64,000 nucleotides of DNA, from NCBI GenBank assembly GCA_038087875.1, contig CM075994.1, forward strand, positions 9,922,001-9,986,000. Direction: 5' to 3'. The stretch's first letter is position 1. The number at the start of each line of letters is the position of its first letter. The DNA comes from Malacoraja senta (Eukaryota). The translations under genes were made by a program, and so were the position numbers. Of this stretch, positions 1-64,000 are shown in pieces. The notes beneath the pieces were generated by a model that saw nothing but the letters and a program-made list of their open reading frames with translations, was not told the origin of the DNA and ran no database searches.

Positions 1-1230
1 TTATTAATATCATTCGGTAAAGTTAATGAATCCCCTCTATCTGATTTAATCTTTTGAATCGTGTGTTCTTTTTCTCGTTTTTTTAGCTGACGAGCCAAAA
101 GGTTGTGTGGTTTATCCCCAAATTCAAAGTGTTCCTGTCTTGTAATTTGGAAAAGTCCTATAAGTTTGGCTGATAATAATTTATTTAATTTAAATTTCGG
201 AATTATTATTTTATTATGTTTATCCATAGATGGATCTTTAGCATTATCTATATCCAGTTGCCTAATTTGTTCTTCTAACTGTCTTTGTTCATTCTTATTC
301 TTTTTATTTTGAAAAGCTTGGTATGAGATTATAACAACTCTAATAAATGCTTTAAAAGATTCCCATAACAAAGTAGGCGATATATCTGGAGTGTCATTTA
401 TTTCAAACAAGACGTCCATTTGTTTTTTTTAGATATATACTGCCTTGCGGGTCTTTTAGGATTTGAGGATTGAACCTCCAAAACGATTTGTTCTTAGACA
501 TTCCTTCCAGTTTTAAAAAGAAAGTTAGCTGTGAATGGTCTGAAATCGAGTTGGTATGGTATATTGGGTTCACAGTGTAAGGGATTAATTTTGTATCCAC
601 CAGGAAATAATCTATACGTGAGTATTTTTTGTGTACCATTGAATAAAACGAGTATTCCCTGCCAGTCGGATTAGCAATTCTCCAAACATCTGTTATATTG
701 GTATTATTTATGTAAGTAGTTAAAATTCACTAGTTTTAGATTTCGTATTACCTCTCTGTTTTTGACTAGATTTATCTAAATACGGATCTAAAACACAGTT
801 AAAGTCTGCTCCTATTATAACATTCTGGTAATTAGATTCTGCGATTATGTTCAGGATTTTATTGAAAAAATGAGGATTATCAAAGTTAGGCGCGTATATA
901 TTTACCAAGGTAATTGGGGTAGCGTGAATCTCTCCAGTAACTATCAAATATCTCCCTTCCTTATCTGTTATGGTATTCTTTGCTTTGAATGGAATGCCTT
1001 TTCGAATAATGATTGACGTACCTCTAGATTTCGAAGTATATGAAGAATGATATATTTGACCTATCCAATTCGCCCTCAATCTAGCCTGATCCTGGGATTT
1101 GAGATGGGTTTCTTGTAGAAAGATGATGTCAGTATTGTACAATTTCAGCTGAGCTAATATCTTACCCCTTTTAATAGGTTCATTAACACCTATTATATTC
1201 CAACTGCAGAATGTGACTCCTCCTAGGTTC
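1..1230 (-). mobile_element. L1-clade LINE, ORF2 N-terminal APE endonuclease (degraded, continues off the window start)
   Basis: ORFs 720..1142 (DIIFLQETHL, LVNIYAPNFDN, IIGADFNCVLDP) and 403..639 (YSRIDYFL, ISDHS, WRFN) carry L1 endonuclease motifs, with frameshifts between them. Confidence 0.9.
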
Positions 1231-1559
1231 TATTATTTAACGTCTTGCATTTTGAATAGTTATAATACCTTTAAATCTTACGGTGCATCCATACCTCAGG
1301 TCTTTAGGTATTGGGGGAACCTTTGCATTACTAAGTTCTGTTGGCATATCCCTTTTACGCTTATCACTAAACAAAAAACACGAACATGTGACTTGATGTG
1401 ATAGTAAAAAAAAAATTGAAAAAGTGAAAATACAGTGTCTAAAATTGTCGACACTGTAACAAGTGGCCCACCTGTAGGTGGGAGAAAACCTTGTATCGAC
1501 TTCCATTGTCGATGTTAAACAATTAGCTCCGCTCCCTTGATTACTCATAACATAATGGG

Positions 1560-2479
1560 TGAAACCGAATGCAGAACTGATCATTTTTGGAACAATCGAA
1601 GCCAGTTTGGAGCTGACTTTGTTTCAAAGGAGCTTTCTTAATTATGGCTTAATAATGGTAAAAAAACTTATACTGAAATTCTGGAAAAACGCTCCCACGC
1701 CAATAACAAAAATGTGGATTTCTAATATGGCGGAACTGTTACACCTAGAAGATATGAGATTCCTCTTAGCAGGTAAACCAGACCAATTCCAAAAGATTTG
1801 GTCTCCATTTATCGACTTATTACAAATATATGATGTCCTGACCCACCTCATAACATATCATATTATATCATATTATATTGTCTCCTTGGCCTTTGCAATT
1901 TACAATGCAATCGACACTTTTATATGGGGTTTGTGTAATTTACAATGCTCTTCACTTCCCCTTTATATAGGGTTTTAGGCACTTTCTTTATTTCTTTCTT
2001 CTTTTTTATTTCTAGAGAAGTATATGTTTTTATAGATTATGTGTCTTTCTGTGTGTCTTTTTAACTTGACTTGACTGGACTCTCTGAACAACCACACAAG
2101 AGTTCCTATGTGTGTAAGCACAAATGGCAAATAAAGTTTTTTGATTTTGATTGAACAAAATGTTGATAATAAATGGATTCAGGACCTGGCGAGGGGTGAG
2201 TAAAGATATGAAGTAGGTACATCCCTTTTATATTGTCCTATCTTATCTTACTTTTTCTTTTTTCTTTTTCCTGCTTTTGGTTTCTCCCTTTTTTTAAAAA
2301 CTATTTCTTGTGGTTTAGGTCCATATGGGTGTTCCTGGACCACTTTCAATCACTCACTTTCTATCTTTACTAACTCTTTCTATCATTTTTCTTATTAAAG
2401 TTTAAAATAAGATGTGGTGCAACTATAACCTTATGTTTATTGGAGATCACTGTACTGTACAATACTTCTAATAAAAAAA

Positions 2480-2513
<34 letters not shown>
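1560..2513 (+). mobile_element. 5'-truncated L1 3' end with poly(A), inserted upstream of ORF2 of the minus-strand L1
   Basis: ORF 1559..1978 is an L1 ORF2 C-terminus (KKLILKFWK...LHLEDMRF...KIWSPF). Poly(A) at about 2486-2513. 13-bp direct repeat ataacataatggg at 1547-1559 and 2514-2526 (TSD). Confidence 0.85.
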
Positions 2514-2516
<3 letters not shown>

Positions 2517-3104
2517 ACATAATGGGACGGGACCTCGCAATCAGATATATAATACAAATTTACCCTATATATTTAGTTATAACATATCATATATATAACA
2601 ATTATATCTACTAATTGTTTAAACGGTTGATTTTACCTTCAATAATAATCAACTGTTGGTTGAAGGGTTAACGTGAAACATGGTCCTGGATCTAAGCCAG
2701 GTGCTCGTTTCTCCTCCCCTCCCCCCAGTTGTAGATAAGGCTTAGATTTAGTGAATTTTTGTGTTAGTTCATAAATTTGTTTTTTCTTGTTAGCGTCCGT
2801 TACTATTTCTATATTAATATTGTTAGATTGTTAAATTATTAATAGGATTAGTTCTTTACAATTTAAATTAGTATTTTAATCTCTTAAACAATTAATGCTT
2901 CTGGTGTAATCCACTCTCTTCGGCATTCTTTCATCGTGTTACTACTGTATTTTTGTTTGTTCTGAATAAAAGCATTTTGTATTTTTAAAAAAACGAAGGG
3001 ACAAAAAGGTAAAAAATACGGGACAAATTCCCCGACGGTAATTCGTTGGCCGACTCAGCCGTGGCTGAGTGAGGCCATGATGGCCAGAGTGAGTCCCAGA
3101 GCAA

Positions 3105-3480
3105 ATTGGAGGCCCAGCACTTCAACTCCCCCTCCCATTCCGAATCCGACCTTCCTGTCCTGGGCCTCCTCCATTGCCAGATTGAGACCCACCGCAAATT
3201 GGAGGAGCATCACCTCATATTTCGCTTGGGTAGTTTACACCCCAGCGGTATGAACATTGACTTCTCTAACTTCAGATAGCACATGTTTTCTCCCTCCTTC
3301 TTCTCCCCCTTACCAGTTCTCCTACAAGTCCTACTGTCTCCGCCCACTTTCTATATTTTTCCCGCCCCCCCCCCCGACATCAGTCCGAAGAAAGGTCTCG
3401 ATCTGAAACGTCACCCATTCCATCTCTCCATAGATGCTGCCTGTCCCGCTGACTTGCTCCAGCATTTTGTGTCCACCTTG
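3105..3480 (+). mobile_element. Penelope-like element 3' fragment
   Basis: Encodes the GIY-YIG C-terminal remnant (HFNSPSHS...LEEHHLIFRLGSLHPSGMNIDFSN) plus the recurrent ...gaagaaaggtctcgatctgaaacgtcacc...gatgctgcc tail. Confidence 0.75.
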
Positions 3481-3727
3481 GTATCTCAAGATGTTCTGGG
3501 TCAGGACCTTCGGACGTCAGGCGCCCTGGGCCATGGGCTCGTGTGCTGATGAGTTCTGGGCAAAGACCACCAACGTTCAGAAGGGGCTGGACCTGGGCCT
3601 TGGCTGTTCAGAAGGGTTGGGGTCAGGTCCTAGGAAGTTCTAGAAGGTCAGGTCTTTGCAAGTTTAGGAGGTCTTGGGTCAGGACCTTGGGACTTCAGGA
3701 CTTCAGGAGAATCTGGGTTGGGGCTGT

Positions 3728-4500
3728 GGCAGGCAGTGAAAAAAGCTAATGGCATGTTGGCCTTCATAACAAGAGGAGTTGAGTATAGGAGCAAAGAGGT
3801 CCTTCTGCAGTTGTACAGGGCCCTAGTGAGACCACACCTGGAGAATTGTGTGCAGTTTTGGTCTCCAAATTTGAGGAAGGACATTCTTGCTATTGAGGGA
3901 GTGCAGCGTAGGTTCACAAGGTGAATTCCCGGGATGGCGGGACTGTCATATGCTGAGAGAATGGAGCAGCTGGGCTTGTATACTCTGGAGTTTAGAAGGA
4001 TGAGAGGATATCTTATTGAAGCATATAAAATTATTAAGGGTTTGGACACGCTAGTGGCAGGAAACATGTTCCCGACGTTGGGGAAGTCCAGAACCAGGGG
4101 CCACACAGTTTAAGAATAAGGGGTAAGCCATTTAGAATGGAGACGAGGAAACACTTTTTCTCATAGAGAGTTGTGAGTCTGTGGAATTTTCTGCCTCAGA
4201 GGGCGGTGGAGGCCGGTTCCCTGGATGATTTCAAGAGAGAGCTAGATAGGGCTCTTAAGGGGATTTGTGAATTCGTGGAATTCCCTGCCACAGAGGGCAG
4301 TAGAGGCCAAATCACTGGATGGATTTAAGAGAGAGTTGGATAGAGCTCTAGGGGCTAGTGGAATCAAGGGTATGTGGTGAGAAGGCAGGAACGGGGTACT
4401 GATTGGGGATGATCAGCCATGATCACATTGAATGGCGGTGCTGGCTCAAAGGGCCGAATGGCCTCCTCCTGCTCCTATTGTCTAATGTCTATTGTCTAAG
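3728..4500 (+). mobile_element. CR1 LINE 3' fragment
   Basis: [29 protein letters not shown]-terminus, conserved CR1 3' UTR and (CTATTGT)-like tail. Confidence 0.9.
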
Positions 4501-4814
4501 TTCAGAAGGTCAGGTCTTTGGAAGTTCAGGAGGTCTTGGGTCAGGATATTGGGACTTCAGGAGAATCTGGGTCGGGGCCGTAGGCATTCAAGATGTTCCT
4601 GGTCAAGACCCTTGGTACTGTAGGTGTGCTTGGCAGGATCTTGTGAGTTGATGAGGTTCTGGACAAGGACCACCAGGGTTCAGGAGATCCTACAACAGGA
4701 TCTTGGAATTTCAGAAGGTTTCGGGAGGTTGGGCAGTTCGAGGTACTCGGCACTTCTGTATGTTCTGGGACATTCCCAGGAACTCTTGAACCTCCAAGAT
4801 CCCGGGTGGGAGAA

Positions 4815-5745
4815 ACATAGGTGCAGGAGGTGGCGATTCGGCCCTTCGAGCCAGCACCGCCATTCATTGCGATCAAGGCTGATCGTCCCCAATCAATAAC
4901 CCGTGCCTACCTTCTCCCCATATCCCTTGATTCCTCTAGCCCCTAGAGCTCTATCTAACTCTCTCTTAAATCCATCCAGTGATTTGGCCTCCATCTGTGG
5001 CATGGAATTCCACAAATTCACAACTCTCTGGGTGAACATTTTTTTCTCACCGCAGTCTTAAATGGCCTCCCCTTTATTCTAAGACTGTGTGCGGCCCCTG
5101 GTTCTGGGCTCGCCCAACATTGAGAACATTTTTCCTGCATCTAGCTTGTCCAGTCCTTTTATAATTTTTTATGTCTCTATCAGATCCCCCCTCATCCTTC
5201 AAAACTCCAGTGAATACAAGCCTAGTCTTTTCAATCTTTCCTCACATGACAGCCTCGCCATCCCAGGGATCAATCTCGTGAACCTACGCTGCACTGCCTC
5301 AATCACAGGGATGTCCTTCCTCAAATTAGGAGACCAAAACTGTACACAATAATTGTATATGTTTCTATAAGATCCCCCCTGATTCTTCTAAACTCCAGTG
5401 AATACAAGCCTAGCCTTACCAGAGCCCTATACAACTGCAGAAGAACCTCTCTACTCCTATACTGAAATCCTCTTGTTATCAATCTGGGAGCTGGTGGGGA
5501 CATATCTCGCTGGAAGCCCAACCAGGACTAGGAGCCTTGTGTCGAACAATAAACAATAGACAACAGGTGCAGGAGCAGGCCATTCAATGTGATCATGGCT
5601 GATCATCCCCAATCAGTACCCCGTTCCTGCCTTCTCCCCACATCCCCTGACTCCGCTATCTTTAAGCGCCCTATCTAGCTCTCTCTTGATAGCATCCAGA
5701 GAACCGGCCTCCACCACCCTCTGAGGCAGAGAATTCCACAGACAG
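4815..5745 (-). mobile_element. Cluster of CR1 LINE 3' fragments
   Basis: Minus-strand ORFs with CR1 RT C-terminal motifs ([28 protein letters not shown]...GEKAGTGY). Confidence 0.85.
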
Positions 5746-6199
5746 TGTTGGAGATGCCTCAGGCATTTCCTCCCAGCAGAGATTAGATCATTGGACCTAT
5801 CCAAGTAGACAACTGCAGAATCACGGAACTGCAGGTGCTGCCGAGGAAAGACACAAAATGCTGGAGTAATATTTCCGACGGGAAAAATGGGAAAAAGCCA
5901 GACGACGGCTGCGTAAACGATCAGAGCCACCGCTGGAGTAGGATGGGGGGGGGTTATTGTGATCCGCCCTTAACCACTCCCCCCGGGGTTGTCACCGCAC
6001 GCTCCCGCTAATCCTTTCTCCCCCCCCCCGAACTCACGGTGTCTCCGAAGCCCCTCTTGGCCTGGTCTTGTCTCCCCTTCACCCAGTGGATCTGCTGCAG
6101 GTACCAGACTCGCGTCCGATCCTCCATCTCCAGGCCGTGCAAGAGGGCGTCCCTCTTCCTCTCCAGCTCCTTCATCTGTTTCAGCTGCGGGGGGAAACG

Positions 6200-6950
6200 G
6201 GGCCCCCATTACTGACGAAGGCTCTCGAACCACAAGCTGGTCAAAACAGTCTCTCTCCGCAGAGACCGCTCCCTCCGTAACTCCCTGGTCAACTCGTACC
6301 TTCCCACCCCAGCCACCCCCTCCCCGGGCACTTTCCCCTTGCAACCGCAGGAAATGCTACACTTGTCACTTTACCTCCCCCCCCTCGACTCCATCCAAGG
6401 ACCCAAGCTGTCTTTCCAGGTGCGGCAAAGGTTCACCTGCACCTCCTCCAACCTCATCTATTGCATCCGCTGCTCTAAAGGTGTCAGCTGCTCTACATCG
6501 GTGAGACCTAGTGCAGGCTTGGCGATCGCTTCGCCCAACACCTCCGCTCAGTTCGCATTAACCAACCTGACCTCCCGGTGGCTCAGCACTTCAACTCCCC
6601 CTCCCGTTCCGGATCCGACCTTTCTGTCCTGGGCCTCCTCCATGGCCAGAGTGAGGCCCACCGTAAATTGGAGGAGCAGCACCTCATATTTCGCTTGGGC
6701 AGTTTACACCCCAGCGGTATGAATATTGACTTCTCCAATTTCAGGTAGTCCCTGCTTTCTCCCTCCTTCCCCTCCCCTTCCAAGCTCTCCCACAGCCCAC
6801 TGTCTCCGCCTCTTCCTTTCTTCTTCCGGCCCCCCCCCCACCCCCACATCAGTCTGAAGAAGTGTCTCGACCTGAAACGTCACCTGTTCCTTCGCTCCAT
6901 AGATGCTGCCTCACCCGCTGAGTTTCTCCAGCATTTTTGTCTACCTTTTT
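6200..6950 (+). mobile_element. Penelope-like element fragment (GIY-YIG endonuclease remnant)
   Basis: FQVRQRFTCTSSNLIYCIRCS...LYIGET...RFAQHL...PVAQHFNS motif chain with frameshifts, followed by the Penelope-type tail. Confidence 0.85.
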
Positions 6951-7180
6951 TTCCACGAGTAGTAGCTCGACTCAATAACCAAAAATCTGTAGCCTCCTTG
7001 TGCTCTGGTATTTGATTTTATTCACATGTTTAATCGATAATGTTTTATTATTAATGTTTAATGTGTCATTCCTAACTGTCCCTGTATGTCATGTTGTCTC
7101 TTGTGGGCGGAGCAACAAGGCAAATTCCTTGTATGTGAATACTTGGCCAATAAACATATTCATTCATTCATTCATTCATT
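6950..7180 (+). mobile_element. LINE 3' UTR with (ATTC)n tail (Rex1/L2-like)
   Basis: aaattccttgtatgtgaatacttggccaataaa followed by (cattcatt)n. Confidence 0.5.
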
Positions 7181-7374
7181 CGTTCCTTCTCTCCAGAGAT
7201 GCTGCCTGTCCCCGCTGAGTTACTCTGGATTTTTGTGTCCATCTCCCATTATTCATCGACTGATACTTTATTATGGATAGACAATAGACAATAGGTGCAG
7301 GAGAGGCCATTCGGCCCTTTGAGCCAGCACCGCCATTCAATGTGATCATGGCTGATCATCCCCAATCAGTACCC

Positions 7375-7690
7375 CCTTCCCTCTGTTCCCCTTCCCCTTC
7401 TCTTCCCACTCCCTCCCCAATCCACCCCCTCCATCCCATGTCCATCTCCTCTCCCTCTCTACCCCTCCCCTTCCACTTTCTCTTACCTTCCACCGCCCCA
7501 ACCACCACTCCTCCAATCCACCCCCTCCATCTCCTCTCCCCCCCTCCCTTCTCCCCCTCCCCTTTTCTTCCCCCTCCTCCCCCCCCCATTCCTCCCCGTC
7601 CCTCTTCCCCTCTTCATCTCCTCTCCCCCACATCCTCTCTCTCACTCTCTCCCCCTTCTCCCCCCCCCCCCCCCCCCGTCCCCGCTCCCC
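7375..7690. repeat. C/T-rich low-complexity tract
   Basis: Nearly pure polypyrimidine sequence. Confidence 0.9.
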
Positions 7691-7696
7691 ACTCAC

Positions 7697-7833
7697 CACA
7701 TCGTAATCCACGCCGCCGGTGATGGTGTGGCGCCTGGGTTCACCGCGGCACGTGTCGCTGCGCTGCTGGGCCGCCCGAGCCACGGACCCGGCGATGCTGT
7801 GCGAGCGGCTCACGACCGGCCCCTCGCCGCGCT
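7697..7833 (-). CDS. Suppressor APC domain-containing protein (SAPCD1/SAPCD2-like), internal exon
   Basis: Translates RGEGPVVSRSHS...CRGEPRRHTITGGVDYDV, matching the SAPCD2 motif RGEPRRHTIASGVDCGL as I recall it. Polypyrimidine+CAG acceptor at 7836-7834; GTGAGT donor at 7696-7691. Its phase-1 start fits the exon-1 donor. Confidence 0.8.
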
Positions 7834-8189
7834 CTGGGGGGGGGGGGCAGAGAGAAAGAGACCTCGCTTAAACCGTGGGACGGCGGATCCTCCACGCCCT
7901 GGCGTTCCGCGCCACCACCTACCGGCGCAGGCGGTCCCAATCGGAGGCCTCTCTACCGGGGATTCCTCCCCCTGGGGTGCGGAGTGCTGCACAAGGCTGC
8001 GGCCTGTAGGCGGTTGACGGGCTCGCCAGCCGCCCGGCGCTTCCGCGGCGAGCAAGAGACCATGTTCCACCTGTACGTGCAGCATGAGAGGTTGCACCCC
8101 CTATCTGAAGGGGGCTGCTCCTCAAGCCTTGGCTACATTGCAGCCCTGATATCTGGGCACCCAGTACAGAGCAGGGAGGGGTCTCAACA

Positions 8190-8612
8190 GACAATAGATA
8201 ATAGGTGCAGGAGTAGGCCATTCGGCCCTTCGAGCCAGCACCACCATTCAATGTGATCATGGCTGATCATCCACAATCAGTACCCCATTCCTGCCTTCTC
8301 CCCATATCCCCTGACTCCGCTATCTTTAAGAGCCCTGTCTTGCTCTCTCTTGAAAGCATCCAGAGAACCGGCCTCCACCTCCCTCTGAGGCAGAGAATTC
8401 CACAGACTCACAACTCTCTGTGAGAAAAAGTGTTTCCTCGTCTCCGTTCTAAATGGCTTACCCCTTATTCTTAAACTGTGGCCCCTGGTTCTGGACTCCC
8501 CCAACATCGGGAACATGTTTCCTGCCTCTAACGTGTCCAAACCCTTAATAATCTTATTTGTTTCAATAAGAAACCCTCTCATCCTTCTAAACTCCAGAGT
8601 GTACAAGCCCTG
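8190..8612 (-). mobile_element. CR1 LINE 3' fragment
   Basis: ORF 8277..8621 CR1 RT C-terminus; (CTATTGT) tail. Confidence 0.9.
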
Positions 8613-8714
8613 AACTCCCATCTACCTCATTGGACACCTTTGAACAATCTTTAATTGGACTTTATTGGATGTCTATGTTCTCTTGAAGTAAATGTTGTGC
8701 CACTATGCTTTGAG

Positions 8715-8885
8715 TGGGGCAGTGTGTCACACACTCTCCTTCCCCCCTTTGGCGGACCATTGGGCAGTGTGTCACACATTATCCGTTCCCCCTTTGGCGG
8801 ACCATGGGGCAGTGTGTCACACACTAACCGTTCCCCCTTTGGCGGACGATGGGGCAGTGTGTCACACACTATCCTTTCCCCCTCT
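8715..8885. repeat. 45-bp minisatellite, about 4 copies
   Basis: cagtgtgtcacac recurs at 8720, 8765, 8810 and 8855. Confidence 0.9.
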
Positions 8886-9174
8886 GGTTCTCTGTTGACA
8901 TGCAGCCAAGATTTGTGAAGTGAAAATATTTTCCGGGCAGCTGCGATGATCTTACACAATAGAGAGACTGTTGGGTTTCAGTCCAGGTTTCAGTTGGCAC
9001 AAATCCACAAGAGGACACAGCCGCGACTTTGATAAGACACAATAGTAAAGCGAGAGAGATATAATCTTGGAAATACTGGAAAAACAATCTCTTCCCATTA
9101 AACCTACGATTTCATTCAATGGATCTTCAGAAGGTGACTCTGGCTTAATTTCGGAATTAAGACATCATTATTCA

Positions 9175-10035
9175 ATAGACAATAGACAACAGGTGCAGGA
9201 GTAGGTCATTCGGCCCTTCGAGCCAGCACCGCCATTCAATGTGATCATGGCTGATCATCCCCAATCAGTACCCCGTTCCTGCCTTCTCCCCATATCCCCT
9301 GACTCGGCTGTCTTGAAATGCCCCATAGAAACATAGAAAATAGGTGCAGGAGTAGGCCATTCGGCCCTTCGAGCCTGCATCACAATTAAATATGATCATG
9401 GCTGATCATCCAACTCAGTATCCTGTACCTGCCTTCTCTCCATACCCGCTGATCCCTTTAGCCACAAGGGCCACATCTAACTCCCTCTTAAATATAGCCA
9501 ATGAACTGGCCTCAACTACCTTCTGTGGCAGAGAATTCCACAGATTCACCACTCTCTGTGTGAAAAAGTGTTTCCTCATCTCCGTTATAAATGGCCTACC
9601 CCTTATTCTTAAACCATGGCCCCTGGTTCTGGACTCCCCCAACTTCGGGAACATGTTTCCTGCCTCTAGCATGTCTAAACCCTTAATAATCCTATAGGTT
9701 TCAATAAGATCCCCTCTCATCCTTCTAAACTCCAGCGTATACAAGCCCAGCCACTCCATTCTCTCAGCATATGACAGTCCCGCCATCCCGGGAATTAACC
9801 TTGTAAGCCTACGCTGCACTCCCTCTATAGTAAGAATGTCCTTCCTCAAATTTGTTACCAAAACTGCACACAATACTCCAGGTGTGGTCTCACTAGGACT
9901 CTGTACAACTGCAGAAGGACCTCTTTGCTCCTATATTCGACTCCTCTTGTTATGAAGGCCAACATGCCATTCGCTTTCTTCACTGCCTGCTATACCTGCA
10001 CGCTTACTTTCATTGTCTGATGAACAAGGACTCCC
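9175..10035 (-). mobile_element. CR1 LINE 3' fragments (two tails)
   Basis: ORF 9415..9873 CR1 RT C-terminus; (TTTCTATG) and (CTATTGT) tails. Confidence 0.9.
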
Positions 10036-10239
10036 AGATCCCATTGTACTTCCTACCTTTCTTCAGACTCGACCCCGAAACATCACCCGTTCCTTCTCCC
10101 CAGAGATGCTGCCTGTCCTGCTGAGTTATTCCAGCATTTTGTGTCATATCTTCGATTTAAACCAGCATCTGCAGTTCCTCCCTAAACATGATGGCGGGGG
10201 AAAAAATACTTCCTCTTCTGCCCCTGTGTTTGGATAGAG

Positions 10240-10590
10240 TCATAGCGTCGTAGGAAACAGGCCCTTCGGCCCAACTCGCCTACACCGGCCAACTATGTCC
10301 CAGCTACACTAGTCTCACCTGCCTGCGCTTGGTCCATATCCCTCCAAACCTGTCCTATCCATGTACTTGTCAAACCGCTTCTTAAACGTTGGGATAGTCA
10401 CAGCCTCAACTACCTCCTCTGGCAGCTTGTTCCATACACCCACCACCCTCTGTGTGAAAAAGTTACCCCTCAGATTCCTATTAAATCTTTTCCCCTTCAC
10501 CTTGAACCTGTGTCCTCTGGTCCTCGATTCCCCTACTCTGGGCAAGAGACTCTGTGCATCTACCCGATCTATTCCTCTCGTGATTTTGTA
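10240..10590 (-). mobile_element. CR1 LINE 3' fragment, second subfamily
   Basis: YKITRGIDRVDAQSLLP...RGNFFTQRVVGVWNKLPEEVVEA...GYGPSAGR. Confidence 0.85.
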
Positions 10591-11659
10591 CAGTGTACGA
10601 TGTACTAATTGATTGTAATGCGTTAATTGGGAGCTGAACGAGCTTATGAGGCAGGCAGTGGCTGTCGACAAGGCCTATCCACCCCATCAATAATAACATC
10701 CCCGAGGGTCTTGGTTCAATAGTGGATTGGGGGGGGGGGGAGTGAGCATCACATTATCACCTCCAACATTCTCACTTCCAAATAAGGGACACAAGGTCAA
10801 AATGCGGGACAAATTCCCCACGGCAATTCGTTGACCCACTCGTCTTCTAAAATGACGGCAGAGTCCCAGCCCCGACTACCTCCTCTGGCAGCTCGTTCCA
10901 TACACCCCACCACCCTCTGTGTGAAATCGACTGGTTTAGAGTAATAACATGGTTCAGTGCTGCAGGGATGTCGTTAGTTTGTGCCAAGGCCACTCTGCTC
11001 AAGAAGGAACTGCAGATGCTGGAAAATCCCAGGTAGACAAAAATGCTGGAGAAACTCAGCCGGTGCAGCAGCATCTATGGAGCGCAGGAAATAGGCAACG
11101 TTTCAAGCCGAAACCCTTCGCTCCATAGATGCTGCTTCACCTGCTGAGTTTCTCCAGCATTTCTGTGTACCATGGTCACTCTGATGGAGATGAACACATC
11201 TCCACAATCAGCAGCCTGCTTTTATTATGATCAAAAAATATTTTATTGCAATAACAAAAACAGTCTGAAGAAGGGTTTCGACCCGAAACGTCGCCCGGTC
11301 CTTCTGTCCAGAGATGCTGCCTCACCCGCTGAATTACTGATATGGGATGATCAGCCATGATCACATTGAATGGTGGTGCTGGCTCGAAGGGCCGAATGGC
11401 CTACTCCTGTACCTATTGTCTATTGTCTGTTACTCCAGTATTTTGTGCCTACCTTCGATTTAAACTAGCACCAGTTCATTCTTACACCTAATATAACATA
11501 ATACAACATAATATCACTACACAATAATATATACAAATATATTACTATCTATTTTCTATTATAATATATAAATATAGATATATATCTATAAATAAATTCC
11601 TCGCATGTTGCAAAACATACTTGGCGAATAAAGTGTGATTCTGATTGTAATTATATTAC

Positions 11660-13325
11660 AATAGACAATAGGTGCAGGAGGAGGTCATTCAGCCCTTCGA
11701 GCCAGCACCGCCATTCAATGTGATCATGGCTGATCATCCCCAATCAGTACCCCGTTCCTGCCTTCTCCCCATATCACCTGACTCCACTATCTAGCTCTCT
11801 CTTGAAAGTATCCAGAGAACCTGCCTCTGAGGCAGAGAAATCCACAGACTGAAAGTGAAAAAGTGTTTCCTCGTCTCCGTTCTAAATGGCCGACCCCTTA
11901 TTCTTGAACTGTGTGTGGCCCCTGATTCTGGACTCCCCCAACATCGGGAACATGTTTCCTGCCTCTAGCGTGTCCAAACCCTTAATAATCTTATATTTTT
12001 CAATAAAATCCTCTCTCGTTCTTCTAAACTCCAGAGTATACAAGCCCAGCCGCCCCATTCTCTCAGCCTTTGACAGTCCCGCCATCCCGGGAATTAACCT
12101 GGTGAACCTACGCTGCACTCCCTCAATAGCAAGAATGTCCTTCCTCAAATGAATGGGAGATGCCAGAGAGTAATGGTGGATGGCTGTTTGTCAGGTTGGA
12201 GGCCGGTGACTAGTGGGGTGCCTCAGGGGTCTGTGTTGGGTCCACTGTTGTTTGGCATGTACATCAATGATCTGGATGATGGTGTAAAAAATTGGATTAG
12301 TAAGTATGCAGATGATACTAAGATAGGTGGTGTTGTGGATAATGAAGTAGATTTTCAAAGTCTGCAGAGAGATTTAGGCCATTTGGAAGAGTGGGCTGAA
12401 AGATGGCAGATGGAGTTTAATGCTGATAAATGTGAGGTGCTACATCTCGGCAGGACAAATGAAAATAGGACGTACATGGTAAATGGTAGCGAATTGAGGA
12501 ATGCAGTTGAACAGAGGGATCTAGGAATAACTGTGCATAGTTCCCTGAAGGTGCAATCTCATGTAGATAGGGTGGTAAAGAAAGCTTTTGGTGTGCTGGC
12601 CTTTATAAATCAGAGCATTGAATATAGAAGTTGGGATGTAATGTTAAAATTGTACAAGGCATTGGTGAGGCCAATTCTGGAGTATGGAGTACAATTTTGG
12701 TCGCCTAATTATAGGAAGGATGTCAACAAAATAGAGAGAGTACAGAGGAGATTTACTAGAATGTTGCCTGGGTTTCAGCAACTAAGTTACAGAGATAGGT
12801 TGAACAAGTTAGGTCTTTATTCCTTGGAGCGCAGAAGGTTAAGAGGGGACTTGATAGAGGTCTTTAAAATTATGAGCGGGTTAGACAGAGTGGACGTGGA
12901 TAAGCTTTTCCCATTGAGAGTAGGGAAGATTCAAACAAGGGGACATGACTTGAGAATTAAGGGACTGAAGTTTAGGGGGAACATTAGGGGGAACTTCTTT
13001 ACTCAGAGAGTGGTAGCTGTGTGGAATGAGCTTCCAGTGGAAATGATGGAGGCAGGTTTGATTTTATCCTTTAAAAATAGATTGGATGGGTATATGGACG
13101 GGAAAGGAATGGATGGTTATGGTGTGAGTGCAGGTAGATGGGACTAGGGGGAGTTAATTTAAAAAAAACTGTTCAGCACGGACTTGAAGGGCCGAGATGG
13201 CCTGTTTCCGTGCTGTTATGGTTATATGGTTATATGGTTAAATTAGAGGACCAAAACGGCACACAATACTCCAGGTGTGGTCTCACTAGGGCCCTGTACA
13301 ACTGCAGAAGGCCCTCTTTGCTCCT
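11660..13325 (-). mobile_element. CR1 3' fragment split by a second CR1 (pieces 11660-12148 and 13240-13325)
   Basis: The sequence ...aatgtccttcctcaaat at about 12150 resumes as aattagaggaccaaaac at about 13241. Confidence 0.85.
12149..13240 (+). mobile_element. CR1 LINE RT domain, uninterrupted 332-aa ORF, (TTATATGG)n tail
   Basis: [11 protein letters not shown] and KYADDTK motifs; nested inside an opposite-strand CR1. Confidence 0.95.
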
Positions 13326-13519
13326 AAGTAACACCCCGGGGCTACTGGAGGGTGGGGGAGCGGGCGTTACAGCCGGCATTCTGCTGAGTTAACAAACAAT
13401 TCCGCCCTTTCCCACCTCCCATCCCCGGTCAGGATCTGTGGCGCGGCTAAACACACAACACGTGTTTAGACCTGCCCCAGTGCACACCGCCGTTCATGTA
13501 AACACCCATCCCCCAATCT

Positions 13520-14215
13520 CCCTCTCTCCCCTCCCTCTCCCACGCCCCCTCCCCCCTCTCCATTCTCCCCCCCTCCCCTCTCCATTCTCCCCCCTTCTCT
13601 CTCTCTCCCTCCCCATTTCCTCTCTCTCCATCACCCCTCTCCTCCCTCCGCTCTCCCCTTCCCACCCTCTCCTGTCTCTCACCCCCTCTCCCTCCTATCT
13701 CCCCCCCTCCGCCCCCTCCTCCTCTCTCTCCCCTTCTACTCTCTTACCCACCTCCTCTGTCTCTCTCTCCCCATTTCTTCTCCCCCATCTTCCCTCTCCC
13801 CTCTCCATTCGACCCTTCTCCTCTCTCCCCTTCTCTCTCGCCTCCCCCTCCTTCTCTCTTCCCACCTCCTCTCTCTCTCCCTGCCCTCACTCTCTCCCTC
13901 CCACTCCTCTCTCACCCGCTCTCCCCTTCTCTCTCACCCCCTCCCCTCCTTCTCTCTCCCCCCATCACCCCTCTCTCCCCCTCCATTCGACCCCTCTCCT
14001 CTCCCCCCTTCTCTCTCCCCTCCCTCCCCCTCTCTCCCTCCCTTCATCACCCCTCTCCTCTCTCACCACCTCTCCTCTCTCCCTCCCCCCTCACTCCCTG
14101 TTCCTCTCCTTCCATCATCCCTCCCCTCTCTCTCCCTCCCCTTTGCCCTCCCTCTTTCTTACTCTCTCCCACCCTATCTCTCCCCTCTCCCTCATCCCTC
14201 TCCCCTCCCTCCCCC
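13520..14215. repeat. C/T-rich low-complexity tract
   Basis: Polypyrimidine; the overlapping ORFs are low complexity. Confidence 0.9.
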
Positions 14216-14409
14216 CTGTGGACTTGGGCCGTTGCCAGGCTGCTGCCGCAGCTGTGTGCGTGAGCAGCATGAACATGGACAAAGGCTGTCAACATTAGTG
14301 TTCCGGGTCACTCACTCCCAACAGCGGACAACATTTGATTGAGTCGGTAACAGGGGACTGTGTCCGGGGGCTTAAATCATCCAGTGACCATCAGCAAAGA
14401 GGCTTCCGA

Positions 14410-14700
14410 CACACAGAGAGAGACAGAGACAGACAGAGACAGAGAGACAGAGACAGAGAGAGAGAGACAGAGTGAGGGAGAGACAGAGTGAGAGAGACAG
14501 AGTGAGAGAGACAGAGTGAGAGGGACAGAGTGAGAGAGACAGAGACAGAGAGAGAGAGACAGAGTGAGAGAGACAGAGAGGTAGAGAGACAGAGAGGCAG
14601 AGAGACAGAGAGAGAGAGGGGGGACAGAGAGAGGGACAGAGAGACATATACACCGATGGAGAGATAAAGACAGATAGCAACAGAGAGAGAGAAATGGCTA
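14410..14700. repeat. (GA)n/(GACA)n microsatellite
   Basis: Direct inspection. Confidence 0.9.
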
Positions 14701-15279
14701 CAACATAATAATAATAATAATAATGGATGGGATTTATAGATTTATATAGCGCCTTTCTAATACTCAAGGCGCAAGAACAGCCCCGCACTAGAACAGGCGC
14801 CCCCTGCCCATGATGCTTCAACCTCTCTCTCTCTCTCTCCCTCTGCGTCTCTCTCTGTGTCTATCTCCCTGCCCACGATGCTTATGCTGAGCACGATGTC
14901 AAGACCCTCTCTTATCTAGAAACAAGGAAGTGCAGACGCTGGTTTACACAAAAGGACACAGAGTGCTGGAGTAACCCAGCGGGTCAGGCAGCATCTTTGG
15001 GGATCATGGAACAGAGAACATTTCGGCAAAGCCGCCCTTCTCGAGACGAAACGTCACCCATCCACGTTCTCCAGAGATGCTGCCTGAGTTACTCCAGCAT
15101 TTTGTTGTGTTTGTCTTCGGTTTAAACCAGCACCTGCAGTTCCTTCTCACATATTAGAAAATAAAAAGATGACAAGCAGATTTTGTGTAAAGTTGAATCA
15201 ATTATTTTGAGAATCACAATCGACCTGTTATGTACCATAACAAAAGTGACCTGCTGATAATAACCTTGGGGAAGGATGG

Positions 15280-15413
15280 GACACAGAGAGACAGAGAGAA
15301 AAAAGAGAGAAAGAGAGAGCGAGACAGAGAGGGAGAAAGGGACAGAGAGAGAGACAGACAGAGAAAGAGAGAGAGAGACAGAGAGGGAGTGAGAAAGGGA
15401 CAGAGAGAGAGAC

Positions 15414-15444
<31 letters not shown>

Positions 15445-15541
15445 CAGAGAGAGACAAAGAGAGACAGAGAGAGACAAAGAGACAGAGAGAGAGACAGAGA
15501 GAGACAGAGAGAGAGAGAGAGACACACACAGAGAGAGAGAG

Positions 15542-15572
<31 letters not shown>

Positions 15573-15685
15573 CACAGAGACAGAGAGAGACACAGAGAGA
15601 GAGACACACACACAGAGAGAGAGAGAGACACAGAGAGAGACACACAGAGAGAGAGTGACAGAGAGAGAGAGACACAGAGAGACTC
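15280..15685. repeat. (GA)n/(GACA)n microsatellite
   Basis: Direct inspection. Confidence 0.9.
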
Positions 15686-15939
15686 TCTGGAATAAAAGCC
15701 CCTGATTAAGAAGCATACAACGAACTCCCCGCTCTGTGTGTCTACAGTCTGCGCTTGGCAAGACTGATTACTGATGACAAGGGTAATCACAGCTAACTGG
15801 CCCGCACCTGCCGCCGCCGCCTCGCCAATGTTTATTAATGAATCCTATTGACAGTGTGACTGACACACGCTGTTCCGGCCACTGTTTATACATGAGAAGT
15901 GTTAGTAACAACAGCAGTGCTGTGGCACAGTGGATTCTT

Positions 15940-16800
15940 TCCCCCCTTGATCTCTCCCTCTCTCTCGCTTTCTCTCCCCCCCTCTCTCTTTCTCCTTCCC
16001 CATTCTCTCCCTCCCTCTCTCCGCCCTTTCTCTCTCTCTCCCCACCTATCTCTACCCTTTCTCCCTCCCTTTCCATCTCCCCCTCTTCACTCCTTCTCTC
16101 TCTCCCTCTCTCCTTTCTCCCTCTCTCCCCCCCACCTCTCAAACCTTTCCCTTTCACGCTCTCCCTCTCCCCTCATTCTCTCTCCCTCTCCTTTCCCCCC
16201 TCTCCTTTCCCTTTCTCCCTCTCTCGCTCCCCCCTTTCTCTCTCCCTCTCCCCATTCTCTCTCTCTCTCTCTCCTAATCCCATTTCTCTTTCTCCCTCCT
16301 CTCTCTGTCCCTCTCCTTTCCCCCTCTCCCTCTCTCCTTCTCTCTCTCCTGTCTCTCTCTCTCTTTTCTCTTTTTCTCTTTCACTCTCCCTCCCCCTCTC
16401 TCTTCCCCCCCTTCTCTCCATCTCCCCTTTCTTTCTCCCCCACCCCCTCTCTCTCCTTTCCCTCTCTATCCCTCTCATTTCTCATTCCCCCTCTTTCTCT
16501 CCCCTCTCTCACCTTTCTCTCTCTCCCCCTCTCCCCACTCTCTCTCTCTCCTTTCTTTCTCCCTCTCCCCTTATCTCTTTTCCTCTCCCCCTTCACTCTC
16601 TCCTTTTCCCCTCTCCTTCCCTCTCCCCTTTCTCCTTCTCTCTCTCCTTTCTCTTTCCCTTCTCTCTTTCTCACCCCACCTCTCTCTCCCTCTCCTTTCC
16701 CTCTCTCTCTCTCTCTCTCCCTCTCCCTCTCCCTCTCTCCCCTCTCTCTCTCTCTCTCTCCCCTCCACCCTCCCCACAAACTCACACTCTCTCTCTCTCA
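15940..16800. repeat. C/T-rich low-complexity tract
   Basis: About 860 nt of polypyrimidine. Confidence 0.9.
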
Positions 16801-16805
16801 CTCAC

Positions 16806-17244
16806 CCAGTGCGGCCGGTTGCGGGCCGTCCAGGACTGGGGCGCCGGTCCCTTGAGCCCCGGGCCGGGGTTGCGGGCTGTCCAGCGGCGGTTCTCCGGAC
16901 CCCGGCTCCGGCCCCTCGCCCATCGCCCTCCTGACGCCGGCCAGCAGCCGTGGGAAAGTGATGCGGCCCCCGGGCCCGGCCGTCCTCCGGAGGCAGGGGA
17001 TGAGGCCGCTGCCGCTGTCCGGCCAGCAGCTCTCCAACTCCGGCAGCTCCAGCCACCCCCGGCCGCCCTGCTGCTGCTCCAGGATGTCGTACAGAGTACG
17101 CAGGCGGCGCTGGAAGCCCTGTCCCACCTGCGTCTCCCCGGCGCGGCTCACAGTCTCCCCGGCGCGGCTCACTCCCGGCCAAGATATCAGTCTCCCCGGC
17201 TCACGGTCCGCAGCCTGGGCTCCGGCCGCCGGACAGCAGGACAT
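16806..17244 (-). CDS. SAPCD1/SAPCD2-like, first coding exon (suppressor APC domain)
   Basis: FQRRLRTLYDILEQQQGGRGWLELPELESCW...LRRTAGPGGRITFPRLLAGVRRAM resembles SAPCD2 FLQSLRTLFDILDDRRRGCVHLREIESRW...LRQVAPASGYLTFERFVAGLRTSL. ATG at 17244; GTGAGT donor at 16805-16800 (phase 1); CpG-rich. Confidence 0.8.
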
Positions 17245-17419
17245 CGCCCCCCCTCCCTCCCTCCCTCCCTGGCTCCCTGGTCGGCAAAGTCCCACTGACT
17301 GCCCGCCTGGCCCCGAGTGAGGCACAGAGCCGCCCGCACTGACCACTGTTCTGTGGCACTGACTGACACACGGAGAGGGGGAGGAGAGAGAAAGGGGTGG
17401 AGAGAGAGGGGGAGTGTTA

Positions 17420-17682
17420 AAGTAGGAACTGCAGATGCTGGAAAATCGAAGGTACACAAAAATGCTGGAGAAACTCAGCGGGTGCAGCAGCATCTATGGA
17501 GCGAAGGAAATAGGCAACGTTTCCGGCCGAAACCCTTCTTCAGACTGATAAGGGGTGGGGAGAAGAAAGGAAAAAAGGCGGAGGAGGAGCCCGAGGGCTG
17601 AGGGGTGGGAGGAGACAAGCAGAGGGCTGATGAAGGGGAGGGGACAGCAAGGGCTAGCTAAATTGGGAGAATTCAATGTTCA
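17420..17682 (-). mobile_element. Penelope-like 3' tail fragment
   Basis: Same tail as at 6780-6950, in reverse orientation. Confidence 0.7.
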
Positions 17683-17728
17683 TAGAGAGAGAGGGGGAGT
17701 TGGCAGGAGAATGAGAGAGGAGAGGATG

Positions 17729-17762
<34 letters not shown>

Positions 17763-17899
17763 CAGAGAGAAAGAGATGTCACCGTTCCGTCAGACACACT
17801 GCGTCTCTGGGGTCGTGTACACTAAGACCAGCTGTGTGATTACTGAACCAACTGATGTGCTTATTATTTACTCAGCCGAGCTGACACATTTGGAGGTGG

Positions 17900-19530
17900 A
17901 GGATAAATGCGTGGCTGAGGAACTGGTGCAGCGGGCAGGGATTCAAATTTCTGGATGATTGGGACCTCTTTGGGGGAAGGTGTGACCTGTACAGAAAGGA
18001 CGGGTTGCACTTGAACCCGAGGGGGACCAATATCCTGGCGGGGAGATTTGCAAAGGCTACTGGGGAGACTTTAAACTAGAATGGTTGGGGGGTGGGACTC
18101 AAATAGAGAAAGATAGTAGAAAATGTGGGAGGCAGGAGGCAGAGAAGGGAAGCACTCGGACCCAAAATGTAGGGGAGAAAGAAGAAAAAGATAATAAACA
18201 GAGAATAAGTGGTGGTGGGTTTCTTAAATGTGTATATTTTAATGCTAGGAGCATTGTAAGAAAGGTGGATGAGCTTAGAGCCTGGATTGACACATGGAAG
18301 TATGATGTTGTGGCGATCAGTGAAACATGGTTGCAGGAGGGCTGTGATCGGAAACTAAATATTCCAGGATTTCGTTGCTTCAGGGGTGATAGAATTGGAG
18401 GGGCAAGAGGAGGAGGTGTTGCATTGCTTGTCAAGGAAGATATTACAGCAGTGCTGTGGCAGGATAGATTAGAGGGCTCGTCGAGGGAGGCTATTTGGGT
18501 GGAACTGAGAAATGGGAAAGGTGTAGCAACACTTATAGGGGTGTATTATAGACCGCCAAATGGGGAGCGAGCATTGGAAGAGCAAATATGTAAGGAGATA
18601 GCAGATATTAGTAGTAAGCACAAGGTAGTGATTGTGGGAGATTTCAATTTTCCACACATAGACTGGGAAACACATTCTGTAAAAGGGCTCGATGGTTTGG
18701 AGTTTGTAAAATGTGTGCAGGATAGTTTTTGCAGCAATACATAGAGGTACCTACTAGAGAAGGGGCAGTGCTGGACCTCCTGTTAGGAAATGAGACAGGG
18801 CAGGTGGCGGAGATATGCGTCGGGGAGCACTTCGGGTCCAGTGATCACAATACCATTAGTTTCAATATAATTATGGAGAGGGTCAGAACTGGACCTAGGG
18901 TTGAGATTTTTGATTGGAGAAAGGCTAACTTTGAGGAGATGCGAAAGGATTTAAAAGGAGTGAATTGGGACATGTTGTTTTATGGGATGGATGTAGAAGA
19001 GAAATGGAGGACATTTAAGGGTGACATTTTAAGAGTACAGAATCTTTATGTCCCTGTTCGGTTGAAAGTAAATAGTAAAAATTGGAAAGAGCCATGGTTT
19101 TCAAGGGAAATTGGACACGGTTTGGAAAAAGAGAGAGATCTACAATAATTATAGGCAGCATGGAGTAAATGAGGTGCTTGAGGAGTATAAAGAATGTAAA
19201 AAGAATATTAAGAAATAAATTAGAAAAGCTAAAAGAAGATATGAGGTTGCTTTGGCAAGTAAGGTGAAAGTAAATCCAAAGGGTTGCTACAGCTATATTA
19301 ATAGCAAAAGGATAACAAGGAATAAAATTGCTCCATTAGAGAGTCAGAGTGGACAGCTATCTGCAGAGCCAAAAGAGATGGGGGAGATATTGAACAATTT
19401 ATTTTCTTCGGTATTCACCAAGGAGAAGGATATGGAATTATGTGAGGTAAGGGAAACAAGCAGAGTAGCAACGGAAACTGTGAGATTCAAAGAAGAGGAG
19501 GTGTGGACACTTTTGAAAAATATGAAAACG
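17900..19530 (+). mobile_element. CR1 LINE fragment: end of ORF1 plus APE endonuclease
   Basis: CVYFNARSI, VAISETWL, GGGVALLV, GVYYRPP, VGDFNFPHIDW, LDLLL and SDHN motifs. Confidence 0.9.
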
Positions 19531-19677
19531 GAGTTATATGGTTATTTGCCAACAGCAACTTGCAAAAACCAACGGCCCAATAACTGCAATGGACAAACGT
19601 TCGTCGGGAAGGAACTGCAGATGCTGGTTTAAACCGAAGATAGACACAAAATGCTGGAGTAACTCAGAGGGACAGGT

Positions 19678-19685
19678 ACACACAC

Positions 19686-19720
<35 letters not shown>

Positions 19721-19722
19721 AT

Positions 19723-19753
<31 letters not shown>

Positions 19754-20020
19754 CATATACACACACATACGCACACATATACACACATACATATACACAC
19801 ACACAGATATACAGGCAAATATACACACAAACACATACACATAAACATACACACGTACATACATATACACACACGCATACATACATATACACACGCACAC
19901 ATACATATACACACATGTATACACGCATACAAACACGTATACACGCATACCTACATATGCACACACACACATACACACACATACACACACACACACACAT
20001 ACATATACACACACGTATAC
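19678..20020. repeat. (CA)n/(CATA)n microsatellite
   Basis: Direct inspection. Confidence 0.9.
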
Positions 20021-20129
20021 AAATCAAACAATAATAGTGCAAAAAATGACAATACCAATGTTAAAACCTTTGGTTTTAATGCTAAATGCTAAAACCATTG
20101 GCAAAACCAAAACTATATACTTTAGTAGT

Positions 20130-20405
20130 TCAGTTAAGAGATACAGTGCAGAAGCAGGCCCTTCGGCCCACTGAGTTCATGCTGACCCCGCACACTAACA
20201 CTATCCTACACACACTAGGGACAATTTAATTTTTTACCGAGCCACTTTTAACCTATAAAGCTGCACGTTTTTGGCATGTGGGAGGAAACCGGAGCATCCG
20301 GAGAAACCCCACGTGAAAACTCACGGGGAGAACGTACAAACTCCATACAGACAGCACCCGTAGTCAGGATCGAACCCGGGTCTCTGGCGCTGTGAGGCAG
20401 CAACG
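20130..20405 (-). mobile_element. tRNA-derived V-SINE/HE1-like SINE
   Basis: B-box gggttcgatcctg, V-like core (ggtttcctcccaca) and CR1-type tail gggccgaagggcctg. Confidence 0.75.
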
Positions 20406-20689
20406 CATTCATTTATCAATTTGTTACTCTGTATCGCGTTGTTTGAAACCACAATTCAACTCCACATCAAAGGATAGACACAAAATGCCGGAGTAACTCA
20501 GCGGGACAGGCAGCATCTATGGGGAGAAGGAATGGGTGACGTTTCACAGTCTGAAGAAGGGTCTCGATCCGAAACGTCGCCCATACCTTCTCTCCGGAGA
20601 TGCTGCCTGACCCGCTGAGTTACTCCAGCTTGTTGTGTCTATCTTCGGTGTAAACCAGCATCTGCAGTTCCTCCCTACGTCAAAGGAAA

Positions 20690-21225
20690 TGAGGTAGGCA
20701 AAAATGCTGGAGAAACTCAGCGGGTGAGGCAGCATCTATGGAGCGAAGGAAAAGGTGACGTTTCGGGTCGAGACCCTTCTTCAGACTGATGTGGGGGTGG
20801 GGGTGCGGGAAGAAGAAAGGAAGAGGCGGAGACAGTGGGCTGTGAGAGAGCTGGGAAGGGGAGGGGAAGGAGGGAGAAAGCAAGGACTACCTGAAATTGG
20901 AGAAGTCAATGTTCATACCACTGGGGTGTAAACTACCCAAGCGAAATATGAGGTGCTGCTCCTCCAATTTGCGGTGGGACTCACTCTGGCCATGGAGGAG
21001 GCCCAGGATAGAAGGGTCGGATTCGGAATGGGAGGGGGAGTTGAAGTGCTGAGCCACCGGAAGATCAGGTTGGTTAGTGCGATAGAACTGAGCAGAGGTG
21101 TTGGGCGAAGCGATCGCCAAGCCTGCGCTTGGTCTCACAGATGTAGAGCAGCTGACACCTGGAGCAGCGGATGCAATAGTTGAGGTTGGAGGAGGTGCAG
21201 GTGAACCTCTGCTTCACCTGGAAAG
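20690..21225 (-). mobile_element. Penelope-like element fragment
   Basis: FTCTSSNLNYCIRCSRCQLLYICETKRRLGDRFAQHL...PVAQHFNSPSH...GMNIDFSNFR. Confidence 0.85.
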
Positions 21226-21559
21226 CAAACGAGGACCACTTTAAGGAACTCTTGCACTCCCATTGTAAGTGTGTGGGTGTGGCTGCAGTTAATGAGAATG
21301 AATTGATCTGGGTTAACACTCACTAACACACACACACTCGCACATAGTGTGAGTTGAGAGCTTTGGTCTGCAATGCTGGTAAGGATGATGTTAGGATGTT
21401 AAATGTTGTTAGTGCTGCAATTTGTACCAGCCTACTCTGGAAGTTGTCAAGGGTTTTGAGGTTTCATTTGAAGGGGATTTTTTATTTCAAGGTACTTTAT
21501 TAGGGGGTCTTTTTTAAGGGGGATTCTTGAAGTTTTACTTTAACCCAGCGAGTCTGTGG

Positions 21560-21990
21560 CGACCAGCAGTCATTCTTGCAGGTGTGGTTTTGAATTCTGG
21601 ATGTTTAGAGAGTTGCAAACTTTTTTTAAATTTTAAATTCTGAATTTTAAATTCTGAAGTTTAAAACAAAATTCTGAAATTTTAAATGTTTTACATTCTG
21701 AAGTTAAAAAAAATGCATTTGTTTAAAACAAAAACAAAAATTAATTCGTTTTAACATTTTTAATTCTGAAGTTTTAAATTCTGAAGTTTTAAACAACTTT
21801 TCATTTGTTAAAAGCAAAAAAAAATATTTCATTAGTTTTGACATTTTAAATTCTGAAGTTTGAAATTCTGAAGTTTGAAAAATATATATAATTTGTTTAA
21901 AACAAAAAACGTCATTAGTTTTAACATTCTAAATTCTGAAGTTTTAAATACTGAAGTGTTTTTTTTTAATTTCATTCGTTTAAAACACCA
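21560..21990. repeat. AT-rich degenerate tandem repeat (ttttaaattctgaag units)
   Basis: The aattctgaa motif recurs roughly ten times. Confidence 0.8.
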
Positions 21991-22246
21991 TGAGTTCTAG
22001 CCTACATACTCGCTGATACCACAGATTCACAACTCTCTGGGTGAAAATGTTTTTCCTCATCTCAGTCCTAAATGGCCGACCCCTTATTCTTAAACTGTGA
22101 TTGTAAGAAAGCTTTGTGGTGTGAACACTCCTTGTTAGTATTGCAATTTGCACCACTTACCCTGCAAGCAGATTTCAATCAAATCAATTGTGTGAATTAT
22201 CTGCAGCCTCTCTGGATCCTATTCAATCTCGTTCCTGTCTCCTGAA

Positions 22247-22764
22247 TAGGGTCGCCAACGTCCTCACTCCCAAATAAGGGACAAAAGGTCAAAATATGGG
22301 ACAAATTCCCCATGGCAATCCGTTGACGGACTCGGCCGTGGCTGGGTGAATGGTGAGTTGGCCCCGGGTGCTGGACTGCACACAAAGCCCAGCCGGCGGG
22401 CCAGCTGATGAGTTTTGGCCCGGGTGCCGCGCGCAAAGTCCGGCGCCCCGTGCAACTCACGATGAACCGATGATCGGCCACGAGGAGGAGGAGGGGTGGT
22501 GGTGGTGTCGGCGGTCAGCGAAGGTCCGAAGGTCGGACAGCTGGCCGGGCTGCCGACCGACCGACGGGGCCACGGGCGAGGTGCTGCTGCTGCACTCCAT
22601 GGGCTGCACTACGTCGGGACGGGAGAGGCGGGGCCCGGACGCGGCGCTCCGACCCGACAGTCCCCTCGACCCGAGTTGTAGCAGTCAAGTACGGGACAAG
22701 GGCGAAACCAATTTAGCCCAATATACGGGATGTCCCGGCTAATACGGGACAGTTGGCAACCCTA
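22247..22764. mobile_element. hAT-type non-autonomous DNA transposon (MITE), 518 bp
   Basis: TIRs tagggtcgccaac / gttggcaacccta; perfect 8-bp TSD ctcctgaa (22239-22246, 22765-22772). Related partial copies at about 2995-3075 and 10772-10845. Confidence 0.9.
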
Positions 22765-22904
22765 CTCCTGAAACCTATGCCCTCTGCTTCTTGACTTCCC
22801 CTGCCAAGGGCAATGGGGTTTGTACATTCACCCTTTCTATTCCCCTCATGATCTTACACACCTCTATAAGATCACTCCTCAGTCTCCTGCGCTCCAAGGA
22901 ATAC

Positions 22905-23470
22905 ACAATAGGTGCAGGAGGAGGCCATTCGGCCCTTCGAGCCAGCACCGCCATTCATTGTGATCATGGCTGATCGTCCCCAATCAATAACCCGTTCCTG
23001 CCTTCTCACCATATCCCTTGATTCCACTAGCCCCTAGAGCTCTATCTAACTCTCTTAAATCAATCCAGTGATTTGGCCTCCACTGCCCTCTGTGGCATGG
23101 AATTCCACAAATTCACAACTCTCTGGGTGAAAGAAAATTCTCACCTCAGTCTTAAATGGCCTCCCCTTTATTCCAAGACTGTGGCCCCGGGTTCTGGACT
23201 CGCCCAACATTGGGAACATTTTTCCTGCATCTAGCTTGTCCAGTCCTTTTATAATTTTATATGTTTCTATAAGATCCACCCTCATCCATCTATACAAGCC
23301 CAGCCGCTCCATTCTCTCAGCATATGACAGTCCCGCCATCCCGGGAATTAACCTTGTGAACCTACGCTGCACTCCCTCAATAGCAAGAATGTCCTCCTTC
23401 AAATTAGGAGACCAAAACTGCACACAATACTCCAGGTGTGGTCTCACTCGGGCCCTGTACAACTGCAGCA
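22905..23470 (-). mobile_element. CR1 LINE 3' fragment
   Basis: ORF 23055..23477 CR1 RT C-terminus. Confidence 0.9.
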
Positions 23471-23474
23471 TGTC

Positions 23475-24440
23475 CAAACAAGAGTGACATTGTTAATTCA
23501 GAAACAATGGTTCTGAACTTAAAGAAAGGTAACTTTGATGGTATGAGACGTGAATTGGCCAAGATTGACTGGCAATTAGTTCTAAAAGGGTTGACGGTGG
23601 ATATGCAATGGAAGGCATTTAATGACTGCATGGATGAACTACAAAAATTGTTCATCACAGTTTGGCAAAAGAATAAATCAGGGAAGGTATTGCATCCGTG
23701 GATAACGAGGGAAATCAGGGATAGTATCAAAGCAAAAGATGATGCGTACAAATTAGCCAGAAAAAGCAGCATACCAGAGGACTGGGAGAAATTCAGAGAC
23801 CAGCAGAGGAGGAAAAGGGGCTTAATTAGGAAAGGGAAAATAGATTATGAAAGAAAACTGGCAGGGAACATAAAAACTGACTGCAAAAGTTTTTATAGAT
23901 ATGTGAAGAGAAAGAGATTAGTAAAACAAATGTAGGTCCCTTGCAGTCAGAAACAGGTGAATTGATCATGGGGAACAAGGATATGGCGGACCAATTGAAT
24001 AACTACTTTGGTTCCGCCTTCACTAAGGAAGACATAAATAATCTGCCGGAAATAGCAGGGGATCGCGGGTCAAAGGAGATGGAGGAACTGAGTGAAATCC
24101 AGGTTAGTCGGGAAGTGGTGTTGGGTAAATTGAATGGATTAAAGGCCGACAAATCACCAGGACCAGATAGGCTGCATTTAAGACCGAGATGAGAAAAAAC
24201 TTTTTCACACAGATAGTGGTGAATCTCTGGAACTCTCTGCCACAGAGGGTAGTTGAGGCCAGTTCATTGGCTATATTTAAGAGGGAGTTAGATGTGTCCC
24301 TTGTGGCTAAAGGGATCAGGGGATATGGAGAGAAGGCAGGTACGGGATACTGAGTTGGATGATCAGCCATGATCATATTGAATGGCGGTGCAGGCTCGAA
24401 GGGCCGAATGGCCTACTCCTGCACCTATTTTCTATGTATC
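23475..24440 (+). mobile_element. CR1 LINE fragment with internal deletion of the RT core
   Basis: The ORF2 linker region up to KSPGPDRLH is joined directly to the 3' end (ttaagaccgagatgagaaaa...). Confidence 0.85.
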
Positions 24441-27400
24441 TAACCCTTAATCTTATATAGAAACATAGAAACATAGAAAATACGTGCAGGAGTAGGCCAT
24501 TCGGCCCTTCGAGCCTGCACCGCCATTCAATACGCCTTCTCTCCATACCCCCTGATCCCTTTAGCCACAAGGGCCACATCTGACTCCCTCTTAAATATAG
24601 CCAATGAACTGGCCTCAACTACCTTCTGTGGCAGAGAATTCCACAGATTCACCACTCTCTGTGTGAAAAAGTATTTCCTCATCTCGCTCCTAAAAGACTT
24701 CCCCCTTATCCTTAAACTGTGACCCCTTGTTCTGGACTTCCCCAACATCGGGAACAATCTTCCTGCATCTAACCTGTCCAACCCCTTAAGAATTTTGTAA
24801 GTTTCTATAAGATCCTCCCTCAATCTTCTAAATTCTAGCGAGTATAAGCAGAGTCTATCCAGTCTTTCTTCATATGAAAGACCTGCCATCCCAGGAATCA
24901 GTCTGGTGAACCTTCTCTGTATTCCCTCTATGGCAAGAATGTCTTTCCTCAGATTAGGAGACCAAAACTGTACGCAATACTCCAGGTGTGGTTTCACCCA
25001 GACCCTGTACAACTGCAGTAGAACCTTCCTGCTCATACTCAAATCATTTTTCTATGAATGCTAACATACCATTCGCTTTCTTCACTGCCTGCTGCACCTG
25101 CATGCCTACTTTCAATGACTGGTGTACCATGACACCCAGGTCTCGTTGCATCTCCCCTTTTCCTAATCGGCCACCATTCAGATAATAGTCTACTTTCCTG
25201 CTTTTGGCACCAGAGTGGATAACCTCACATTTATCCACATTATACTGCATCTGCCATGCATTTTCCCACTCACCCAACCTATCCAAGTCATCTTGCAGCC
25301 TCCTAGCTAGCACCCTCCTCACAGCTAACACTGCCCCCCAGCTTCGTGTCATCCGCAAACTTGGAGATGTTGCATTCAATTCCCTAATCCAGCTCATTAA
25401 TATATATTGTAAATAGCTGGGGTCCCAGCACTGAGCCTTGCGGTAACCCACTAGTCACTGCCTGCCATTCTGAAAAAGACCCGTTTACTCCTACTCTTAG
25501 CTTCTTGTCTGCCAGCCAGTCCTCTATCCACATCAATACTGAACCCCCAATACCGTGTGCTTTAAGTTTGCATACTAATCTCTTATGTGGGACCTTGTCG
25601 AAAGCCATCTGAAAGTCCAGATATAGCACATCCACTGGTTCTCCCTTATCCACTCTACTAGTTACATCCTCGAAAAATTCTATAAGATTCGCCAGACATG
25701 ATTTACCTTTCATAAATCCATGCTGACTTTGTCCAATGATTTCATCACTTTCCAAATGTGCTGCTATCCCATCTTTAATAACTGAATCCAGCAGTTTCCC
25801 CACTACCGATTTTAGACTAACTGGTCTGTAATTCCCCGTTTTCTCTCTCCCTCCCTTTTTTAAAAAGTGGGGTTACATTAGCTACCCTCCAATCCTCAGG
25901 AACTACTCCAGAATCTAAAGAGTTTTGAAAAATTATCACTAATTTCTCATCTCGGTCTTAAATGGAGCCTATCTGGTCCTGGTGATTTATCGGCCTTTAA
26001 TCTATTCAATTTACCTAACACCACTTCCCGGCTAACCTGGATTTCACTCAGTTCCTCCATCTCATTTGACCCCCGGTCCCCTGCTATTTCCGGCAGATTA
26101 TTTATGTCTTCCTTAGTAAAGACAGAACCAAAGTAGTTATTCAATTGGTCTGCCATGTTCTTGTTCCCCATAATCAATTCACCTGTTTCTGACTACAAGG
26201 GACCTACAATTGTTTTAACTAATCTTTTTCTCTTCACTAATCTTTTTCTCTTATGTTCCCTGCCAGTTTTCTTTCATAATCTATTTTCCCTTTCCTAATT
26301 AAGCCCTTTGTTCTCCTCAGCTGGACTCTGAATTTCTCCCAGTCCTCTGGTAGGCTGCTTTATCTCGCTAATTTGTATGCATCATCTTTTGTTTTGATAC
26401 TATCCCTGATTTCCCTTGTTATCCACGGATGCACTACCTTCCCTGATTTATTCTTTTGCCAAACTGGGATGAACAATTGTTGTAGTTCATCCATGCAGTC
26501 TTTAAATGCCTTCCATTGCATATCCACTGTCAACCCTTTAAGAATCAATTGCCAGTCTATCTTGGCAAATTCACGTCTCATACCCTCAAAGTTACCTTTC
26601 TTTAAGTTCTGAACCATTGTTTCTGAATTAACAATGTCACTCTCCATCCTAATGAACTCAACCATATTATGGTCACTCTTGCCCAAGGGGCCACGCACAA
26701 CATGACTGCTAACTAACCCTTCCTCATTACTCAATACCCAGTCTAGAATAGCCTGCTCTCTCGTTGGTTCCTCTACATGTTGGTTTAGAAAACTATCCCG
26801 CATACATTCCAAGAAATCCTCTTCCTCAGCACCCCTGCCAATTTGATTCACCCAATCTATATGTAGATTGAAGTCACCCATTATAACTGTTTTACCTTTG
26901 TTGCACGCATTTCTAATTTCCTGTTTGATGCAATCCCCAACTCCACTACTACTGTTAGGTGGCCTGTACACAACTCCCACTAGCGTTTTCTGCCCCTTAG
27001 TGTTTCGCAGCTCTACCCATATCAATTCCACATCCTCCAAGCTAATGTCCTTCCTTTCTATTGCGTTAATCTCCTCTCTAACCAGCAACGCTACCCCACC
27101 TCCTTTTCCTTTCTGTCTATCCCTCCTGAATATTGAATATCCCTGGATGTTCAGCTCCCAGCCTTGGTCACCCTGGAGCCATGTCTCCGTGATCCCAACT
27201 ATATCATATTCATTAATAACTATCTGCGCATTCAACTCATCCACCTTATTACGAATGCTCCTTGCATTGAGACACAAAGCCTGCAGGCTTGTTTTTACAA
27301 CACTCTTACCCCTTATACAAATATGTTGAAAAGTGGCCCTTTTTGATTTTTGCCCTGGATTTGTCTGCCTACCACTTTTACTTTTCACCTTGCTACCTAT

Positions 27401-27462
27401 TGCTTCTACCCTCGTTATACACCCCTCTGTCTCTCTGCTCTTGCACCCATCCCCCTGCCACA

Positions 27463-28410
27463 TTAGTTTAAATCCTCCCCGACAGCACTAGCAAACACTC
27501 CCCCAAGGACATTGGTTCCATTCCAGCCCAGGTGCAGACCGTCCTGTTTGTATTGGTCCCACCTCCCCCAGAACTGGTTCCAATGCCCTAGAAAATTGAA
27601 TCCCTCCCCCTCGCACCATTTTTCAAGCCACGTATTCATCTGCATTATCCTCCTATTCCTACTCTGACTAGCACGTGGCACTGGTAGTAATCCAGAGATT
27701 ATTACCTTTGAGGTCCTACTTTTAAGTTTATCTCCTAGCTCCCTAAATTCACCTTGTAGGACCTCATCCCGTTTTTTACCAATATCGTTGGTGCCAATGT
27801 GCACCACGACAACTGGCTGTTCAGCCTCCCTCTCCAGAATGTTCTGCAGCCGTTCAATGACATCCTTGACCCTTGCACCAGGGATGCAACATACCATCCT
27901 CGAGTCTCGTTTGCGGCCGCAGAAACGCCTATCTATTCCCCTTACAATTGAATCCCCTATTACTATAGCCCTTCCACTCTTTTTCCTTCCCTCCTGTGCC
28001 GCAGAGCCACCCCTGGTGCCATGAACTTGGATGCTGCTGCCTTCCCCTGATGAGCCATCTCCCCCAACAGTATCCAAAATGGTATATCTGTTTAGGAGGG
28101 AGATGACCGCAGGGGACTCCTGCACTACCTGCCTACTGCTACGCTGGCTAATGGCCACCCGTTCCCTTTCTGTCCGCTTAACTTTTACCTGCGGTGTGGC
28201 CAACTCACTGTACGTGCTATTCACGACATTCTCAGCATCGGGGATGCTCCAGTATGAATCCAACCGCAGCTCCAACCGTTCAATGCGGTCTGCCAGGAGC
28301 TGCAGCTGGACACACTTCCTGCAAACGTAGTCACCAGGGACACCGACCATATCCTTGATCTCCCACATGTTGCAGGATGAGCAAACCATGGGGCCGATCT
28401 CAACTGACAT
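27463..28410 (-). CDS. CR1 ORF1p: zinc finger/leucine zipper plus SGNH esterase (open 315 aa)
   Basis: CSSCNMW...CRKC; SGNH blocks IVIGDSIVR, PGARV, HIGTND and DGLH. Confidence 0.88.
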   Translation of the reverse strand: MSVEIGPMVCSSCNMWEIKDMVGVPGDYVCRKCVQLQLLADRIERLELRLDSYWSIPDAENVVNSTYSELATPQVKVKRTERERVAISQRSSRQVVQESPAVISLLNRYTILDTVGGDGSSGEGSSIQVHGTRGGSAAQEGRKKSGRAIVIGDSIVRGIDRRFCGRKRDSRMVCCIPGARVKDVIERLQNILEREAEQPVVVVHIGTNDIGKKRDEVLQGEFRELGDKLKSRTSKVIISGLLPVPRASQSRNRRIMQMNTWLEKWCEGEGFNFLGHWNQFWGRWDQYKQDGLHLGWNGTNVLGGVFASAVGEDLN

Positions 28411-28494
28411 GGCTTGCCCCCAAATTAAATCAACTCCCTCACACTATAAAAATCTTAATCCTTTAAACTGGACCTTCACTAAAAAGCACTGTAC

Positions 28495-28792
28495 CTGAAC
28501 TCACTGTCCCCTTAACTCACTATCCCCTTAACTCACTATCCCCTTAACTCACTGTACCCCTTAACTCACTGTCCCCTTAACTCACTGTCCCCTTAACTCA
28601 CTGTACCCATTAACTCACTGTACCCATTAACTCACTGTACCCCTTAACTCACTGTACCCCTTAACTCACTGTACCCCTTAACTCACTGTCCCCTTAACTC
28701 ACTGTCCCCTTAACTCACTGTCCCCTTAACTCACTGTCCCCTTAACTCACTGTACCCTTAACTCACTGTCCCCTTAACTCACTGTACCCTTA
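28495..28792. repeat. 17-18-bp tandem array in the CR1 5' UTR
   Basis: (ccccttaactcactgt[a]) repeated about 17 times. Confidence 0.92.
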
Positions 28793-29229
28793 ATCAGAAA
28801 GCAGAAAAGCAAACCTGGGGTTGCTTCCTCTTGAACGCTTCCAAAAATCAGCGGCTTCCACCAGACTACTTCCTTTGAAGTGTGCTGGATATTTACAGAC
28901 TGGGTCCTCCTCTCGCTCCAACGGCTCCTGGGCCTCTGTGGAGCAAAGCCCCGCGCTCGATTTTTAAACTCACCGGCCGGATAATCCTCCTCTCGCTCCA
29001 ACGGCTCCTGGGCCTCAATAAGATCCCCACTCATTCTTCTACATGGATAGGTGGGAAATGGGTCAAACGCAGGCACATAGGACTTGGGTAGATGTGGTAT
29101 CTTGGCCAGAATGGACAAGTAGAGACAGCATCCGTGGTCAGGATCGAACTCAGGTCTCCGGCGCTGTGAGGCAGCCACTCTACCGCTGCACCACCGTGCC
29201 ACCCCCAAATCGCGTGTTTTTCTGTCCCA

Positions 29230-29648
29230 ACTCTGGAGTTCAGAAGGAAGAGAGGGCATCTTATTGAAACATATAAGATTATTAAGGGTTTGGGCATGCT
29301 AGAGGCAGGAAACATGTTCCCGATGTTGGTGGAGTCCAGAACCAGGGGCCACACAGTTTAAGAATAAGGGGTAAGCCATTTAGAACGGAGACGAGGAAAC
29401 ACTTTTTCACACAGAGTTATGAGTCTGTGGAATTCTCTGCCTCAGAGGGTGGTGGAGGCCGGTTCTCTGTACACTTTTCAAGGGAGAGCTGGATAGGGCT
29501 CTTAAAAAAAATAGCGGAGTCAGGGGATATGGGGAGAAGGCAGGAACGGGGTACTGATTGGGGATGATCAGCCATGATCACATTGAATGGCGGTGCTGGC
29601 TCGAAGGGCCGAATGGCCTACTCCTGCACCTATTGTCTATTGTCTATT
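29230..29648 (+). mobile_element. CR1 LINE 3' fragment
   Basis: LIETYKIIKGL...GEKAGTGY and CR1 3' UTR. Confidence 0.88.
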
Positions 29649-29829
29649 CTACAGGGAGACCTGGATCAGATCGAGCAAGTTGGCGCCCTGCCTGAGGAAG
29701 GCCATTCTTTGGCTACCAATAGCAACCACAAACACCGCCCTTCCCTGGTGAGTTCACCTCCATTTCATTTTGTAGTGGACTAACCACAAAACTTTAAAAA
29801 AAAAATTTTTTTTTAAATATATATTAAGG

Positions 29830-30140
29830 GCCCAGCAGTAGAGTTGCTGCCTTACAGCGAATGCAGCGCCGGAGACCCGGGTTCGAACCCGACTACGGGT
29901 GCTGTCTGTACGGAGTTTGCACGGTCTCCCCGTGACCTGTGTGGAATTTCTCCGAGATCTTCTGTTTCCTCCCACACTCCAAAGACGTGCAAGTTTGTAG
30001 GTAAATTGGCTTGGTAAATGTAAAAATTGTTCCTAGTGTGTGTAGGATAGTTTTAATGTGCGGGGATCGCTGGTCGGCGCGGACCCGGTGGGCCAAAGGG
30101 CCTGTTTCCGCGCTGTATCTCCAAACTGAACTAAACTAAG
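29830..30140 (+). mobile_element. V-SINE/HE1-like SINE
   Basis: Head gtagagttgctgccttacagcg...gggttcgaacccg, core ctcccacactccaaagacgt, CR1 tail with (ctaaa)n. Confidence 0.8.
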
Positions 30141-30429
30141 TGCTGGAATAACTCGGCAGGACAGGTAGCATCTCTGGGTAGAGAGAAAACCGGTCACGGG
30201 GAGAACGTGTAAACTCCGTGCCGACAGCACCCGTAGTCGGGATCGAACCCGGGTCTCTGGCGCTGTGAGGCAGCAACTCTGCAGCGTGGAAGCTTCAGGC
30301 CCGGTGCTGAGTCCAGGCTGCAGGTAAGGCGATGGCTGTGGGCTGCTGGAGGGAGGGCGGTGGAATGGCCATGGTCAGTGGGCAAAGCGTGGGAGGTCCC
30401 GGTGGGCGAATGGTCGGTGGGACGGCGAG

Positions 30430-31250
30430 GTTCGACGGGTCCGGTGAGGCAGCCAGGTGAGTAGGCCCCGGTGCGGCGCGGAGGTGAGTAGGCCCCGGTG
30501 TGGCGCGGAGGTAGGTAGGCCCCCGGTGTGGCCGGGAGGTAGGTAGGCCCGGTGCGGCGCGGAGGTGGATAGGCCCCCGGTGCGACGCGGAGGTAGGTAG
30601 GCCCGGTGCGGCGCAGAGGTGTCTAGGCCCGGTGCGACGCGGAGGTAGGTAGGCTCCCGGTGTGGCGGGGAGGTGGCTAGGCCCGGTGCGGCGCGGAGGT
30701 GGGTAGGCCCCCGGTGCGACGCGGAGGTAGAAAGGCCCCCGGTGTGGCGGGGAGGTGGCTAGGCCCGGTGCGACGCGGAGGTAGGTAGGCCCCCGGTGTG
30801 GTGGGGAGGTGCCTAGGCCCAGTGCGGCGCGGAGGTGGGTAGGCCCCCGGTGCGACGCGGAGGTAGGTAGGCCCCCGGTGCGACGCGCAGGTAGGTAGGC
30901 CCCCAGGTGGGACGCGGAGGTAGGTAGGCACCCGGTGTGACGCGGAGGTAGGTAGGCCCCGGTGCGGCGGCGAGGTGGGTAGGCCCCCGGTGCGTCGCGG
31001 AGGTAGGTAGGCCCCCGGTGTGGCGGGGAGGTGGCTAGGCCCGGTGCGACGCGGAGGTAGGTAGGCCCCCGGTGTGGCGGGGAGGTGGCTAGGCCCGGTG
31101 CGGCGCGGAGGTGGGTAGGCCCCCGGTGCGACGCGGAGGTAGGTAGGCCCCCGGTGCGACGCGCAGGTAGGTAGGCCCCTAGGTGGGACGCGGAGGTAGG
31201 TAGGCCCCCGCTGCGGTGGGGAGGTGGCTAGGCCCGGTGCGGCGGCGAGG
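30430..31250. repeat. GC-rich minisatellite (about 27-30-bp unit ggaggtaggtaggcccccggtgcgacgc)
   Basis: About 28 degenerate tandem copies. Confidence 0.92.
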
Positions 31251-31659
31251 TTCGGCGGGGGGAAAGGGTTAAATAAACTACATACCTTTTGCTTTGTCCT
31301 GCACTTCCAAGAATCTTTGGAGCAAATTCCTCCCCACAATGAATATAAACCCCTCCCCCCCCACACACACACCACCAAAGCCTCCGGAATCGCAAGCACA
31401 GCGCCACTGATGGTAGGGTTTGTATCAACGCCACTATGTCAAATGTTGTATACACCTTGGTGGAGCGAGCCGAGGCTCCCCTAGATCTCGAGGCCCTAAG
31501 CATAAGCTTGTCTAGCTTAAACGTAAATCCGGCCCTGCCTCTCATCATTCTAAACTCCAGAGTATACAAGCCCAGCCGCTCCATTCTCTCAGCGTATGAC
31601 AGTCCCGCCATCCCGGGAATTAACTTTGTATACAAGCCCAGCCGCTTCACTTTAATAGT

Positions 31660-31930
31660 CAGAAATCACAACAAGATAGACAAAACATGAAATTAAAGCG
31701 ACGAGTGGAAAGGATTGGGGTTGTGCAAAGATCGGGATTGGGGAGGAGGGAGGGGAGTCAGTCTACCCCACGACAGAAGGGGGAGGAGTTGTACGATTTG
31801 ATAGCCACAGGGAAGAAGGATCTCCTGTGGCGTTCTGTGCTGCATCTTGGTGGAACCAGTCTGTTGCTGAAGGTGTTCCTCAGGTTGACCAGTGTGTCAC
31901 GGAGGGGGGTGAGCTGTATTGTCCAGGATG
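31660..31930 (-). mobile_element. Rex1/Babar-like LINE 3' fragment
   Basis: PLRDTL...TFSNRLVPPRCSTERHRRSFFPVAIKSYNS. Confidence 0.7.
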
Positions 31931-32046
31931 CTATACGATACCACACGCAAAGATCCGTCTGTCCGCGCGTTCGCTTGCTCTTGGAGCCGGCGCTTCTCCC
32001 CTCAGACTCCGCCAAACAAACGCGCACACACACACACACACACAGC

Positions 32047-32137
32047 ATGTCCGGCAGACCGGTAGACCGGTGCGGGCCGAGACCATGAGCAGGGCGAAGG
32101 ATGACATCAAACGGGTCATGGCAGCTATCAAAAAAGT
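32047..32137 (+). pseudogene. BCL7-family N-terminal fragment (BCL7A-like), frameshifted
   Basis: MSGR[P][23 protein letters not shown] versus BCL7A [28 protein letters not shown]. An 8-nt duplication (agaccggt) shifts the frame. Confidence 0.8.
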
Positions 32138-32870
32138 CGAGCCGAAATATCACCTATTCTCTCCGGAGATGCTGCCTGATCCGCTGAGTTACTCCAGCCT
32201 TTTGTGTCCATCTTCGGTTTAAACCAGCATCTGCAGTTCCGCCCTGTACAAGGTATGCACCATTTTAACTGAATGCATAACTGAAGTCGGGTCGGGTCAA
32301 AGATAGGGTCGGGGTTACTAAAATGGCGGAAGTTACGCTCCGTTGCGTACTACACGTCAGCCCATTGGATTTTGCAGGAGTGGACCATTTTGCTCTGCTC
32401 CATGATCTTTGACCTCACCTTCTCCATTGCTCTAAGGGCACTGACGTCCTCCTTGAAGAGCGGGAAGAGATCCGTTCAACAGAAGCTGATGATGATGAAG
32501 AGGTATGTCTGTCTGTCCAGCTGCTAACGAGATCCAAGTGTACTTTGACTTACTTACTTTCTGCCTATTGTGCCTCCTGGCATGTAGGGCAGCAAGGAAG
32601 GTCCTCCACTCCTGTATGTTCTGGGCTAGCTTCTGGACACTACCTCAGGTCAGGTCCATTGTTTTCATTTCCTCCTCTACAGTTCAACGCCAGGTGGTTT
32701 TGGGTCTCCCTCTTTTCCTTTTCCCTTCCGATGTCCAGTGCAGGGCTATTCTTGGGATGTTGTCTGGTTCTCTTCGGCTTTCACTGTTGACATTCGTCCC
32801 AGCATCTGTCGATAGCCCTGGAAGTCCATCACGCCCAGGAGTGTTGAATGTTCAGTTGCTGTTTCCGTAA

Positions 32871-35016
32871 GGCAAGGCAAGGCAAGGCAAGTTTATTTGT
32901 ATAGCACCTTTCAACCACAAGGTAATTCAAAGTGCTTTACATAAAACATTTAAAGCATTTGAAAGAAACACATATAAAATGACATTTAGATATAAAATGA
33001 TTATTAGATTATTCAGATAAAATAATTACAAAATTAAAAGCAATCAAATAAAATATTTAAAATAGAATAAAACCAGGAATAGAAGTTACAGTGCAGTATA
33101 GGTAATTAATAAATTGTATTGTTTACTGAAAGGCAGCGGCAAACAGAAAAGTCTTCAGTCTAGATTTAAAAGAGCTGAGAGTTGCAACAGACCTGCAGTT
33201 TTCTGGGAGTTTGTTCCAGATATGTGGTGCATAAAAACTAAATGCTGCCTCTCCATGTTTAGTTCTGACTCTGGGGACACAGAGCAGACCTGTCCCAGAC
33301 GATCTGAGAGGTCTGGGTGGTTCGTAGCTAAGCAGAAGATCAGAAATGTATTTTGGCCCTAAACCATTCAGTGCTTTGTAAACCAACAGTAGTATTTTGA
33401 AATCAATTCTTTGACAGACAGGAAGCCAGTGTAAAGACCTCAGAACTGGAGTAATGTGATCTACTTTTTTGGTCTTAGTGAGGACTCGAGCAGCAGCGTT
33501 CTGAATTAACTGCAGCTGTCTGATCGACTTTTTAGGGAGACCTGTAAAGACACTGTTACAGTAGTCGAGCCTGCTGAAGATAAATGCATGGACAAGTTTT
33601 TCAAAATCCTGCTGAGACATAAGTCCTTTAATCCTTGATATATTCTTTAGGTGATAGTAGGCTGACTTAGTGACTGTTTTTATGTGGCTGTTGAAGTTCA
33701 GGTCTGAGTCCATGACTACTCCTAAGTTTCTGGCTTGGTTTGTTGTTTTTAGCATTACCATTTGAAGCTGGGTGCTAACTTTTAATCGTTCTTCCTTGGC
33801 TCCAAAAACAATTATTTCAGTTATTTCTTTGTTTAATTGGAGAAAAGTCTGGTGCATCCAATCGTTGATTTGCTCAATGCATCTACTCAGTGCTTGTATT
33901 GGACTATAGTCTCCTGGTGATATTGTTATGTAGATTTGTGTGTCGTCTGCGTAACTATGGTAACATATTTTGATGTTTTTCATGATCTGAGCCAGTGGAA
34001 GCATGTAGATGTTAAACAGAAGAGGCCCCAGAATGAAGCCCTGGGGAACTCCACATGTAATTTTTGCACGCTCAGATGTGTAATTACCTATAGACACAAA
34101 GTAGTCCCTGTCCTTCAAGTAGGATTCAAACCATTTTAATGCTGTGCCCGAAAGTCCCACCCAGTTTTCCAGACAGTCTAGTAATATGTTGTGATCGACT
34201 GTGTCGAATGCAGCACTGAGATCTAGTAATAACTAAGACTGAAATTTTGCCATTGTCTGTGTTTAAGTGAATGTCATTGAAGACCTTAACAAGAGCCGTC
34301 TCGGTGCTGTGGTGTGGTCTAAATCCTGACTGGAAGACATCAAAACAGCTGTTCATTAACATGAAATTGTTCAGCTGCTTAAAAACAGCTTTTTCAATGA
34401 TTTTACTGAGAAATGGGGGGTTTGATATTGGTCTGTAATTGTTCAGTAGTGAAGTGTCTAAGTTCTTCTTTTTTAAGAGAGGCTTGATAACAGCAGTTTT
34501 CAGGGCTTGTGGGAAGACACCTGAGAGAAGGGACGTGTTTACAATTTGTAGAAGGTCTGAGGTCATGCAGTTTGATACACCTTTGAAAAGGCCTGTTGGT
34601 AGAATATCGAGGCAGCAGGAGGAGGATTTCAAATGTTGTATAATGTCCTCCAAGGTTTTATGGTTAATAACATAAAATTGTGTCATGGTATTTGAATTGA
34701 TTATAAGTGGACACATGGACAACACATGTCCTGCACCTGATGTGGAGGCACTGACTGCTTGCCTAATTTTCTGAATTTTGTCGGTGAAGAAGGAGGCAAA
34801 TTCATTACAGGCCCTTGTGGAAAGCAGTTCAGGGGCTACTGACACAGGAGGGTTTGTTAGCCTGTCGACAGTAGTAAACAAGGCCCGTGCATTATTATTG
34901 TTTTTGGCAATGATGTCAGAGAAGAAGGATTGCCTTGCATTTCTCAGTTCCAAGTTGTAGATGCGAAGTCTTTCTTTATAGATGTAAAAGTGCACCTGGA
35001 GATTTGTTTTCCGGCA
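32871..35016 (-). mobile_element. L2-clade LINE, RT region
   Basis: [54 protein letters not shown]; (CCTTG)n tail. Confidence 0.92.
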
Positions 35017-35199
35017 CCGTAACATATTTGTTTTATGAGACAGGGTTGTTAGCCCTGTGCTCAATCCCCAACCTGGAGATCGCTCTTCGTCTCGCCTCTA
35101 CACTTCGACCTGTCCGGCATGGGAGACCCTAACAGGAGACGAATCTCCCGCTGGCATAGCTCCAGGGGTCACTGAGACACACAAGCTCCCTGACCATGA

Positions 35200-36032
35200 T
35201 TCAGATTCAGATTCAACTTTATTGTCATTGTGCAGTGTACAGTACAGAGACAACGAAATGCAGTTAGCATCTCCCTAGAAGAGCGACATAAATATGAGCA
35301 ATAAATAAATCTAATAAATCCTGGTGGGAGGAGTGTCCGGGGGGGGGGGGGTTGATTGACAGTCACCGAGTTACAGTGTTGAGTAGTGTAACAGCCGCAG
35401 GGAAGAAGCTGTTCCTGAACCTGCTGGTCCGGCAACGGAGAGACCTGTAGCGCCTCCCGGATGGTAGGAGGGTAAACAGTCTGTGGTTGGGGTGAGAGCA
35501 GTCCTTGGCGATGCTGAGCGCCCTTCGCAGACACGCTTGCTTTGGACAGACTCAATGGAGGGGAGTGAGGAACCGGTGATGGGTTGGGCGGTTTTCACCA
35601 CCCTCTGCAGTGCTTTCCGGTCGGAGACAGAGCAGTTGCCATACCATACTGTGATGCAGTTGGTAAGGATGCTCTCGATGGTGCAGCGGTAGAAGTTCAC
35701 CAGAATCTGAGGAGACAGATGGACCTTCTTTAGTCTCCTCAGGAAGAAGAGACGCTGGTGAGCCTTCTTGACCAGAGTTGAGGTATTGTGGGTGCAAGAG
35801 AGGTCATCGGAAATGTTGACCCACAGGAACCTGAAGCTGGAAACACGTTCCACCTCCGTCCCATTAATGTGGATGGGGTTGTGCGTGCCGCCCCTAGACT
35901 TCCTGAAGTCTACAATGAGCTCCTTGGTCTTCTTGGAGTTAAGGGCCAGGTTGTTGTCAGCGCACCATGCTGCTAGGAGCTGGACCTTCTCCCTATAGGC
36001 TGACTCATCGTTGTTGCTGATGAGGCCAATCA
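35200..36032 (-). mobile_element. Rex1/Babar LINE 3' part
   Basis: GLISNNDESAYR, KTKELIVDFRK, KKAHQRLFFLRRL, FYRCTIESILT; (AATCTG)n tail. Confidence 0.9.
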
Positions 36033-36274
36033 CCATGACAAGGTTGCAATCCAACAGGGCACCAATCCACCAAGTGTCCTTTAAGGATGGACACAAAATA
36101 CTGCAGTAACTCAGGCAGCATCTCTGGAGGGAAGGAATGAGTGATCTTTTGGATCGAGACCCCTCCTTTCGAAACCCTGCTCCTTAGACCCAAGTCATAC
36201 CTCCATCTCTTGTTCCACGGAGATTTGAGTCCAGCCAAGTCCACCCTTTGGCCGTTCCAGAGCAGAGGTGAAGC

Positions 36275-36765
36275 AGTAGAAATAGATAATAGACAATAGG
36301 AAATAGACAACAGGTAATAGACAATAGGTAATAGACAATAGACAATAGATAATAGACAATAGACAATAGGTGCAGGAGTAGGCCATTCGGCCCTTCGAGC
36401 CAGCACCGCCATTCAATGTGATCATGGCTGATCATCCCCAATCAGTACCCCGTTCCTGCCTTCTCCCCATATCCCGTGACTCCGCTATCTTTAAGAGCCC
36501 TATCTAGTTCTCTCTTAAAAGTATCCAGAGAACCGGCCTCCACTGCCCTCTGAGGCAGAGAATTCCACAGACTCACAACTCTCTGTGTGAAAAAGTGGTT
36601 CCTGGTCTCCGTTCTAAATGGCTTACTCCTTATTCTTAAACTGTGTGACACCTTGGTTCTGGACTCCCCCAACATCGGGAACATGTTTCCTGCCTCTAGC
36701 GTGTCCAGACCCTTAACAATCTTATATGTTTCAATAAGATACCCTCTCATCCTTCTAAACTCCAA
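36275..36765 (-). mobile_element. CR1 LINE 3' fragment with expanded (CTATTGT)n tail
   Basis: ORF 36442..36765. Confidence 0.9.
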
Positions 36766-36857
36766 ATAACCCGGTTACATCCACTAGTTAGCCACGGGTG
36801 GTGCAGCGGTAGAGTTGCTGCATCACCGCGCCGGAAACCCGGGTTCGATCTCGAGTA

Positions 36858-37750
36858 CTGCTATGAGAATGCAGGGTGACTTGGACAGGTTGGGGGAGTG
36901 GGCAGATGCAGGGCAGATGCAGTTTAATGCGGATAAATGTGAGGTTATCCACTTTGGTAGCAAAAACAAGGAGGCAGATTACTATCTACATGGCGTCAAG
37001 TTGGGAAAACGGGAAGTACAACGGGATCTAGGGGTCCTTGTACAACAGTCTATGAAAGTAAGCATGCAGGTACAGCAGGCAGTGAAGAAAGCGAATGGCA
37101 TGTTGGCCTTTATCACAAGAGGAATCGAGTATAGGAGCAAAGAGGTCCTTCTGCAGTTGTACAGAGCCCTAGTGAGACCACACCTGGAGTACTGTGTGCA
37201 GTTTTGGTCCCCTAATTTGAGGAAGGACATTCTTGCTATTGAGGGAGTGCAGCGTAGGTTTACAAGGTTAATTCCCGGGATGGCGGGACTGTCATATGCT
37301 GAGAGAATGGAGCAGCTGGGCTTGTACACTCTGGAGTTTAGAAGGTTGAGAGGGGATCTCATTGGAAACATATAAGATTGTTAAGGGTTTGGACACGCTA
37401 GAGGCAGGAAACATGTTCCCGATGTTGGGGGAGTCCAGAACCAGGGACCACAGTTTAAGAATAAGATATAAGCCATTTAGATCTGAGACGAGGAAACACT
37501 TTTTCTCACAGAGAGTGGTGAGTCTGTGGAATTCTCTGCCTCAGAGGGAGGTGGAGGCCGATTCTCTGCATACTTTCAAGAGAGAGCTAGATGGGGCTCT
37601 TAAAGATAGCGGAGTCAGGGGATATGGGGAGAAGGCAGGAACGGGGTACTGATTGGGGATGATCAGCCATGATCACATTGAATGGCGGTACTGGCACTAA
37701 GGGCCGAGTGGCCTACTCCTTCGTCTGTTGTCTGTGGTCTATTGTCTATT
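36858..37750 (+). mobile_element. CR1 LINE RT 3' part
   Basis: ORFs 36815..37375 and 37362..37652. Confidence 0.92.
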
Positions 37751-37999
37751 GTATCTGAAACTGTTTCCGCAATGTATCTCTACATTGAACTAATCTGCCT
37801 TTTGACTCCAACTCTTCAACAAGTTTGTATGTTAATTGGCTTCTGTAAATTGTAAATTGTCCCGGGGGGGCGGCTTGATTCCTTCCGCTGCTGGACATGG
37901 GGGGCAGGGTGTGGTGGAGACGCCCCACAAAATAAGGGAAGGGGGCCACATGAGTGGCAAGGGTGCGGGATAAATTAGTGCAATGTGTGTAAACAGTAT

Positions 38000-38755
38000 T
38001 AGAAACATAGAAAATAGGTGCTGGTGGAGGCCTTTCGGCCCTTCGAGCCAGCACCGCCATTCATTGTGATCATGGCTGATCGTCCCCAATCAATAACCCG
38101 TGCCTGCCTTCTCCCCATATCCCTTGATTCTACTAGCCCCTAGAGCTCTATCTAACTCTCTCTTAAATCCATCCAGTGATTTGGCCTCTACTGCCCTCTG
38201 TGGCAGGGAATTCCACAATTTCACAACTCTCTGGGTGAAAACGTTTTTTCAGACCTCAGTCTTAAATGGCCTCCCTTTTATTCTAAGACTGTGTGGCCCC
38301 TGGTTCTGGACTCGCCCAACGTGTTTCCTGCATCTAGCTTGTCCAGTCCTTTTATAATTTTATATGTTTCTATAAGACCACCCCCCCCCCCTCCCACTCA
38401 TCCTTCTACACTCCAGTGGAATACAAACCAAATCTTTTCAATCTTTCATCATATGACAGTCCCGCCATCCCAGGGATGAATTTCGGGAACCTACGCTGCA
38501 CTGCCTCAATCACAAGGATGTCCATCCTCAAATGAGGAGACCAAAACTGTACACAATACTCCTGGTGTGGTCTCGCCAGAGCCCTATACAACTGCAGAAG
38601 TACCTATTAACTCCTATACTGAAATCCTCTAGTTATGAAGGCCAACGTTCCATTAGCTTTCTTCACTGCCTGCTGTACCTGCACGCCAACTTTCAGTGAC
38701 CGGTGTACAAGGACACCCAGGTCTCGCTGCACCTCCCCCTTACCTAACCTAACCT
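38000..38755 (-). mobile_element. CR1 LINE 3' fragment
   Basis: [17 protein letters not shown] and CR1 3' UTR. Confidence 0.88.
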
Positions 38756-39224
38756 GATCATTGAATGTATAGCCTCCGAGAATGTAGGATGAATTATTAT
38801 TTTTTGCACAGTTCCTGTGTCCTATATATTGATTACTTGAATAAAGTCTTTTTTTTTTTTTTTTTTTAAAGTAACGCTATCTCCGCAGATCTCTGTTAAC
38901 AAGGGACGACACGACAGGCTGGGTGAAGAAGATTTGAACGATACCCTTGAATATCTAACTGACAACATCCAGGTCGATCGCTCCCCTGTCTCCGAATCCA
39001 ACCCGTGAATCTCTGTCGGTGAATCCCGTATCAGCGGAAGAATCCTTCGCCAATTTGTCGTCACTTCTTTTTGGTAAATTAATTAAAAAATGAGCTGGTG
39101 AAAATCTCTCTCATTTGGTTTGGAGGCTTGAATTTCCCAGATCTGAAACCGGTTTTTTCCACCATCAGGAGGCCAGTTAAAGCTGGGGGTATCGTGATGG
39201 TACTATGGTAGTAGACGTTTATAC

Positions 39225-39580
39225 ATCGACGAGACCAAACGTAGACTGGGCGATCGCTTCGCCCAGCACCTCCACTCGGTTCGCATTAACCAACCTGATC
39301 TCCTGGTGTCTCAGCACTTCAATTCCCCCTCCCATTCTGAATCCGACCTTTCTGTCCTGGGCCTCCTCCATGACCAGAGTGAGTCCCACCCCAAATTGGA
39401 GGAGCAGCACCTCATATTTCGCTTGGGCAGTTTACACCCCAGCGGTATGAGCATTGACTTCTCCAATTTCAGGTAGTCCTTGCTTTCTCCTTCTTTCCCC
39501 TTCCCAGCTCTCCCACAGCCCACTGTCTCCACCTCTTCCTTTCTTCTTCCCGTCGCCCCCCCTCCCCCATCAGTCTGACC
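39225..39580 (+). mobile_element. Penelope-like fragment
   Basis: Same GIY-YIG remnant as at 6490-6850. Confidence 0.8.
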
Positions 39581-39584
39581 CAAA

Positions 39585-40190
39585 ACGACAATAGACAATA
39601 GGTGCAGGAGTAGGCCATTCGACCCTTCGAGTCAGCACCACCATTCAATGTGGTCATGGCTGATCACCCACAATCAGTACCCCGTTCCTGCCTTCTCCCC
39701 ATATCCCCTGACCTCACTATCATTAAGAGCCCTATCTAGCTCTCTCTTGAAAGTATCCAAAGAACCGGCCTCCACCACCCCCTGAGGCAGAGAATTCCAC
39801 AGACTCGCAACTCTCTGTGTGAAAAAGTGTTTCCTCGTCTCCACTCTAAATGGCTTACCCCTTATTCTTAAACTGTGTGGCCCCTGGTTCTGGACTCCCC
39901 CAACATCGGGAACACGCGTGCCCAAACCCTTAATAATCTTATATGTTTCAATAAGATCTAAACTCCAGAGTGTACAAGCCCAGCCGTTCCATTCTCTCGG
40001 CATATGACAGTCCCGCCGTCGCAGGGATTAACCTGGTGAACCTACCCTGCAGTCCCTCAATAGCAAGAATGTCCTTCCTCAAATTAGGGGACCAAAACTG
40101 CACACAATACTCCAGGTGTGGTCTCACTAGGGTCCTGTACAACTGCAGAAGGACCTCTTTGCTCCTATACTCGACTCCTCTTGTTATTCT
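39585..40190 (-). mobile_element. CR1 LINE 3' fragment
   Basis: ORFs 39674..40003 and 39948..40142. Confidence 0.88.
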
Positions 40191-41129
40191 TGCTTCAAAG
40201 TCGTCTTGTTGAGTCTCATTGTCTGTAACTGGTTTTCACCGAGCCCGCAGCAAAAACGGCCTGTTTCCTTCATCATCCTCACTTTTCCCCGGGAGAAGGC
40301 AGGCACGGGTTATTGATTGGGGACGATCAGCCATGATCACAATGAAGGGTGGTTCTGGCTCGAAGGGCCGAATGGCCTCCTCCTGCACCTATTTTCTATG
40401 TTTCTATGAGGTCGTAGGTAGGCCGTGACGCAAGTCGTAAGTCAAGTCAAGTCACATTTGTTTATATAGCACAATTAAAAAACAACTCTCGTTGGCCAAA
40501 GTGCTTTACATTTGTTATAAGAATAGTATAAACAAACAAACTACATAGATATTTACATATAGGCCTCGCTCGTGGCATCGAGTAGGTGACGCCGTTTTTT
40601 CTAGCCTGATGATAAATGTCCGCGAGTAAAAAAGGTCGTGGATTCGGTCGTGAAAGCGGGACAGGCCCTAGTCGTTTAATCGACCCTCTCTGTGGAAATT
40701 GTCCCCCATGGTTTTCGGGAGTGGATGAGAAAGTGGGATCACATAGAACGAGTGAGAACGGAGAGGGAGGGGGGGGGGTGCGATCGCTGGTCTGCGCAGA
40801 CTCGATGGGTCGAAGGGCCTGTGTCCGCGCTGTATCTCTCGACCAAACTAAAGGCTGGCTGATTAATAGGATTTATCTTCAAACGGGGAACGAGCAACGA
40901 CTAAGAAAAAGTGCGAAGGCTCTGCCGGTGGGTGGGGGTGGGGCTAGTACGGGCAAGGTGGGGCCGAAGGGCCTCTTTCTGAGCTGCCTCATTGCGATTT
41001 TCGTTCTGATTTATTAATCGACTGGGTGCGGTCTTACTGAGCAACAACACAATTTATTGCCCAACCTTATTGGCCACTAAAGTGAGGAAGAAATCTTCAA
41101 CCCCCCCCCCGGTCATAAGATCATAAGAG

Positions 41130-41770
41130 ATAGACAATAGGTGCAGGAGTAGACCATTCAGCCCTTCGAACCAGCACCGCCATTCAATGTGATCATGGCT
41201 GATCATCCCCAATCAGTACCCCGTTCCTGCCTTCTCCCCATATCCCCTTACTCCGCAATCTTTAGGAGCCCTATCCAGCTCTCTCTTGAAAGTATCCAGA
41301 GAACCGGCCTCCACCACCCTCTGAGTCAGAGAATTCCACAGACTCACAACTCCCTGTGTGAAAAAGTGTTTCCTCGTCTCCGTTTGAAATGGCTTATTCC
41401 CTTATTCTTAAACTGTGGCCCCTGGTTCTGGACTCCCCCAACGTCGGGAACATGTTTCCTACCTCTTGCCGTGTCCACACCCTTAATAATCTTATGTGTT
41501 TCAATAAGATATCCTCTCATCCTTCTAAACTCCAGAGTGTACAAGCCCAGCCGCTCCATTCTCTCAGCAAACGTCAGTCCCGCCATCCCGGGAATTAACC
41601 TGGTGAACCTACACCATTTTACTACCCACAGGGCCCTAGTGGAATCAAGGAATATGGGGAGAAGGCAGGAATGGGGTACTGATAGGGGATGATCCGCCAT
41701 GATCACATTGAATGGCAGTGCTGGCTTGAAGGGCTGAATGGCCTATTCCTGCACCTATTGTCTATTGTGA
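41130..41770. mobile_element. Two CR1 3' fragments in opposite orientation
   Basis: Minus-strand copy 41130-41612; plus-strand copy 41630-41770. Confidence 0.85.
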
Positions 41771-42019
41771 CTATAAACTCAACTAAACCAGGCCAGAGCA
41801 ACAAGTCAAACACAATCACATCAACCAGCCAACAGTTTACAATAGACAATAGTGGCAGGCAGCAGTGTAGGGAGAGAGATCCAAGTACACAGCCCCCTGT
41901 ATCAAGCATCGCAGGGAGATAGGGCGGGGGGGAAGGGGGAGGAGGGAAGTGACGGGGGGAGAGAGAGAGAGAAGAGAGAGGCATTTTATTTTTGCATGTA
42001 AAAACCCACTTGAGAACCA

Positions 42020-42448
42020 TGGGCGATTTTAAAATTTTACAGCCAGATTTATCACTTCTGAAACTTTTTTGATGCCAAAGGAATCAAGAAAAAACACAAA
42101 TAATGCCTTACTGGTGATGAAATGCAGTGAGCAAACGCGATAATTCCCAATATTTTCAATCTCGATATCTGCAAGGCCAATGTTCGCCAAGCACTTTGCC
42201 TGTTGTCCCTTCAGCTCTCGCTTCCATCTACCGTCATTTCTCCTCACTTTCGGAATTCTGAAGTAGGATAAATGTCTCTCACGATTATCCCGATTTCCAT
42301 AATTATTTACAGCGCAAAAATTGACCATTTCGGCGGGTTTGGAAACAATGTTCAGTGCTTACATGCAGTTCATCGCGTGTACTCCAGTTGGCGTAGCGTA
42401 GCAACAGTGCGGGTCATGGGTCGTGACCCGACTGCCGTGCAACCTCCC
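42020..42448 (-). mobile_element. 5' end of a THAP-domain DNA transposon (PIF/Harbinger-ISL2EU-like), degraded
   Basis: MVNFCAV...SYFRIPK...YRVCSLHF THAP signature followed by a gtaagg donor. Terminus GGGAGGTTGCACGGCAG is shared with 60640-60730. Confidence 0.65.
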
Positions 42449-42451
42449 TAT

Positions 42452-42627
42452 ACGTGTGTGTGTGTGTGTGTGTGTGTCTGTGTGTGTGTGTTTGTGTGAG
42501 TCTTTGTGTGTGTGTATATGTGTGTGTGAGAGTCTGAGTGTGAGTCTGTGTGCGAGTCTGTGTGTGTGACTGAGAGTCAGTCTGTGTGACAGTCTGTGTT
42601 TGAGGGTCTGTGTGTGTGTGTGAGTGA

Positions 42628-42658
<31 letters not shown>

Positions 42659-42890
42659 AGTCTGTGTGTGAGAGTGTGTGTGTGTGTGTGAGTCTGTGTA
42701 TATATGTGTGTGAGTCTGTGTGTGTGTGAGTCTGTGTCTGTGTATGTGTGTGAGAGTCTGTGTCTGTGTTTGTGTGAGAGTGTGTGTGTGTGAGAGAGTC
42801 TGTGTGTGTGTGTGAGTGTCTGTGTGAGAGTCTGTGTGTGTGTGTGAGAGTATGTGTGTGTGTCTGTGTGAGGTGGAGGGTTTGTGTGTG
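42452..42890. repeat. (TG)n/(TGAG)n microsatellite
   Basis: Direct inspection. Confidence 0.9.
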
Positions 42891-43139
42891 ATCAACAAAT
42901 AACAAGTATTACAAATAATATAGTTGTTCATAGTTCAGAGCTTATTTGTTGTTTAATACCCTTATGGCTGTCAGGAAGAAGCTGTTCCTCAATGTGGATG
43001 TTACAGTTTTCAGTTGACAAAAGTCGGACGTGATTCCAGAAGTCGGGCATAATCAGACAGTCCACAAGCCGTGATTCAGTCGTCAGTCCAGAGACCATGA
43101 GTTAGTCCCAAGAGTCATTCACATTTTAAACTTTAATAA

Positions 43140-43864
43140 ATCCTTTTTCCATTTTTCATGCCTGCGTGTTCTTCGTCACAATCGGAACCTAATGGCAGGA
43201 ATGGATGCTCTGTGGGAGAGCCACTAAGAGTGCATGGGGGGAAGTTGTGGGGAGATAGACTGAATGCGTGGGGGGGAGGGGAATGGCAAGGAGCAGAGTG
43301 GGGGGGTGAAGGGAGCAGGGGTGACTGAGTGAACTGCCAGCCCACCAGCCGTGAGTGACTGCACTGCCAGCCCACGAGCCGCGAGTAAGTGAACTGCCAG
43401 CCCACCAGCTGCAAGTGACTGAACTGCCCGCCCACCAGCCATGAGTGACTGAACTGCCAGCCCACCAGCCGTGAGTGACTGCACTGCCAGCCCAATAATC
43501 CATTCAGTCCACCCTCTCCCCCTTCTCTCGCACAGAGTCTGTCACCTGTTTTGGGCAGAATTTCTGGCAGTTTCTCAGCTGCCAGCCTGCCAGGTCTGAG
43601 TGACTGTACTGCCAGGCCTCAGTGACTGCGCTGCCTGCCCTCAGTGACTGAGCTGCCAGCCCAAGAATGCATTCGGCCCACAATGTCTATACTACCCCTC
43701 TGGAAACCAGACCCTTCGGTCCACAACACCCATACTAGCACAACAGAAAGCCACTGCCATCCCACTGGCCAGCAATATTGGAATTGGTGGAGAGGTGGAA
43801 TATTGCGTTGGGTGACCAGCCCTCCCGTGTGATGCTGGGACCCAACGGATCCCACTTAGTCTAG
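43140..43864 (+). mobile_element. Helitron-like non-autonomous element with internal 30-bp tandem repeats
   Basis: 3' hairpin tgggaccc-aac-ggatccca (43836-43854), then CTAG|T at 43861-43865. About 6 copies of gtgactgaactgccagcccaccagcc at 43320-43495. The 5' boundary is a guess. Confidence 0.55.
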
Positions 43865-43869
43865 TTAGG

Positions 43870-44050
43870 GATATTTTTTACATTTACCAAGCCAATTTTT
43901 TACATTTACCAAGCCTTGGAGTGTGGGAGGAAACCGAAGATTTCCGAGAACATTCAACCTCCGTACAGACAGCACCCGTAGTCAGGATCGAACCCGAGTC
44001 TCGGGCGCTGCATTCGCTGTAAGGCAGCAACTCTACCGCTACGCCACCGT
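43870..44050 (-). mobile_element. V-SINE/HE1-like SINE abutting the TRIM promoter
   Basis: Head acggtggcgtagcggtagagttgctgcc...gggttcgatcctg on the minus strand. Confidence 0.8.
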
Positions 44051-44052
44051 GA

Positions 44053-44120
44053 CGGTCACGTGACCGCCCATATTCAGCAGCTGCAAGTCAGTGAAAACAC
44101 TTTGAACCAGGAAGTGGCGG
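44053..44120 (+). promoter_or_regulatory. Putative TRIM proximal promoter: GTCACGTGAC E-box palindrome and ETS site
   Basis: cggtcacgtgaccg at 44053-44066; ccaggaagtg at 44108-44117; ATG at 44129. Confidence 0.5.
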
Positions 44121-44128
44121 ATTTAAAA

Positions 44129-47100
44129 ATGGCTTTGAAACAGCAGGTCGAGAGTTTAACCGAGGAGGTAGTTTGTCCCATCTGCCTGGATTTCTTCACC
44201 GATCCGGTGACACTGGAGTGTGGGCACAACTTCTGCCGCTCCTGCATCATACAGAGTTGGGACAGGGAGGGGAGAAACTCCTGCCCGGAATGTAGAGAGG
44301 AGTTTGCAGATCGCATCCTCAGGGTGAATCGGGCCCTGGTTAGACTGTCTGAGAAAGCTCGAGCACTGAGCCTGAATCTCAAAGAGAAGGAAAGTAAACT
44401 TCACTGCGAGAAACATCAGGAAGAACTGAAGCTGTTTTGTGAAACGGACAAGAAAATGATCTGTTTGATTTGTGCAGCTGGGCGGGAACACAAGTCTCAC
44501 AGCTTCATGCCGGTAGATGAAGCTGTTGAATTCTACAAGGTAAAACAAAATGAACTTTGATCACATCATTGTGTAATCTTTTCTTTATTATCTGACATAC
44601 TTATTCTCTGATCTGAAACCCAACCCCAGATACAGGTGAAATCTTCTTTCAACTCTCTCACAGAAAAGAAATCAGAGATCGAGCAAATGGAGCAGAAACA
44701 GAAAGAGAGCATTTCTGGAGTTCAGGTGAGGCTATCGATTTAATTATTTTGTGTAGATTTTATCCCTGTGACGCGTGTAATAATGGGCACCTCTATAGAG
44801 CTCAGTCGTCGAGGACACGAGATCTTGGGAGCGGCTGGGCAGCCAAGGACTTTACTCCCTGGAGCGCAGCAGTCTGAAGAATGATCTATTGCAAGTGCAT
44901 AATATCACGAAATGTTAGGGTGAATACTCAGTCTTCTAACCTGAATAGGGCGTCGAGCATGCGAGGGCCTAGGTTTAAGGTAAGAGGGTACAGATTTAAT
45001 ACGAACATTAAGGGCAACTTTGTTAGTGGGTATATGGAATGAGCTACCAGTGGGAGGTAGTTGATTCAGGTACCATAACAATATTTAAAAGATATTTGAA
45101 CAAATTCGTGGAGAGAAAATTTTAGCACCAGGTGGGCCAAATGCGGACAGGTGGAAATAGCGCAGATGGGACGTCTTGGTCGGTATCTAGCACCCCTTGC
45201 TGTATGACTCTATGAAGTCTGTCATTCTAAGTGGTGCTGCTGTCTGCTAGTTCTGGTGACCTGGTTCTGTCCAGTGAGAATTAACGGACACATGAAATGG
45301 AATAGGTTGCAGGGAATTGTACTGGGGAAATGGGAATGATGTGCTTGTACATTACTTTCACCAAATATTTCAGAATTATTAACACGAGCTCTTGAATATC
45401 CAAGGTAATGAAAGCTATGGATTAAATACAGGTAAATGGAATTAGTGCAGATACGTATAGAGCCCAGCATGGGCATGCTGATCCGAAGGGCCTATTTCTG
45501 CACTTCAAGACTCGAGATTTAGTTGCCAAATGTTATCATCCATGTTATGAGAAAACACAGCAGATTGACATAATATATTGATTTTAATCTTTCATCTGAC
45601 AGGAAGCGTCACGCAACCTTCAGTCACAGACCACATCCCAGTTTGCTGAACTGCACCAGATTCTCACTGAGAAAGAGCAGCGCGCACTCGGAGATATCCG
45701 GGAAGATGAGGCAAAGATTGTAAAAACAATGGAGAAAAATCTTCACCAGATTCAAAAGAATTTAAATTCCATTCAGGAGGAACTCTCAAAGTTACAGGAA
45801 CAGATAGACTACAAGGACGGCATGATATTTCTGAAGGTGAGGGGTTACTCTACAGTTCGGTGAAGTGAAAGTGCACAGTCACAAAATGGTGGGTTAAATT
45901 TCTGAAATAAATGCTGCATTTACCAGTAATTCAGTACTGGGTCAATGTTCCATCTGTTCCATCTACTCACCACATCCGACAATAATGGCCGAAATTCCAG
46001 GAATCCTCATGCATTTATCCCACTTCAACTTAAATTTATCTGCAATATTGTCTTCAGGCCAACCTGTGAGTTCCACGTTCTGTTTACTGCATTTCTTGTG
46101 AAAGTTATTAAAGGCCATCTTATATTTCAGCTTTGATTTTAGGTCTCCCCACAAGTAGTGATAATATTTCCAACCCCCACCCATTTAAATCCGCCGCTGA
46201 TCTTAAAATATTCCATCCCATTATCTCTGACATCTTCTCCAGATAAAATCCCACGACCTGCCCGGTCTTACTCGTAAGTTGCATACTCGCAGTTATTTTC
46301 ATCGACATTCCTAATGCTTTCTTCCGTGTTCGATGTCTCTACGACAATATCCACTTTCTATCTGTGTGACAGCGGCAAAGAGTTGGGAAATGGGAATTAT
46401 CAGAGGTTTTTTTTGTAGCAATTTGGTGAAGTACCCGCTGTCGGGATCATGACGATCCATCTCAGTCTATTGAGATTTGTGTTTTATTTATTTCAGGAGG
46501 AAGCTGGTCGCAAGAGGAGGTAGGACATGCTTTTGACTGAAACAATGTATGTTTTTATAGTACAGCTCTGAAAAACAGCTAATACTCAGTTTCTAACCAG
46601 CTGTTAAATATTTGCAGGGTTAGTGATGAATCCAAATCAATGTTGGTGGTAGATGGCGCGATGCCCATTGAAAAGTATGATCGCACCTTTTTCTACAACA
46701 TGGCATTGAGAGAAACATCTGATCTCATCAACCAAGGTAAAACTAATACCTTTCCCATTGTTCTTTTTTAAGACATCTTTATGCAATACTTATATGTGAA
46801 GATTAATTGTATTAATGAACCCTGGGGGAAGCATCACAGAGACAGAGAGCAAAGTTTGTTTGCACTTGAACAAATCCTTGTTCCTGGGAGAATGGGTTTG
46901 CTGTGCTGGGTGAAATTGTGTAGACTAGGCCTGTGTAGTCGAGAGTTCAGGTGTATTAGAGGAGATCTCAGTGAAACACAAAGTCCTTACAGGGCTCAGT
47001 GGGCTGGATGCAGGGAGGATGTTTCCCCTGTCTGAGTGGTCTGGAGTCAGCAGAAACCCTCTCAGAATGTGAGCTGGACCATTTAGGACAGAGACAAGGA

Positions 47101-48854
47101 GACATTACTGCACGCAGAGACTGGGCAACCTTTGGAATTCCCTGCACCGGTGGCTGTGGATAATCAGTCATTCAGCGCTCTTGGGGCCAGAGAGCCATGG
47201 TTATACATTACAGTCAGGCCCTTCGGCCCATCGCGTCCATGTTCACCTTTTTTCCCAGCCACACAAAACCCATTTTCCCACATTAGAACCGTATTATTCT
47301 ACACCTCATTTGCTAAATCGCAATGCCTCTTAAATGTAGTGATTACATCTGATTCCACCACCTCCCCTGGCATAATATTCCAGGTATAACAGCCCTTTGT
47401 GTGAAGAAAACTGCGTCCTCCAGTATTGATATCGCTGCATGACAATAAGGTTTTGATGATCCAGCCTATATCCTGCTGCAGACTTTGACAGACTACCTTG
47501 GTATCCACAACATTACCCGTTCTCCACCAACTTAGTAGTCACACCTCCTACATTCACATCCAAGCCATGAAAACATAAAATAAACAGCAAAGGTTGCAGC
47601 ACCGATCCCTGCTGCACACCACCAGTCACAGACCTCCAGGCAGCAAAATCATCCTTCTAGCCCTACCTTCTACCTCCAACCACCAAGCCAATTGTAGGTC
47701 AATTTTACCGACTCATCTTGGATCCCACCTGCCTTCGCTTTCTGGATCAGCCTGACATGCAAAACATTGTCAAGTCACTCAGTGAAGTTCATATATTGCT
47801 TCACAATGAGATCAGAGTGTTCTTGGGGTTGTACCGACGCATCAAACCCACCCTCCACTATAGAAAGTAAGTAAACAGTAGCAGATTGCCTCGCCCGTCC
47901 AGTACACTCCCGTTCAGTATGATCACGGCAACTCCACCCCACATCTCTACATCCTCTGTAACCACCTCTAGTTACCACTCACATCCATCTCCTCATCTTC
48001 CAATCTGCCTCTCCCTCGCCATCTACTGGCGAGATATTTAAATACCCCCCCTTATTTCTCCATCTCCACCCGCAATGTCTCGTTCCTCCTCACTTTGCGC
48101 ATTCGTTTTCCCCGACCGCACGCTCCCGCCCCCTCCCGTTCCCGATAACCCGCAGAATTCCCCCTCTCCTGCCCGGTTTACAAACTCCCGGAAAGATGCC
48201 TGTTGTCCATTCGATGTGGTTGGGGTGAAACCCCGGGTAAGGTGTCAGTTGTCCGCCCGCCTGTGCCCGAGTCTCCCCCCGACCCCCGGGGACTGACTCT
48301 GTGATTCTCTGCTTCTCCCCCCAGTCTCCGTCACCCTGGATGTGGAAACAGCGCATGCGCAGCTCGAGGTGTCTGAGGATCGGAAGAGGGTGAGATGGAC
48401 CGGGACCGAGAGGAGTCTCCCTGACACCGGGAAGAGGTTTACAGTGTATGCGTGTGTGCTGGGATCGGAGGGATTCACATCGGGGAGACATTACTGGGAG
48501 GTGGAGGTGGCGGGGAGTGAGGACTGGAGTCTGGGAGTCGCCGCAGAGTCTGTGGAGAGGAATGGAGAGGACGACCTGACCCCGGAGACTCGAGTCTGGA
48601 GCATCGGGCGGGTGGGTGACTGGTTTGTTGCAGTAACCTCCCCTTCATCCCCTCTCCCCGCCCGTCCCATCCCCGGGAGGGTGGGAGTTTATCTCAGTTA
48701 CGAGTCCGGGACAGTTTCATTTTACGACGCGGACACCAAGTCCCATCTCCACACCTTCACTGGGAATAAATTCACGGAGAAACTTTATCCTTTCTTCGAG
48801 CCTTGGGATGAAAACTGGCTGAGAATCTGCTCCGGTTCCGCTCCGGGTGTGTAA
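44129..48854 (+). CDS. Tripartite-motif E3 ligase, RING-Bbox2-coiled coil-PRY/SPRY (B30.2), TRIM39/TRIM27/nuclear factor 7-like, 470 aa; exons 44129-44539, 44630-44725, 45603-45836, 46497-46519, 46618-46736, 48325-48854
   Basis: C3HC4 RING ([21 protein letters not shown]...CPEC), B-box ([12 protein letters not shown]...CLIC...H..H), B30.2 ([32 protein letters not shown]). All introns are GT-AG with consistent phases. Exon sizes 96/234/23 are typical of class IV TRIMs. Total 1413 nt, no internal stop. Confidence 0.93.
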
Positions 48855-48997
48855 AAGGGTCGGGTCCCGGGACCGGCGTCAGGAGCGGGGCTCAGGGGCT
48901 GTGGGGCAGAAACCCGGTGGACAACAGGTCGGCGCTGAACGAACGGCTCCCATTAAATCCCCAAATTCCGCGTCGTAAAAACCCCAGTGAGCGCGGA

Positions 48998-49040
48998 AAT
49001 AAAACCAGGGGGAATGTAAATGTGGGAAGAGTGAAATAAA
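48998..49040 (+). terminator. Polyadenylation signals of the TRIM gene
   Basis: AATAAA at 48998-49003 and 49035-49040, 150-190 nt after the stop codon. Confidence 0.6.
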
Positions 49041-49399
49041 AAGCAACTGAAATCAGAGCTGTCCGTCGATCCGTTCATTTTAACGCGTTAACCGCGTCCG
49101 CCAACGGAACAGAAATTACTTTTGTGAAAATATAAAGATTGAAACAATCTCCCTTCCCGCGGGTTCAGCAGCAGCCGCGGGCGGCGGGTCCTGAGTTCCG
49201 GGCTCCCCCGGGTCCTAAAGTCCGCCGATTCTAACCATTTATAGCGCGTTTGCAGCATTTGCTCTCCACACAACAGATTTGTTTTCCTCGGAACGGATCT
49301 TTGGAAGAATGGGTTCAAACCGAATTCACGGTTCCAGGTGGGAGCCCGTTGTGCTCAGGCTCTGCCTGTCTCTCTGTAGGATACTGTTTTGTATTTGGT

Positions 49400-52300
49400 A
49401 CTTACATAGATACATAGAAAATAGGTGCAGCAGTAGGCCATTCGGCCCTTCGAGCCTGCACCGCCATTCAATATGATCATGGCTGATCATCCAACTCAGT
49501 ATCCCGTACCTGCCTTCTCTCCATACGCCCTGATCCCCTTAGCCACAAGGGCCACATCTAACTCCCTCTTAAATATAGCCAATGAACTGGCCTCAACTAC
49601 CCTCTGTGGCAGAGAGTTCCAGAGATTCACCACTCTCTGTGAAAAAGTTTTTCCTCATCTCGGTCTTAAAGGATTTCCCCCTATCCTTAAGCTGTGACCC
49701 CTTGTCCTGGACTTCCCCAATATCGGGAACAATCTTCCTGCATCTAGCCTGTCCAACCCCATAAGAAATGTGTACGTTTCTATAAGATCCCCTCTCAATC
49801 TTCTAAATTCTAGCGAGTATAAGCCAAGTCTATCCAGTCTTTCTTCATATGAAAGTCCTGACATCCCAGGAATCAGTCTGGTGAACCTTCTCTGCACTCC
49901 CTCTATGGCTATAATGTCCTTCCTCAGATTTGGAGACCAAAACTGTACGCAATACTCCAGGTGTGGTCTCAGCAAGACCCTGTACAACTGCAGTAGAACC
50001 TCCCTGCTCCTATACTCAAATCCTTTTGCTATGAAAGCTAACATACCATTCGCTTTCTTCACTGCCTGCTGCACCTGCATGCCTACTTTCAATGACTGGT
50101 GTACCATGACACCCAGGTCTCGCTGCATCTCCCCATTTCCTAATCGGCCACCATTTAGATAGTAGTCTGCTTTCCTGTTTTTGCCACCAAAGTGGATAAC
50201 CTCACATTTATCCACATTATACTGCATCTGCCAAACATTTGCCCACTCACCCAGCCTATCCAAGTCACCTTGCAGTCTCCTAGCATCCTCCTCACAGCTA
50301 ACACTGCCCCCCAGCTTAGTGTCATCCGCAAACTTGGAGATGTTGCCTTCAATTCCCTCATCCAGTTAATTAATATAAATTGTAAATAGCTGAGGTCCCA
50401 GCACTGAGCCTTGCGGTGCCCCACTAGTCACTGCCTGCCATTGTGAAAAGGACCCGTTTACTCCTACTCTTTGCTTCCCGTTTGCCAGCCAGTTCTCTAT
50501 CCACATCAATACTGAACCCCCAATACCGTGTGCTTTAAGTTTGTATACTAATCTCTTATGTGGTACCTTGTCGAAAGACTTCTGAAAGTCCAGATACAAC
50601 ACATCCACTGGTTCTCCCCAATCCACTCTACTAGTTTCATCCTCGAAAAATTCTATAAGATTCGTCAGACATGATTTACCTTTCGTAAATCCATGCTGAC
50701 TTTGTCCAATGATTTCACCACTTTCCAAATGTGCTGCTATCCCATCTTTAATAACTGACTCTAGCAGTTTCCCCACTACCGATGTTAGACTAACTGGTCT
50801 GTAATTCCCCGTTTTCTCTCTCCCTCCCTTCTTAAAAAGTGGGGTTACGTTTGCTACCCTCCAATCCTCAGGAACTACTCCAGAATCTAAAGAGTTTTGA
50901 AAAATTATCATTAATGCATCCACTATTTCTGGAGCTACTTCCTTAAGTACTCTGGGATGCAGCCTATCTGGCCCTGGTGATTTATCGGCCTTTAATCCAT
51001 TCAATTTACCCAACACCACTTCCCGACTAACCTGGATTTCACTCAGTTCCTCCATCTCCTGTGACCCGCGGCCCCCTGCTATTTCCGGTAGATTATTTAT
51101 GTCTTCCTTAGTGAAGACGGAACCAAAGTAGTTATTCAATTGGTCCGCCATATCCTTGTTCCCCATGATCAATTCACCTGTTTCTGACTGCAAGGGACCT
51201 ACATTTGTTTTAACTAATCTCTTTCTCTTCACATATCTATAAAAACGTTTGCAGTCAGTTTTTATGTTCCCTGCCAGTTTCCTTTCATAATCTATTTTCC
51301 CTTTCCCAATTAAGCCCTTTGTCCTCCTCTGCTGGTCTCTGAATTTCTTCCAGTCCTCTGGTATGCTGCTTTTTCTGGCTAATTTGTACGCATCATCTTT
51401 TGCTTTGATACTATCCCTGATTTCCCTTGTTATCCACGGATGCACTACCTTCCCTGATTTATTCTTTTGCCAAACTGGGATGAACAATTTTTGTAGTTCA
51501 TCCATGCAGTCTTTAAATGCCTTCCATTGCATATCCACCGTCAACCCTTTTAGAACTAATTGCCAGTCAATCTTGGCCAATTCACGTCTCATACCCTCAA
51601 AGTTACCTTTCTTTAAGTTCAGAACCGTTGTTTCTGAATTAACAATGTCACTCTCCATCCTAATGAAGAACTCAACCATATTATGGTCACTCTTGCCCAA
51701 GGGGGCACGCACAACAAGACTGCTAACTAACCCTTCCTCATTACTCAATACCCAGTCTCGAATAGCCTGCTCTCTCGTTGGTTCCTCTACATGTTGGTTT
51801 AGATAACTATCCCGCATACATTCCAAGAAATCCTCTTCCTCAGCACCCCTGCCAATTTGATTCACCCAATCTATATGTAGATTGAACTCACCCATTATAA
51901 CTGTTTTGCCTTTGTTGCACGCATTTCTAATTTCCTGTTTGATGCCATCCCCAACTTCACTACTACTGCTAGGTGGCCTGTACACAACACCCACCAGCGT
52001 TTTCTGCCCTTTTGTGTTTCGCAGCTCTACCCATTCCGATTCCACATCCTCCAAGCTAATGTCCTTCCTTTCCACTGCGTTAATCTCCTCTCTAACCAGC
52101 AACGCTACCCCACCTCCTTTTCCTTTCTCTCTATCCCTCCTGAATATTGAATATCCCTGGATGTTCAGCTCCCAGCCTTGGTCACCCTGGAGCCATGTCT
52201 CCGTGATCCCAACTATATCATAATCGTTAATTGCTATCTGCACGTTCAACTCATCCACCTTATTACGAATGCTCCTTGCATTGAGACACAAAGCCTTCAG

Positions 52301-52595
52301 GCTTGTTTTTACAACGCTCTTACCCCTTATACAATTATGTTGAAAAGTGGCCCTTTTTGATTTTTGCCCTGGATTTGTCTGCCTGCCACTTTTACTTTTC
52401 ACCTTGCTACCTATTGCTTCCGCCCGCATTTTACACCCCTCTGTTTCTCTGCTCACCCATTTAAGAACCCCACCACCTCTTATTCTCTGTTTATTATTGT
52501 TTTCTTCTTTCCCCCCTACATGTTGGGTCTGAGTGCTTTCCTTCTCTGCCCCCTGCCTCACACACTGTCTAATAGCATTCTCTATTTGAGTCCCT
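49400..52595 (-). mobile_element. CR1 LINE ORF2 (EN+RT), mostly open, with a 5' cap from a different CR1 subfamily
   Basis: ORF 50366..52561 (731 aa) and 49655..50263; (TTTCTATG) tail. Confidence 0.93.
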
Positions 52596-53002
52596 ACTTG
52601 GAACTGACTTTAAATAACACTCAGACACGGGAGTAAAACTAACAAGCTTCTTAATTCCAGGACGCCACCTTGAGTCTCTCCTGCACATGCGTACCATTGC
52701 ACAAGACATCAAATATGTTAATTACATTACATACCTAACACTCCTCCCCCTTTAACTTGCAAGGCACGTAACACCATTTCTATTACATACACAGCACTCC
52801 TCCCCTTTTAACTCAATTTCACCTTCACGGTATATGCTCTTTACCTAACATATAATTGATTAATATCGGTTGTAAAATTGTATTATTACAGTCATCTTAC
52901 AATACATCCTCATAACTGTAATAACCATATCTAAACTTAGCACATACTTTTTTCATTCCACTCATCTTCCTTAAACAAAATACATTATCCCTTGCTTTAT
53001 GT

Positions 53003-53485
53003 GTTATCCTTTTCCGTTCCCTTATGTGTAAATTGCGCACTATTTCGAATCGCTCTATCTCTGCCTGTATCTCTGCCTCTTCCCATTTTTAAATGTCCTA
53101 ATCTAATTTTGCAGATTTTTTCCTGTTCCTGTTCATTATTTGTAGGTGGCAGCTGACAGATGGCTGCATGTTTTCGTTTTGCTAGCGGCTTCCTTTGTCG
53201 CTCAATTTCCTCGCGCTGCGTATTTATCTGCTCTTGCTGTTTAATGAGATTCTGCAATGCATAACCATTTGTCCATTGCTCAGTGAAGGAGGCTCCATAC
53301 TGGACTGTAATGAAGTGTCCTAGTCGCAATCGGTCCTGCAAACTTTTGTCTCGACCGATAAGCCTCTCTTCTTTAGACATTTCTAGTAGCAGCTTTTTAC
53401 TCATTATCACACATTTATTTAACCGTTCTTTGTATCGTTTAAGCCTTTTCTGTTGTTCATCTATTTGTCTTCTTAAGTCACATTT
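53003..53485 (-). pseudogene. Intron-less tousled-like kinase (TLK2/TLK1-like) coiled-coil fragment
   Basis: [31 protein letters not shown]...[13 protein letters not shown]...[35 protein letters not shown]; after a frameshift near 53083, [26 protein letters not shown]. Confidence 0.88.
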
Positions 53486-56400
53486 CTGGTACTTCATCAA
53501 GAAGTAGGATCTATATTGTCTTTGCAATACAACAGTAGCTTTGATTTGTGCTCTGTATAGTTTTCTTGCTTCATAAGCAAGGTAGTGAGACTGCACTACA
53601 ATTGCTGTATAATTCAGTTTGAGGAAGTCTTTCCTATATCTTTTAAGCCTTTTGTATACTTTAAGCCTTTTCTGTTGTGCATCTATTTGTCTTCTTAAGT
53701 CTTTCCTATACCAACTCATACGGAGTACTGACTGCACTTTTATAGTAGCTCTCTTTTGTTTAACCCACTGCCTAACCACCATACCCTTGTAGGCAGCCTG
53801 AATGGTAATGGTTGCATACCCCATTGATTGATATTGCACAAACTGGGAATGCCCTATTTTGCATGCTTTGTACCATCTCTGGATCGAAATGACTGCTTGT
53901 CGCATAGCTCTGTAGCGTACCCTTGATCGTTTACCACGGTATGCAGCTTGCAGAGTGATTACAGCCGCCTTTTGCATCAAGAAATGTTTTCTTGTAATGC
54001 ACATCATTATGAATGACTTAATATGGCATGCTGCCTTGATTTTCTCAACCAATTCTCTGCCTTTAATCCCACGGTAGAAGGCCTGAATACAAACCACTGC
54101 TTTTCTCAAACTATTATTATTATTTTTTTTAAATAATATTTTTATTAGAAGCAGGTACATATCATGTTGAAAACCTTTCATGTATTTCATTTCTACATTA
54201 CTAATATTATCAAACGTTATTCGTGTTGCCTCCAATAGTTTTTTTTATATAGATAGAAAATAAGAAAATAGCAGAAAAAGAAAGAAAAAAGGGATAATAA
54301 AGAAGAATGGAATAACTTACTATAAGTACATCATTGGAGATATATTCGTACATTTTAAAGTATAACTTTTCATCTAATCCTTGGCTCGAGTTTTAGTCAG
54401 GTTCTCGTGTCGAACCAGTCTGACCCTTCAAGTAGTCAATAAATGGAGACCATGTTCTGATAAACAATTCTTGTTTGTCCATTAGGACAAGTCTAATTCT
54501 TTCCAAATGTAAGGTCTCTGACATTTCTATAATCCACATTTTACTTGTGGGGGTTATAGGAACTTTCCAAAATTTTAATATTAAATTTTTTCCAGTTATT
54601 ATACTATAATCAATAAAGTTTCTTTGAGTTGTTGTAAATGTTTGATTTTGTTCTAATATTCCTAGTATTATTAATTTTGAATCAGGATCCAATTGAGTGT
54701 TGACAACTATAAATATTATTCTAAAAATGCCTGCCCAAATTTTTTTAATTTTTATACAATTCGGAAATGTATGAGTTAGATTAGCTTCTAAATGTTGACA
54801 TTTATCACAAATAGGGGAGATGTGTGGGAAGATTCTATTTAGTTTTGTTTTAGAATAATGTAATCTATAGTACTTTGAATTGTATTGGAGAGTATCTGGC
54901 ATTTAATGAACATTGATGTATATGTTGTAAACTTTTTTCCCAAGTATCTTTCGTTATTGTTTGGTTTAGTTCCTTTTCCCATGTTTGCCTATATAAATCC
55001 GTCGATGGTATCTCACTATCTAATAAGGTGTTACATATATGAGAAATTATTTTTTCTGTATTAGGGTGTTTATTCAAACAGTCGTCAAGGATTTCTGGAT
55101 GTCTAGTTCTAAAGTTTTTAGTGTTTGCTTTGACATAATCTCTAAGTTGTAAATATCTGAAAAAATCATTTAAGTGGAGTCCATAAGTCTGTTGTAGCTC
55201 CTGAAATGAAAGAAATGTGCCTTTCTTATAAAGTTGTCCCATCATTTTAATTCCATAATTTTTCCATTGTATGAAACCTTTATCTAACCTAGAAGGTTTA
55301 AATAAAGGGTTATTCACAATGGGAAGAAAGAGTGATAAATTATCCAATTTTAAGGTCTTTTTTAATTGTTTCCAGATTCGCATACCACTGTATATTATAG
55401 GATTTTCCCTGTAAATTTTGTTGTTCAATTTTGAGGTAGCAGTATCTAACCAATTTCAAAGGGTAAACAGTCTTCCTTTTTCCATTTTTAACCAATCCGG
55501 TTGCTGATCTATTTCTTCCAACCAAAAGTTCATATTTTTAATGTTAACTGCACAAAAATAAAACAAAGAATTAGGTAAAACTAAACCTCCATTTATTTTT
55601 GATTTGCACAGATGTTTTTTGCTTTTCCTATGATTCTTATAATCCCAGATAAAATCAGTGATAATGGAATCCAACTTTTTCAAGAAGTTTTTTGGCAAAT
55701 ATATCGGAATTGTTTGAAAAAGGTATAATATTTGCGGTAAAAAAATCATTTTTATGGCATTAATTTTACCAAACATTGAAATAGGAAGTGTTTTCCAGTA
55801 CTGAATATTCTTATGTAGTTTATTCAGTAAAGGGGGGAAATTTTATTTAAATAATGCTGCATATGTCTTAGTGACATAAATTCCTAGATATTTAAATTTT
55901 TCATTAACTATTTTAAATGGGAATTGTTGTAATATATGTGTATTATGTTCCGTTATTGGCATAATTTCACTTTTATTCCAATTAATTCTGTATCCGGAAA
56001 GTAAACCAAATTGAGTTATTAAATTTAATACATTTGGAATACTAATTTCTGGTTTTGTGATGTAAATTAATACATCATCTGCGTATAAAGTAATTTTATT
56101 CACTGTGTCTTTAGTATTATACCCGTATATTTCCGGGTGGGTCCTAACTCTTTCAGCAAGTGGCTCAATAGCGAGTACAAATAATAATGGAGATAGCGGG
56201 CATCCTTGTCTACAACCTCTAGATAAATTCAATTTAGATGATAACATTTGATTTGTTAATATTCTAGCTGTTGGGTTAGTATAAAAAGTTTTACCCATGT
56301 ACAGAACTTCTCACCCAATTGCAATTTTTCCATCACCGAAAATATATAGGGCCATTCAACCTAATCAAATGCTTTCTCAGCATCTAGTGAGATTATTGCT

Positions 56401-57230
56401 AGGTCTTCGTTAGTGATTCTCTTTGAATATATTATATTAAATAATCGTCTCAAATTATAATATGAATACCGTTTCTGAATAAAGCCTGTTTGGTCAGGGT
56501 GTATTAATTTATTCATCACTGTACTTAATCTGTGTGCTAGGAGTTTAGTTCATATTTTCTGATCTGTATTTAAAAGAGCAATTGCTCTGTATGATCCTGG
56601 ATCTTCGGGATCCTTATCCGCCTTTGGTATAAGTGTTATTATAGATTAGTTTAAAGTTTCTGGCGATTTCTGTTGAATATAAGTGTACTCATACAGTGTT
56701 TGTAAACGTGGGGAGACCAAATCGTAATTTTTAAAATAAAATTCAGAACCTAAAGAAGTAGAAGGCCTGAATACAAACCACTGCTTTTCTCAAACTATTA
56801 TAATGTCGCACTTGGACATCTCTTATCTGGCAAGCTCTGTATCGTTGCTGTACCGCAATGGCAGACCAGCTTAGTTTCTTGAAATAATGACGCAGTTTAT
56901 GCATCTGATAATAAGTCTGTATGACCTTGGCAGAATGCAATTGCTTTCGAACACCCATTCCTCGGTAGGCAGCCTGAAGCAGTACAACACTGCTGCGTAC
57001 CTTCATGTAAGTCTTGCGATCATTTTCCATTTGAAGATGTGCCCTATAATGGGTTTGTACTATTATAGCTGCCAATCTCATTGCCCTGTATGGACGGTAT
57101 ACTCTGTGCATTCTAAATGCTGCTTGTATTACCGTTGATGCCTTCTGTTTGTTCCGGAACTCTCTCCGTACCTTCATACTCCTGAATGCAGCTTGAATAG
57201 TTAGGGTTGCCCTCTGGATGATAATTTCCC
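53486..57230 (-). pseudogene. ASPM-like IQ-repeat fragment, split by L1 (pieces 53486-54117 and 56758-57230)
   Basis: Dense IQ motifs (IQAAFR, LQAAYRG, IQRWYKA, VQQRYRA, IQAFYRG) with ASPM-like spacing. Confidence 0.75.
54118..56757 (-). mobile_element. 5'-truncated L1 (RT and C-terminus) with a 44-bp TSD
   Basis: RGCRQGCPLSPLLF, LYADD, SGYRINWNKS; exact repeat gtagaaggcc...aaactattat at 54074-54117 and 56758-56801. Confidence 0.92.
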
Positions 57231-57231
57231 T

Positions 57232-57510
57232 TTGCACTTGACTTTTGTCCACTTGACTTTTGTCCCTTTACACTTGACTTTTGTCCTCTTGACTTTTGTC
57301 CCTTTGCACTTGACTTTTGTCCACTTGCCTTTTGTCCACTTGACTTTTGCCAACTTCACTTTTGTCCACTTGACTTTTGTCCACTTGACTTCTGTCCCTT
57401 TGCACTTGACCTTTGTCCACTTGACTTTTGTCCACTTGCCTTTTGTCCCTATGCCCTTGACCTTTTTCCACTTGCCTTTTGTCCCTTTGCACTAGACTTT
57501 TGTCCTTTGA
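57232..57510. repeat. Coding tandem repeat (15/21-bp units; DKSQV, QRDKSQV)
   Basis: (ttgacttttgtccac)n with interspersed ctttgcac. Confidence 0.9.
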
Positions 57511-57989
57511 GGGACTCTCTGCCCTCTTTAGTTCAGGCTCCTTGCCTCTGGATGCCCTTGGAGGTTTTGGCGAGAAATGAGCCATTAATGCCTCCTTACA
57601 CTCCTCGTACGTTTTATCCGTGGGCTTTGCTGGCCGCAGCAACGTACATAAGGTGTGATAACCCTCTATTCCTGAGCCTAATATGAACCATGCTCTCTTC
57701 TTCTCCTCTGCAGTGATGTCATTGGAAGTGAATGAAGCCTCCAAGACTTCAGTCCATTTCTCAAAATTACACCCAGTATCTAACTGGCAACTTTCCTACA
57801 ATTTGAAAAGCCATGTTACCCTGTTGCTATTCAGGTGCACTATCTTCTGTTCTCTCACTGTGTTTTCTGCCCTGGACGTAATCCTTTTACATTATAAGAA
57901 ATTATCCAGCCCACTGACAATTACTAATTCTTATAATAATAGATGTATTCGAATAAACCAACATTTCATGTTTATAGCCAACTAGTACA

Positions 57990-59880
57990 TTTTATTATTT
58001 TTGTTTAATCTTTATTTTATTAGAAGCAATTGTACAAGAATAAAGCAATCGGCATAACAATTATACAATTTTCGTAGCTTCATTTTTAACATTTTATAAA
58101 TTGATACATGAAACGGAAAAAAAAAGTAAAAAGAAAAGAAGGAAGAAAAAGAAGAAAGATACAAAAAAGAGAGAAGAAAAGACCCCTGAACTGCCAAAGA
58201 AGTGCGAGAAGAGAAAAAAAAAGTGAAAAAAAGAAGGAAAAAAAGGAGATATGTCCCACTATCCTTCCCTTCCCTGCTCAACCATCCCAAGCATCGGTTT
58301 TTAATTTGTGTTCAACCATTCCATTGTTGAAGAAATTCAGTAATCAAGGAGACCATATTTTGGAGAATTGGTCTGATTTATCAGCCAAAACAAGCCTAAT
58401 TTTTTCTAAATGTAGTGACTCGGTCATTTCAGTGTTCCACATCTTCACTGTGGGAACTGTTATCTTTTTCCAGAATTTGAATATAAGTTTTTCGCAGTTA
58501 TTAAGCCGTAGTCAAGGAAACGTCTTTGGAATGTCGTTAACCTGGAACAGCCCTCTGACATTCCTAAAATTATTAGTTTTGTATCTGACTCCAGTTGAAT
58601 TTTAAGAGTTTTAGAGATGATATCGAATATTCCCATCCAGAAATTTTGTATTTTTATACAGGATGCGAAGGAATGGGTAAAGGTAGCTTCTTGGAGGTGA
58701 CATTTATCACAGATAGAGGAGACAGTTGGGAAGATCTTATTCAATTTAGTCTTTGAATAGTATAGCCTGTGCAATATTTTGAATTGTATCAGGCAATGCC
58801 TGACATTTAAAGAACAGTAATGTATGTAAAGTAGGCTTTCCTCCCATATATCTTTTGAAATAGATAAACCCAACTCATCTTCCCAAGCTCACCTATACAT
58901 CTCAGAAGGTGGGGTATCAACATTTAAAAGAGTGTTATAAATGTAAGATATCAACTTACTTGTATCGGCATGTCTATTCAGACAATCATCTAATATATCT
59001 GGACCCATAAAAGGACAATCTTGTGTGTATGTTTTCACATAATCTCGGATTTGAAGGTATCTAAAAAGATCGTTTGCTTTCAAATGATATTTCTCCTGTA
59101 GTTCTTGAAAAGAAAAGAGAGTCCCCTTCTTATAGAGGTCTCCCACAGTATTAATTCCTAGGTTTTTCCATTGAACAAACACCCTATCTAAAGTAGGTTT
59201 AAACGAGGGATTGTTAGCAATAGGCAGGAGAGACAAATTTCTCAGTTTAAGACTTAATTTCAGCTGTTTCCAGATACGCAGGGTACTGTGTATTATTGGA
59301 TTTTGCTCATACGTTGACTTATTCAGATGTATTGGAGATAGAAGAATCGAGCCTATGTTAAAAGGCAAACAATCTTCCCTCTCCATTTTTAACCAATTTA
59401 CCTGTTGACATGTATCGTCCAACCAGGAGATTATATTTTTAATGTTAGTCGCCCAGTAGTAGAAAAGAAAGTTTGGAAGAGCTAATCCTCCGTTTTCTTT
59501 GGATTTGCACAAATGTCTTTTATGTATTCTATGGGTTTTGTAGTCCCAAATAAAGTTAGTGATAGTAGAATCAATTTTTTTTAAAAAGTTTTGGGGAGAT
59601 ATATTGATTGAAATAAATATAGGAGTTGCAGAAGGAAGATATCTTTATGGCATTTACTCTACCTATAAGGGAAATAGGAAGTGTTTTCCAAAATTGAATG
59701 TTGGCATATAGTTTAGTAATTAATGGTGGGAAATTTGTTTTAAATAGAGAGAGTGTTTTCTAGTCACGCAAACTCCGAGATATCTAAACTTTCCGGCAAC
59801 AATTCTGAAGGGAAATTTTTGGAATTGAGAAGGGTCTTGAACTTTTATTGGCATAATTTCACTTTTAATCCAATCTATAT
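57990..59880 (-). mobile_element. L1 3' part (degraded)
   Basis: ORFs 58889..59512 (GGLALPNF, FRYLQIRDY) and 58460..58873 (QFKILHRLY, CDKC..H...C). Confidence 0.9.
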
Positions 59881-59889
59881 TACTAAAAC

Positions 59890-60985
59890 TAAGAACTTGA
59901 CCACTTTCTGACTTCCTGTTTCGTGGTTTCCGAAAGAATGCCGCCACTTACGGCCGTCATTTTTTGGCCACCTCGCTCAAGAGCACCCCTCCGCCGGACT
60001 GGACCAGAGGATTTTTCCCATCGATGAAAAATCAGAGGGTTATTAATGTTTTTTTTAAATGTCGCCATTCTCTATGTGCCCCCCACTGGCGGCAGTGGGG
60101 AGGGACTATAAAACCCGGAATTGTCGTGCCTCACTCAGTCTCTGTTAGATGGAGGAAGCGAGAGGATCACGGCTCTCTGAGCTGCAAATAACACTGAACG
60201 CACGTCTACTCGACGGTGAGTCCCCTCGATGTGCTTGTAAAGTGTTTGCCAAATTGTTTGTCTTGGCTTTTAAACGTTAGAATCATTCGGTTTACACACT
60301 GTATGTTTACCACGTTCTGATGTTACTTGGCATTTTAGTATTGGTTGTGAGTGTGTGTGAGTGTGTGTGTGTGTGTGTGTGTTTGCAGAAAATGTATTGG
60401 TTGTAAAGTGTTTGACAAATTGCCTTGGCTTTTAAAAGGCTTTCAGAAAATGGATTGGTTGTGAAGTGTTTGCCAAATTGTCTGTCTTGGTTTTTTAAAT
60501 CGTTTTCGGATGGATAAAGCTTGAATAAACATTATATTAGATCAGGACTGTGTGTAATTGCAAAATTGGCGCTCATTCCGTGACTTCCGCCGCTCGGCGG
60601 GTTTTAACGGGCTCGCTAAGCTGGAACCAATGGTAAGTGCTTACCTGCAGTTCATCGGGTGTGCTCCAGTTGGCGTAGCATAGCAACAGTATGGGTCACG
60701 GGTCGTGACCCGACTGCCGTGCATCCTCCCTGTGTGTGTGCGCGCGCGCGCGTGCGTGCGTTTGCGTTTGCGTTTGCCTTGCTTTTAAAAAGTTTTCAGA
60801 AAATGGATTGGTTGTAAAGTGTTTGCCAAATTTCCTGTCTTGGTTTTTTTAATCGTTTTCGGATGGATAAAGTGTGAATAAACATTTTATTAGATCAGGC
60901 CTGTGTTTAATTGCAAAATTGGCCTCATTCCGTGACTTCCGCCGTTCGGCGGGTTTTAACGGGCTCGCTACGCTGGAAACAATGG
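59890..60985. mobile_element. Probable non-autonomous DNA transposon with internal ~200-bp direct repeat
   Basis: 60432-60633 is repeated at 60784-60985; 60640-60730 matches the THAP-element terminus at 42358-42448. Confidence 0.5.
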
Positions 60986-60989
60986 GGTT

Positions 60990-63900
60990 TTTTTTGTTGT
61001 TTTTTTTAAAAAAAATTATTTATTAGAAGTACATTACATTACGTGTATCTTATTACAATTTATGTACTCCGTCATTTTTTACACTGATAAAAAGGAAAGT
61101 TTGAGATTAAGGAAAAAAGAGAAAGTGAAGGAAAATAGTGAAGGTGTAAAAACGTGACAACAAGAAAGAACAGAGACCCTGTAGAAAAGAAATTAAAAAG
61201 AAAGGATTAAGAGATAGACCCTAAAGAAGAAAAAAAAGAGAAAGAGGAAAAAAGAGAAAAACAAATACTTTGTTATAAGCATCACGAAAATGGGATATAC
61301 CAACTCTCCAGCTTTCATCCGCCTTTACCTGACCTCAGTTTTTTTTTTAAAGTACTTTTGCACCCTATACTTGTAATAATTCTATAAATGCAGACCACGT
61401 CAGGTGGAAGTGATCTGGTTTACCTGCCAGGAGGAGTCTTATCTCTTCTAGGTGTAATGTTTCAAACATATTTGAAATCCACATGTTTATAGTTGGTATT
61501 GGAGCTTTTTTCCAGAATTTTAGGATTACCTTTTTCCAGTTATTAACCCGTAATCTATTAATTTCTTTTGAAACACATTTAGTTCAGGACTATCTTCCGT
61601 TGTTCCGAATATAATCCATTCTGCTTTTGGTATCAGTTTTATTTTAAATAATTTTGTAAAGATTTCAAAAATTTAAATCCAAAATTTTTGAATTTTTGTA
61701 CAAAAAACAAATGAGTGCGCTATAGTAGCTTCTTGAGATTGACATTTATCACAAATGGATGATACATTGGGGAAAATTCTATTAATTTTAGTTTTTGAAT
61801 TATATAAGCTATGTAAAATTTTAAATTGTATTATAAGTGTGTCTTACATTAATCGAACATTTATGCACGTTTAATAAATGTTCATTCCACCTTTCCTTTG
61901 AGATTTTAATAGCTAATTCTTGTTCCCAGTCTCTTCTAATACCTTCCGTAGATGGTATTTCTACATTTAAGATAATATTTTACAAATATGATATTAAGTT
62001 TGCTGATTCAGCTTTTATCTGCATTGCTTCATCCAATACATCTGCTGGGATATTATAATGATCTTTTGTATATTTTTTTAAATAGTCACATATTTGAAAA
62101 TATTTAAAATATTGATTATTTCCCAGTTTATATTTTATTTGTAATTGTTGGAATGATATTAATTTTACAGTTTCATACAAGTCACCGAACGTTTTAATTT
62201 AATCCCATTGTGTAAAAGATTTGTCTGTAATAGAGGGATTAAACGAAGGGTTATTAACTATTGGAGATAAAAGCGATTGATTTCTTAATTTTACATTTTG
62301 TTTTATTTGTTTCCAAGTTCTAATTGTACTATATATAATTGGGTTTTTGATATAATTTATGTTATTCAGTTTCATTGGTGAGAGGAAGATCGCTCCAATA
62401 TTACCAGAGGAGCAGTCCTCTCTTTCCATTACAATCCAGTCCACTTGCTGGGCAGAGTTGTCCATCAGTTGGATCATATTTTTTAATATTTACTGACCAA
62501 TAATAATACATGAAGTTAGGGAATGCTAAGCCCCCTAATACTTTAGCTTTGTTCAAGTGTGTTCTTTGTATTCTATGGAATCCCATATAAAATTAATAAT
62601 GTCTGAGTCCAATTTTTTTTTAAACTTCTTTGGTAGGTATATAGGAATCGATTGAAATAGGTATAAAATTTGTGGTAAGAAGATCATTTTTATTGCATTT
62701 ATTCGGCCTATTAAAGGCATCGGAAGCGTTTTCCAAAATTTAATTAATGTATTTAATATATTAAGTAGAGGGTCATAATTTGCTTTGAACATGCCTTGAT
62801 ATGTTCTGGTGATTTCAACACCCAAGTATTTACATTTTTCTGTAGCTATTTTAAAAGGGAATTTTAAAAGATGTGTTGAGTCTTTCGGTTTTATTGACAT
62901 AATTTCACTTTTATTCCAATTTATTCTGTATCCAGAAAAGGATCCAAAGTCCTCAATTAGATTTAGTATGTTTGGTATAGTAATTTGAGGTTTTGTAATG
63001 TACAATAATATGTCATCCGCGTATAAAGATATTTTATTATTTGAGTATTTAGTATTATACCCATGGATATCTGGATGTGTTCTAATTTTTTCTGCTAAAG
63101 GTTCAATTATGAGAGCAAATAACTGGTGATAATGAGCATCCTTGTCTGTTTCCCCTTGATAGTTGAAATTTCAAGGATAATATGTTATTAGTTAGTATTC
63201 TAGCTGTAGGTTTATTATATAATAATTTAATCCATAAAATAAAATTCTCTCCCAGTTGGAATTTTTGTAATACTTTATCCATTTAATTCCATTCTACTTG
63301 GTCAAATGCTTTTTCAGCGTCCAGCGAAATAATTGATAATTCTTGTTCTTCAATTTTGTGTGAGTGCATTATATTGAGTAGACGTCTCATATTATTAGAT
63401 GAATATCTCTTAGGGATAAACCCCATCTGATCTGGGTTTATTAATTTACTAATATATTTACTTAATCTTCTAGCTAATGTTTTCACTAATATTTTTTGAT
63501 CTGTATTTAACAATGCTATAGCTCTATATGAACCCGGTTCTTCTATATCTTTGTCTTTTTAAGTATTAGTGTGATCGTTGATTCAGCTAATGTATCAGGT
63601 AATATTTGTTTTTTAAAAGCATATTGATACATTTTTTGTAACCGTGGTATAATTTTGTCATAAAAGCTTTTATAAAATTCATTAGTAAATCCATCAGGAC
63701 CTGGAGTTTTTCCATTCTTTAATGAATTTATTGTGTCTTCTAATTCCTTGATTGAAATTTGTGCACCCAATTCATCTTGTTCCTTCAACTCTAACTTTGG
63801 AAGATTACAATTATCCAAGAACTCTGTAATTTTATTGGAGTCCGTTGTCGTTTTAGATGTGCACAAATTCTCATAAAATTGCACAAATCTTTTATTAATA

Positions 63901-64000
63901 TCCTTCGGTATGGTTAGTAATTCCCCTCTATCTGATTTAATCTTTTGGATCGTATGTTCTTTTTCTCGGTTTTTTAGCTGACGAGCCAAAAGTTTATGCG
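60990..64000 (-). mobile_element. L1 ORF2 RT region to 3' end (degraded; continues off the window end)
   Basis: GKTPGPDGF, LNTDQKIL, SLDAEKAFDQVEW, SGYRINWNKS, GRINAIKM; A-rich tail. Confidence 0.92.

Follow-up and report, generated by a model that had tools for sequence, protein, structure and literature searches.

An in-frame gag-ASPM-TLK2 fusion in a non-autonomous Ty3/Gypsy family of the skate Malacoraja senta

In acutely transducing retroviruses, spliced host sequence stands in place of pol and continues the gag frame, and these viruses are helper-dependent. Template switching in LTR elements is already known as a route of gene capture, as in maize Bs1, and its products are usually seen as rare, one-off retrocopies. 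LTR retrocopies of animals hold partial mRNAs within an LTR element, with short shared words at the switch points, some are chimeras of several genes (four genes plus an Alu in mouse), and secondary retroposition of such elements is considered possible (Tan et al. 2016; PMC5131818). Bs1 is an LTR element with host-gene pieces in a hybrid frame and with switch points common to all copies (PMC5131818, PMC13317346). The skate family described here shares these features and is a lasting, high-copy, two-gene family. The same genome contains its parent, the donor of the TLK2 piece and the stages in between. This makes a standing question testable, namely whether captured pieces help an element at all and whether they do so through RNA or through protein, and the existing copies already carry a signal of frame selection together with a weaker signal in the cargo. 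The original prediction had likened the element to an acutely transducing retrovirus; the architecture agrees with this, but env and the kinase domain are absent.

An interrupted copy on the minus strand

The window analyzed is a stretch of 64,000 nt from Malacoraja senta (positions 9,922,001 to 9,986,000 of contig CM075994.1, assembly GCA_038087875.1). All parts of the gag-ASPM-TLK chimera that had been predicted there were found at their minus-strand places. The element belongs to a non-autonomous Ty3/Gypsy family; this copy is broken, has lost its 5' end and is split by an L1. The identity of the element, taken apart from the account of its origin given below, is almost certain. Read along the minus strand, the copy opens with the 3' end of the leader (57815..57994), dispersed copies aligning only up to 57994. 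It lacks the 5' LTR, the primer site and most of the leader, all of which are present in full-length copies, where the leader is 1.0-1.4 kb longer; the only LTR of the window copy is the 3' one. A second L1 lies on the upstream side at ~58000-59880.

The N-terminal part of gag (57565..57814, ~85 codons) is homologous to the gag of a complete Gypsy parent (L067), as expected from the Gypsy gag-type start that had been proposed, and LTR similarity is also present. The gag ATG at 57814 is out of phase with a 175-codon frame at 57795-57268, and the predicted frameshift was located shortly past this ATG, where the window copy is 2 nt shorter than other copies. A gag spacer (57506..57564) follows an in-frame deletion of 346 parent bases (L067 1858-2203), as judged by comparison with L067. 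At the gag-ASPM junction, the predicted tandem repeat, in units of 15/21 nt (57235..57505, units traced over 57227-57505), takes the place of the old subfamily's double zinc knuckle, and the in-frame TAA at 57270-57268 does lie inside this repeat. The first ASPM piece (56758..57246) corresponds to residues 2802-2968 of Amblyraja ASPM P0279 at 75% amino acid identity. It is separated from the second by a later, 5'-truncated L1-type insertion with an A-rich tail (54118..56757), which is foreign to the family: it is flanked by an exact 44-bp target duplication (56801-56758 and 54117-54074), and dispersed copies are uninterrupted at this site. The second ASPM piece (53483..54117) aligns with P0279 from residue 2955 (86% amino acid identity over 139 residues) and contains an in-frame insert of ~72 nt (~53701-53630), the start of which is a second copy of the first 51 nt of the TLK2 piece. 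Each of the two pieces gave a Pfam IQ match (E 3.5e-17 and 4.6e-14), in line with the IQ repeats first noted.

The coiled-coil region of TLK2, with no kinase domain, occupies 53000..53482 and matches residues 194 to ~375 of skate TLK2 P0007, in five host exons; the segment had been assigned to TLK, and the match (E 3e-54, PDB 5o0y) now specifies the kinase as TLK2. Once the L1 is removed, the flanking pieces share one phase and together measure 2064 nt, in agreement with the original calculation. This 2064-nt frame runs down to 52997, and its last ~28 codons are out of the TLK2 frame in the window's subgroup. A parent-derived 3' untranslated stretch (52754..52999) follows, in which a duplicate of the polypurine tract lies at 52809-52797, and a further tract (52741..52753) adjoins the 3' LTR. 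The original prediction recognized a polypurine tract correctly but started the LTR at 52796; the actual start is at 52740, after the second tract. The main part of the 3' LTR (52595..52740) shares 90% identity with the 5' LTR of copy L070, and its last 19 nt, ending in CA (49385..49403, placed by comparison with other LTR ends), are split off by a later LINE insertion (49404..52594) with a 5-nt duplication. This second insertion is also foreign to the family and, from the features of its ORF, is probably of CR1 type.

The family, its parent and its cargo

The family occupies about a hundred or more sites in the genome; ~90 places were scored, and 258 places counted as candidates at first look. 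The copies are dispersed over many large contigs, with unrelated flanks and their own target duplications. In the two copies with both LTRs in view, L061 and L070, the LTRs are direct repeats of the TG...CA form (89.8% and 98.75% alike, respectively), and both copies show integrase-type target duplications of 5 bp. A conserved primer site of TGGCGACGAGG-type lies immediately after the 5' LTR and presumably matches the end of a serine tRNA, and a polypurine tract precedes the 3' LTR. Paired LTRs, a primer site and target duplications mark the copies as the multicopy, non-autonomous family that had been suspected. These features, the duplications being 5 bp long, together with the loss of introns exclude an L1-made processed pseudogene or a DNA duplication. 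Because identical junctions recur at dozens of independent loci, an assembly chimera, the error against which the proposal had to be checked, is also excluded.

The fusion runs from a shortened gag in frame into ~350 codons of skate ASPM and then into five TLK2 exons; in three L1-free copies (L029, L030 and L066) every part lies in one frame, with one or two stops each. The copies form a ladder of successive subfamilies, from old to young. Old copies (L061, L062, L069 and L070) retain the zinc knuckle, which was later lost, and in L070 the first ASPM residues are starting to repeat. The double CCHC knuckle of the old copies gave weak zf-CCHC matches and would fit the Mag clade of Gypsy. None of the 33 loci with an ATG in view is intact, and among 91 scored candidates only the query's own locus is full-length without a stop, with a stop lying upstream there; an intact copy, as expected of a domesticated Bs1-like gene, is thus missing among the copies examined.

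The parent (L067, L072 and L073) has gag, protease, RT, RNase H and integrase in Gypsy order, LTRs that are 98.2% alike and a 5-bp duplication. Its Pfam matches to RVT_1, RT_RNaseH, Integrase_H2C2 and rve are above the cut-off and those to protease and gag below it; the gag of L067 matches PNMA and Retrotrans_gag weakly, again below the cut-off, and the Atlas look-alikes of gag are DUF7041/Retrotrans_gag at 0.89-0.91. A single-sequence fold prediction for the parent gag gave no confident structure (mean pLDDT 37). In the one parent copy examined for env, the ~220 nt between the integrase stop and the 3' LTR leave no room for it. The cargo begins at the end of the parent's gag and stops at the parent's integrase stop, and a short shared word marks each of these ends. 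It stands in place of the entire pol, the absence of which had been noticed at the outset.

The IQ repeats match ASPM best, as proposed. The ASPM part of an old copy shows 85-86% amino acid identity with two skate ASPMs, against 44-69% with ten other-fish entries; two of the three skate entries are Amblyraja isoforms. These identities exclude a non-ASPM IQ protein as the source. Four queries of the assembly for the host ASPM gene returned no match, which does not imply its absence from the genome. The TLK2 piece joins five host exons with the four introns absent, at 87-100% nucleotide identity to the host gene, and the cargo contains no kinase domain. Capture from two mRNAs had been proposed; an mRNA origin is seen for the TLK2 piece only, and the captured ASPM piece, we assume, may sit within one large exon. 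The short shared word at the TLK2-to-parent switch point is seen directly. Those at the gag-ASPM and ASPM-TLK2 points are putative, read without host ASPM DNA, and because that DNA was not found the ASPM-TLK2 word depends on a loose end from contigs of other samples. The little skate RefSeq entry annotated as an ASPM homolog (XP_055489032.1) is a copy of the chimera, so counts of ASPM and TLK2 copies in skates, and their RNA-seq levels, can be inflated by this family.

One poly(A) RNA run contains sense-biased RNA of the family, mostly from a broken copy. The reads carry the element's letters at four sites that distinguish it from host TLK2, and coverage extends over gag, leader and the 3' untranslated stretch; host TLK2 mRNA is mostly excluded as their source by these diagnostic sites and by the coverage of element-only parts. 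Some opposite-strand reads were seen over the ASPM part. None of the indexed sequence holders is recorded as RNA, which counts neither for nor against expression. A 76-nt skip in the RNA was considered as an intron, but it is not GT-AG and probably reflects a deletion carried by one expressed copy.

Probable frame selection and weak amino acid constraint

Frame maintenance was examined over 509 codons in 30 copies. Each of the 34 frameshifting indels is confined to a single copy, and 24 single-copy stops occur per 519 single-copy substitutions. Among ~85 fixed differences between five old and 15 young copies there are no disruptions, against ~9.5 expected (P ~1e-4) if the active lineage mutates like dead copies, an assumption that may not hold; two stops flagged in the test are private to the reference copy. 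The gag deletion, the knuckle loss, the growth of the repeat and the 72-nt insert each preserved the frame. Of 12 young copies, 11 leave the TLK2 frame for ~36 codons within the tail; the stop present in the shifted frame of the host exon is absent from all 11, and 10 of them continue afterwards in the TLK2 frame. A stop ~34 codons ahead of the old end is common to the young subfamily, and in the window's subgroup the frame closes after the shift, so the TLK2 tail was not strictly kept. While the family was active, its fused frame was apparently under selection to stay open; the signal speaks for an open frame rather more than for conservation of a protein.

Constraint on the amino acids is weak in the cargo and absent in gag. 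Across 405 cargo codons, 36 amino acid changes were fixed alongside 23 silent ones, compared with 315 and 98 among single-copy changes (p 0.016); gag fixed 22 replacement and 4 silent changes, and the contrast between gag and cargo has a p value of 0.043. Net dN/dS in the cargo is 0.59 (interval 0.37-0.93) and is lowest in the 5' part of TLK2, at 0.30 (interval 0.08-0.90, 69 codons), while within-group values over all codons are 0.85-1.33. The signal is carried by transitions only (p 0.004; transversions p 0.81) and by one or two of four group contrasts (old-mid 0.79, old-C18 1.41), from a set of 20 contrasts with uncorrected p values. Old copies match the host at 10/10 TLK2 sites and skate ASPM at 28/31 replacement sites; they were already host-like at these sites, so the silent-site excess does not come from a renewed capture of host sequence.

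Origin, alternatives and known systems

We suggest that a skate Ty3/Gypsy element co-packaged host mRNAs and that its reverse transcriptase jumped between templates three times, each time at a short shared word: first out of the end of gag into ASPM, next out of ASPM into TLK2, and last, at the integrase stop, out of TLK2 and into the parent again. Pol would have been lost in this way and the LTRs, primer site and polypurine tract kept, so the parent's proteins could have copied the element in trans, probably across several successive subfamilies. The active element would have been selected for one long frame that starts at the gag ATG and ends close to the 3' LTR, with loosely constrained amino acids. 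The likeliest reason would act on the element's own RNA, translation to near its end shielding it from nonsense-mediated decay or linking it to particle assembly. The probability of this whole account (capture, mobilization in trans and open-frame selection through the element's own RNA) is put at about 0.55.

A pure open-frame model does not predict that constraint on the cargo exceeds that on gag. This excess, unexplained by re-capture, would be expected if the fusion protein acted in trans, the kinase-less TLK2 coiled coil poisoning host TLK dimers, which serve chromatin assembly and the cell cycle, and the row of IQ motifs binding calmodulin or directing particles to the germ-cell spindle. 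TLK2 coiled coils do mediate dimerization, CC1 being required to bind TLK1 (PMC6023931). The low dN/dS of the 5' TLK2 part and the existence of sense-biased RNA also fit such a protein, but the number of fixed amino acid changes, the confinement of constraint to transitions and few group contrasts, the frameshifted and truncated TLK2 tail and the lack of an intact copy among those examined all speak against it. The captured piece, moreover, presumably begins within the apparent first coiled coil, and we regard this explanation as doubtful. An equally tentative extension of it is that the lineage kept under selection, through its successive subfamilies, a protein with an ASPM IQ rod and a kinase-less TLK2 coiled coil and used it to manipulate germ-cell chromatin or the spindle to the benefit of its own spread, as a counterpart of viral oncogenes.

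Accidental captures with in-frame junctions by luck, spread as neutral passengers through LTRs and packaging signals, would account for within-group dN/dS near one and for the broken state of all copies examined, and in-frame LTR retrocopies are common when young (14/17 in Drosophila; PMC5131818). However, neutrality leaves the missing shared disruptions, the four frame-keeping rearrangements and the compensated frameshift with its stop loss unaccounted for, and it is disfavored as improbable. The same low standing is given to a shield against silencing, in which captured pieces of two essential cell-division genes make small-RNA silencing costly for the host or let the element's small RNAs hit these two genes. 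The identity of the TLK2 piece to host exons and the opposite-strand reads on the ASPM part are compatible with this, and Drosophila telomeric elements with captured host fragments reach higher copy numbers, with piRNAs that target the host gene at ~90% identity (PMC13534243). Frame maintenance and the silent-site excess are nevertheless left unexplained, and the genes captured in Drosophila are, in the available part of that report, mostly piRNA-pathway genes, which ASPM and TLK2 are not. Open-frame selection acting on the element's own RNA is the preferred explanation.

In the literature searched, outside Repbase, Dfam and most subscription journals, neither this family nor a vertebrate case with such scale, persistence and selection on the frame was found; vertebrate cases with their copy numbers are given in the supplements of PMC5131818 and could affect how new the family is. 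The cases in the available part of Tan et al. (PMC5131818) occur at one or few loci, whereas the skate family has its ~90 scored places and 258 candidates, several subfamilies, an exactly replaced pol and frame selection tested on its active lineage. Compared with acute retroviruses, the skate parent is Gypsy-type without room for env, the cargo has no catalytic domain and there is no sign of infection or transformation. Drosophila telomeric elements, like the skate family, spread host pieces at ~90% identity, but they are LINE-type, with 140-235-bp pieces, mostly of piRNA-pathway genes, that act through small RNAs, in contrast to a cargo of ~1.6 kb in the gag frame (PMC13534243). In zebrafish LTR elements the interior is replaced by a host gene, as here; the available part of that report describes LTRs driving host genes and mentions neither a two-gene gag fusion nor a high-copy family (PMC8672886). 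Bs1, which is reported to be transcribed and translated, is a plant element of one to five copies with pieces of three genes, one of them out of frame (PMC5131818, PMC13317346), whereas the skate family is vertebrate, high in copy number, carries both pieces in frame and is known from DNA and RNA rather than from protein.

Parts of the window copy and their donors

The gag, tandem repeat, ASPM IQ, TLK and polypurine/LTR parts named in the original prediction are all present in the window, on the minus strand. Excision of the L1 joins the cargo (the ASPM and TLK2 parts) as foreseen, with both cargo pieces in the same phase and an exact 44-bp target duplication around the L1 (window 56801-56758 and 54117-54074). 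Such a duplication is long for an L1-type insertion. The insertion is common to many copies of the C18 cluster, the near-identical copies around the window. The predicted LTR is real, but it starts at 52740, and it ends at 49385, interrupted by a CR1-type element; in the window copy the 5' LTR and primer site are gone, as is most of the leader.

The assignment to LTR/Gypsy with a gag is borne out by a complete parent in the same genome (L067, L072 and L073), sharing LTR, leader and gag with the chimera. Its order is gag, protease, RT, RNase H and integrase, with LTRs 98.2% alike and a 5-bp duplication; the one copy examined, itself broken, has no room for env. A TAG in frame with pol at the parent gag-pol border (L067:2414-2416) could be a stop that is read through or a mutation private to that copy. 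Relative to the parent, the chimera keeps the gag N-terminus and is missing 346 gag bases; ASPM entered at the gag end, and the parent resumes at the integrase stop. The chimera is without pol, as had been noted, keeping cis signals and no enzymes. Comparison of two family copies, L070 and L029, suggests that the tandem repeat expanded at the gag-ASPM junction when the double zinc knuckle of gag was lost. Elsewhere, a truncated family copy has next to it a 436-codon Gypsy integrase frame (L063:1-1310) that is unrelated to it.

The TLK part was identified as TLK2, matching five host exons on contig C10 at 87-100% nucleotide identity; all four host introns are absent from it, which shows that this piece was copied from mRNA. 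The IQ part is ASPM, as predicted: an old copy is 85-86% identical in amino acids to Amblyraja and Rhinoraja ASPM (window pieces 75-86%), compared with 64-69% to three other batoid ASPMs, which argues that the capture took place in the skate line. Protein identities likewise point to a skate or close batoid as the host. Of the proposed capture of two host mRNAs, the TLK2 half stands, and for ASPM we infer an mRNA origin, because four queries of the assembly turned up no host ASPM gene, although TLK2 was located on C10. This is probably an assembly or search gap and does not imply absence of the gene. In batoid ASPMs (P0126, P0277 and the Amblyraja protein P0279) a 219-residue IQ block has recently been repeated in tandem, and the captured piece begins in the last of these blocks. 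The little-skate (Leucoraja) protein XP_055489032.1, named 'ASPM homolog isoform X1' in RefSeq, is a gag-repeat-ASPM copy of the family, with gag and ASPM parts 88-95% identical in amino acids to young copies.

Copies and their genomic setting

The suggestion of a multicopy family holds, with dispersed copies on many large contigs and 5-bp target duplications in two copies with both LTRs visible. In the 1.94-Gb assembly, where the window is G000:C18:9922001-9986000, first-look candidates numbered 258 with a 3' cargo query and 259 with a gag-end query (40 scored each time, 40/40 matching). By protein search, 91 candidates were scored and 114 matches were listed across many large contigs. None of these totals is an exact copy number, and there may be duplicates among the unplaced contigs. 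Near copies, 94-100% identical to the window, share its flanking L1s and represent one insertion that has been duplicated. The dispersed copies, at 87-93%, do not contain the L1 and lie in unrelated surroundings. A tree of 47 copies, leaving out four loci repeating others and loci covering <55% of the region, forms a ladder from an old group with the double zinc knuckle through a middle group and a young star-like group to the C18 cluster. Although the long branch of L070 belongs to the old group, its two LTRs differ by 1.25%, reflecting either gene conversion or late activity of the old subfamily.

At least four copies with common flanking L1s lie inside 135 kb (G000:C18:9.845-9.980 Mb), with about a dozen small contigs besides, which marks a segmental or tandem amplification. 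No non-repeat content was found in the amplified unit, the window's long frames being LINEs or low-complexity sequence. The window also holds two minisatellites, a GC-rich one of 28/54 bp (30461-31251) and another of 16 bp (28494-28793), and a short unnamed repeat in two or three copies ~353 bp apart between L1s (60232-60985).

Reading frame, selection and RNA

In three copies (L029, L030 and L066) a single frame runs through gag, repeat, ASPM and TLK2, broken by one or two stops ahead of the common end. None of the 33 loci with a visible ATG, some of them the same place fetched twice, is open from the ATG into TLK2, the longest first frame being 390 codons. Against the 91 scored candidates, a natural stretch of 466 residues found an end-to-end stop-free match only at its own locus, where a stop lies upstream; no intact copy exists among those examined. 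Across 30 copies and 509 codons, all 34 frameshifting indels are restricted to a single copy each, and no stop is common to a whole subfamily. Old and young groups differ by ~85 fixed differences with 0 disruptions, where ~9.5 would be expected from the single-copy rate (P ~1e-4), assuming the same mutation process in the active lineage as in single copies. Of 12 young copies, 11 are frame-shifted over ~36 codons of the TLK2 tail; the shifted-frame stop of the host exon is missing in all 11, and 10 regain the TLK2 frame ahead of a shared stop.

The proposed dN/dS comparison gave a divided answer. Within-group values over all codons are 0.85-1.33, and net old-to-young values are 0.59 (0.37-0.93) for cargo and 1.34 (0.58-4.03) for gag, but cargo old-to-middle (0.79) and old-to-C18 (1.41) do not differ from within-group values. 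Among the fixed changes in the cargo, 36 are replacements and 23 are silent, compared with 315:98 in single copies with stops counted as replacements (p 0.016), and the silent excess is confined to transitions. Re-capture from the host as its source is ruled out, since old copies hold the host state. Because twenty contrasts were run with uncorrected p values, we regard amino-acid constraint on the cargo as modest and insecure; the constraint on the frame is the firmer finding.

In ~6% (7.3 million records) of one poly(A) paired run, of unrecorded tissue and possibly from a species other than the window's, 628 reads fell on L029 at 88% likeness, covering 30/30 bins. Depth increases toward the 3' end and is unbroken at 13-23 across the ASPM-TLK2 junction, as depth rather than a count of spanning reads. 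Strand bias is strong in the bins for gag, TLK2 and the 3' untranslated stretch, in the sense direction if library chemistry was the usual one, and strand is mixed over parts of the ASPM region and junction. At four diagnostic sites the letters in the reads are those of the element and not of host TLK2. The reads also show private changes, the loss of 2 nt and a deletion of 76 nt, so the bulk of the RNA comes from one broken family copy.

Proposed origin and function of the captured frame

The chimera most likely formed by template switching within the parent's particle, following the model in PMC5131818, and would afterwards have been copied in trans by the parent, given that it keeps all cis signals and no enzymes. 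Selection probably preserved the open frame even as gag drifted, the knuckle disappeared and the frame of the TLK2 tail changed; persistence through these changes is consistent with an advantage for the RNA of the element itself, a reading to which we give a probability of roughly 55%. A less likely reason for the selection is a protein that acts on calmodulin or host TLK2, favored by the excess of silent changes in the cargo and by the part that TLK2 coiled coils take in dimerization (PMC6023931). The cargo is, in addition, very basic (pI 10.8) and might, speculatively, bind RNA in the knuckle's stead. Neutral carriage of the cargo seems improbable, and just as improbable is a small-RNA shield (compare PMC13534243).

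Our literature search, which did not extend to repeat libraries, supplements or the majority of subscription journals, found no published report of a skate gag-ASPM-TLK2 family. The LTR capture process and multi-gene chimeras are already known (PMC5131818). What is notable relative to known captures is the copy number, persistence, exact pol replacement and frame selection: maize Bs1 has one to five copies, in contrast to the high copy number of the skate family.
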